A stretch of 64,000 bases of DNA from Eledone cirrhosa. Taxonomy: Eukaryota. Shown piece by piece: positions 1 to 64,000 of this stretch. Within the stretch, counting starts at the first letter, position 1; every line of letters begins with the position of its first letter. The position numbers and the translations under genes were made by a program. The notes below the pieces were generated by a model. It ran no database searches. It was given only the letters and a program-made list of their open reading frames with translations, and was not told where the DNA came from. The stretch is taken from the NCBI GenBank assembly GCA_964016885.1, contig OZ024742.1, positions 223,138,001-223,202,000 of the forward strand, read 5' to 3'.

Positions 1-3000
1 CTGCAACTCTCTTTAAAAGGTTACTGCCTCCGTCTACTACTCTATCACCATTACAGTTTAGAACGACAAAACTTCTTTTGAAGGAACGCGACACAAACTT
101 TGAAACCTAAGCAACACAACAACCATAGCTTTACTCTCTCCATCGCTCTTCCCTCTCTCTACAATAGATTATTCCCCCTCTCTATAATTTAACTGCTTTA
201 CTCTCTTCATGCTTCGAGGTTTAACACTAGCTTCACTCTATCCATCGCTCTTCTCTCTATATATATAATAGATCATTCCCCTTATTCGTTCGGGAACGCG
301 AAAAAAACTTTGATAACTAAGCAACACATCATTTTATACAACAAACAGTCATAACGACACTCATACATCAAATATCAAAATTTAAAAAGCCGATAACACT
401 AAATACATACTGCTCTCTCAATGTTACATTTTACACATTTACATTTTACATCAAATAACAATTTAACTGCTTTACTCTCTCTGTCGCTCTTCACTCCCTA
501 TATGACAACACTGCAGAGAGAGAAACAATGTATATGATCAAATGGAGCCTTCTGTATATTCCACTTCTCTATAATTTAACTGCTTTACTCTCTCTGTCGC
601 TCTTCACTCCCTATATGACAACACTGCAGTGGAGCATTCTGTATTGACATACGGATTATCTGGGGCATTTTCAATCGGCTTATTGCAAATAACAACCCGC
701 AAAATAACACTTCATATAACAGATTAATGCTATAGACATATGAATTGGAATGCAACCTGTGAACTTTTTCCTGGGCAAAATTATTCAAACAGACATGACC
801 TCATTGCCAGAGTGTTCAGACTGAAACTGGCTAAACTCATGGCTTTAATCAAAAAGGTCAGGTATTTGGAGCAGTAAAATGTGACATGTTCACCGTCGAA
901 TGGCAAAAACAAGGGCTGCCACATGCTCACATTTTGATTTGGTTAGCTGATAAAATCAATTCAAATGCCATAGACAGCTTCATTTCGGCTGAAATCCCTA
1001 ACCCAGCAACTGACAAGGAATTACATGACATCGTCAAAGGTAACATGATTCATGGTCTGTGTGCATTGAGTCTTAATGAGCATCACACGTGTCCGAAAGA
1101 GGGGGGGGGGGTAGTGCAGTAAGGGATACCCCCCAAAATTTGTTGACCAGACTCAGACTGGTGGCGACGGGTACCCCCTGTACAGGCGGAGATGGCCCGA
1201 GAACGGTGGCTTCACCACAACAGTAAGGGGAGGTCAAGTCGACAATAGATGGGTGGTCCCTTACTGCCCGCTTCTCTTGAAGATGTTCAACGCCCACATC
1301 AACGTTGAGTTTTGCAACTCCATCAAGTCGATAAAATACATATGCAAATAAGGGCTCTGATGCCGCAATGTTCGCATTTCAAGCTGAAAATAGCAGGGAC
1401 GAGGTCACAGAATACCTGGCGGGGCGGTACATCAGTAGCAATCAAGCTTTTTGGCGCCTATTTGGTTTACTCCTACACCAACGTCACCCCGCCATCGTAC
1501 AGCTTGCGGTACATTTGGAAAATGGGCAAAGGGTTTACTTTACGGACCAAACCGCCACCAAGTTGGCCGCTGATCCGAAAGAGACCACTCTGACGGGTTT
1601 CTTCAAACTTTGCCAGTTTGATACATTTGCGCAAACAATTGTGTACCCCCAGGTTCCATCCTACTTTATATGGCCGAAATCCACTTGGGTGCGAAAAAAG
1701 TCAGGTCAAGCTGCTGAAAGACATCCTGGTGTAAAATTTGACAGCTGTCTTGGAAGGGTTTACACTGTGCCCCCAAGTCAGCATGAGTGCTTTCATCTCC
1801 GCCTTCTTCTGCATGAAGTTGTAGGCCCACAAAGTTTTCAGGACCTCAAAACTGTTGATGGAGAAATAAGTGATACGTACCGGGAAGCCTGCTTTAAGCG
1901 TGGTTTTTTGGAAGATGATTCGCAATGGGATTCCACTTTAGCAGAGGGTGCTTTGTTGAAATCACCTAAAGGTCTACGGGAACTCTTTGCTATTTTGCTT
2001 CAAAAGTGTGAATTAGGTGATCCCAAATCTTTATGGGTCAAGTACAGAGACTTCATGTCTGAGGACTTCCTGTGCCTGGCTCATCTGCAGTATACTTCAG
2101 TGGAAGTTGGTTACAGCGACATTATCTACAACAGGGCACTCATTGATATCGAGGATACCCTCCTCGACATGGGTGGGAGTGAATTGGCGATGTATTGTTT
2201 GCCGTCAACCGTCAGAGAGGAAGCTAACACGTTGGCCCTGGATTTGTTGCGAGAAACAGCATATGACATCGAATCTCTTTCCCAATACTTAGAGGAAAAT
2301 GAGCCCAAACTTCTGTCGGACCAAAGGTTGGCCTATTTAATTATCATTGACGCGGTTCAAAATCAGACTGGGGGTATTTACTTTCTCGGTGCTCCTGGGG
2401 GTACCGGAAAAACTTATGTAACGAAATTGATTCTCGCTAAGATTCTTCAGGAGAAAAAAATTGCGTTGGCCGTTGCATCGTAAGGAATCGCTGCTACTTT
2501 GCTGCCGGGAGGCAGGACAGCACATTCAACCTTTAAACTCCCCTCGGATTTAGTAAAAACTGAGACACCAACATGCAATATCAGCAAGAGTTCACACGAA
2601 GCTCTGGTTCTCAAAAAATGTTGCCTCATTGTTTGGGATGAGTGCACAATGGCACACAAGAGTGCCCTTGAGGCATTGGACAGGTCCCTGAAAGACATTA
2701 GGGATTCTACGGCTCCTATGGGTGGCGTAACCCTTCTGCTATCATTTGATTTTTGGCAAACGCTGCCTGACATCCCCAAAGGAACAAGAGCTGATGAAAT
2801 GCGTGCATGTCTTAAGCCGTGCATGTTGTAGCTCCAGGTGAAGAGTTTGTACCCGAGCACAAATATGCGTGCTCATTTGCATGGTGACAACATGTCTGCA
2901 GCATTTGCTCAGAATATTTTAGCACTTGGTGAGGGCAAGGTCCCTGCGGATGACAAGGGCGGCATAGCAATCGACTCCCTGTGCAACATTGTGAGCAGCC

Positions 3001-3981
3001 CTTCTGACCTTTGGGAAGCAGTGTTTCCTAATGTCTCATCTAACTTTAAAAAGCTCGATTGGCTCAGCGAAAGAGCCATCCTTGCTCCGAAAAATACCAT
3101 GGTTAATTTTATTAACGAGCAGCTGATTTAGAAAATTCCCGGTAAAGAACACATCTTCAAATCTATCGACCGGACGTCAGACTCCGAAGATATCGTTAAT
3201 TATCCGGTTGAGTTATTAAATTCCCTTGAGCTTCCAGGGCTCCCACCTCACATTCTTAAGCTTAAGGTTGGCTGTCCCATTATGCTAATAAGGACCTTGC
3301 GTCCACCAAAGCAGTGCAACGGTACTCGCATGGTCATCAAGTCACTGACGCCCCACTTGATTGAGGCCACCATTGTAGCGGGGTGCGAGAGAGGGGAGAA
3401 TGTTTTCATTCCAAGGATGAACCTTTTCCCCTCGGCGTCAGATATCCTGTTCGATTTCCGGCGATCCCAATTTCCGGTGAGACCATGTTTTGCCATGTCC
3501 ATTAACAAGTCACAAGGGCAAACATTGTCGGTGGCGGGCATCCATTTGGGGGAGCCATGCTTCTCCCATGGCCAACTTTATGTTGCCTGTTCCTGCGTAG
3601 GGAGCAGGAATGGACTTTTTGCTTACACTCCTCAAGGGATGACACGCAATATCGTCTATAAAGAGGTGTTATAGATGTTGGTGCAGGTGTTGGAGGTATG
3701 CCATCTGGAAAACTGGTAGGGTCACCCATAGCGGACATATCTGACACCCAGCGGCATCAGGGCCACCATCTTGCAACTTTGGTCTACTAAATTTGCTATT
3801 GGAAGATTATTAACCCATCATTGATTGTCCAACATGCTAATTGGTTCATAACTATTAATAACCGGTTCAACTGCTTTATGCACTTAATTGATAAGCTTAT
3901 GCGCTTTCAAGCTACGTTTATCTGTTTGTAACTTTTCATAGCAAATGAACACACCTGAGCAACGCCGGGCTAAACTGCTAG
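1..3981 (+). mobile_element. Helitron, decayed; 5' end not seen in window
   Basis: Rep and Pif1-helicase coding remnants. Canonical 3' end: GC-rich hairpin cctgagcaacgccggg (3954-3969), then CTAG at 3978-3981 followed by host T. Short internal direct repeats in 1-630. Confidence 0.92.
790..3674 (+). pseudogene. Helitron Rep/Helicase (RepHel) pseudogene with stops and frameshifts
   Basis: RHDLIARVF (~792), HUH motif VEWQKQGLPHAHILIW (886-), KYICK remnant (~1335), Walker A GAPGGTGKT, Walker B IVWDECTM, QFPVRPCFAMSINKSQGQTL and FSHGQLYVACS. Split over ORFs 886-1122, 1368-2483, 2499-2831, 2838-3131 and 3282-3674. Confidence 0.95.
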
Positions 3982-4670
3982 TTATTTATATTTTAGTTTC
4001 TATTTTTCAAATTGCTGATCAAATCTATTGATTATTTATTTCTAATCAATAGCTATATTTTTTCATGGTTTGTTATATTCTTTTTCTTCATATGAATTCT
4101 TTTAAAAATTGATTCAGCAATATTGCTTTGGCTTGACAATACACTAATGAAATCTAATTATTCAGAAAGATTCTGCCATTATTGCATGTTGGAAATTTTA
4201 AATGGAAATCTTATTCAATTATCTCACATTTTCTAGATTTTATTTTTACTGAAACGTATTTATTTATTGTCATATTGTCTTGGAAATATTTTAATTTATC
4301 TTGTTAATAAAGAAGTAAATTGTTATAAGTATGTAATCTTTAATATCTTTGTTACCATATTTCCAACGATAGACACTGCCTATAATTTTGAAAATAATCA
4401 AGAATTTGGAAAGATTTAGTAATATAATTAACTTCTCATTATTAAGCTGGTGTTTGGAACATAATTTAACAAAGTTTCTTACATAAAGTTATGATGGAAG
4501 GTCTTTACTTTCATTACGACACTTCTGATAAAATATACTACCTAAAATTTTCATATTTAGTAATATAAAAAAATCTTCTCAATATTAAGCTGGGGTTTAG
4601 AATAAAACTTAATAAAAATTCTTAAATAAAATCTTAACAGAAGGTATTTAGATAACTATAAACACTTTAA

Positions 4671-4885
4671 CCCTTTAGCATTTAAACCAACTGTATCTGA
4701 CCAGAATTCTCTCACCTCTTTCTGTTCAAACCACCCATAACTGGCTGCTGATACTGGTATTGTTCTCAAAATAAATAACATCAAAATCTTGTAGATTCGA
4801 TATTATGTGAGGTAATTATATAAGATTATCCATTTATTTTTTACCATAAAAATACAATAGTATACATAATATAAATGCTAAAGGG
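4671..4885. mobile_element. piggyBac-type MITE family A, copy 1
   Basis: TTAA|ccctttagcattt ... aaatgctaaaggg|TTAA; ~215 bp; internal sequence shared with five other copies. Confidence 0.85.
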
Positions 4886-6844
4886 TTAAAATAAATAGTT
4901 TTGTATTGTATCAAAATGTTTGGTATCAAATGCGTTAAAAGTTAAAATTTGAAAAACCTCCAAATTATTCCACCAATAATAATAATAATGATTTCATTTA
5001 TATAATAACACCAGCTCAGGAATCTAGTTTACATTTTAATTTGCACATATTTTCCTCTTGTTAAATTCTTTATTTCTATTTCATTCTCTTTCTATCATTG
5101 CAGGTAAGATGTCAAATAATACTGCTGTTGCTGATGATTATGATGGTTCCAGAAGGTTAATATATAATTATACTTCTTGTTTTGTTGGTTTAGTGAAGGC
5201 CTGTTACCTAGTGGTTAGGGTGTTGAATTCACAATTATAAGGTTGTGAGTTTGATTCCTTGACTGGACAGCTTGTGTTTTTTAGTAAAATACTTTATTCT
5301 ATGATGCTCTTTCTGCCATAGATTGCGACTGACATATAGTATCAGTAATGGAAAGACCAACTGAAACATTTTGTCTTTGGTCTGATCTGACTATCAGCTC
5401 TTTTCTTTTTCTTTTATTTGTTGTTTTATCTGACAATTTTTATACATAGAACCAAGAGTTATTTCAGGCAGTTTAGTACTTAAAAGACCTAATTCTTTCA
5501 TTGCCATACTTTCTAATGAAAGACTCTACTTATGATTTCCAAATAATTTAAAAATATTCAAGAATTTGGAGGGATTTAATAATATAACTTTCTCATAATA
5601 AAGCTGATGCTTGGAACATTAAGGTTCTTATATAAAATCATGTTGAAAGGATTGGCAGAATTTAGTAATATAACTAAGTTTGTGATTATTAAACTGGTGT
5701 TTGGAACATAACTTAACAAGGCTATTATATAACAGTATGAAAGGTGAACAGCCAAGAAAAGAGGGAGGTAGTAAACAAGATTGAATAGTGAGGAGCTAAG
5801 AAAGACGAGGGAGTAGCAAGATAGAATAGTGAGATCAGACTAGCAAGGAGTGAGTCTGTACACAAGATAGTGATGTAGAGCCAACAAAGGAAGAGGGAGG
5901 GAAAAGACAAGATGGAATGATGAGAAGCTAGGCTAGAGGGAGGGTGTAGGCAAAATGGAATGGTATGGACCTAGCCAAAAAAGAGAGAGGGTGTAGGCAT
6001 GGTGGATTGGTGAGGTGCCCATAAAAGAGGGAGAAAGTAGACAAGAGGGAATGGTAAAGAGATGAGCTGAGAAATAGTGTGAGGGAGGGAGTAGACAAGA
6101 TAGAATAGTGAGGAGATGAGACAATATGGAGGGAGGGAGTATACAAGATGCAATGGTAAGGAGACCAGACATGCTGTCTCTATGATTGGAACAATATTTA
6201 CTCACAGAATAACAATAATAAAGATTTTACAACTAAAACAAAAAAAATATTGGTTGTTATGAACCTCGGTTACATAATAAACACCGAATTTCATTGCCAA
6301 CTTTTCAACACAGTTTTGGAATTAAAGACACTGACAATTATAGATTACTAGTAAATTCTGGTTTACACAGCAACCTGCAAATATACTGATGACCAAGAAA
6401 TAAAATTTGGACATTATTTGTCAACAACATCATCATCATCATCACCGTTTTATGTCTGTTTTCCATGTTGGCATGGGTTGTTACAAACCAAATTAATACT
6501 TTATTGGAGCTACTGTCTTCCTAGATGGGTCAGGAGATTGTGTCTTACTTAGTATGCTCCATTGTAGCATGATTTCTACAGCTGGCTTCCCTTCTTAATG
6601 TCGATCACTTTAGAGAGTGTATTGGGTGCCATAATGAAATGTACTTAATCATCATCATCATCATTTTATGTCCATTCTTCTATGCTAACTCTAACCCTTG
6701 GAAGAATGGACGTAAAATGGTGGTGATGTTGATGATGATTGGGTGCATTTTATTATGGCACCAGCACTAGGGAGATTATCGTGTTGTTGACATAACTGAA
6801 GAGCCTTTTCTACTTTATTGTCAGTATCAATAGAGTTTGAATGA

Positions 6845-7210
6845 AATGCTTTGTGGTGTTTAGTTGCGACTTTCTATGTTCCGAGTTTAAATTCTGCTGA
6901 GGTCAACTTTGCCTTTCATCCTTACAGGGGTCAATAAAATAAAGTACCAGTAATGCACTGGGGTCAATTCAATCGACTTTCTTCTCCCTCAAATTTGCTG
7001 GCCCTTGAGCCAAAATCAGAAACTATTATTGCTTTGCAATATTTGTTACAATTCTTTACATTCTGAGTTCAAATCCTGCCATGGTCAACTTTGTCTAACA
7101 TTCTTCTAGGAGTTGATAAAATGAAGTACCAGTGAAGTACTGAGGTTGATTTCATTGGCATTTCCTCACCCTCCCTTAAATTACTGGCTATGTGCTTAAA
7201 GTAGAAATCA
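6845..7210 (+). mobile_element. Two tandem tRNA-type SINE copies
   Basis: B-box-like gagttcaaatcc followed by the shared body gtcaactttgcctttcatcc...gataaaataaagtaccag, seen many times in the window. Confidence 0.7.
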
Positions 7211-8714
7211 TTGTTGTTGGGTTGTCAATAGGATGAGATAAATTGTCATCATCCAACATCTGATTTCCATGTTGGTATGGGTTGGACATTTCATCATAGT
7301 TCAAGTCAGTACTTATTTTAGAGTTACTGTCTTCCTATACAGGCCAGAGGATCACATCTCACTCTTACATTCCATTTTTGGCATGGTTTCTACAGCTGGA
7401 CACTCTTCCTAATACCAACCATTTTACAGAGTTTGCTGGGTGTATTTTAACATGACATTAACATTAGAGAGGCTGTTCTGTCCTCAGTCAGATTAAAGGG
7501 TCCTCTCAACCCTCAAATGGAAAAATGATATTGACAGCTCTCACTTATGCAGTCTGTCTTTTAATGAAAGAGGCCCCAGTCTTATCACGAAAAGCAACAT
7601 GATATAAAGTACTTTATTCAAGAATGCCACACACCACCTGGTCCAGGAATTGAACTCACAACATTATGATTATGAGTCCACCTCTTCAACCACTAGGCCA
7701 CATTCTGTGCTTAGATTCTGGCAAAGTAGACTTTGTTTTAGAACCTTCTGGTAGATAGAACAAATAACAGTAAAATACTGGAGCTGATATAATCAATTCT
7801 AGTCCTTCCTCTAAAATATGTGTCTGTGTGCCTGATTGAAAGATCAAGTACCAGTGAGATACTGGTGTCGATATAATTAATTATAGCACCTCTCCACAAA
7901 ATATGTGGTTATGTGCCTGATAGATAGAAATAGTAATATACTGGGGTTGATATAATCCACAACAGTCTTTCTCCCTGAAATATATGACCCATGACCTAAA
8001 TTGAATGGAAGCAAAAGTATACGTAACTTCACCCGGAAAGGAGTTGACAAATAAAGTACCATTGGGGTGGGCTGGATGGCTTGTAGTTGACAAATAAAAC
8101 ATCAACGAGGTGGACTGGATGGTTTGTAGTACCTGTTCCAGTCTGTATTGTTGAAATCCCACTAAGTATAACTGTGCCTTTTATCATTTCAAGATTGATG
8201 AAATAAAGTAGCAGTTTCAAGTAGTAGATTGGTGGAATTGTTAGAGTATTGGACATGGTATGGTGGCTTGTAACTATTTCAACTTTGTGTGTTCTGAGTT
8301 CAAATCTTGCTTCCTGTCTCCAATAAAATAGTGTCATGCACTAGGGTCTCAATTACTAAAATATCTAGGAAACCTCCTATGAGATAGGACTAGGGGGGCC
8401 CCTATCATAAAATAACATACGGGAAACCTTCCCCGAGATAGGACTGGAGCCCCTAACATTAAAATATCCAAGAAACCTCTTATGAGATATGATTGGGGTC
8501 CCTATGTAAGAAACCTCCCATGATGTAGGACTGGATCTCCTATCATGAAAATATCCAAGAAACCTCCTCTGAGATGTAACCTTATAGGACACCATCTAAA
8601 CTAAAGTCGGTATAAGCAGGAACACCAACTTCTAGGAGATAACAATCTAAATATTTCATCACCACTATTATCATCATCACAACTACCACCACTGTCATAA
8701 ACACTACATTATCA

Positions 8715-8892
8715 CAATCATTATAAGGTCGGACGCCATGCTTTGACGCATTGAATAACGGCCCTTGCCATTCTGAGTTCAAATCCCGCCTAGGTTAACT
8801 TTGCCTTTCATCCTTACAGGGTCGATAAAATAATGTACCAGTAATACACTGGGGTAATAGCTGGCCTTGTGCCAAAAGTAGAAACAATTATC
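8715..8892 (+). mobile_element. tRNA-type SINE
   Basis: ctgagttcaaatcccgcc...ttaactttgcctttcatcc...ggccttgtgccaaaagtagaaacaatta; same family as 22185, 46250 and 55470-57270. Confidence 0.75.
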
Positions 8893-9630
8893 TTTATCAT
8901 CATCATCACTATCACCATCCTTACCAGCATTATCATCATCATTATCACCACCACCACTATCATCTTTACCATCATAGTCATCATCATTATCCTTACCATC
9001 ATTATCGCCATCATCACCATCATTCTTATCATTAACACCACCACCACCACCACAACCGCTATCATTGCTGATAATGAAACCTAATTCTTTCTATTTTTAA
9101 ATCCATTAAAATTCCCTCTGGCTTAGGAAACAGGATATTTTACAACAATATATCTGATAAGAGAAGATATTACATCAATTTGCTATTAAATACCAATACT
9201 TATTTTTTTTTTATTTTATGTAGGTTAATTTTATTGTATGTAGCATTATTTTAACATATTCCTAAGGCAAGACACTGCTTATGATTTGCAAATCCTTTTG
9301 AAAATAATCAAACATTTGGAGGGATTTAAAAATATAACAAACATTCTCATTATTAAGCTGGTGTTTGAAGCCGAATTTAACACAAGGTTCTTAAATATAA
9401 ATACTATGGAAGGTTTTAGATAACTATAAACACTTTAAAGCTAGCAGTTTTGTATCATTGATGTTGGTGGTGGTGATGATGATGATGATAGTAATGATGA
9501 TGATAGTAGTGATGATGATGATGTTTCAAATTTAATCCTGTTCTTTCCCCAGCAATATCCTTACTGATAGGATTGTCTCAGTTTATCAAATTCATGAATT
9601 ATTGAAACACTTGTCTGATTTGTGGTTCTG

Positions 9631-9705
<75 letters not shown>

Positions 9706-9810
9706 CCACATACACACATCTTTACCTTCACACAGACACACACACATGTCCACATACACACATCTTTACACAAGTGTACAAACACACACCCACTCAAAAA
9801 CACACACTAG

Positions 9811-9843
<33 letters not shown>

Positions 9844-10312
9844 TCATACACAGTTAAAAAGGTCCTCATATAAAATTATTTCGGAAGATTTTAATTTAAA
9901 TAGGAATTCTTTAAATTGGTTTTGTGAGTTTGATTTCTGGACTGGACAGCTCATGTTTTTGAGCAAGATACTTTATTCTATGATGCTCTTTCTGCCAGAA
10001 GTTGCGACTGACAGATCGTATCAGCAATGGAAAGTGGTTTTTGTAGAAGAACCATAGAACCAGAGCTGGTTTTGCTTCTTTTGGTATGAAAAGGGTTATT
10101 AAAACTGTTTTTTGCACCATGGCAGCAAAGAGGCTCCTAGAAGTTGTTTCATCTATGTTGATATGAACCCAACTGTAACTGTTCTTGGTTTTATGAAACA
10201 AGGCTGTTTTTTAAAAAAAATAATCATATTTATCTAAAAGACTTCCATCATAATTTTATGTAAAAAATGTTGTTTCAAACACCAGCTCAATAATAAGAAA
10301 GTTAGTTACCAT

Positions 10313-10793
10313 ATCATCATCATCATCATCCATTTTACGTCCGCTTTTCCCTGCTTGCAAGGGTTGGACGGGTCCTATTCAGCACAGCATCTCTCCACTT
10401 GTCATGGTCCTTCGTCATCTCCTCAGTTAGTTTCAGTGATCTGAGGTCTGCTCTCACCCCCCCCCCCCCTGTTTTACGTGGTCTACCTCTTCTGCGTCTT
10501 TCTTCTACTGGGATTTCTTGGCACTTCTTTACTCAGAGGTCATCCTCCATGCGCATCACATGTCCATACCATCTCAGCCTTCTCTCCTGCACACCACAAC
10601 TTATCCCTCTTATACCCAGTTTCTTTCTCAACTCGTCCATGCTTGGTCGTTCATGCACATTGACATTGCACATCCAACGGAGCGTGCTTGATTCATTTTT
10701 CTCCAGCCATCGCATATCCTCTGCAGTTGCTGCCCATGTCTCACTACCATGCAGCATCACGCATATCACACAGGCATCATATAACCGTCCTTT
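10313..10793 (-). mobile_element. RTE-clade LINE 3' fragment
   Basis: Minus-strand KGRLYDAC..MLHGSETWA..LRWMCNV..RRLRWYGHVMRM, matching the C-terminus of the 52599-54800 ORF; (CAT)n tail at ~10313. Confidence 0.85.
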
Positions 10794-11009
10794 CGAATAT
10801 GTCGATCCAAATATAAACTGGACGCCCACCCCCTTATGTCTGAGAAATGAGCAAAAAAGCTGAGGCAGCTCATCAGCACATGTTTAGATGGCAAATATAA
10901 GCTGACCCCCTCACCATTTTACCATTGATTTTTTTTTGGTCACATATTTCTCGCCTTATATTCGAGAGTATATATGTTATATTACTAAATCCCTCCATCA
11001 ACATCATTA

Positions 11010-11285
11010 TTGTTTAACATCCATCTTTCACGCTAGCATGGGTTAGACGGGAATTGTCCCACCTGAGGCAAGATTGATTGGACTGTATCTGGCAGGTTTT
11101 CTACGGCCCTTCCTAACACGTGGGGATTGGGTGCTTTTTTGTTGTGACACCTACGCCACCTCTTTAGTTTGGACTGGATGTTGTGGTACCAACATAACTT
11201 TACAGAGAAAGGGTGGTGTAGGTGGGAGTGGGAGGATGGAGTAGGGGTAGTGGGTTGGAGTGTATATTTGGTTAAGAGGTGCCTA
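11010..11285 (-). mobile_element. RTE LINE 3' UTR fragment
   Basis: Colinear, with deletions, with the 3' UTR at 52097-52435. Confidence 0.75.
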
Positions 11286-11534
11286 TTCTTGAATACTTTC
11301 AAAAGGATTTGAAAATAATAGGCAGCTCCCCACCATCTCTCATATATATAAATGAAAGATTGGGAGATACTACTGAGTTTATTAAATATCCAAGTATTTA
11401 TTCTTTTTCCTTTTCCTTTCCTTTTTCTCCCCTCTCTTTTCCTGTGTCTGTTTAGTAGGAAAAGGAAGTTTATGCATGGAATACTAGTTCAACTGGAGAG
11501 TTACCAAGTCTAAAATTAGTAAACATCATCTATG

Positions 11535-11566
<32 letters not shown>

Positions 11567-11694
11567 TGATTAATTAATTGATTTATCTATTTATTTAGTC
11601 TTTTAGTTTTGTTTGTGTCTTTTATTGTATTTTATTTATTTTCATTTTGCTTTTCACTTTTTTTTTCTCTTCAGTTTCTACTGTAAAGGTTTAT

Positions 11695-11956
11695 TTCTCA
11701 CCCTTTCACTCTCTCCTCTTTCTTCTTTTCTCTCTCCTTTTTCTCCCTTTCTCTCTCCTCTTTCTCCCTTTCTCTCTCTCTCTCTCCTCTTTCTTCCTTT
11801 CTCTCTCTCTCCTCTTTCTTCCTTTCTCTCTCTCTCCTCTTTCTCCCTTTCACTCTCTCTTATTTTTTCCTTTCTCTCTCTCTCCTCTTTCTCCCTTTCT
11901 CTCTCTCTCCTCTTTCTCCCTTTCACTCTCTCTTCTCTTTCTTCCTTTCTCTCTCT
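11695..11956. repeat. CT-rich polypyrimidine low-complexity tract
   Basis: Almost only C/T. Confidence 0.9.
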
Positions 11957-12264
11957 AACAAGAATCCAATTAAATTAAGTTGTCATCAAAAGTTGACTAA
12001 TTTTCATGTTGGAGGGAAGATAGGGAGGGAGAGAGAGATGAATATAAAGATGAAGATACACACAAATATATACTGTGAGACCCCCCCTCCCTCCGATAGG
12101 TCAGTAGCTCCAATTAAATACTGACTTGGTCTGTGACCTGTCCAACCCTAGCTAACGGGGAGGAGTATTGTGTTAAATAATGATAATGATATATCTCTCT
12201 TTCTATATATATATATAAAGAGAGAGAGAAACAGAAAGATAGCAATAGTTGGGTAGGTTATATA

Positions 12265-13120
12265 CAGGGTGCGGACGATATTTGTTCGCAAGATTACTGT
12301 CTAGGAAAAAATAACATAGTGGTTATATTTTTTTAAGATATATTTATCAAACTTCTGTCAGTTTGTCTTCATGACTTGTTCTTTCGATCTCACTCGATAA
12401 ACCCGGCATTGGCTTTGATGATGGCCTCAAGGCGGCCTCGGAACCGGCTACAGGCCTTCGTCACTGTCTCCCGACTTAGGCCCCTAAAGGCACTTGTGAT
12501 CCTGGCCTTCAGATCGTCTTTCGTATTGCAGCTAGATCTGTTGGTGTCTTATTCCACTGCGCCCCTCACAAAGAAGTCGAGGAGGTTGCAGTCAAGCGAG
12601 CTGGTGGGCCAGATGTCAGGTGAAGTGTGGTCGACGAAGTTATCTGACAGCCAGGCTTGGGTCTTTCGGCTGGTATGGCAGGGCACTGAGTCTTGCTGCC
12701 ACGACCTACTTGCAACTACCTGGTCAATCCAGGGCTTTACTACCTCGCTCAGAACGCGGATGTAGCCATCAGTGTTCAGCTTGAGGCCCTTAGGGAAGAA
12801 GTGAGGTGGCACGACGTCACCTTGACTGCTGACGACACCTAAGACCAATGTTGTCGCTGGAAACTTTGTCTGCATGATTCTGGACACGTCTTTGGATGAG
12901 ACACCATTCTCCTGCTGACGTTGAGAAAGTCTGAAATTTCCTTATTTGTCCTCCCGGCGCGGATTCCAAGAAGAACAAAATTATTCATAATCAATTATTC
13001 TGAAAATAAATAATGGAAATAAAGTCACTGTTTTTATGAAGACAAGAGTGACAACGGAAGTAAAAAAATTTGCATAAAATTAGCAGTTGAAAATTGCGAA
13101 CAAATATCGTCCACACCCTG
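12265..13120 (-). mobile_element. Tc1/mariner element, DD37D (maT) type, internally deleted (856 bp)
   Basis: 27-bp TIRs cagggtg(c/t)ggacgatatttgttcgcaa at 12265-12291 and 13094-13120, each flanked by TA; transposase C-terminal half on the minus strand. Confidence 0.93.
12400..12900 (-). pseudogene. DD37D transposase C-terminal fragment
   Basis: WQQDSVPCH...WPTSSLDCNLLDF, with 37 residues between the second and third catalytic Asp; premature stop at 12549; N-terminal HTH and first Asp missing. Confidence 0.88.
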
Positions 13121-13122
13121 TA

Positions 13123-13142
13123 TTTATATATATGTATGTATA

Positions 13143-13215
<73 letters not shown>

Positions 13216-13538
13216 ATATATATGTATATATATATATGTATGTATATATATATGTATGTATATATATATGTATGTATATATATATGTATGTATATATATA
13301 TGTATGTATATATATATGTATGTATATATATATGTATGTATATATATATGTATATATATATATATGTATGTATATATATATGTATATATATATATATGTA
13401 TGTATATATATATGTATGTATATATATATGTATGTATATATATATGTATATATATATGTATGTATATATATATGTATGTATATATATATGTATGTATATA
13501 TATATGTATGTATATATATGTATATATATATATATATA
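13123..13538. repeat. (TA)n/(TATG)n microsatellite
   Basis: Direct reading. Confidence 0.95.
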
Positions 13539-13966
13539 TCACTGGACCGAGACCTTTGGCGGTACTCAGTAACAGAGAAGACCCGCCTTGCCAGTAGGCA
13601 TCTCTAACAAAATACACCCCGTCCCACCACCACCACCCCCACCCCATCCACACCACCCCGTCCTATGTAAAGTTATGTTGGTGCCGCGCCATCCGGGCCG
13701 AAACAAATGAGATCGTGTAGGTGTCACGACAAAAAAACACACAGTCCACGCTGTAATGTGGCCGTGTAGGCAACACGGTAAAAACCTCCCAGACCCACAC
13801 TGTAAATGTGGTTGGTGTTAGGAAGGGCATCCAACTGTAGAAAACCTGCCAGACAGTCCTATGCGAGCAAGACAATCACTCTTGCCTCAAGTGGGACTAC
13901 CCCCGTCCAAACCCATGCAAGCGTGGAACACGGACGTTAAACGTTGATGATGATGATGATGATGAT
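13539..13966 (+). mobile_element. RTE LINE 3' UTR copy with (GAT)n tail, inserted in (TA)n
   Basis: Reverse complement of 52082-52516. Confidence 0.85.
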
Positions 13967-13981
13967 ATATATATATATGTC

Positions 13982-14022
<41 letters not shown>

Positions 14023-14029
14023 TATATAT

Positions 14030-14060
<31 letters not shown>

Positions 14061-14181
14061 GTATGTATATATATATATGTATATATATATATATGTATGT
14101 ATATATATATATGTATGTATATATATATATATGTATGTATATATGTATGTATATATATATGTAAGTATATATATATATGTA

Positions 14182-14897
14182 TGTAAAGGACAGTTATAAA
14201 TAAATAAAGACGAAGAAAAACGAAGAGAAAAAAAAGGAAAGTGTATAGTGCTAAGGACGAAGAGAAGAAGAAAGAGAGTGTATAGTGCTAAGGACAGTTA
14301 GAGAAGAAGATGAAGAGATGTATGTAAAAAGAAAAACAACAGAGCGAGATAGAGAGAGAAGGAGATATGGGAGAGAGAAATATATTGAGGAAGTGAAAAA
14401 TGGTAGGCAGCTTGGGGACAGATGATCAGCGTACAAGTGAGAGGTTAAGGAGGGAAGGGATACAGCTAAAACAGCCGACACATAAATCCCGTCAAGTGTA
14501 GAGGAGAAAAAGAAAGAAAAATGATATATTTAAAATATTGTCTCATCCATTTGAATCATCAATTTTTATGAATTAGGTATTTTCTTCGTCTTTATTTATT
14601 TATAACTGTCCTTTACAGTTTCACTACCAAATCAACTTTTTAAATGGAAGTTGCATTATTTTAAGGTATGTCAAATTTATTTATAAAACGGCTTATATAT
14701 TGTATTTTGTCTGAAGAAGGCATACCATATTTTTAATATGATATCCCAGAAATATATATAATGAAATAAATATGGTTTTATAAATATAGTTTCCATTTGT
14801 TTAATACCGTAAACCTACTCCAAAACTTGTTGAGTGCTTTTATATCAGTTATAAAATATTTACTCGTAACCCAACAATTTTAAATAAAACTTTTGCA
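14182..14897 (+). mobile_element. Putative Penelope-like (PLE) non-coding element: 38-bp inverted repeat plus hammerhead
   Basis: IR arms 14182-14219 and 14580-14617; hammerhead motif at 14703-14768; (TA)n on both flanks. Confidence 0.6.
14703..14768 (+). ncRNA. Type I hammerhead ribozyme motif (somewhat degenerate)
   Basis: tattttgt-CTGAAGA-[aggcataccatatt ttt aatatgatatccca]-GAAA-t-atat-a-TA-atgaaata. Stem I is 8 bp with 2 GU pairs, stem II 11/14 paired, stem III palindromic, AUA triplet. Confidence 0.65.
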
Positions 14898-14961
14898 TAT
14901 ATGTATGTATATATATATGTATGTATAAATATATGTATCTATATATATATATGTATGTATC

Positions 14962-14996
<35 letters not shown>

Positions 14997-15045
14997 ATAT
15001 ATATATATATATGTATGTGTAGATATATATGTATGTATATATATG

Positions 15046-15090
<45 letters not shown>

Positions 15091-15099
15091 GTATGTATC

Positions 15100-15134
<35 letters not shown>

Positions 15135-15334
15135 CTATATATATATATATGTATGTATATATATATATGTATGTATCTATATATATGTATGTATCTATAT
15201 ATATATATGTATGTATATATATATATGTATGTATCTATATATATATATGTATGTATATATATATATGTATGTATCTATATATATATATGTATGTATATAT
15301 ATATATGTATGTATATATATATATATATATATAT
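14898..15334. repeat. (TA)n/(TATG)n microsatellite
   Basis: Direct reading. Confidence 0.95.
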
Positions 15335-15942
15335 GTCAGGTCACCAGTTGGTGCTACTGGTAACATGTATCCCAGTACAACCTGTCTCATGGTCGGGTCG
15401 TTGGCGACTAAACTGGCAACCCCACCAAGGTTTCTTGGTGAGGAGGGTGACTTTGGACATCCTGCAGGACTAAAAACAAAACCTGTCAAAGGGCAAGGGA
15501 GCTCTTAAGACTCAATAGCCATCCAAAATCACCGGGAGAGATGACCCCTTAGCCTTTGTCAAGGCAGAATTCTAGGAGAAGGAAAACTCTGATATAACAC
15601 CTGCAACCCTGATGGTATCCAATGATGTTGAATTGTTCTTCTTTTTGGTAAATATCATCTTGGTTAAGAGTGTGGGACTGGCTTTGTGCAGTGCCTTTGC
15701 TCACTATAAAAGCTTCACAGCACAGGCATTGCTTTATATCTGGAGATCTCTCTGCACTTGTCATCACATGGTACCATGGGCCCTGCACTATGTGTCAATA
15801 ATGGTCACAAGTGTAGTCTTTGTACCAGAGTTTTCAAGTCGCTGGCTGGACTAAAAAGTCACATTCGTTCAGCGCATCGGTAGGGGTTCTCCTACATGGA
15901 TATAAAGTAGTGGCCGTACTCGAAAACGAGTTGGCAGCCACC
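15335..15942. mobile_element. ~600-bp dispersed non-coding repeat in (TA)n, copy 1 (unclassified)
   Basis: Highly similar over its length to 35047-35639; both flanked by (TA)n. Confidence 0.85.
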
Positions 15943-16589
15943 ATGTATATATATATGTATGTATATATGTATGTATATATATATGTATGTATGTATGTAT
16001 ATATATATGTATGTATGTATGTTTATATATATATGTATGTATGTATGTATATATATATGTATGTATGTATGTATGTATATATATATGTATGTATGTATGT
16101 ATATATATATGTATGTATATATATATGTATGTATGTATGTATATATATATGTATATATATATGTATGTATGTATGTATATATATATGTATATATATATAT
16201 GTATGTATATATGTATGTATATATGTATGTATGTATGTATGTATATATATATATGTATGTATATATGTATGTATATATATATGTATGTATATATGTATGT
16301 ATATATATATGTATGTATGTATATATGTATGTATGTATATATATATGTATGTATATATATATGTATGTATATATGTATGTATGTATATATGTATGTATGT
16401 ATATATATATGTATGTATATATATATGTATGTATATATATATGTATGTATATATATATGTATATATGTATGTATGTATATATATATATGTATATATATAT
16501 ATGTGTATGTATGTATATATATATGTATGTATGTATATATATATGTATATGTATGTATATATATATATATATGTATATATATATGTATG

Positions 16590-16642
<53 letters not shown>

Positions 16643-17150
16643 GTATATATGTATATCTGTGTGTATATATATATATGTATGTGTATATATATGTATATGT
16701 ATGTATATGTATATGTATGTATATGTATATATGTATATGTATATATATATGTATATATATATGTATGTATATATATGTATATGTATGTATATGTATGTAT
16801 ATGTGTGTATATGTATGTATATGTAGTATATGTATATGTGTGTATATGTATGTGTATGTATATGTGTATATATATGTATGTATATATATATGTATGTGTA
16901 TATATATATATATGTATGTATATGTATGTATATATATGTATGTGTATATATATGTATGTGTATATATATGTATGTGTATATATATATATGTATGTATATA
17001 TATATGTATGTATATATATATGTATGTGTATATATATATGTAAGTGTATATATATGTATGTATATATATGTATGTGTATATATATGTATGTGTATATATA
17101 TATATATGTATGTTTATATATATGTATGTGTATATATGTATGTGTATATG

Positions 17151-17183
<33 letters not shown>

Positions 17184-17463
17184 GTACGTATATATATGTA
17201 TGTGTATATGTATTTATTTATATATATATGTATGTGTATATATATATGTATGTGTATATATATATGTATGTGTATATATATGTATGTGAATATATATGTA
17301 TATGCATGTGTATATATATATGTATGTGTATATGTATGTGTATATATATATGTATGTATATGTGTATATATATGTGTATGTATATGTATGTGTATATGTA
17401 TGTGTATATATATGTGTATATATATATATATGTATGTGTATGTATATATGTGTGTATGTATGA

Positions 17464-17500
<37 letters not shown>
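15943..17500. repeat. 1.5-kb (TA)/(TATG)/(TG) microsatellite
   Basis: Direct reading; the long YIYM ORFs are artefacts. Confidence 0.97.
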
Positions 17501-17504
<4 letters not shown>

Positions 17505-17621
17505 TGAGAAATTGACAGAGACAGGGGGGAAAATGGTGTTATCTTGTAATAAGGTTGATTATTTTTTTGTCTGTTTTCTTAACACAGTAAATAGTTTGCA
17601 CGTCCCTTCATCTGTTCCAAT

Positions 17622-20600
17622 CTCCATACAAAGTGTATCAGAATAGAATATGTTATTGTGCCATGCTATGTTTATCTTGGTCTATAAAGGGTTTATGTCT
17701 CACCTCTCCCTGCTCTAATATCCATACAAAGTGTATCAGAATAGAATATGTTATTGTGCCATGCTATGTTTATCTTGGTCTATAAAGGGTTTATGTCTCA
17801 CCTCTCCCTGCTCTAATATCCATACAAAGTGTATCAGAATAGAATATGTTATTGTGCCATGCTATGTTTATCTTGGTCTTTAAAGGGTTTATGTCTCACC
17901 CCTCCCTGCTCTAATATCCATACAAAGTGTATCAGAATAGAATATGTTATTGTGCCATGCTATGTTTATCTTGGTCTATAAAGGGTTTATGTCTCACCTC
18001 TCCCTGCTATAATATCCATACAAAGTGTATCAGAATAGAATATGTTATTGTGCCATGCTATGTTTATCTTGGTCTATAAAGGGTTTATGTCTCACCTCTC
18101 CCTGCTCTAATATCCATACAAAGTGTATCAGAATAGAATATGTTATTGTGCCATGCTATGTTTATCTTGGTCTTTAAAGGGTTTATGTCTCACCCCTCCC
18201 TGCTCTAATATCCATACAAAGTGTATCAGAATAGAATATGTTATTGTGCCATGCTATGTTTATCTTGGTCTATAAAGGGTTTATGTCTCACCTCTCCCTG
18301 CTATAATATCCATACAAAGTGTATCAGAATAGAATATGTTATTGTGCCATGCTATGTTTATCTTGGTCTATAAAGGGTTTATGTCTCACCTCTCCCTGCT
18401 CTAATATCCATACAAAGTGTATGAGAATAGAATATGTTATTGTGCCATGCTATGTTTATCTTGGTCTATAAAGGGTTTATGTCTCACCTCTCCCTGCTCT
18501 AATATCCATACATAGTGTATGAGAATAGAATATGTTATTGTGCCATGCTATGTTTATCTTGGTCTATAAAGGGTTTATGTCTCACCTCTCCCTGCTCTAA
18601 TATCCATACAAAGTGTATCAGAATAGAATATGTTATTGTGCCATGCTATGTTTATCTTGGTCTATAAAGGGTTTATGTCTCACCTCTCCCTGCTATAATA
18701 TCCATACAAAGTGTATCAGAATAGAATATGTTATTGTGCCATGCTATGTTTATCTTGGTCTATAAAGGGTTTATGTCTCACCTCTCCCTGCTCTAATATC
18801 CATACAAAGTGTATCAGAATAGAATATATTATTGTGCCATGCTATGTTTATCTTGGTCTATAAAGGGTTTATGTCTCACCCCTCCCTGCTCTAATATCCA
18901 TACATAGTGTATGAGAATAGAATATGTTATTGTGCCATGCTATGTTTATCTTGGTCTTTAAAGGGTTTATGTCTCACCTCTCCCTCCTCCAATATCCATA
19001 CATAGTGTATGAGAATAGAATATATTATTGTGCCATGCTATGTTTATCTTGGTCTATAAAGGGTTTATGTCTCACCTCTCCCTGCTCTAATATCCATACA
19101 TAGTGTATGAGAATAGAATATGTTATTGTGCCATGCTATGTTTATCTTGGTCTATAAAGGGTTTATGTCTCACCCCTGCCTGCTACAATATCCATACAAA
19201 GTGTTTCAGAATAGAATATGTTATTGTGCCATGCTATGTTTATCTTGGTCTATAAAGGGTTTATGTCTCACCTCTCCCTGCTCTAATATCCATACATAGT
19301 GTATGAGAATAGAATATATTATTGTGCCATGCTATGTTTATCTTGGTCTATAAAGGGTTTATGTCTCACCTCTCCCTGCTCTAATATCCATACATAGTGT
19401 ATGAGAATAGAATATGTTATTGTGCCATGCTATGTTTATCTTGGTCTATAAAGGGTTTATGTCTCACCCCTCCCTGCTCTAATATCCATACATAGTGTAT
19501 GAGAATAGAATATGTTATTGTGCCATGCTATGTTTATCTTGGTCTATAAAGGGTTTATGTCTCACCTCTCCCTGCTATAATATCCATACATAGTGTATCA
19601 GAATAGAATATGTTATTGTGCCATGCTATGTTTATCTTGGTCTATAAAGGGTTTATGTCTCACCTCTCCCTGCTATAATATCCATACATAGTGTATCAGA
19701 ATAGAATATGTTATTGTGCCATGCTATGTTTATCTTGGTCTATAAAGGGTTTATGTCTCACCCCTGCCTGCTACAATATCCATACAAAGTGTTTCACAAT
19801 AGAATATGTTATTGTGCCATGCTATGTTTATCTTGGTCTATAAAGGGTTTATGTCTCACCTCTCCCTGCTATAATATCCATACATAGTGTATGAGAATAG
19901 AATATGTTATTGTGCCATGCTATGTTTATCTTGGTCTTTAAAGGGTTTATGTCTCACCCCTCCCTGCTCTAATATCCATACATAGTGTATGAGAATAGAA
20001 TATATTATTGTGCCATGCTATGTTTATCTTGGTCTATAAAGGGTTTATGTCTCACCCCTCCCTGCTCTAATATCCATACAAAGTGTATCAGAATAGAATA
20101 TGTTATTGTGCCATGCTATGTTTATCTTGGTCTATAAAGGGTTTATGTCTCACCTCTCCCTGCTCTAATATCCATACAAAGTGTATCAGAATAGAATATG
20201 TTATTGTGCCATGCTATGTTTATCTTGGTCTATAAAGGGTTTATGTCTCACCTCTCCCTGCTCTAATATCCATACAAAGTGTATCAGAATAGAATATGTT
20301 ATTGTGCCATGCTATGTTTATCTTGGTCTATAAAGGTTTTATGTCTCACCTCTCCCTGCTCTAATATCCATACATAGTGTATGAGAATAGAATATGTTAT
20401 TGTGCCATGCTATGTTTATCTTGGTCTTTAAAGGGTTTATGTCTCACCCCTCCCTGCTCTAATATCCATACAAAGTGTATGAGAATAGAATATGTTATTG
20501 TGCCATGCTATGTTTATCTTGGTCTATAAAGGGTTTATGTCTCACCTCTCCCTGCTCTAATATCCATACATAGTGTATGAGAATAGAATATGTTATTGTG

Positions 20601-22162
20601 CCATGCTATGTTTATCTTGGTCTATAAAGGGTTTATGTCTCACCTCTCCCTGCTCTAATATCCATACATAGTGTATGAGAATAGAATATGTTATTGTGCC
20701 ATGCTATGTTTATCTTGGTCTATAAAGGGTTTATGTCTCACCTCTCCCTGCTCTAATATCCATACATAGTGTATGAGAATAGAATATGTTATTGTGCCAT
20801 GCTATGTTTATCTTGGTCTATAAAGGGTTTATGTCTCACCTCTCCCTGCTCTAATATCCATACATAGTGTATGAGAATAGAATGTTATTGTGCCATGCTA
20901 TGTTTATCTTGGTCTATAAAGGGTTTATGTCTCACCCCTCCCTGCTCTAATATCCATACATAGTGTATGAGAATAGAATATGTTATTGTGCCATGCTATG
21001 TTTATCTTGGTCTATAAAGGGTTTATGTCTCACCTCTCCCTGCTCTAATATCCATACATAGTGTATGAGAATAGAATATGTTATTGTGCCATGCTATGTT
21101 TATCTTGGTCTATAAAGGGTTTATGTCTCACCCCTGCCTGCTCTAATATCCATACATAGTGTATGAGAATAGAATGTTATTGTGCCATGCTATGTTTATC
21201 TTGGTCTATAAAGGGTTTATGTCTCACCCCTCCCTGCTCTAATATCCATACATAGTGTATGAGAATAGAATATGTTATTGTGCCATGCTATGTTTATCTT
21301 GGTCTATAAAGGGTTTATGTCTCACCTCTCCCTGCTCTAATATCCATACATAGTGTATGAGAATAGAATATGTTATTGTGCCATGCTATGTTTATCTTGG
21401 TCTATAAAGGGTTTATGTCTCACCTCTCCCTGCTCTAATATCCATACATAGTGTATGAGAATAGAATGTTATTGTGCCATGCTATGTTTATCTTGGTCTA
21501 TAAAGGGTTTATGTCTCACCCCTCCCTGCTCTAATATCCATACATAGTGTATGAGAATAGAATATGTTATTGTGCCATGCTATGTTTATCTTGGTCTATA
21601 AAGGGTTTATGTCTCACCTCTCCCTGCTCTAATATCCATACATAGTGTATGAGAATAGAATATATTATTGTGCCATGCTATGTTTATCTTGGTCTATAAA
21701 GGGTTTATGTCTCACCCCTCCCTGCTCTAATATCCATACATAGTGTATGAGAATAGAATATATTATTGTGCCATGCTATGTTTATCTTGGTCTATAAAGG
21801 GTTTATGTCTCACCCCTCCCTGCTCTAATATCCATACATAGTGTATGAGAATAGAATATATTATTGTGCCATGCTATGTTTATCTTGGTCTATAAAGGTT
21901 TTATGTCTCACCTCTCCCTGCTCTAATATCCATACAAAGTGTATCAGAATAGAATATATTATTGTGCCATGCTATGTTTATCTTGGTCTATAAAGGGTTT
22001 ATGTCTCACCTCTCCCTGCTCTAATATCCATACAAAGTGTTTCAGAATAGAATATATTATTGTGCCATGCTATGTTTATCTTGGTCTATAAAGGGTTTAT
22101 GTCTCACCTCTCCCTGCTCTAATATCCATACATAGTGTATGAGAATAGAATATATGTTATTT
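17622..22162. repeat. 98-bp tandem satellite, ~46 copies
   Basis: Unit ccatacaaagtgtatcagaatagaatatgttattgtgccatgctatgtttatcttggtctataaagggtttatgtctcacctctccctgctctaatat; starts at 17624, 17722, 17820 and so on. Confidence 0.98.
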
Positions 22163-22184
22163 TGTGACACTATTTATCTGTATG

Positions 22185-22373
22185 GAGCGGTGGATTGGCA
22201 GTATCGGTAGAGGGTAGGATGCCATGCCTTGCAGCATAGAGTTAAGGCCCTTTACTGTCTGAGTTCAAATCTCATCGAGGTTAACTTTGCCTTTCATCCT
22301 TATGGGGTCGATAAAATAAAGTACCAGAAACACACTGGGATAATTGCTGGCCTTGTACCAATAGTAGAAACAA
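22185..22373 (+). mobile_element. tRNA-type SINE with ~15-bp TSD, inserted in a diverged terminal satellite unit
   Basis: TSD ctatttatctgtatg (22170-22184) / ctgtctatctgtatg (22374-22388); satellite-like sequence resumes at 22389-22460. Confidence 0.8.
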
Positions 22374-22687
22374 CTGTCTATCTGTATGTAAAGGGTTTGT
22401 TTCTTCCCCCTCTTTCTACTCCATACAAAGTGTATCAGAATAGAATATATGTTATTCTGCTACATTATATTTATTTTAATCTATCTCTTCTCCAACTTTA
22501 ACTCCAGTCTAACCGAAATATGAGCTCAGTGATTCCTCCTTCATACTGTTACAACCTTCTCCTTATTTACTTCAAATATTTTGCTGATGGTAGTGAAAGT
22601 TTTTTTTCCCTTAACTCTTTTTGTTACCTTTACTGGCTCAGGCAAGAAGTGAGTTCTTTTTCTGTAATTATTCAAGTATGTGTGTAA

Positions 22688-22754
<67 letters not shown>

Positions 22755-23352
22755 TGTGTGTGTGTGTGTTTCTTTCAATTTCAAGTATATTTTTGACTGA
22801 CCATCTCCTCCAGTGGTAAGGTTTTAAAGAAAAGCAAATTTCCATCGTCTCTTGTGCAATTGTTCTTTTGAATCTTAGAAATGAGTTATAAATGTTGAAG
22901 GTTCCAGATATTGTGGCCAATTTTAGCTGTGTTCTTTCTCCAAGAATCCAAGTTCAGTCATACTTTGATCAAGGTGGTTTGGTATATATCTTGTACTAAC
23001 TATAATAGATATGAATCTGAACATCTATTTAGGGTACTGGATCTGCAAATTCCTCATAAATGATCTGTAGATATCCTCCTCTTGTATCTTTTTTACTACA
23101 TTGATATTAAGTGGGCAGCTGACTTCTACAACAGGGCATGTATGTATCTGTCTATGTTCTGGTTTTATTATTTTAAAAATATTTCTCACCAATAGAGAGA
23201 GAGGGAGAGAGCTGTTTTTTTTTCATTTAATTTAGGTATCAACTAGGTAGTTATGTCTGTCTGCATGTGTAAATGCAGGTATGAATATCATTGCATGTAT
23301 AGATCTGTGTTTTGAATTATATGTACGCATATACATATTTCTATATCTATAT

Positions 23353-23388
<36 letters not shown>

Positions 23389-24575
23389 CATGGTAACAAT
23401 ACAAATCAACCAATAAAAGACTGACATGTTCTTTTGTTTGCTCTTTATCTCTCTAGAGTGTAACACCATAGGTGGATGTTGTCTCATGGTCCTAGCTAAC
23501 AGAATGTCAAATACATTATCACAGAGAATAGTGGCCAGTCCAACTCATAGAGGTTGTTTCTGTAGTGATGGTGGTGGTTGGGGGCTAAGGAACATTTAAC
23601 AGATTTATGTGTTGTCCTTGTGCAGGGGTTATACTAATGAAATTGTGTAGACAGAATTCGTGGAAGTCCATCAGATAGATTGTACCTGTAATTCAAAGGA
23701 TCAGCTTTTACACTTACACTATCATGTTTTGACTGAGAATTATATTAAGTGTGCACCAGCTTGTGGAATAAAATGAAATTTACAGCTAACAACTATGTCG
23801 GTTTAGCTGGCCTTCTATGAGGTTGTATCTCATGAGAGGTTTTAATAATAGGAGCCCCAGTCCTATCATGTTGTTGTTGCTATCATTTTTGAAGGTGCAA
23901 ACATAATTTTCCAACAAAATTGACTAAATTTTCTGACAAGTGTTTTGGGTGCAGCTGCACCTCCATGCACCCCTAGCAATACATCACTGCACCTATGCAA
24001 GTTAAGCTGACCTCTTATGAGGTTGTATCTCATAGGAGGTTTCTTGGGTGTTTTAATGGTAGGGGAATTGAACACACTATCTTATCATCATTAGTCTAAC
24101 ACTCTAACCACTAGGCCATGCATGTATTGTGGCATTGTGTATTGATTATGGACAGCTGCCAGTATTTCTGGTCAATGATAAAGGGGTGATGACATTCCAT
24201 CAATATCATCGTTACTGATTTCATTGATTTAACATTGATTTTTATTTTCCTTCTTGGTTCAGGTTGCTGTTAATTGAATTGGTTACTATAGTTGTCTTTA
24301 TCCATTCTGTCTTCCACTCTTCCAACCACCCACACCTGTCATATACCCTTCCAGCTGTCTCCTCAAACTCCTCACGTGAAGACATTTAGCCTAGTGGTTA
24401 GGGTGTTAGACTGACAACCATAAGATTGTAGGTTCAATTACTGGACGGAGCAGTTCATTATATTCTTGAGCAAGACACTTCATTTCATGTTACTTTTCAT
24501 GGCAGGAGATGCAACCTTGTTGGAGGCCAGCTAAACCTGTATAGGTGTGAGCTGTCACAACAATATATATATATA

Positions 24576-24820
24576 TCATCATCATCATTTTACGTCCACT
24601 TTTCCTTACTTGCAGGGGTGGGACGGGTTCTTTTCTACACAGCATCTCTCCATTTGTCATGGTCCTTCATCATCTCCTCTGTGATTTTCAGCGATCTGAG
24701 GTCAGCTCTCACCACCTCCACCCATGATTTTCATAGTCTTCCTCTGGGATTTCTTGGCACTTCTTTACCCAGTGGTCATCCTCCATGCACATCACATGTC
24801 CAAACCAACGCAGTCTTCTC

Positions 24821-24827
<7 letters not shown>
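24576..24827 (-). mobile_element. RTE LINE 3' fragment
   Basis: Colinear with 10313-10590 and 38495-38770. Confidence 0.75.
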
Positions 24828-24874
<47 letters not shown>

Positions 24875-24987
24875 GTAAAAGGTAAACAGAAATAAACAAC
24901 ACAAACGGTACAGTATATGGAAGGAATATATTAGTTTAACGCTTGAAATAGCAAGATGAGGGTCTTAACGTTTCGGATACTAGTCCG

Positions 24988-25031
<44 letters not shown>

Positions 25032-25369
25032 TAAGACTGGGGCCCCCTACCTTTATTGATCTTGAAAGTTTACCTCGTCAGGATTTGAACTTGGATTGTA
25101 GAAAGCTGAAACAAATGCCACAAAACATTTTTGATGTTCTAATGACTCTGCCAGCTAGTTCACCATGTCTATAAGAAATTTTGATCTGCTGGCAGACCAA
25201 TGGAGGTGAATGTTCTAGAAGGTCTCTAAGCCAGTGGTAACTTGAGCTGTTACAAAATATAACCAGTTTCCGCTAAACTAGTGCCTCTAGCTAATGAGAC
25301 TCAATAGGTTTCATATGTTGATAGTAGTGTCGTTTGTCACTTTACAGTATCTTGTTCTGTGTGTGGAAT

Positions 25370-25645
25370 GCATCACCATCGGTACCACCATCATCATCAC
25401 CATCACCATCGTTACCACCATCATCGTCATCATCATCATTGTTACCCCCACCATCATCATGGCCATCATCGCCACCACCATCATCACTCTCCATCATTGC
25501 CATTGTATCATCATCATCATCATCACAAACCTCATCATTGTCACCCGCCATCATTGCCACCACCACCACCACTTTCATCATCATCATTGTTATCATCAAC
25601 ATCCTCATCATATTCATTACCACCATCATCTTCAACATCATCATT
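25370..25645. repeat. (CAT/CAC)n trinucleotide low-complexity tract
   Basis: Direct reading. Confidence 0.9.
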
Positions 25646-26009
25646 TTATGTTTGCTTTCCATTTTCACATAGTTTGACTGGCCTGTTATGATTTGAGATC
25701 GAACAGGATGGAGATCCCCCATCTTTCTCATGTTTCATTTTTGAAATGGTTTCTACAGTTGGCCTTCCTAACACCAACTATCTTACAGCGTCTACTGGGT
25801 TCAATTTATTATGGCACCAGCATTAACACATTACATATCAACCCCAGTATTTATATGTTTAAAGTCTGGTCCTTATTTTATCACTTTCTATTTATTGAGC
25901 CAATATATGATATAAAAAGGAATTGTGAACAGACACACAACACACAACACACACCACTGAGGTCCACTTTGTCTTTCCATTCAGGGTCGATAATAACACA
26001 CTCTAATAT

Positions 26010-26265
26010 TTTCTTCTTCTTTGCCCACTTATTCCTGAGAGTGTTGTAGGAGAAGAGTCCTCAAACACATCTTTCAACGAGTCCTGTTAGAAGCAACCCC
26101 CTCCAACTGATCTGGCTGGATCCCCAAGCAAGACTAGCCAAGCTCATGGATGTTATCCAGCCAACTTGCTTGGGGTCTACTCTGGGTCTCCTGCTGGTTG
26201 GTTTTACCCTTAAAATCTGTCCAGCAATTCTTTCCTGAGACAGTCTAACCACATGCCCATAGTAT
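26010..26265 (-). mobile_element. RTE-like LINE 3' end, a different subfamily
   Basis: Minus-strand GHVVRLSQERIAGQILRVKPTSRRPR, a typical RTE C-terminus; (GAA)n tail. Confidence 0.6.
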
Positions 26266-26770
26266 CATGTCGTAAGAGTTGGTGCCAGAAGGGCATCTGG
26301 CTGTAAAACATTGCCTCAAAAAGGAATCCACGATAAGTGGGTGTCTGTGTCCCCCCTATATGGTCTTTATCATTAAAACACCCAAGAAACCTCCTATGAG
26401 ATGCAAACTCATAGGAGTTTGACTGAATCTACATAGTGTGAGCTGTAACAACAACAGCAGGATGAATATGGAGTATGTCATGGGACCTCATGCAAGGCTA
26501 ACTCCTGGTTTAGTGAGGGTGTTAGAGGATGGCCTTAAAATGCTTGTTGTTGTCTTGTGTGGGAGAGAATACTAATGTTTTCTAAAATCAATATTACTAC
26601 ACTGATTTTGGCAGTGATTATTGCTTATAAATATTCAACAAATTGTTTTTGTTGTTATTGGTTGTGTTGTTGCTGGTTGTGTTGGTATTGTTGTTGTTGG
26701 ACCTCTGTCAGTTTTGTTGATGAATGCTTCAGTTGATTGAATCAATGGAATAGCGTGCTTGTTTTATTAA

Positions 26771-26842
26771 CTCTTAACGTCCTGTACCGCATGAAACCAC
26801 ATTAACAAGATGTTGTTAAACATCACTACAGGATGTTAAGAG
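26771..26842. mobile_element. MITE family B, miniature copy
   Basis: TIR ctcttaac(a/g)tcctgta ... tacaggatgttaagag with TTAA/TTAC flanks; longer copies at 30145 and 49936. Confidence 0.65.
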
Positions 26843-26993
26843 TTACCGTGCAAATCGTTGAGCCTTCCTCAGATACAAGTAACTATAACATTGCAAAGAG
26901 ATTCAGCATCACACGGTGTGTGGCAAAGCTGGCTCTTTGAATAACAGACACGGTTTATCTTATAGTGTAAGTGACAGATACGTGTACCTTTAA

Positions 26994-27212
26994 CCCTTTA
27001 ACATTTGCATTACTCTATATTTACTACTGTATTTTCATGGTAAACATTTTATTTGACGTAATTATCTCACATAATATTGAAGCTACGAGATTTTGATATT
27101 ATGTATTTTGAGAACAATACCTTAATGTCCAGTATGAGCTGGTTCTGGCCCATTTGATCAGAAGGAGGTGAGAAAATTCTGGCCAGATATGGCCGGTTTA
27201 AATGCTAAAGGG
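26994..27212. mobile_element. piggyBac-type MITE family A, copy 2
   Basis: TTAA TSD and ccctttaacattt/aaatgctaaaggg TIRs. Confidence 0.85.
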
Positions 27213-27468
27213 TTAACATAGTTCTCAGGGAGATTGAGCTGGACACAGGTACAGTCTATCTTGTATCATAGTGAAAGTGGATAAGGATTCCAAAGACAGT
27301 ATGACATGGCCAGCCTTTTGAATTATTTGTACAATTCATTTTTTTCTGCTGAGTGGGGCAATGTAAAATAAAGTATCTTGCTCAAGGATGAAATATCCCA
27401 CTAGGAATCAAACTGATGACCTTACTATTTTGGGCCGAATGCCCTGAGTCATGCATCTTGACATTTAA

Positions 27469-27675
27469 CCCTTTAGCATTTATGTTACTCTACATTTACT
27501 ATTGTATTTTCACAGTAAACACTTTATCTCACATAATATTGAATCTATGAGATTTTGATGTTATTTATTTTGAGAACAATACCTTAACATAAGTATGAGC
27601 TCTGGTTACAGTCAGTTTGAACAGAAAGAAGTGAGAGAATTCTGGCCAGATATGGCCAGTTTAAATGCTAAAGGG
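27469..27675. mobile_element. piggyBac-type MITE family A, copy 3
   Basis: TTAA TSD and TIRs. Confidence 0.85.
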
Positions 27676-28057
27676 TTAACAAGTAATGGTACCTTTACCC
27701 TTTTGTTACCATATTTCTAATAACATATCACTTTTCAATTAATTAATGAAGAATTTGGAGGTATTTACTAAAATTATTAATTATTTCAATACTATAAAAT
27801 TACGTTGGAAGATTTCAATTTGAATAGGAACCCTTTAAAGTGGGTGGTTATGTTTCATAGAACCAGAGTTGGCTTTAATTGGGTTGGTATGAAAAGGGTT
27901 AATGATGGCGGAGGGAAGGTTTAGAAGACTGATAATGGATGTTGGTAATAGAAGAGGGAATCTACAGAAAGAACAGAGAAGAAACAAACATAGTTATGTA
28001 TATGTGTGTATAATAGGGTTATATAGAGAGCAACATGTATGTATAACATGGTTATGG

Positions 28058-28088
<31 letters not shown>

Positions 28089-28965
28089 CAAGTAGGAATG
28101 AATCTAAGAATATGGAAACACTTAATATTGTTGTGTAACTTTATTCAATGTTTTTTTTTATTGGTTGTCTCTTTTTTTCTCTCTCATTCTCCTTTTCTCC
28201 TCATCATTACCACTACCTACACCACCATCACCACAGCCACCCACTCCTTCACCTGCTATATTCTAATATTACAGTAGTCCCCCTTACACACACACACACC
28301 TAGTTTGTCTGCTGAACTTTTACAGTCAGCCATAGCTATTATGGTTATATATGTTTGATGCTTCTCCCACACTGTTTTGTGATTAGTTATCAATTATTTA
28401 TTTAAGTCATCAATTATTTACTTAGCCTTCAGCTCTAATTACTTACAGCTGGCAAAAAAGAATGAAAAGAAAATTAAAATCCCATTTCTTGACCAAATAA
28501 ACATGAATACATTCTTATTGTCATCATCATTGTTATCACAACCATCATCTTTGTCATTGTCATCACCACAATTACCATTATCATTATTTTAAGTTTTTTT
28601 GTTGTTGTCTTTTTAATGCTGGCATGGTTTGATAAGTTGTCATTTTAACCTTTCATTACAATATTTCTAATGAAAGACACAGAAACCTGTCTAGCAGAGC
28701 AGTCACCCTGAATAAGAAAACTGATACAGGGTGAGCAGACCCTTAAGTCTGGTCAGACAACTGCTCTAGTGCATGTGGCACGAAGAATGTATCTAGTCCA
28801 CACTGTAAAGTGAGTGGTGATAGGAAGAACATCCAGCCAGAAAATTTTGCCAAAAGCTATGATGATGATGTTGATTATCATGTCCAACCCATCCAAGCAT
28901 AGAAAAGGGGATGTAAAATGATGAGATGATAAACACTTTAAAACAAACAGTTCTGTATTGTATAA

Positions 28966-29367
28966 CAGGTGGCTTGGTATCAATCAAATTGTAGAGCCAG
29001 GTGGTTTTGTATCAAACAAGTTGTAGAATCATGGGGCTTTGTATCAAACAAGTTGTAGAAGCAGGTGGTTTATGTATCAAACAAGTTGTAGAAGCAGGTG
29101 GTTTTGTATCAAACAAGTTGTAGAAGCAGGTGGTTTTGTATCAAACAAGTTGTAGAAGCAGGTGGTTTTGTATCAAACAAGTTGTAGAAGCAGGTGGTTT
29201 TGTATCAAACAAGTTGTAGAAGCAGGTGGTTTTGTATCAAACAAGTTGTAGAAGCAGGTGGTTTTGTATCAAACAAGTTGTAGAAGCAGGTGGTTTTGTA
29301 TCAAACAAGTTGTAGAAGCAGGTGGTTTTGTATCAAACAAGTGGTAGAACCAGGTGGTTTTGTATCA
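28966..29367. repeat. 32-bp minisatellite, ~12 copies
   Basis: Unit gtatcaaacaagttgtagaagcaggtggtttt. Confidence 0.95.
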
Positions 29368-29548
29368 GAAAGGTTAAGTAACTGTAAATATAAGATTCCC
29401 CTCCTTCACAAGATATAATTCTGTTACAGAGGTTTTTTTTAAAGCTGAGTTAACTGGAGCAATATGAAATTAAATACCTGGCTCAAGGAAATAACGCATT
29501 ATCCAATCTGGGAATTGAACCCTTGACCTTAAGCTCACAACCCTAACC

Positions 29549-30031
29549 CAGTGGTTCCCAACTTTTTCACTATCAAGGACCTTTTTTATTTAACCCTTTA
29601 GCATTTACATTACTCTATATTTACTATTGTATTTTCACAGTAAAGGCTTTGTCTCACATAACATTGATTTTGATATCTATTTTGAGAACAATACCTTAAC
29701 GTCAGTATGAGCAGCTGGTTACAGGCAGTTTGAATAGAAATAGGTGAGAGAATTATGGTCGGATACAACCAATTTAAATGCTAAAGGGTTAAATGAATTG
29801 TTCCACGGACCCCTGTCCCACGCTTCAATTATTCCACTTCCAGATTGTTATTAATTGAGGATAACAATCAAAAGAGAAATGTTTACACTTAGAAAAGAAT
29901 GGATACCCAACAGTGTGTGTATGTTGTGTATTTAATAAGGTACTTGAAATTTTAAACTAACTTCATGGACTCACAGTACTACGTTTGTAGACCTTACCAG
30001 AGTTTCGTAGATCTTGGATTGGGAACTACTG
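29549..30031. mobile_element. hAT (Charlie-like) MITE inserted in a SINE
   Basis: TIRs cagtggttcccaa / ttgggaactactg; 8-bp TSD ccctaacc / ctgtaacc. Confidence 0.75.
29594..29788. mobile_element. piggyBac-type MITE family A, copy 4 (nested in the hAT MITE)
   Basis: TTAA TSD and TIRs. Confidence 0.85.
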
Positions 30032-30144
30032 CTGTAACCACTGGGGTCACACACATTCAATTTACACTATTGTATCAGCTTTGAATATTCAGATTGTAAT
30101 TTGGAACAAAGGTTCCAACATTGTTTCCTCCTCCCTTATACATA

Positions 30145-30333
30145 CTCTTACCTTCCTGTACCAAATGAAGCTGCCTTAATGAAGTATTCTTGGAAAGTAC
30201 AAAGCACTATGGTGTCACATATAAAAATCAAAGTCTTTACAATCTGTTCAGGAGTAAAGATACTATAAACATTTGAATTAATAGACCCTCATTTGTAGAT
30301 ATTCTCTGTTAAATCATTGCAGGATGTTAAGAG
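30145..30333. mobile_element. MITE family B copy
   Basis: ctcttaccttcctgta ... gcaggatgttaagag; reverse-orientation relative of 49936-50155. Confidence 0.6.
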
Positions 30334-33027
30334 TTACATCTTTAGATTGTGATTTAGAACAATGGCTATGAAAATTGTTTGATTCTCCCCCAACTCCTCC
30401 TACTCATTGCTTCCTCCTACACTACTTCATTCTATTAATTAAAAACACAATCAGTTAATAGCACCAGCAGCAGTAGCACCACCACTAATGCTAACAACAA
30501 CAACACCACCACCAACAGCAACACTACCAACAACAACAGCAGCACACCACCAACAATAACAGCAATAGCTTGTTCTACATCTCTGCAAGATAACTCAGTA
30601 TTAAAATTCAATAGAATATCAATTAATTCCTTCAATCTATTGCCAATACCATTAATCACCCAACAAGCCCAACACTATTCCTTTAACAGGAATCACTGGT
30701 TGATTGGGGAGTTCCACTGAAGGTCATACAATTCTTTGGAAAGGAATTATCCATAAAGTAATGACATTCCTTAACTTCGCTGGTTTGATTAGATCCAATA
30801 TTTTTACTGCCGGCTTACTGTCTCTCAGTATATTAAGTTACTGTCAGTCAGTCTGTGTGTGTGTAAGTGTTAGTCCAGCTATCTGTCTGTCTATCCAGCT
30901 ACCTTGTCCAACTGTCAGGTATGTCAGCAACATAGTGATAATAAACACTTCAATCTTTGACAGGTAACACAGTCACTGACAGGAGTTGTAATAATCACTG
31001 TTTCACTCCCACATATAAGCAAACATAAAACTCTCTGCCACACTTTCAAAATATAGAAACTTATTAAAATTATGATGTGAATATGAATATTCCTTGTATA
31101 TATTCACCTATTGTTGATAATAACGATGATGATGTTAGTTGATGATTATAATGATGATGATCATTATCAGTTTATAGCTGCTTTTTGATGCTTTATCATC
31201 ATCATAAACATGATCATGATTATCATCATCATTTACCGGCCATTTTCCTTGTCACCATAGATCAAATCAGTACTAAAACAGAGCTACTGACCTCTCAAAT
31301 GGGCAGGGAACCTGCATCTCACTTACATACATTTGCATTCTCTATCAAGGGCATTTTATTATTATCATGGTGCCAGCACTAAGGAGGTTGCCGTGTCTTT
31401 GACACAGGTGAAGATTCCCCAGGATCCTTTATGTATCATCATTTAACACCTATTTTTCCATGCTGGCATGGGTTGGATGAGTTGGCACAGACCAAGTTAG
31501 TACCTAATTGGAGACACTAATCTTCCAGTCAAGTCAGGGGTGAATGTCTCAATTTCATATGCCCAGGTTTTATACCCACCACTAATTATAATATATATGT
31601 AATTAAAGCTGTTAAAATTAAGATGTGTTGTTATATAATCCTCAAATTTCAATGCGCAACCTTAGTAATGATTATATGTGCATTGAATAATACTAACTAG
31701 TTAGCTATCAGCTACTTAACTACCACTTACTAACACTTACATCAATAATAATCTTTTTGTAGTAGTGATGGTCGTTGTGGCAGTCATGGTGGTAGTAATA
31801 GTAGTAGTAGTAGTAGCAGCAACAGTAAATACTAACAATGTGGACAGGGTTGAATGTTTTATTAGTGTGCACGCGCACACACACACACAATGATGGCAGC
31901 AATGACTGAGGCGTCTGTCATTAAAACATCGAAGAAAACTCCTATGAGATGTCATATTGTAAGAGGTGAGCTATATCTACATAGATGAGAACTGTAACAA
32001 CAACATGAAAGGACTGGGGTCCCTATTATTACAATATCCCCCAAACCTCTTAAGAAGCAACTTCGTAGGAGGTGATTTAAACCTGCATAGGTATGAGCTG
32101 TAATAAGTACACGGGAGGACTTTGGCTTCTATCATTAAAACACTCAAGAAACCTCCTATGAAATGCAGCCGTATAAATGAGTGACTTGAATATTCAATTT
32201 TTCATTTCATGCACCATTCACAGCTAAGTGATGTTTATGTTGGTAATTAATTCAGTTATATATTAAATTGTGCACTTCTTTTCTTCTTTTGTACCTGTAA
32301 TAACTCTTGATAGAGTTGTAAGGGCACCATAGTGACATACAGCATTATTTGGGTATTTTAAACCTGGCAGAGCCCATCTCCTCTCCAAGTTTGAACACAG
32401 CTGATTTCTTCTAGAGAAGGATAGAGATTGAGGGAATGGAAATGAGAAAGAGATATAGAGGAAGAATTGTCCCCAGTACTAGACTGGTACTTTTTTTTAT
32501 CAACCTTGAAAGGACGAAAGGGAAAGTTAACCTCGGCAAGATTTGAACTCAGAGAGCAGAAAGCCAGAACAAATGCCGGAAAGCATTCTATCCAGCGTTC
32601 TATGCTGCCTTTTAATTGTGCACTAAGAAGTTAAAATATATAATAAATACATATCCGTACAGGTCGTGATAATGAGTACTCAATACTAGATGTAATCTAC
32701 TCTCAGGTTCATCAGAAACTCCAGAGTAACAAGACTCAAATTTGGCTTTAATAAAGAATATATTAATCTCTACTATGGTATTAAGTACTGATTCTTACAA
32801 CTGTCAACGTTAAGTGGATAAAAACTCTCAGCTACTGGCAGCTAGTAGAACACTTTAGACCTACGAAGATCTTGTGGCTGAAATAATGGAAAGTCTTATC
32901 TTACATCTCTGTGAGTACTCAGGCCAAAACTCGAGAGTACCAAGACTCAAACTTGACCTTAATAAAATGTATATATATAATAAATAGGGAACAAAGAATC
33001 AGCATTGCATCATATACATATTTAATT

Positions 33028-33120
33028 ACATATTACATATGTTTCACTGCCAATCAGCTCAAGGAACCATCGAATTTATGTTCATTCTTGACTCTGGAAT
33101 CGGAAGCTCCTCAGATATGT
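33028..33120 (-). ncRNA. Type I hammerhead ribozyme motif with long stem II
   Basis: Minus strand: acatat-CTGAGGA-[gcttccgat..cag..tcaag..gaac / gttc..cttga..ctg..attggcagt]-GAAA-c-atat-g-TA-atatgt. Perfect 6-bp stem I, palindromic stem III, GUA triplet. Confidence 0.8.
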
Positions 33121-33147
33121 GTTCTCACATGTAGACTCCTGTCCAAA

Positions 33148-33307
33148 TGTTGCTGAATTGTTGTTAAACACCCGATTTGTTATTTTGGTTGCCACACCTC
33201 TACTAATACTACACACACACATATATACACACACACACACATATATATATATATTATATATATATAATATATATATATATTATATATATATAATATATAT
33301 ATATATA

Positions 33308-33343
<36 letters not shown>

Positions 33344-33423
33344 AGTAGTAGTAGTAGTAGTAGAGGTGTGGCAACCAAAATAACAAATCGGGTGTTTAAC
33401 AACAATTCAGCAACAATTCAGCA

Positions 33424-33426
<3 letters not shown>
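33148..33426. repeat. Fold-back inverted repeat (~65-bp unique arms around a CA/TA/TG core)
   Basis: tgttgctgaattgttgttaaacacccgatttgttattttggttgccacacctctacta and its reverse complement at ~33350-33415. Confidence 0.92.
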
Positions 33427-33461
<35 letters not shown>

Positions 33462-33527
33462 GAACACTGGTGGGTTGTATCCATAGTAGTGGAGGCACTC
33501 AGTCCATGGGACGAGTTTGGTAGAGGT

Positions 33528-33674
33528 AGTTCCACAACAGTTAGTTCACCCACCATTACCCAAAACAATTGTCTCACCTTATTTGAATCATCAGCTCGGT
33601 TTAAAATCGTGTTGATGATCCGAATAAAGTGAAATAATTGTTCTCGGTAATGGTGAACTAACTGTTGTGGAACT
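33528..33674. repeat. 147-bp imperfect palindrome, each arm carrying a degenerate hammerhead
   Basis: agttccacaacagttagttcacc ... ggtgaactaactgttgtggaact. Minus arm accgag-CTGATGA..GAGAC-aatt-GTT; plus arm TTGATGA..GAAAT-aatt-GTT-ctcggt. Confidence 0.8.
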
Positions 33675-34033
33675 TCTTATATATATTTATATATATATAT
33701 ATATATATGTGGACCTTTCAGTTGTGTTAAAGACATTATAGCCTTCCTAGTGTTGATGATCTACACAATAAATGCACCCAGTACATACTGGAAAATAGTT
33801 GGTGACAGGAAGGGCATCCAGCTGTAGAAAGCTTAACAAACAAAGGGTTGGGAGAACCCTTCAGTTGTGCCAAAGACATAACAACCTTTCTTGTGTTGGT
33901 GCACTTGGTAGAACCTGAGATTGTACATAAGGGGGATGCAAAACCCTGGCCTGTCTGGGAGGTTAGTACCACTTCAGTACTGATTTGGTCTATGAAGACC
34001 TGTCTAACTCTTGCTAGCAAGGAAAGTAGATGT

Positions 34034-34070
<37 letters not shown>

Positions 34071-34551
34071 ATCTGTGTGTAAACATCATGTGGTTAGAAG
34101 ATGATGGTGGAATTTGAAAATTGAAATAATAACCATTGCTGTATTTTCTGTAGTAAAAAATATAGCGAAAGTTACTAATTCAAATTCAATTGTGATCTGA
34201 CTACCTACTAGTGCAGTTGATCTCACCATCTCTCTTGCTTGTCAATACTTGTTCCAGGACTTATGCCCCACCAACTTGTATTAATTTATTCCATTCCTTC
34301 CTAAGGTTACAAACCACACTTTTGTGTGCTGCTTTTGATTGTAACTTTTTCCCAACCCGTATCGGTATATCAGCCTTTGTGACTTCCGGGTTTTCTGTTC
34401 CCTTTTCTTCCACGTGTATATGTATATATATATATATATATAGGGTTATAATGTAACAGTTCTCTATTTTCATTGGTAAGATGAGTTAAGCTCAATGTAC
34501 ATTTTTATCCTTTGTTCTTCAGGAGTGAATTGTTATAGTATCAGAGCATTA

Positions 34552-34650
34552 ATAATTCAAAATCCAATAAGACTAAGGATTAGTATTACTATTATATATT
34601 TATAAATAAATGATGATAATACTAATCCTTGGTCTTATTGAATTTTGAAT

Positions 34651-34653
<3 letters not shown>
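34552..34653. repeat. ~100-bp imperfect palindrome next to (TA)n
   Basis: ataattcaaaatccaataagactaaggattagtatta ... taatactaatccttggtcttattgaattttgaattat. Confidence 0.85.
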
Positions 34654-34692
<39 letters not shown>

Positions 34693-35046
34693 CATCATCA
34701 CCGTTTTACGTCCGTTCTTCCACGCTAGCATGAGTTAGACGGGTTGTCCTGTTGTGGGCAACAGCTGGTCGGCTGACCATGCCTTGCTCATACGGGAACT
34801 GATTCTGGCTATGATTTTTCTCAACCTGATTAGTTCTATCGTTCCTTTGGTATATATCGTGTGTTAGTTTAGCCTACCACAATGTTCGATTTGTCAAGCT
34901 ATTTAAACGTATGTTATAACTCTGAGACCTATCTTATCGAGTGCTTTGCTAACTCACCACTTCATATAAGTAGGCCGAATTTACTTGCAAACCGCCAGAG
35001 ATTCGATTTTACTGATTTCCAATTATATATATATATATATATATTA

Positions 35047-35639
35047 GTGCTACTGGTAACATGTATCCCAGTACAACCTGACTCATGGTCGGGTCTTTGT
35101 CGACTAAACTGGCAACCCCACCAAGGTTTCTTGGTGAGGTGGGTGACTTTGGACATCCTGCAGGAATAAAAACAAAACCTGTCAAAGGGCAAAGGAGCTC
35201 TTAAGTGTCAATGGCCATCCAAAATTACCGGGAGAGATGACCCCTTAGCCTTTGTTATGGCAGAATTCTAGGAGAAGGAAAACTCTGATATAACACCTGC
35301 AACTCTGATGGTATCCAATGATGTTGACTTGTTCTTCTTTTTGGTAAATATCATCTTGGTTAAGAGAGTGGGACTGGCTTTGTGCAGTGCCTTTGCTCAC
35401 TATAAAAGCTTCACAGCACAGGCATTGCTTTATATCTGGAGATCTCTCTGCACTTGTCGTCACATGGTACTATGGGCCCAGCACTATGTGTCAATAATTG
35501 TCACAAGTGTAGTGTTTGTACCAGAATTTTCAAGTCGCTGGCTGGACTAAGAAGTCACACTCGTTCAGCGCATCGGTGGAGGTTCTCCTACATGGATATA
35601 AAGTAGTGGCCGTACTCGAAAACGAGTTGGCAGCCACCA
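35047..35639. mobile_element. ~600-bp dispersed repeat in (TA)n, copy 2
   Basis: Matches 15351-15942. Confidence 0.85.
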
Positions 35640-35660
35640 TATATATATATATATATATAT

Positions 35661-36012
35661 GGGATGGGGTAATAAAAGCTGATCTTGCCCAATTGCACCT
35701 CTCAAAGGCGATGGCACAGGACCAAGACCTAACTTCCCATGGGTACAAGCCGAAGCTGAAGCATATAGACAGTATGCCCCCCACCCCCTCCCACTGTAAA
35801 GTGGTCGTGTAGGTGCCACGGTAAAAAAGCACCCAGTACTCACTGTAAATGAGGTTGGTGTGGTGTTAGGAAGGGCATCCAGCTGTAGAAATCAAGCCAA
35901 AATCAGTTCTGTATGAGCAAGACATGGCGACCTGACCTGGCATTGCCCACAACAGGACAAACCGTCTAACCCATGCATGCGTGGAAGAATGGACGTAAAA
36001 CGATGATGATGA
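35661..36012 (+). mobile_element. RTE-related 3' UTR/SINE copy with (GAT)n tail
   Basis: gtgttaggaagggcatccagctgtagaaa...ccatgcatgcgtggaagaatggacgtaaaacgatgatgat, shared with the RTE 3' end. Confidence 0.65.
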
Positions 36013-36683
36013 TATGTTATGTTATGTGAAGGGCAAGACAACCTCACTAGTGTTGGCGACACAATAAAATGCACTCAGTACATTCTGTAAAGTGGTTGGT
36101 GATAGGAAGAGCACCCAACTATAGAGAAAAACAACAACAAAGGGTTGAGATGACTCTTTAGCTGTGTTAGAGACATGACAACTGGTGGTGCTATTATAAA
36201 TGCACTCCATACAGGAATATATGTAAATAAAATATGTCTCCCAGCCTTTCTTAGAGGTCAGAAGCTCAGATTATGTACTGAGTTTGTCTGTGATGACCTG
36301 TCAAACTCTGCTAGCTGGGAGAATGGATGTTAAATGATTATATATATATCATCATTTCATTTTACGTCTGCTTTTTCCCTGCTTGCAAGGGTGGGATGAG
36401 AACTGATTTTGGCTTGATTTCTACAGCTGGATGCCCTTCCTAACACCAACCTCATTTACAGTGAGTGCTGGGTGCTTTTTTGCTGTGGCACTTGCGCGAC
36501 CACTTTGCAGTGGAATGATAGGGACCCCAGTCCCTATCACCTCATTTCTACAGCTGAGTAAACTGGAGCAATGTGAAATAAAGTGTCTTGCTCAAGTAAA
36601 CAACACATCACCCGGTCTGAGAATTGAACTCACAACCTTTCGATTGCAAGGCCAATGTTCTAACCACTAAGCCATGTGCCTCC

Positions 36684-36733
<50 letters not shown>

Positions 36734-37012
36734 AAATGGGGAGAAGAATACTACTGCATGGTTGCACATGGATAACATGTTATAAAATGAGTCCCTCATC
36801 AATGATTTACCAACGGTCACAGGTATTTCATTGCATTAAAAATCATATACCTCACGTTGGCGCAATAATAACTAAAATAAGTTATTAGGACAATTAAAAC
36901 GCGTAAAGCGAGTGAGACAAGTAAACAACACAGAGGAAAGCTAACCAAAGATAGGAAAGACACAAGCTACATAGTTATTCTATCAGTATAAGCTGGGTGA
37001 ATATATGAGCGA

Positions 37013-37058
<46 letters not shown>

Positions 37059-38211
37059 TCACACATACACATTCACACACACTGCTGATTTGTGTAGAAA
37101 GTGGTGTAAATAACAGCAGTAAACCGAACTTTGTGTGGTAGAATGGAATACTAGGATGTCGGAACCAGAATACTGAATATTAGGTTGGTAAGTTCAAAGA
37201 GTTAATAGGTATTATTAACATTTCGTTGCTAAGCAACGAGTTCATAATTAGTGTTATGATGATATGATGACAGAACTTTAATGTGTAAGGATATCTATCA
37301 GTGATAGGTGAATGTCACTTAACTGAGTTGACAAAGACTTGTGTCAACCTCGCCCTTCTCCCCCTCATCATCATCCTTACCACCACCATCACCACCGCCT
37401 TATCATGCAATAATTACTTCTCATTAAGGAAGTTTTTGTTTGAATGTAGTTGAAGTTGATATCGCAGGTTGGATGGTTGATTATTTTGTTGGCTGGCTGG
37501 CTGGCTAGTTGGCTGGCTGGCTAGTTGGCTGGCTGGCTAGTTGGATGGGTGATTATTTTGTTGGATGGCTGGCTGGTTCGCTGGTAGGCTGGTTAGTTGG
37601 TTGGTGAGTGAGTGAGGTGAAGCTTCTTCATACACTTCACTCCAACAACACTACCACTACCAACATAAACAACACCATCACCAGTTCTATGATATAAAGT
37701 TGTATATTTTAAAGTGTTTACATTTATCTGAAATATCTTCCATCATAATTTTATATAAGAAGCTTTGTTAAGCTTTGTTCCAAAACACCAGCTTAATGTG
37801 AGCTTATCCCATATTTATTTGTGTTAAACTCCTGAAAGTACAGGGTTATCCCTCAGCTACTGCTGATACTAATTTTCAACTGAGTAGCAACATAAAATGA
37901 AGTGTTTAGCTCAAGAACACAATGTGCTAGCTGGTTGAGGAATAGAATCCACAACATTACAATCATAAGGTCAGCAGCCTAACCCAGTAGTTCCCCTTCG
38001 TATTTTACTTACGACACACTTTAGAACAAATAAAAGTATTTTGGTGCATTTTGTACTTAAATTTGAAATACAGATAAATTATATGTACTTCTTTCTTTAG
38101 TCAATAAATGGAGTTCATTTATCAATGAGAAATATGCATGTGATTTTTGGCAATGTTTTCATTCTTAGTTTAGTTGTTTCTCATTTTGACAGCTATATAT
38201 TAACTTTATTT

Positions 38212-38490
38212 ATCATCATCATCCAGTTTTTGATTATGCAGGACATAATTCCTAAGTAGGGGTGGGTCCTATTTGACAGCGTTTCTTAGGGTCCCGCTCC
38301 ATGTATTTCTGTCCACCGGTCTCACTTGGGTCAGGCCAAGCCTAGTTTGATCCCGACAGACATCCTCCATCCAAGTCCTTTTTGATCCTCTTGAGCCTCT
38401 ATTGCCTCCTGGTTCGACATTCATCATTTTGCTGATCCCGCCCTCACTGCGCTCAACATGGCCATACCAGCGCATGCGTCTCATGTGAAG
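38212..38490 (-). mobile_element. RTE-like LINE 3' end, distinct subfamily
   Basis: MRRMRWYGHVERSEG...GSKRTWMEDVCRD. Confidence 0.7.
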
Positions 38491-38494
38491 CACA

Positions 38495-39053
38495 TCCTCA
38501 TCATCATCATCATTTTATGTCCGCTTTTCCCTGTTTGCAAGGGTTGGACGGGTCCTATTCAGCACAGCATCTCTCCACTTGTCACGGTCCTTAGTCATCT
38601 CCTCGGTGAGTCTCAGCGATTTGAGGTCTGCTCTCACCACCTACGCCCATGTTTTTTGTGGTCTAGCTCTACTGCATCTTCCCGTCACTTGGACTTCCTG
38701 GCACTTCTTCACCCAGCAGTCATCTTCCATGCGCATCACATGTCCATACCATCTCAGCCTTCTCTCCTGCAGACCACAACTTATCCCTCTTATACCAGTT
38801 TCTTTCTCAACTCGTCTATGCTTGGTCATTCACACACATTGACATTGCACATCCAACGGAGCATACTTGCTTCATTTCTCTCCAGCCGTCGCATATCTTC
38901 AGCAGTTGCTGCCCATGTCTCACTCCAATGCAGCATCGCGCATCTCACACAGGCATCATACAACCGTCCTTTCGTATGCAAGGAGAAACCCTTCTTTGTT
39001 AACAGAGGAAGCAGCTCCATAAACTTCTTCCAACCTGTCCTTATTCTAGATAC
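38495..39053 (-). mobile_element. RTE LINE 3' fragment
   Basis: ELLPLLTKKGFSLHTKGRLYDACVRCAMLHWSETWA...RRLRWYGHVMRMEDD; (CAT)n tail. Confidence 0.88.
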
Positions 39054-39346
39054 TATGAGAATTTTAATTTATATTTTTCACATTTTGAAATCGGATCTTG
39101 CTCTTTTGCAGCACACTTAATCACACGTTTGTGGCACACCTGTGTAGTGTGATGCACAAATTGAAAACCACTTCCCTAAACACTAGGCTGTGTGTCTTCA
39201 AATTAAATAGAATTATATTCATTCAACTTGTAACTGAGTTATTTGTTTTGTTACACGCAACTGATTTTTAATGCCATATCATTGGCAGCATGCTAAAATG
39301 TAGTTTATATGTTACTAGATGTAAAATTGGAATAATAAAAAAATAC

Positions 39347-39377
<31 letters not shown>

Positions 39378-39908
39378 AAAACTTTTATTGGATTCCACTT
39401 GCTGTCAAATTTAATTTACATATTGGAAAGTTATAGTAATCAATAAATTGCAAACATCTTATAACAATATTGTATACAATCGAAAGAAAAAAAAAAGAAA
39501 AAAATTAATTTAGAGATTGCTTTATTAAGGATTTTATTAATTAATGAACTAGATTTAGCTTTAATTGCAATAACAAAGGAGCTAGATCATAGTTGAAGAC
39601 TGGTTGAGAGGGATTGGGTTGATTTATATCCTAAACATATCTGTAGGGGGAAATACGAGGAATGGGATTTATCTAAAGACCTTATATCATAATTTTATGG
39701 AAGAACCTTTGTTAACTTATGTTCCAAACACCAATTTAATAATGTGAAAGTTGATTAATTTTATTCATTTTTAAATTATTTGAAAATCGTTGACCTTTTT
39801 TTTTCTTGAGAAATATGGCAACTAATGGTTTAAATTGTTTATATTTATCTAAAAACCTTCTATCATGATTTTATGTAAGGACTAGGTGTGTTCCAAACAC
39901 CAACTTAA

Positions 39909-40122
39909 CTCTTTAGCATTTAAAATGGCCATATCTAGCCAGAATTCTCTAACCTCTTTCTGTTCAAACCAGGTGTAACCAGCCACTCATACTGACGTTA
40001 AGGTATTGTTTTCAAAATAAATAATATCAAAATCTCAGATTCAATATTATGTGAGGTAAAGTGTTTACTGTAAAAATACAATAGTATATATATATATATT
40101 GAGTTTTGTGAATGCTAAAGGG
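39909..40122. mobile_element. piggyBac-type MITE family A, copy 5
   Basis: TTAA TSD and TIRs. Confidence 0.85.
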
Positions 40123-40702
40123 TTAATGAGAGTTACTAAATTCCTCCAATTTCTTGATATTTTCTTTCAAAATTATTTGAATATCATTAACAGTATCTTT
40201 GTAACAGAAGGACTTAGTTATACCAGCTTAATAACAAGAAAGTTAACTATATTATGAAATCCCTCCAAATTTTGGAATATTTTCAAAATATTGGGAAATC
40301 AGAGGCAGTGACTTTCATTATAATGTGAAAGTTGGCTATATTAGTAAATTCTTTTTTTTTTCAAAATTATTTGAAAATCGTTGGTAATGTTTTTCTTGAA
40401 AAATAAGGTAACAAAAGGGTTAAATAACACACACACACACATATGTATGAAGTGACTTGTCAACATATAGTTTACATCTATTTTTAACTGGACAGTCACC
40501 ACTGAGAACACCTCTCTCTCCATTTTATAGTTTTATAGTTTGGAATTGTATGTCAAATATCATATATATTGCATTGTTTGTTTACATCTAAAAATAAATT
40601 TATCTATTGTGAGCCTCAGGTAGATACATATTTACCTGGTTTATCACAGCTGATACATAAGTATTTCCTGTATTCATGTTTCATTAGGATGGGTTTTGTC
40701 AG

Positions 40703-41280
40703 TTTCTTCTTCTTCTTCTTCTTCTTCTTTTTCTTTTTCTTTTTTTTCTTTTTCTTTTTCTTTTTTCTTTTTCTTTTTTCTTTTTCTTTTTTCTTTTTCT
40801 TTTTTCTTCTTTTTTTCTTTTTTTCTTTTTTTCTTCTTTTACTTTTTCTTTTTCTTCTTTTTCTTTCTTTTTTTCTTTTTCTTTTTCTTTTTTTCCTTTC
40901 CCTTTTCTTTTTCTTCTTTCTTTCCTTTTCTTCTTTTCTTCTTTTCTTCTCTTCTTTCTTTCGTTCTTTTCTTCTTTCTTTTCTTTTCTTTCCTTTTTCT
41001 TTCTTTTTTCTTCTTTCTTTTCTTTTCTTCTTTCTTTTTTCTTTCTTTCTTTTTTTCTTCTTTCTTTCTTTCTTTTCTTCTTTCTTTCTTTCTTTTCTTC
41101 TTTCTTTCTTTTCTTCTTTCTTTCTTTCTTTCTTTCTTTTCTTCTTCTTTCTTTCTTTCTTTTCTTCTTTTCTTCTTTCTTTCTTTATTTTCTTCTTTTC
41201 TTCTTCTTCTTTCTTTTTCTTCTTTCCTTTCTTCTTTCTTTTCTTTCTTTCTTTTTCTGTCTTTCTTCTGTTTTCTTCAG
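40703..41280. repeat. 580-bp (TTC/TTTC)n polypyrimidine tract
   Basis: Direct reading. Confidence 0.95.
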
Positions 41281-42604
41281 TAATACCACCCCCAATCTGT
41301 TGAGAGGTTAAGCTAAAGCTGTTTCAAGTACTTATTTTCCCCTTACATCTGAGTGGGTTGGAGCAACATGAAATGAAGTGTTGTGCCCAAGAATTAACTC
41401 ATAACCTTATGATCATGGGTCCATCACTCTAAACACTAGGCCACTCATCATGGTTTTTTTAGAGGCAATATTTTACAGCCAGATGCTCTTTCTGGCATCA
41501 ACCCCTTTAGTCACTTCTTACAACATACAGACTTATGGTGTGCCAGATATAAACAGGGAAACATTTACAGATAGTTGTTTTCAGAACTGTCTATTGACAT
41601 TAAGGTGTCGAATTGGTGGAGTTATTAGGTCCATCATATTAAATTTCTCTGTACTTCTTCCACTGAATTTTGAGTTCAACTTTGCCTTTCATCTTTTAGA
41701 GGTTAATAAATAAAGTACCAATTTAGTACTGAGGTTGGTCCTTCACTCTCTCTTTCTTATTCTCTAGAAGAAATAAGCTGTGTTCAGATCTGGAAAGGGA
41801 TGGGGTCTGCCAGCTTTAAAATGGCCAGGATACTGCCCCTGCATTACCCCCCCCCCCCCCCCCCCACACATGTTCATGATCCTTATATAGAAGTACCTAT
41901 GTATGTCGATTTTTTTGGAGGAGACATATCATCGCATCAAATTCTTTGGAGGTAAAAAAATAACTCAGGAAAAGAATTATAGAGAAAGGAGTTTTCTCTT
42001 ACATAAGGTGATGAAGAGGGATGGGCTCCGCCTAGTTTAAAATGCCCAAGATGATTACCCAATGATTCCATTATGATTCATTCATGCATATATGTATGTT
42101 AAAACCACACTGTGGATGTTGACCTGTTAATTGTATGAACAATATACAAGCAATAGAATAAGTTAGAGGCGTTGCTGACACACACACACACTACCTGATT
42201 CATTCCATTGTTGTTTTGGTTGAATAAGTCTTGTGACTTTCCTAGAATTAAACTACAATCCATAAAGAAATCATTCTGGGTTGTGTTTAAAAGTTTCATT
42301 ACATTGTATGACATTACATGTAACATATTACGTGTGATTAACAAATGCATGACTTGTAATCCATTGTATAGCCTATATTTTGATATCAAACTTCCTGAAA
42401 CTGTTCCTGGTGATACAAGGCTGTTTATTTTAATCTATTTATATTTAACTAAAAGTTTTTCTATCATAATTTGAAAGCAGTATCCACACACCAGCTTAAT
42501 GACAAAAGTTAGTTATATTACTAAATCACTCCATCTACTTGATTATTTTCAAAATTATTTTAAAATAATTGACAAGGTCTTAGACATATGGTAATGAAAG
42601 GGTT

Positions 42605-43345
42605 TGTTTAACGTCTATCTTCCACGCTAGCATGGGTTAGACAGGAGTTGTCCCATTTGAGGCAAGATTGGTCGGGTGACCGAACCTCGCTCGTATAGGA
42701 CTGTCTGGCAGGTTTTCTACGGCTGGATCCCCTTCCTAACACCAACCACATTTACAGTGTGGACTGGGAACTTTTTACCGTGTTACCTGCACGACCACAT
42801 TACAGCGTGGACTGTGTTTTTTTGTCATGACACCTACACGATCTCATTAGTTTGGACTGGATGTTGTGGTACCAACATAACTTTATAGAGAAAGGGTGGT
42901 GTTCGCGGGAGTGGGGGGATGGAGTGGAGGGTGGGGTGTGTTTGGTTTGGAGGGGCCTGCTGACTGTCGGTTAACTTTGCACGGGTCTTCTGTAATACTG
43001 TGTGTCGCTAAAGTTCTCGGTCCAGTGATATTGTCTTAGAGAAGTGCAAGGTCGGACTTTATCATGTCATCCCAGGTTTTTCTGGGTCTACCTACTCTGT
43101 AACTTCCCTCAATTTTGATCGCCCTGCACTTTTTTATACAGCTGTCGTCTTTCATATGCATCACGTGACCGTACCAACGTAATCTTCTCTCGAGTAAACA
43201 GCATCTGATCTCCCTTATTCCTAATTTCTCAATTAGTTCATTTATGGTTTGCTGTTCGTGTATATTACTATTACACATCCAATGGAGCATGCATGCTTCA
43301 TTCCTTTCCAGTCTGCGCAGGTTCTCTGCACACAATGCCCATTTC
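42605..43345 (-). mobile_element. RTE LINE 3' fragment, same subfamily as 52082-54910
   Basis: WALCAENLRRLERNEACMLHWMCNSN...GRPRKTWDDMIKSDL plus matching 3' UTR. Confidence 0.9.
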
Positions 43346-45043
43346 ATAAGAATTTTATGTAAGAACCTCTTTTAAGTTATATTCCAAACATCGACTCTAT
43401 AATGAGACAGTTAGTTATATTACTAAATCCTCCTGAACTCTTGATTACTTTTAAAATTATTTCAAAATCATAAACAGTGTCTTTCATTAGAAATATGGGA
43501 ATGAAAAGGTTAAAATGTTTATATTTATGTAAAAACTTTCCCTCATTATTTTATGTAAAAACCTTTTGTTATGTCCCAAACACTAACTCAATCATGAGAA
43601 AGTTGGTTATATTAACAAATCTTTTCTAATTTATATTACTAAATCCCTTCAAATTTTTGATTATTTGAAAATCATAGGCAGTGTCTTTCATTAGAAATAG
43701 TGTAACCAAAAGGTTTAAATATTTTTGTTAATTTTCTCTACAAAATACTTTATTAGATTTCTTCATTATTTCTGCTTACAACTGAGCACAAAATATCAAG
43801 AATAATTTTTAGTTGGTATTTGAGAATGTTGATCACTACTGGACTGGTATTATATTTTATTGACCCTGGAAGGATGAAAGGCAAAGTTGGGCATTTGATA
43901 CTCTAACACCACTGCCAATTTGTTGCCTGTCATTGGTATGGTATGGTTCCATAACTCCTGATGGAGTTGTAGGGGTACTGCAGTGACATACAACATTTCT
44001 TGATCATTTTAAGCCTGGCGGAGCTCATCCCTCTGTAGGTTTAAACACACCCTGGTTCATTTTTATCAACCTCAAAAGGGTGAAAGGCAAAGTTGACCTC
44101 AGTGGAATTTGAAATCAGAGAGCAGAAAGCTGGAATGAGTACCACAAAGTATTCTATCAGATGTTCTAAAGGCTCTGCCATTTCACCACCTTTCACCTGT
44201 CATTAATAAGATACAAATAAGATATCATGTGAAGGGGCTTGGCTAGTGGTTAGAATGTTTGGATAATGATTGTAAGGTTATGACTTTGATTTCTGGATCG
44301 GGCAGTATCTTTTATCCTTCAGCAAGACACTTTATTTCATGTTGCTCCAATCCACTCAGCTGAAAAAGATGAGTTATATCTGTAATTTATACACAATGTC
44401 ATGCTGAACCTATCTGAAAATTACATTAAGGATACATATGTTTGTGAAATGCTCAGTCACAAATAGGCTGTTCTATTTATTAAATTAAATGGAACGCTTG
44501 TTGGAACTGATAGAGGTCCAACACATCACACAAATGTAATGGTTTCTAATTTTTGCACAATCAGTAATTTTTGCAGGGAGAGGAAAGTTGATTATATCGA
44601 CCCCAGCAATTGACCAGTACTTTATTTTATCAGTATCAGAAGGATGAAAGGCAAAATTGACCTCAATGAGATTTGAATTCAGAACGTAAAGAACCATGAG
44701 CAAGTGAGGCAATATATTTTTTTTTAAGATGTGAACCAATGAGGGTATTTGTTCACTACCTCAGATGTAGTGGCTCCCCCATGGGCTTGTTAAAGGTTAG
44801 ACAAGGAAAGGTAACTTGTTTGACTTTGTATAGCGTAGTTATGTTATAGGCAGGAAGTAAGGGGAGGTGAGGAGGGTAAGTATGGTTGATATTATATATA
44901 TTTACTATGATTCACTGTAAAATATGTAAGTTGTTTTCAACAGGATATAATTATGAAAGGAAATGGAGGTGTGTGTGTGTATTGAAGTGGTTGGATGCAA
45001 TCCAAGTGCGTGTGAGAGAAAGATCTCTCTCTCTCTCTCTCAT

Positions 45044-45074
<31 letters not shown>

Positions 45075-45277
45075 ATGAACTACACATGTATAGAGAGGGG
45101 GTGGGTTTAATACTAAACTGCCTGTGTAGTAGTTAGTAACTGCATATGAACTATAGGCAGGATAATGTAATAGACATAACTTCTTTATTCAATGACCTAC
45201 CAGTTATTAGAATACCTGACAATAGACAGGGAGAGAGAAAGACAGAGTGTGTTTGTGAGGGGGGGGGGGGAGATATA

Positions 45278-45312
<35 letters not shown>

Positions 45313-45559
45313 TGGGGGATAAATAATGTGTTCATTGTAATAATTGAGAATTTAGTAAGTTTATTGTAATAGCTCCTGTGGGGAGGTTGAGGTGAGCAGA
45401 AACTGTACAACACTTGTCTAGTTGTTGTTGTTGTTTAACCCTAGGTCGGTCATGATCTAGCAAAATGAAAGGCATTGCAGCCATTACTGTCCCTGCTGTT
45501 CTCAAATATGCAGGTGAAAACATTAGGCAATATGATCATGTTGAGAGAGAGTGTGTATG

Positions 45560-45626
<67 letters not shown>

Positions 45627-45860
45627 GTTGCAGACGCAAGCATGGCTTAGTGGGAAAGAAGTTTACTTCACAATCATGGGTTCAATCCCACTTAGAGGCA
45701 TCTTGGCCAATTGTCTTTACCATAGCCTCAGGACAACCTAAGTTTTGTGAGTGAAATCAGATGGAAACTGTTTGGAAACCCAATGGCTTGTACCTGGAAT
45801 TCAAAGGACCAGACTTATCACACACTATATCACACTGAATCTCCCTGAGAACTATGTTAA

Positions 45861-46068
45861 CCCTTTAGCATTTACATTAATCTATATATACTATTATATT
45901 TTAATGGTAAAGGCTTTACCTCTCATAATATCGAATCTATGAGATCTTGATATTATTTATTTTGAGAACAATACCCTAACATAAGTATGAGCGGCCAGTT
46001 ACAGCTGGTTTGAATAGAAAGAGGTGAGAGAATTCTGGCTGGATATGGCTGGTTTAAATGCTAAAGGG
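45861..46068. mobile_element. piggyBac-type MITE family A, copy 6
   Basis: TTAA TSD; flanks rejoin to gagaactatgttaagg, an empty site seen at ~48483. Confidence 0.88.
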
Positions 46069-46249
46069 TTAAGGGTACATATGACCTGTCCAACCCTTGC
46101 TCACTGGGAAATGGACATTAAATGTTGATGCTGATGACTTCTGTGAAGTGCTCAGCCACTAGCATGTTTATTTTATAATCAGGCTGTTCCATTAATCAAA
46201 CAACGGAACACCCAGAACCGATGGAGGCCCATTATTTTTCCATTCCATG

Positions 46250-46434
46250 GCGGTATCTGTAGAGGCTCGGATGCCTTGCTTGGCAGCATAGAGTTATGGC
46301 TTTTTACGGTCTGAGTTCAAATCCTGCTGAGGTTAACTTTGTTTTTCATTCTTACGGGGGGATCAATAAAATAAAGCACCAATAATACACTGGGGTAATT
46401 GCTGGCCTTGTGCCAAAAGTAGAAACAATTATTA
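46250..46434 (+). mobile_element. tRNA-type SINE
   Basis: Same family as 22185-22373. Confidence 0.75.
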
Positions 46435-49400
46435 TTCCACTCAAGCGTAATTATAGAATGTGCTTTCTCTTAAGATGGCTGTGTGTGGGTCGAGAGCGAT
46501 TTAGTTGCTATATTTAGCAAGCAGGTCAAGTGACTATGTGGAGGCTTCCTCACACTGTCAGGAGAGAAGACAGTGCCATTGACCCTCTTCAGGGTCTTCG
46601 TGACTGATCGGAGGGTGAGAGGAAGGGAGAGTGTGGTAAGTATCCTCAAACTGGAGGCATGGACTTCATTAAAGGCATCCAAGGGCCAAGTGGGAGTGTT
46701 AACCTTTTCGTTACTATATTTCTTTTGAAAGAAGTGTTGGCACAATAAAATTCACCCTGTAAAATGGTTGATGGAAGGAAGGACATCCAGCCATAAAAAC
46801 CATGCCAGACAAAGTTATGTTAGGATGGAACAACCTTCTTAGTGCTGGTCCCATGATAAAATGCACCCAGTACACTCTGTAATGCCAAAGCTGGAATGTT
46901 TGTAAGCAAGACATGTCCCCTGGCCTGTTAGTGAAAGGACAATAACCTTGATTAAGTCATGATTTGGTCTATGATGACCTGTCCAACCCACGCCAGTGTG
47001 GAAAAAAAGAACTTTAAATGATAATGATGTGGATAGTGTTGATTCCCAGCTTTAAATTGTTGCCACCATTATTTCAATGGTGATGTTAATAGCTTAGTAA
47101 GCTATCTTTATCTCCATTTATAGTGTATTGTGTGACTATGATAATGTTGTTGTTGGTGATGGTAGTAGTAATAGTAATAGTAGTAGTAATAGTAGTAGTA
47201 TACATTAATGACGTCTGAGCTTACTGCAGAATTTGATGACTCATTTGGTAACACAATCTACCGAAACAGAAATCATTCAGGTATGATTGAGAGGAACATA
47301 TTGACTTTGATTTGATCAGGAAGTGGAGAGAGAGAGAGTGGGAGAGAGGCCATTGATGAAGACAAAATCAATTCTGGGTAGATAATGTATTCCCAATATT
47401 GTTCTATTTCACGCTAGAAGCAATCAAACACCCTACCAAACTTTCCCAAATAAATATGTAGACACTCTTTTAAATTTTATTTTATTCTTCTTTTACTGGT
47501 GGTTTCAGTTGTTTGACTACGGCCATACTGGGGCATTTTCTTGATTGGAGGTTATAATAGAAGTTGCTTAGTGGTCATGAGATCTCAGGTTCAATCCGAC
47601 TGTGTGGCATCTTGTGCAAGTGTCTTTATCATAGACATAAGTGGACCCATGCCGTGCAAGTGAAATTGAGTAGACAGAAACTGTTTGAAAGCCCATCAGA
47701 TGGAATGTGTCTGTAATTCAAAAGTCCAGCCTTGCTACATATTGTGTCCTGCTGATTTTGTTAAGCGTACAGATGTTTATGGAATACTCAGCCACTTTCT
47801 CTCTAATACAAGATGGGCTGTACCTGTATTTTAAAGGTCCAGTCTTGTCACATATTGAGTCACCCTGATTCTGGTTGAGGAATTGTGTTAAGGGTAGACA
47901 TGTCTATAGAATACTATGTGGCACCACTACCACCACCACCACGTGTATCTATATCTGCCTTGTTTATCACTACTTTATGCCTGAAGAAACTATTGACCAC
48001 CACACATCATTAGCCTGTCTTAACCTGTCTGTTGTTCCAACTAGATCATTCCTGCTATGGTCCAACCCAGATATTTTTAGAAGTGAATGATACAGAGGTG
48101 TTATCCCCTCTTCCATCTCCTCATTATCAATCAAAGACATATATCTCCTCCTCTGATATAGCTTCTGGACTAAATGCCAAGCTTATAAATAGAGTTCTAT
48201 TATTGTGATGTCAGACCCAACACATTGATATTTAAACTGAAACACTTCTGCTATATTTGGCTACATCACTGCATGTGTCAAGAATGTTTCTTGAAGATGC
48301 ATGGCTCAGTGGTTTGGGCATTTGGCTCATGGTTGTACATATGGTTGTGGGTTCAATTCCCAGCACCATGCTGTATCTTTGAATCTGGCACTTTATTTTA
48401 TGTTACTCCAGTCCACTTCACTGGAAATAAAATGTGTTGTATCTTTAATTGAAAGGGCCAGCCTTTGTCACACAGAATCACTGAGAACTATGTTAAGGAT
48501 ACATATTTTTGTGGAATGCTCAGCCACCTGCACATTAATTTCATGAGTAGGTTGTTTCATTACTGTATTTCTACAAAGTCGTTTGTTATAGTATCACCAC
48601 CACCACTATCATCATTTTGTCCTCTTTCCACACTGGATGGGGTGTATAAGTTGTCACGCTCTGAAACCAGATGTGTCAGAACCACCTTGTTCATATGTTC
48701 CATATTTAGCATTGTTTCTCTGGCTGGACTTCCTTCCTAATGGCAATCACTCGACAGAGTATAGTGGATGTGTTTTATGGTACCAACACTTGAGAGCTTG
48801 TCATGTTTGTCCAAACTAAAGAGTCCTTTTAGATCAGGGTCTCAAACTCAAGAACCCAAAAGCGCCATTATGTCCTGGGAAAGAGGCCACATCAGCCCAA
48901 AAGGCAGATAAAGGGGAGCATGATTTCTATTAGTTATAATTCTAATCCGCAATTCAGCTGATAGGCTGCTATTATTTTTTCCCATCAAAATTAATATGTA
49001 TATGGGAGTAACTGCGATATGTGAATTAGTACAAATTGTAGGGGAACAAATTTTTCTTAATTCCGTTTTTACTTTTGATAAATACCCTTTTTTCTGATTT
49101 TACTTTTAATAAGTTTTGTATTTTTCCGTTTTATTGTATTTCATGGGTAAATTGCAATAAATTGTGCTCTAAACATTATTTAAAATAGGGAAAACAAGAA
49201 ATCAAGACCATATGTAAATAGATCTAAGGCCTGCAGATTGTGCATCTATGAAAGATCAAATATCTTACAGAGGTTACACAACAATACTTGCCTTAACACG
49301 TGAGCCTATTTTCTCAAAATTTATGTTACATAACTAGAAGGGCCCTGGATAACGAGAGGATTGACAATACCACAAGCGATCGTTCTTCAAATATTATCTC

Positions 49401-49935
49401 TCCGACAACAGTTTAATTGGAGTTGCCTCCCCTATTATGAAAATGAAAACTGACTTCTTCTGCACAGAATCTATCCAGTTCAAAAATACTTCCATTCACA
49501 CTACAACCATACATGATTTGAAAATCCTTTTAGGTGAAACATGTGTTTTCAAGTATGGTTTTGTAATTGTTGTGGAATTGACTCTCTCTCTCTCTCTCTC
49601 TCCCTCTCCACACACACGTACACACGTGCACATGCATGCACACGCACACATATTTATATACATACAATCAGAAATTGTCCCCCAAGCAAGATATTGCCTT
49701 ATTACTTCTCGCATGATATTTGATAATTGAAATCCTGTTTTTAATGAGAGTGAACAAGAGTAAATAGATGGGTTATTGATTTATCTATTATCTATTTATA
49801 TATTTATTTACTGATTAATTTTAAAAATAAGGAATTTGTTGGTTTATTTCCTGTTAAACACCATTGTTATCCTTCCATTATCATATTTCTAACGTAAGAT
49901 ACTGCCTTGGGTAATGTAACTAATTTTTGAATAAG

Positions 49936-50155
49936 CTCTTAACATCCTGTAAAGATTAAGCAAAAATTATCTAAAAGTGGATTTGTTAGTTCAACTGTTT
50001 ATAGTATCTTTATTAGATACTAGAGAAAAATTGTTGTGAAAATGTGCAGTATTAAAGTAAACATTTTATATTTTAATGTGATGCAGTCATTGTTGTTTTG
50101 TACTTTTTAAGAATGTCTTGTTAATGTGGTTTCTTGTGGTACAGGATGTTAAGAG
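49936..50155. mobile_element. MITE family B copy
   Basis: TIRs ctcttaacatcctgta / tacaggatgttaagag, with TTAA on the right flank. Confidence 0.7.
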
Positions 50156-50498
50156 TTAAACACTTTATACACAATACAGTCTACTTATCCTAATTTCTTT
50201 AAGTTGGTGACTAATTTTCAATTTTGTTTGGCATGTATATTTGGTTAACCATTTTGACACCAAATAACCTGAAATTACCTCTGGTTCTACAACACACAGC
50301 TGTTTCTTTTAAAGTGTTTACTTATAAATACCTTGTTCCAAACACCAACTTAATAATGAGAAAGTTAGTTATATTACTAAATATTGCCAAATTCTTGATT
50401 ATTTTCAAAATCGTAGGTAGTATCTTTCATAAGAAATTTGATAACAAAAGGATTAAAATGTTTATATTTATCAAAACCTTCTATCATAACTTCTGACA

Positions 50499-50546
<48 letters not shown>

Positions 50547-50978
50547 GGAGGTGAGTTTTATTGTAGTATAAAAACTATCTCTTTCTCTCTATCACCCATC
50601 TCTCCCTCTCCACCTTCACTCTCATCTCCTCCCCCCTTTTTTCATCCCCCCCCCCCTAAATAAAACATTTTTTTTTTTTCCTCGCACATATCCTCCCTTC
50701 GTTAATTTTCAAAATTTTTAATTTATACATTATCTTCCAACGGCTTTCAACCTCTCTATATAAAACAATATATCTCCTCTCAGTTATAAAAACTATCTCT
50801 TTCTCTCTATCACCCATCTCTCCCTCTCATCTCCTTCCCTTTTCATCCTTTCCACCCCCCTCTCTCTAAATAAAATATTTTTCCCAATATCACACATCAA
50901 TCTAAAACCACTTTTCATATGTTGATTTAAAACTGCACTATCCACAAGTGTTTTTTAGCCTTCATATCATGTTCTCCT

Positions 50979-51047
50979 GTTTTATCTGATGAAAACACAA
51001 ATATTATTGCATGATGATGTTTGTTTTTGAAATGCGCATAATAAAAT
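50979..51047 (+). ncRNA. Type I hammerhead ribozyme motif
   Basis: gttttat-CTGATGA-[aaacacaaatattatt gcat gatgatgtttgttttt]-GAAA-t-gcgc-a-TA-ataaaat. Stem I 7 bp, stem II 15/16 paired, palindromic stem III atgcgcat. Confidence 0.8.
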
Positions 51048-51078
51048 ACATGGAACTCCTTTAACCATCTTTTGATCT

Positions 51079-51144
<66 letters not shown>

Positions 51145-51303
51145 TCAACACACTGCAAATGTAGTTGGCGCTAGGAAGGGCATCGAGCCATAGAAAACCA
51201 GCCAGAAACACTCCTATTTGAGCGAGACATGGTCACCCAACCCAACTTGCCTCTAAATGGCACAAACCCATCTAGCCCACGATACCGACGTTAATCGATG
51301 ATG

Positions 51304-51346
<43 letters not shown>

Positions 51347-51352
<6 letters not shown>

Positions 51353-52071
51353 GGAATAGAATGAAACAAAATTTCATTTCTCACTCTTCATATGGCAGTT
51401 ACTTAAATGTAAGTATGTATGTAGTATACATACTTACATACATATATGTATACAGACGTGCAGTAGTATGTATATATATATACATACATGTTTACAAACA
51501 AACCGAACATTATAATAAATGTTCGGTAAACCGATACATGCATATATATATGTGTGCATGTATGTATATATATACATACTACTGTACGTCTGTATACATA
51601 TATGTATGTACGTATACATGCATACATACTTACATTTAAGTAAGTGCCGTACTAAGAGTGAGAAATGAAATTTTGTTTCATTCTATTCCATTTATCGTTT
51701 TCGGTGCACCCGGCTGACTGAACTCACTCGATATGCAAATTAGGCTACTCAGCCGTTAATATGCATAAGGAAAGTATATACTTTCAGACGTTCAACCATC
51801 TGGCAGGAAGGTATACGATGCTGACGATAGCTAATAAGCTTGAAACTAGTACATCGTTCCTGTGTCAGTGTTGAACAAAAAGGTGACGTGGTTGCCTAAA
51901 CACTGTACGGTGTAATTCAGGCTGTTTGTTTGTTTACAAACAAACCGAGCATTATAATAAATGTTCGGTAAACCGATACGTGCATATATATATATGTGTG
52001 CATGTATGTATATATATACATACTACTGTACGTTTGTATACATATATGTATGTACGTATACATACATACTT
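51347..52071 (+). mobile_element. Penelope-like pseudo-LTR/retrozyme-like element: inverted arm, 442-nt monomer with hammerhead, then partial direct repeat
   Basis: IR arms ~51347-51490 and ~51557-51695; direct repeat 51489-51631 vs 51931-52071; hammerhead at 51815-51857; starts in (TA)n. Confidence 0.75.
51815..51857 (+). ncRNA. Minimal type I hammerhead ribozyme motif
   Basis: acgatg-CTGACGA-t-agc-taataa-gct-t-GAAA-c-ta-g-TA-catcgt. Perfect 6-bp stem I, palindromic stem III (actagt), predicted cleavage after GUA at 51851. Confidence 0.85.
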
Positions 52072-52081
52072 ATATATATCC

Positions 52082-54910
52082 TCATCATCATCATCGTTTA
52101 ACGTCCATCTTCCACGCTTGCATGGGTTTGGACGGGAGTTTTCCCACTTGAGGCAAGATTTGTTGTCCTGCTCGTATAGGACTGTCTGGCGGGTTTTCTA
52201 CGGCTGGATGCCCTTCCTAACACCAACCACGTTTACAGTGTGGACTGGGAGGTTTTTACCGTGTTACCTACACGGTCACATTACAGCGTGGACTGTGTTT
52301 TTTTGTCGTGACACCTACACGACCTCATTTGTTTCGGACTGGATGTTGTGGTACCAACATAACTTCACATTTAAGGGGGTGGTGTGGATGGGGTGGGGGT
52401 AGTGGAATGGGGGTGTATTTTGTTAGAGGTGCCTACTGACTGTAGGTTTCGCTTTGTACTTAGGCAAGGCGGGTCTTCTGTATGACTGTGTAGCGCCAAA
52501 GATCTCGGTCCAGTGACATTGTCTTGGAGAGGTGTAAGTGTGTGAGGTCGGAATTTATCAAGTCGTCCCAGGTTTTTCTGGGTCTGCCTACTCCGTGGCT
52601 ACCATTTTTTTTTTATCGCCCTGCACTTTTTTATACAGCTGTCGTCTTTCATGCGCATCACGTGACCGTACCAACGTAGTCTTCTCTCGAGTAAACAACA
52701 TCTGATCACTCTTATTCCTAATTTCTCCTTTAGTTCGTTTATGCTTTGCCGTTCACGTGTATTACTATTACACATCCAGCGGAGCATGCAAGCTTTGTTT
52801 CTCTCCAGTCTGCGTATATCCTCTGCACACAATGCCCAGGTCTCACTGCCATGCAACATTGCTGTTCGTATGCAGGCATCATACAGCCTGCATTTCATTT
52901 TTAGAGAGAACCCTTTAGCGGCCAATAGTGGTATAAGCTCTCTGAACTTTTTCCATCCCATTCTGACTCTAGCTACTGTACTTTCAGAGCACCCTCCCCC
53001 ACTGTTGATTTTGTCACCCAGGTAACGGAAGGTGTCCACTATTTCTATAGAACCATCTGTGCAATGGAATGAGCTAGTATTCTGTGGGCACTTGCTGCTA
53101 CTTATTGCACCAGAGCACCGGCCACATATAAAATCTATATTCTTAGTTAGCTTACCTGTGATCCCACTACATCTTTTATGCACCCATACTTTGCATTTGG
53201 GACATAAAATGCCTACTCCTTTCCTACACACTGAGCATGGCCATTTCCCAGATGGGACCGGTGCCCTATTTTCCTTCCTACAAACTAGAACTTTAGTCTT
53301 AGACAAGTTAACTTTAAGGCCTTTTGATTCTAGGCCATGCTTCCATGTTTGGAATTTCTTCTCTAGTTCAGCCATTGATCCAGCTATGAGCGTTAGATCA
53401 TCTGCATATAGGAGTTCCCATGGGCAGCAAGTCTTGAACTCTTCTGTTATAGCCTGAAGGGCAATAATAAATAGTAGGGGGCTAATAACGGAGCCCTGAT
53501 GAACACCAACTTTTACGCTAAACTCTTCACTATATTCGTTGTTAATTCTAACCTTGCTGACTGTTTCTTTATACATGGCTTGTATAGCTCTCACAAGCCA
53601 TTCATCAACACCTAGTTTTCTAAGCGCCCACCAGATAATGGAGCGGGGGACTCTGTCAAAGGCTTTCTCCAAGTCAACAAAAGCTAAGTATAGGGGTTTA
53701 CTTTTAGCTAGGTACTTCTCCTGTAGTTGTCGTACAATGAAAAGAGCGTCTGTGGTACTTTTACCTGACACAAACCCGAACTGCATTTCATCTAGATCAA
53801 TTCGTTCTCTGATTAGTTGCGCTATTACTTTTTCTGTGACCTTCATGACCTGGTCGATTAATTTAATGCCTCTATAGTTACCCCTATCAAGAGCATCTCC
53901 TTTATCCTTGTAGCTGTTAATGATGTTGCTGCTACGCCAGTCCTTCGGAACGGTCCCATTCTGTATGACTTGGTTTACTATCCGGGTGACCATAGTGTGT
54001 CCCACCGTTCCAGATGCTTTCAGCATTTCAGCAACTATTTCCGAAGGCCCAGCCGCCTTACCCGTCTTCATATCTTTGATTGCCTTACTTATTATACTAC
54101 CTTCAACTAGCACTGCTGGTCCCTCTATTGGATCGATGTGGGGGAGACTGTCTTTCTCCCATTTATTCTCCTCATTTAGTAGCCTTTCGTAGTGACACTT
54201 CTCAGCTACCTTCTTATCAGCGTCAGTGATGGCAAGTACACCATCATCATTAAGGACACACTTCTCCCCGACAATATCATGGTTTTCCTTGACACATTGC
54301 CTAGCAATCCTGAACACCTCACGTTTTTGGTCCTCGCGTTGTAGAACATGCTTGAACTTTCTTTCCTCTGCTTCCCTTCTTGCGAAGTACACTTGTCTCC
54401 TAGCTTCCCTCCTGGCCACTTGATAGTCTTCTCTACTTTCCCCATCCCGCCATACTTTCCAAGCCTGCTTTTTGGCCTTAATTGACTCCTCCACCTTACT
54501 GTTCCACCACCACGTTACTCTCCTCCTGCCTATAGGCCTGCTCCAGCCACATACATCATCTGCCGCCTTCAGCAGGTTAGCTTTCAGGAATTCCCACTGT
54601 TCCTCTATATTGTACGACTCTAATTGCTCTTCCTTACTGTCGAAAGCATCAAGTAATATGCTTTTAAATTTATTACTGGCTGTAGGGTCCTCTAGCTTCC
54701 ATATTTTTCTCCTGAGGATAGTCCTCTTCTGCGAGTACGTCTTGTCCTGACTATGAGGTCGCTGACTATGAGTCAATGTTGAGAGGTGTGCATTCTTCAT
54801 GGGGGAGGGATTTAGTGTTTACAACAGACACTCTGTCACGTCTTCTGGTAAGGATATAATCTATCTGACTGTCGTGTTCCCCTGATCTATAGGTGATCAA
54901 GTGATTGTCT
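52082..54910 (-). mobile_element. RTE-clade LINE, 5'-truncated (~2.8 kb)
   Basis: End of APE endonuclease (SQIDYIL), full RT domain, 3' UTR and (GAT)n tail at 52082-52096. Confidence 0.95.
52599..54800 (-). pseudogene. LINE ORF2 remnant: reverse transcriptase plus C4HC3 PHD-like finger (733-aa open frame, frameshifted at both ends)
   Basis: NYRGIKL, QFGF, FVDLEKAFDRV, GVHQGSVISPLLF, LLYADD, FRYLG; CSVC..CPKC..H..C..CGRC. Confidence 0.93.
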
Positions 54911-55464
54911 TGTGTTTGTATATATATATGCATAAATGTGTGTGTCTGTGTATTTCTCTCTTCTCTTTGCATTTGACATTGCTGTCTGTAATAATTGTTT
55001 AGGTTCCATCAGCAATTTGATGTGCATACATCACCACTCCGACCTTACTTAAAAAAGCCCCCCCCCCCCCCCCCCCAAAAATAAAATAAAGAAAAAAGGT
55101 TTGACATCAAAGAGTCTCATCCAATTCATGCCAGCATGGAAGAATGGACATAATACTGAATATGACCAAGATAATTATATATGTTATGGTTCACACCTGC
55201 TTAGGTTTAGCTGATCTCCTATGGAGTTAGATCTTAGATGTTTTAATGATCAAAGTCTCTCTCCTATCATCACTGTTAATATTAGTTTCATCACAAAACT
55301 AATTCTATTTAGGAGGCTAAGAAAAAGTTGAAAAAAAACAAAAAAACAAACAAATAGTTAAATATTTTTTTTTTTATAAAACAATCAGTTTAAATTAATG
55401 GAATTTGTCCTTTTAGATAAAAAGAAAAACAAAACATTTCTGCAATTCCCTTCAGAGCAACAAT

Positions 55465-57270
55465 AATAATTGTTTCTACTTTAGGCACAAGGCCAGCAAT
55501 TTGAAGGGAAGAGGAAAGTCGATTAAATTGACCCCATGCATTTACTTGTCACTGCGGCATTGGATGAAGGGGACAAATACAGGTTACAACACCAAGGCAG
55601 TGGTGAGGTTACATAGAAATCAATTAGTAGTAGTAGTACATAATTTCCATTTTATTAATGCCATCATTAGAATTGCAGCCAACATTACTGTTTTAAAATA
55701 TATTCTATTTTGTAATCCTTTCTTTCTTTCTTTCTTTTTCTTCTTTTTTTTTGTGTATTAAAGAAAAGGGTATTGAATTCTGCCAAATAACTGCTAATTA
55801 CTCACTCTGAAATTATATCATGTCTATATAAATGATAGCTTATTTTATATTTATAATGAACAACAACAACGATGATGATGATTTCTAATTTAGACATAAG
55901 GCCAGCACTTTTGCAGTTTGGGAAAAGTTGTTTATATTGACCCCAGTACTTGATTGGTACTTTATTTTATCTACCCAAGAAGGATGGAAGGCAGAGTTGA
56001 CTGTGACAGGATTTGAACTCAGAATGTAATGGTTTTGACAATAATAATTCTTTTTACTTTTGGCACAAGGCCAGCAATTCGAAGAGGGGGGGGGGGGGTC
56101 GATTAAATTGACCCAGTACATTACTGGTGCTTTATTTTATCGACCCCGTAAAGGTGAAAGGCAAAGTTAACCGTAGCGGAATTTGAACTCAGAACGTAAA
56201 GGGACATAACTCTATGCTGCAAAGCATAGCGTTATAGGGCGGTGGATTGGCAGTATCGGTGGAGTGATATTATTGACAATAATAATGATTATGAAGGTTG
56301 TGAGTTAGATTCCTTGACTGGGCAGTGTTGTGTTCTTAAGACACTTCATTTCACATTGCCGGGGCCGCTATCATTAAAACACCCAAGAAACCTCTCTGAG
56401 ATACATTATAGGGGGCCAGCTAAACCCCCATACGTATAGGTTGTAAATTTAATTTTTTCACTTTAATAACAACAACAACAATGATAATAATATTAAGGAT
56501 GATGATAATAATTGTTTGTAATTTTGGCACAAGGCTAGCAATTATCCCAGTGTATTACTGGTGCTTTACTTTATCGACCCCGTAAGGATGAAAGACAAAG
56601 TTAACCTCAGCAGGATTTGAATTCAAACCGTATAAGGCCGTAACTCTATGCTGCAAAGTATGGCGTCCGAACCTCTCCAGATACTGCAAGTCCACCGCCC
56701 TAATGATGGTGATGATAATAATTGTTTCTACTTTTGGCACAAGACCAGTTATTTGAAGGGAAGGTGAAAGTCAATTAGACAGACCCCAGTGTAACACTGA
56801 TACATTCAACTGAGTAAGGATGAAAGGCAAAGCTAACATCGGTGAGATTCGAACTCAGAACTTAAAGGGCTGTAGCTATATACCACAAAGTATGTTGTCC
56901 AATGCCCTACTAATATTGCCAATCCACTGCCCTAAATGATGATAATGATGATAATAATAGTAATATTTCTACTTTTGGCACAAGGCCAGCAATTACCCCA
57001 GTGCTTTACTGGTACTTTATTTTATCAACCCCGTAAGGATGAAAGGCAAAGTTAACTTTGGCAGGATGATAATAGTAATAATTGTTTCTACTTTTGGTAC
57101 AAGGCCAGCAATTACCCAGAGCATTACTGGTACTTTATTTTATCGACCCCGTAAGGATGAAAGGCAAAGTTAACCTCGGCGGGATTTGAACTCAGAATGG
57201 CAAGGGCCGTAACTCTATACGTCAAAGCATGGTATCCGACCCTCTACCGATACTGCCAATCCACCAAGTA
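55465..57270 (-). mobile_element. Cluster of about seven same-orientation tRNA-type SINE copies and fragments
   Basis: Repeated ttgtttctacttttggcacaaggccagcaatt...tttatcgaccccgtaaggatgaaaggcaaagttaac...gatttgaactcag. Confidence 0.8.
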
Positions 57271-60200
57271 ATAATAACAACACAACAGTAACAACAACAA
57301 TAATGATTAAAAAATTAAGAAAAAGAAATTTCAATGGAAATTTTGGTCAAGTTTTTCTTCTATCCCATCCTTTTTATCCTACCCACATTTTAAGAGATAA
57401 AAAAATTGAATTAGCATTTAGTTTGCATGGCACGGTGCCATTTCTTTTTCAACATATTATAACAAAGAAATAAAATACACCTGAAATTCTAATAATTAGA
57501 CTTGTAAATGAATCTATGCATTTATGCCCCCCCCCCCCCCCCATCCCTGTAAGAATGAGTTACTTTTCAAAAACTGTTTGTTGCTTCATCAATTTCGATT
57601 TGGTAGTTGTTTTTTTTTCTTTCTTCAATTTGTGTGATTAATAGCAGATCAATATTTATGAATTATTTTCCAAATAGTCCACAAACCCACCACCCGACCA
57701 CCACACTACTGTCAGCAGCAGCAGCAGCACCACCACTACCACCACTACCACCACCACCACCACCACAAGCATCTAAAAATAAGACTGCAGTTATAATTAG
57801 CTATCATAGATTTATGGTGTTTAGATTTAGATAATACAGAGAAGTCTGTGATTGATATTTTCCTAGTTATAGGAGAAAATTATTAGTTGGTAATCTGGGT
57901 CTGTACTGCATGCAGTTGCTGATAGGACAACTCTGGAAGGTTTGTCAGAGGACTCTACCTCCATGACCTACCAAGGAATAAGTGGGTGAAGAGGAAGAAG
58001 AATCAAATTTACTGCTCACACCTGTGTATAGTTATCTGGCATCCTAAAAAAACTGTATCTCATTGGAGGTTTCTTTGGTGTTTTAATAATAGGGCACTCA
58101 ATCCTATCATACACATATACATGCAGATTTAGCTGGCCTCCTTTGAGGCTGTATCTCACAGTAGGTTTCTTGGATGCTTCAATGATAGGTGCCCCAGTTC
58201 TATTATGAAAAGCAACATAAAATGAAACATCTTGTTCAAGAACACAACATGTTGCCCAATCTAGGAATCAAACTTTACAGTTCTCACTTATGTAGGTTTA
58301 GCTGACCTCATATAAAGCTACATCTCATAGGAGGTTTCTTGGGTGCTTTAACGATATGAGCCTAAGTCCTGTTATGAAAAGAAATGTGAAATAAAGTCTT
58401 GCTCAACATAATCAGCTGCTGGTCCAAGAATCAAACTCACAACCTCATGATCAGGTGTCCATTCCGTTAACTACTAGGCAACATACCTTCACATATGAAG
58501 TGAAATTTACAGCTCACACTTATACAGGTTTAGCTGGCCTTCTATGAGGAGGATTCTTGGATGTTTTAGTGGTAGGGTCCCAGTCCTATCAAGAAAAGCA
58601 ATGTGAAATGAAGTCTTGCTCGGGAATACAAAGAGCTGCTCTCTAGGAATTGAACCAACAACCTTATCATTACTAAAGCCCTAACCACTAAGCCACACAC
58701 CATTGCCTAGTGACAGGAGGCTGTTTTTAATCTCAGAATGCACCAAATTTTGCAATTTCATCAAGGATGATGATGACGATCTTTCATCTTAGACTAATTA
58801 GTGACATAATTGATGAAATGTAAAGTCACTGGATAATTATAAGAGATCAATGAGAAATTGTTCAATATCATCTCTGGCTAAAAAGTAATCATCATCATCA
58901 TCATTTTGTCTACTTTCCATGCTGGCATGGATTGTGTGGCTCATTATGGTCAGTGTCGGTTCTTGCACACCATGACAAGTTGAGAACCACACCTGGTGCA
59001 AGGTTTTAGATGCTCTTCATAACACCAAGTGTTTTACTAGGTGTACTTGATGTACTTTATTGTAGCACAAACATTAGGCTGTTATACCCTCATCCAGACT
59101 AAAGAGCCCTCTTGACCCTATGTTGTCTCAGCTTTTTCATCAAGTATTTTTTTTACATTTCATTGAAAGTTGGCATTTCATATTGATTCCATATTTTGGT
59201 AGAATGCCATATATTTACCAAGGAGTGGAGTATGAGTGAACGAGGTCCATACCTTTATCTAAATCACCATCCTACACTTGCTAGTTTGGAACATGGATGT
59301 AAAACTATACAAGACAACAAAAACACCATCATGAACACAAATAGACGACTGAAATAAGGTTTCAATTACTCTATAGGATTAAACCTGTTTTTCTTGTTCT
59401 ATATTCAATCATTATCCATTGAACTGTATTGATATTTCTCATTGATCAAGCTATTATATAACATTGTGTGTATTATTAGCTGCCCGAAACTATTGATAGT
59501 TTTCATCAACAATGAGAACATTTGTCTGTTGTTAAATTGTTGACATAACTTTAACAAGCTTCATGTTTGCTGTTCTGTGTTCGAATTCTACCAATGATTT
59601 TTGTCTTTCATACTAGTGCTGGTTCTATGAAAAATGCACCCAGTACACCCTGTAAAGTGGTTGCTGATAGGAATGGTATCCAGCTGTAGAAACCATGCTA
59701 AAAAAGTAGAGAGGACTGTTCAGTTGTTTAAGGGCATAATAACTTCTCTAGTGTTGGTGATCTTCACAATGAGTGTATCCAATAAATTATATGAAGTGGT
59801 TGATGATAGGAAAGGCATCCAGCCAAAGACATGACAACCTCTCTAGTGCCTGGTGGTTAGGGTATTGATCTCATGATCATAAAGTTTTGGATTCAATTCC
59901 TAGACTGGATGGCAGATTGTGTTCTTGAGCAAGACACTTCATTTCACATTGCTTTTGATGATAGTACTGGGGCCATTATCATCAAAGCACCTGAGTCATC
60001 TCCATGGGAAGCCAGCTAATCCTGCATAGGTATAAGCTATAAATTCCATTTCAATGTTGAGTAAAATATGTTTAAGTAAATGTTATCATATGTCCAAATT
60101 TCCATGTTTACATGGGTGGCTGGGTCTTCTCCAGCATGTCACCCCCTTTCCCACTTGTAGTATTGCTTCACCATCTCCTGTGAGCTTCAGCATTCCAAGA

Positions 60201-60694
60201 TCAGCCCTCACCACTTCTGCCCAGGTCTTTTTCTACTGCAGTTTGCTTTTATGTGCACACGTGTACACACACATAGGAGAGAGAGAGAGAGAAGGGATGA
60301 AGACTGGGGAGGAGGAGGGGGAGGGCAGGCACATTATTGATTAAATAGCAGTAGTTATAAATACAAAAAAAAAAAATTAAGGGAAAAGGGGGGAAAGAAA
60401 GTAAAAAAACACAAAAAACCTCCAAAGCAGCAATCATCCCATCTTGTTCTCCTTCCTGTTAGTTTGATATAATGTAGAACTAGGGTGGAGAAGTGGAAAG
60501 AAAGGGGAAGGGGATGTAGGACAAGAGAGATGTAGAATCTCTCTCTCCCTCCCTCTCTCTAATTAATTTAATTGAAATAATAATGTGATTTAAATTGATG
60601 GAAGTGTAATAATGCAAGGTAGTGCTGCTTCCTCTGCCATACTAGTAAGGATATAAAGAAAAATAGTGGAATGATTCTTGATTCTTCTACAACA

Positions 60695-63600
60695 TCCTTT
60701 ACACCAATTTCTTCATTACACCCTCTACATCAATTTATCCACCATACTCTCTACACCAATTTCTTCATTACACCCCTACATCAATTCCCTCACCACACCT
60801 CCTACATCAATTCCCTCACCACACCTCCTACATTAATTCCCTCACCACACTCCTACACCAATCCCTCCAACACACCCTCTACACCAATACCCCCACCACA
60901 CCCCCTACTCCAATCCCTACACCAATCCCTCCACCACACCCTCTACACCAATACCCCCACCACACCCCCTACTCCAATCCCTACACCAATCCCTCCAACA
61001 CACCATCTACACCAATCCCTCCACTACACCCTCTACACCAATTCCCCCACCACACCATCTACACCAATTCCCCCACCATACTCTCTACACCAATCCCTCC
61101 ACTACACCCCCTACACCAATTCCCCCACCACACCCTCTACACCCCCATGCCCCCTACACCAATTCCCCCACCACACCCTCTACACCCCCATGCCCCCTAC
61201 ACCAATTCCCCCACCACACCCTCTACACCCCCATACCCCCTACACCAATTCCTCTACACCAATTCCCCCACCACACCCCCTACACCAATTCCCCCACCAC
61301 TCCTACACCAATTCCCTCACCACACCACATACACCAATTCCTCTACCACACCATCTACCCCCACCCCACCATACCCTCTACACCAATTCCCCCACCACAC
61401 CCTGTACACCCCCATACCCTCTACACCAATTCCCCCACCACACCCTGTACACCCCCATACCCTCTACACCAATTCCCCCACCACACCCTCTACACCAGTC
61501 CCCTCACCATACCCTCTACACCAATCTCTCCACCACACCCTCTACACCAGTCCCCTCACCATACCCTCTACACCAATCCCTCCACCACACCCTCTACACC
61601 AATCCCTCCACCACATCCTCTACACCAATCCCTCCACCACACCCTCTACACCAATCCCTCCAACACACCCTCTACACCAATCCCTCCACCACACCCTCTA
61701 CACCAATCCCTCCAACACACCCTCTACACCAATCCCTCCACCACATCCTCTACACCAATCCCTCCACCACACCCTCTACACCAATCCCTCCAACACACCC
61801 TCTACACCAATCCCTCCACCACATCCTCTACACCAATCCCTCCACCACACCCTCTACACCAATCCCTCCAACACACCCTCTACACCAATCCCTCCACCAC
61901 ACCCTCTACACCAATCCCTCCAACACACCCTCTACACCAATCCCTCCACCACACCCTCTACACCAATCCCTCCACCACACCCTCTACACCAATCCCTCCA
62001 CCACACCCTCTACACCAATGCCTCCACCACACCCTCTACACCAATCCCTCCAACACACCCTCTACACCAATCCCTCCACCACACCCTCTACACCAATCCC
62101 TCCACCACATCCTCTACACCAATCCCTCCACCACATCCTCTACACCAATCCCTCCACCACACCCTCTACACCAATCCCTCCACCACACCCTCTACACCAA
62201 TGCCTCCACCACACCCTCTACACCAATCCCTCCACCACACCCTCTACACCAATCCCTCCAACACACCCTCTACACCAATCCCTCCAACACACCCTCTACA
62301 CCAATTCCTCCACCACACCCTCTACACCAATCCCTCCACCACACCCTCTACACCAATCCCTCCACCACACCCTCTACACCAATCCCTCCACCACACCCTC
62401 TACACCAATCCCTCCACCACACCCTCTACACCAATCCCTCCACCACACCCTCTACACCAATCCCTCCACCACACCCTCTACACCAATCCCTCCACCACAC
62501 CCTCTACACCAATGCCTCCACCACACCCTCTACACCAATCCCTCCACCACACCCTCTACACCAATGCCTCCACCACACCCTCTACACCAATCCCTCCACC
62601 ACACCCTCTACACCAATGCCTCCACCACACCCTCTACACCAATCCCTCCACCACACCCTCTACACCAATGCCTCCACCACACCCTCTACACCAATCCCTC
62701 CACCACACCCTCTACACCAATGCCTCCACCACACCCTCTACACCAATGCCTCCACCACACCCTCTACACCAATCCCTCCACCACACCCTCTACACCAATG
62801 CCTCCACCACACCCTCTACACCAATCCCTCCACCACACCCTCTACACCAATGCCTCCACCACACCCTCTACACCAATCCCTCCACCACACCCTCTACACC
62901 AATCCCTCCACCACACCCTCTACACCAATCCCTCCACCACATCCTCTACACCAATCCCTCCACCACACCCTCTACACCAATCCCTCCACCACACCCTCTA
63001 CACCAATGCCTCCACCACACCCTCTACACCAATCCCTCCACCACACCCTCTACACCAATTCCTCCACCACACCCTCTACACCAATCCCTCCACCACACCC
63101 TCTACACCAATGCCTCCACCACACCCTCTACACCAATTCCTCCACCACACCCTCTACACCAATGCCTCCACCACACCCTCTACACCAATCCCTCCACCAC
63201 ACCCTCTACACCAATGCCCTCCACCACACCCTCTACACCAATCCCTCCACCACACCCTCTACACCAATCCCTCCACCACACCCTCTACACCAATGCCTCC
63301 ACCACACCCTCTACACCAATCCCTCCACCACACCCTCTACACCAATGCCTCCACCACACCCTCTACACCAATCCCTCCACCACACCCTCTACACCAATGC
63401 CTCCACCACACCCTCTACACCAATCCCTCCACCACACCCTCTACACCAATTCCTCCACCACACCCTCTACACCAATCCCTCCACCACACCCTCTACACCA
63501 ATCCCTCCACCACACCCTCTACACCAATCCCTCCACCACATCCTCTACACCAATCCCTCCACCACACCCTCTACACCAATCCCTCCAACACACCCTCTAC

Positions 63601-64000
63601 ACCAATCCCTCCACCACACCCTCTACACCAATCCCTCCAACACACCCTCTACACCAATCCCTCCACCACACCCTCTACACCAATCCCTCCACCACATCCC
63701 TCTACACCAATCCCTCCACCACACCCTCTACACCAATTCCTCCACCACACCCTCTACACCAATCCCTCCACCACACCCTCTACACCAATCCCTCCACCAC
63801 ACCCTCTACACCAATCCCTCCAACACACCCTCTACACCAATCCCTCCACCACACCCTCTACACCAATCCCTCCACCACATCCTCTACACCAATCCCTCCA
63901 CCACACCCTCTACACCAATTCCTCCACCACACCCTCTACACCAATCCCTCCACCACACCCTCTACACCAATCCCTCCACCACACCCTCTACACCAATGCC
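60695..64000. repeat. 26-bp C/A-rich minisatellite (>3.3 kb, runs off the window)
   Basis: Unit tacaccaatccctccaccacaccctc; degenerate at 60695-61560 and homogeneous thereafter. Confidence 0.97.

Follow-up and report, generated by a model that had tools for sequence, protein, structure and literature searches.

The window analysed here is a stretch of 64,000 nucleotides from Eledone cirrhosa (contig OZ024742.1, positions 223,138,001 to 223,202,000, forward strand). At 51347-52071 it contains an ORF-less insertion of 725 nt with TA runs on both sides. The insertion is built from an inverted arm of 144 nt, a single full unit of 442 nt, and 141 nt of a second, partial unit. The inverted and direct arms overlap by 2 nt where they meet, at 51489-51490. 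The features are as follows.

51306..51346, no strand: left (TA)n target flank (sequence).
51347..51490, minus strand: inverted arm, unit positions 69-207, with the "long" 3' end and its tail at 51347 (alignment).
51489..51930, plus strand: full 442-nt unit, 36% G+C, without a real ORF (alignment and repeat comparison).
51502..51527, plus strand: 10-bp hairpin, present in every unit and again at 51944-51969 (sequence and other loci).
51639..51695, plus strand: tail segment, which runs from the family's short 3' end (~position 150) to its long one (position 207) (copy comparison).
51815..51857, plus strand: type I hammerhead motif, with the predicted cut between 51851 and 51852 (motif scan and conservation).
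51931..52071, plus strand: partial second unit, tail-less, ending in the "short" 3' end (alignment).
52072..52079, no strand: right (TA)4 target flank (sequence).

The original prediction described a non-coding unit whose first ~140 nt recur 442 nt later and which is preceded by an inverted copy of ~140 nt. Both repeats are confirmed: 51489-51628 and 51931-52072 are 95% identical at an offset of 442, and 51347-51490 mirrors 51557-51695. The unit is indeed non-coding, in that the longest ATG frame of the insertion has 92 aa of low complexity, and the ORF list of the insertion holds no RT plus GIY-YIG ORF. The hairpin that had been placed between the arms is not a fold-back apex but a part of each unit, recurring at 51944-51969 and at other loci. 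Similarly, 51489 and 51930 are not the biological ends, since the 3' ends of the family lie at unit position 207 or at about 140-150. The window copy has a long end on the inverted arm and a short end on the direct arm, conforming to the one-tail rule described below.

Scanning both strands of the window for the motif gave three type I hammerhead candidates, one of which is that at 51815-51857, where all the parts described for it are present. The motif shows an open helix I of 6 bp, the type I core (CUGANGA, here CUGACGA, with GAAA and UH), helices I to III with a palindromic ACUAGU stem III, and GUA at 51849-51851. Stem II had been drawn with 3 bp and is better drawn with 4 bp (AGCU/AGCU, with an AAUA loop), closed by a U.U pair. 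Canonical metazoan type I hammerheads have a 6-bp helix I, a 4-bp helix II, and a palindromic helix III of 1-2 bp, and the "minimal" hammerhead of Penelope-like elements (PLEs) is the form without helix III and loop 3 (Cervera and de la Pena 2014, PMC4209133). The present motif, with its helix III palindrome, is accordingly of the canonical metazoan type by that definition and not minimal as first named. The G10.1-C11.1 pair at the base of helix II is not present in this family, which has U.U there, as does the hammerhead of one autonomous PLE family in this genome. The same U.U is found in the active axolotl HHR_Amex2 (PMC7229834) and hence lowers the predicted rate of cleavage without affecting type I membership. 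An Rfam search of the window at the gathering score gave 0 matches.

Nearest-neighbour folding puts a single motif at -1.7 kcal/mol in its active fold but at -8.5 in an inactive one, and the duplex of the stem III palindrome comes to -4.8 kcal/mol. These values predict that cleavage needs two motifs; self-cleavage would be expected in dimers, as for the axolotl retrozymes (PMC7229834). With its one hammerhead, the window copy would thus be unable to excise a circle by itself, and multimeric copies at other places would have to supply any circle joined at 51851/51852.

Several other elements lie in the window. The plus strand at 50546-51083 is the 3' stump of a different, autonomous PLE with a hammerhead-like motif at 50978-51048; a 29-nt inverted long end and a short end give this stump the one-tail layout too. 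A 33-nt stretch of that motif has 8,222 exact genome copies in a pattern search, and the element is linked elsewhere to GIY-YIG/RT-like ORFs. A third type I hammerhead-like motif, with a UAUAUA loop, is located at 14703-14768 on the plus strand, and motifs like it end a Nematis-like PLE family in loci L257-L272. On the minus strand, 13918-14068 matches the low-complexity end of the unit plus flank at 75% and is possibly an old fragment, and 52599-54818 holds a frame of 739 aa that matches RVT_1 (E 6e-32) and, weakly, a PHD finger; it belongs to a non-LTR retrotransposon that is not PLE-like. A short interspersed repeat forms an inverted pair of 86% identity on either side of the region (51149-51206 and 52185-52242). 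The broken frames at 1335-3674 on the plus strand resemble what we take to be a Helitron/PIF1 helicase.

The genome searched comprises 2,995,841,428 bases in 1,796 contigs. The 34-nt core has 23,085 exact matches in it and the reversed control has 0, so the sequence is not single-copy. A DNA search with 51690-51930 returned 2,222 first-look candidates, and the best 40 scored of these are 96-100% identical. Head-to-tail core pairs number 2,777 genome-wide at a spacing of about 418-446 nt, a range that leaves a longer-unit subfamily (460-540 nt) outside the count; the tandem copies proposed for the monomer are therefore real. With this copy number, these tandem pairs, and no ORF, the proposal of a non-autonomous, high-copy, hammerhead-bearing element holds. 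Arrays in the family range from 2 to more than 20 units. The window copy, with 1.3 units and one hammerhead, is not an "active" retrozyme in the sense of Li 2026 (at least two consecutive complete hammerheads), whereas 15 of the 55 loci taken in positional order along contig C1 carry at least two hammerheads in one arm and are.

To follow the core across copies, we used a flanking pattern that leaves 31 core positions free; it has 23,203 genome matches, the first 100 listed of which were inspected by hand. Catalytic positions are changed in 6 of these 100, all by different single changes, and the variants shared between copies are at N7, in loop II, and in one stem I pair, for which the hand count gave A-U 8, G.U 41, U.G 49, and U.U 2. 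In contigs of run X1, which is of unrecorded kind and possibly of the same source as the assembly, differences above 10% inside 51815-51857 occur, among the rows listed, only at 51818, 51825, 51835, and 51854. Two further contig runs compared for sequence variation, X5 and X6, are of low depth and carry no weight as signs of other hosts. The core is thus conserved among the genomic copies inspected, with shared variants avoiding the catalytic positions. Selection on source elements would be expected to result in such sparing, though the events are few; the stem I pair switch arose once or twice and was passed on to many copies.

The identity between units differs among arrays. We compared 16 dispersed arrays with at least two complete units: 9 are at no more than 3 substitutions, 3 at 5-8, and 4 at 12-42. 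Locus L221 has 7 units over two arms with 0-1 differences between units, and in L111, L149, and L221, where the PLE ends of both arms are intact, 5-9 units are nearly identical. Three long arrays (L225, L228, and L229) are heterogeneous; higher-order repeats of 4-mers and 6-mers are clear in two of them, which shows that arrays also expand at the DNA level. Family arrays spanning 10-20 kb have turned into satellites in L225-L229 (C1 about 51.77, 53.36, and 70.05 Mb). The units of L136, one of the 4 heterogeneous dispersed arrays, alternate ABAB; we rejected this array as proof of a dimeric circle, since long arrays carry higher-order repeats made at the DNA level. In 14 of 33 two-armed insertions with overlapping arms, the two arms are mutually closest, and in 21 they fall within the best tenth. 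The young arrays are most simply read as one RNA unit copied over and over, for which a circle is the known means (PMC7229834); copying from linear multimers or via template jumps may also account for them.

These arrays bear on a different account, in which the units are 5'-truncated pseudo-LTR stumps left by a hypothetical autonomous PLE; unequal exchange would have multiplied them as a minisatellite, and they would have no RNA life cycle of their own. Li et al. 2026 discuss such a scenario, the neighbouring hammerhead at window 50978 belongs to just such a stump, and the 4-mer and 6-mer higher-order repeats of the long arrays are in line with it. However, none of the 127 loci surveyed (30 best matches, 55 chosen by the core, and 42 by the downstream pattern) continues upstream into shared ORF-bearing sequence; what lies upstream of a unit is another unit, an inverted arm, or flank. 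In addition, the multimers of identical units on both arms with intact long and short ends, as in L221 and L111, imply that multimers were present at insertion. We therefore regard amplified stumps as a highly improbable origin of the family.

The ends of the insertions show a PLE-type footprint. Of the non-edge insertions in the 127 loci, 62 have a single arm, 66 have two arms placed head to head, and 6 are complex. The 3' ends are of two kinds, "long" at unit position 207 or within a few bases before it and "short" at about 140-150, and the tail between them measures ~60 nt. TA repeats adjoin 74 of the 93 long ends and 63 of the 79 classified short ends, a count in which 24 short arms with earlier ends were left unclassified. 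The two-armed insertions of the 127 loci are 48 long+short, 8 short+short, and 0 long+long, after 10 of the 66 had been dropped for one unclassifiable end. Twenty extra loci added 7 long+short, 1 short+short, and 1 long+long, with one odd-ended and one three-armed insertion dropped. The total of 65, including two L140 insertions that are duplicates, is thus 55 long+short, 9 short+short, and 1 long+long, against 32, 20.5, and 12.5 expected for independent arms (chi-square 33.5, p 7e-9). Several of the short+short cases stop in an internal TA run and may have lost the tail later; one short+short case has a partial tail. The short arm is not always the shorter one, as copying of a folded-back first strand would have it; both orders were seen (L111 vs L149 and L207), and we rejected that rule. 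The one-tail layout is also found on autonomous PLE copies of this genome (L072; L244-L251). A tail on one of the inverted pseudo-LTRs has been described for PLEs (PMC3846280, PMC8557442), and the one-sided tail has been tied to two internal start sites of reverse transcription (PMC11167929). In L133, at a non-TA site, a 9-bp target duplication is readable, which is not the case inside TA runs; there the element lies antisense in a PLE ORF (L133 4166-6904), and the junction recurs mirrored in the same locus.

Fixed 3' ends, a tail on one arm, 5' truncation, an inverted arm, and an AT-rich target are all seen in this family, and the PLE-type layout of the original prediction, with variable 5' ends and a head-to-head arm, is borne out and extended by the one-tail rule. 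Inverted ends and TA flanks, together with the 0 Rfam matches, might also suggest a MITE or another DNA transposon, or a chance hairpin in microsatellite-rich DNA. In contrast, the length of the inverted arms varies, 62 of the 134 non-edge insertions have none, the copies are truncated at the 5' side, have tandem units, and end unequally, and the 23,085 exact cores stand against 0 for the reversed control. We give this explanation almost no weight, and a MITE or DNA transposon is already ruled out by the end structure.

The 5' ends are scattered. At the cut site (positions 359-367) we counted 5 of 101, with 3.3 expected (p 0.24), so that a pile-up of 5' ends there was rejected. The lack of an excess fits a ligated circle and fits an uncut RNA equally well, and it is one of the observations in favour of a PLE passenger copied from an uncut linear multimer, in which the hammerhead is kept for some other step or as a protein-binding fold, circles are not an intermediate, and tandem identity comes from young homogeneous source arrays or from template jumping. 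Unprocessed RNA is the dominant PLE substrate in vitro (PMC11167929), and the heterogeneous two-armed insertions L223 and L230 as well as the ABAB array L136 could be copies of linear transcripts of mixed arrays. However, the 5-9 units of L111, L149, and L221 are near-identical whereas the long arrays L225, L228, and L229 are heterogeneous, and the catalytic residues are spared in all sampled subfamilies. A linear template without circles thus appears unlikely to us, though it deserves some weight.

We searched for a helper PLE among 10,596 GIY-YIG candidates in the genome, 150 of which were scored; 50 GIY-YIG loci sort into 7 families with RT plus GIY-YIG. The clade names Neptune and Nematis are applied to the host families provisionally. 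Most of the 7 families have the CxxxxCxxC linker, as in the Neptune/Nematis clades (PMC8557442). The linkage to a PLE RT/GIY-YIG ORF that had been anticipated is not seen in the 50 loci, the Nematis-like fragments, or the 127 element loci: the PLEs of the 50 loci and the fragments share no detectable sequence with the unit, and no contiguous PLE ORF stands beside the element in the 127 loci. PLE protein matches occur in 2 of these 127, both away from the element. Separate insertions of the element lie in 3 of the 50 GIY-YIG loci. Three candidate links were rejected. A 55-nt likeness between the tail and the family C sequence that follows the hammerhead is weak (score 35, with a shuffle maximum of 31), and we do not count it as homology. 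In L133 the element is inserted into a PLE ORF, and in L228 it has entered a PLE 3' UTR at a TA run; that UTR bears a different hammerhead of its own. No PLE among the sampled families shares detectable sequence with the element, so it is the footprint only that points to a PLE helper.

Other elements of this genome carry related folds. L149 5600-8001 is a sister two-armed array without ORFs, made of identical 310-nt units of unrelated sequence, and its hammerhead has the same design (U.U, 4-bp stem II, AAUA loop). PLE 3' UTRs in L061/L062/L066/L069 and L075/L067/L039 contain hammerhead-like folds in which UUGAAAA replaces CUGANGA (a U3-A8 swap) and stem III is the palindrome ACCGGU.

Taken together, the genome holds multimers with intact cores, fixed paired ends, TA targets, and no ORF. 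Our favoured reading, in which we have reasonable confidence, is that the locus is a protein-free repeat copy with a conserved type I hammerhead, probably inserted in trans by a PLE RT-endonuclease from an RNA that was probably circular and self-cleaved. We infer dimeric self-cleavage, ligation of circles, target-primed reverse transcription by a PLE from two internal starts, and head-to-head joining of cDNAs. The cycle would begin with multimeric copies that have a hammerhead in every unit, as are present in the genome. By analogy with related retrozymes, their transcripts would cut themselves, mainly as hammerhead pairs because the stem III palindrome is too weak to fold alone, and the freed units of 420-540 nt would be closed into circles by a host ligase. 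The footprint suggests that a PLE protein would then nick a (TA)n site, and that reverse transcription would start inside the RNA at one of two fixed points ~60 nt apart and pass the hammerhead site, covering 0.3 to 9 units. In about half of the insertions, those with the two-armed footprint, both target ends would be extended, presumably one from each start point, and head-to-head joining of the two cDNAs would leave an inverted arm and exactly one tail. The window copy, a two-armed product with one hammerhead, would thus be a daughter copy, not one from which circles arise.

Folded as a circle, a natural 422-nt unit has 71% of its bases paired at -145 kcal/mol, against -98 +/- 6 for 40 shuffles (z -8), a score partly inflated because of self-complementary TA/TG runs. 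Against the proposed mechanism, only 1 of 9 predicted Xenopus dimers was cleaved in vitro (Li et al. 2026, 10.64898/2026.07.22.740005), and cleavage is dispensable for PLE insertion in vitro (Frangieh et al. 2024, PMC11167929). More tentatively, a pair of PLE proteins may extend both (TA)n cut ends from two starts ~60 nt apart while rolling round one self-cleaved RNA circle, a possibility that we hold to be somewhat short of probable. Two starts on one rolled circle would give two-armed insertions exactly one tail and identical units on both arms. If so, retrozyme circles would be tied directly to the PLE machinery, and the element would offer a natural 0.4-kb substrate for solving how PLEs finish insertion. 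The completion of PLE insertion and the formation of the inverted arm are open questions (PMC11167929, PMC3846280), and a young family with tens of thousands of copies, a strict one-tail rule, and identical units on both arms offers the in vitro PLE assay already in use a substrate of small size.

This class of element, its hammerhead, and its tail were known before, so the finding is more useful than surprising. The covered literature on retrozymes and hammerheads, octopus included, does not describe this family, and supplements, Repbase, or Dfam may hold it. The relevant passages of PMC7229834 and Li 2026, supplements apart, mention no cephalopod, and the word "ribozyme" is absent from the main text of the 2026 Octopus vulgaris repeat annotation. 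As in the endonuclease-bearing PLEs (PMC3846280, PMC8557442, PMC11167929), the insertions have a head-to-head inverted arm, a tail at one end, (TA)n or AT-rich targets, two fixed 3' end points, and a hammerhead at most a few hundred bases upstream of the 3' end. In contrast to them, there is no RT or GIY-YIG ORF, the unit is a closed repeat, and the tail has ~60 nt instead of 30-40. The non-autonomous Chlamys PLEs, such as MRC1 (Craig et al. 2021, PMC8557442), are likewise ORF-less passengers with pseudo-LTRs and head-to-tail multicopy arrangement. However, they resemble an autonomous partner at the 3' end and mostly have no canonical hammerheads, whereas the present family has a hammerhead and no sequence-sharing partner among the sampled PLE families.

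The closest likeness in design is to the metazoan non-LTR retrozymes (PMC7229834; Li, Clavereau, Pollet 2026), which are ORF-less tandem repeats of the 150-450-nt class with G+C under 45%, one type I hammerhead per unit, sizes from monomers to long multimers, and PLEs in the same genome. The weak palindromic helix III is found in axolotl HHR_Amex1 and the U.U at the base of helix II in HHR_Amex2 (PMC7229834). By this analogy, the element is likely a further family of the known animal non-LTR retrozymes, for which cutting and a circular RNA are predicted. Expression, cleavage, and circles have been demonstrated for published retrozymes (PMC7229834; Li 2026), whereas cleavage and circles are predictions for the present family. 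PLEs have been named candidate helpers of retrozymes from co-occurrence (PMC7229834) and from pseudo-LTR homology (Li 2026), and Li et al. 2026 (10.64898/2026.07.22.740005) argue that non-LTR retrozymes derive from PLEs; the homology to a PLE pseudo-LTR shown for Xenopus in that work was not found here. How animal retrozymes move is still a proposal, for which the footprint of this family provides an independent, countable line of evidence: unlike those of the published retrozyme families, its insertion ends can be counted, and they match the ends of PLEs.
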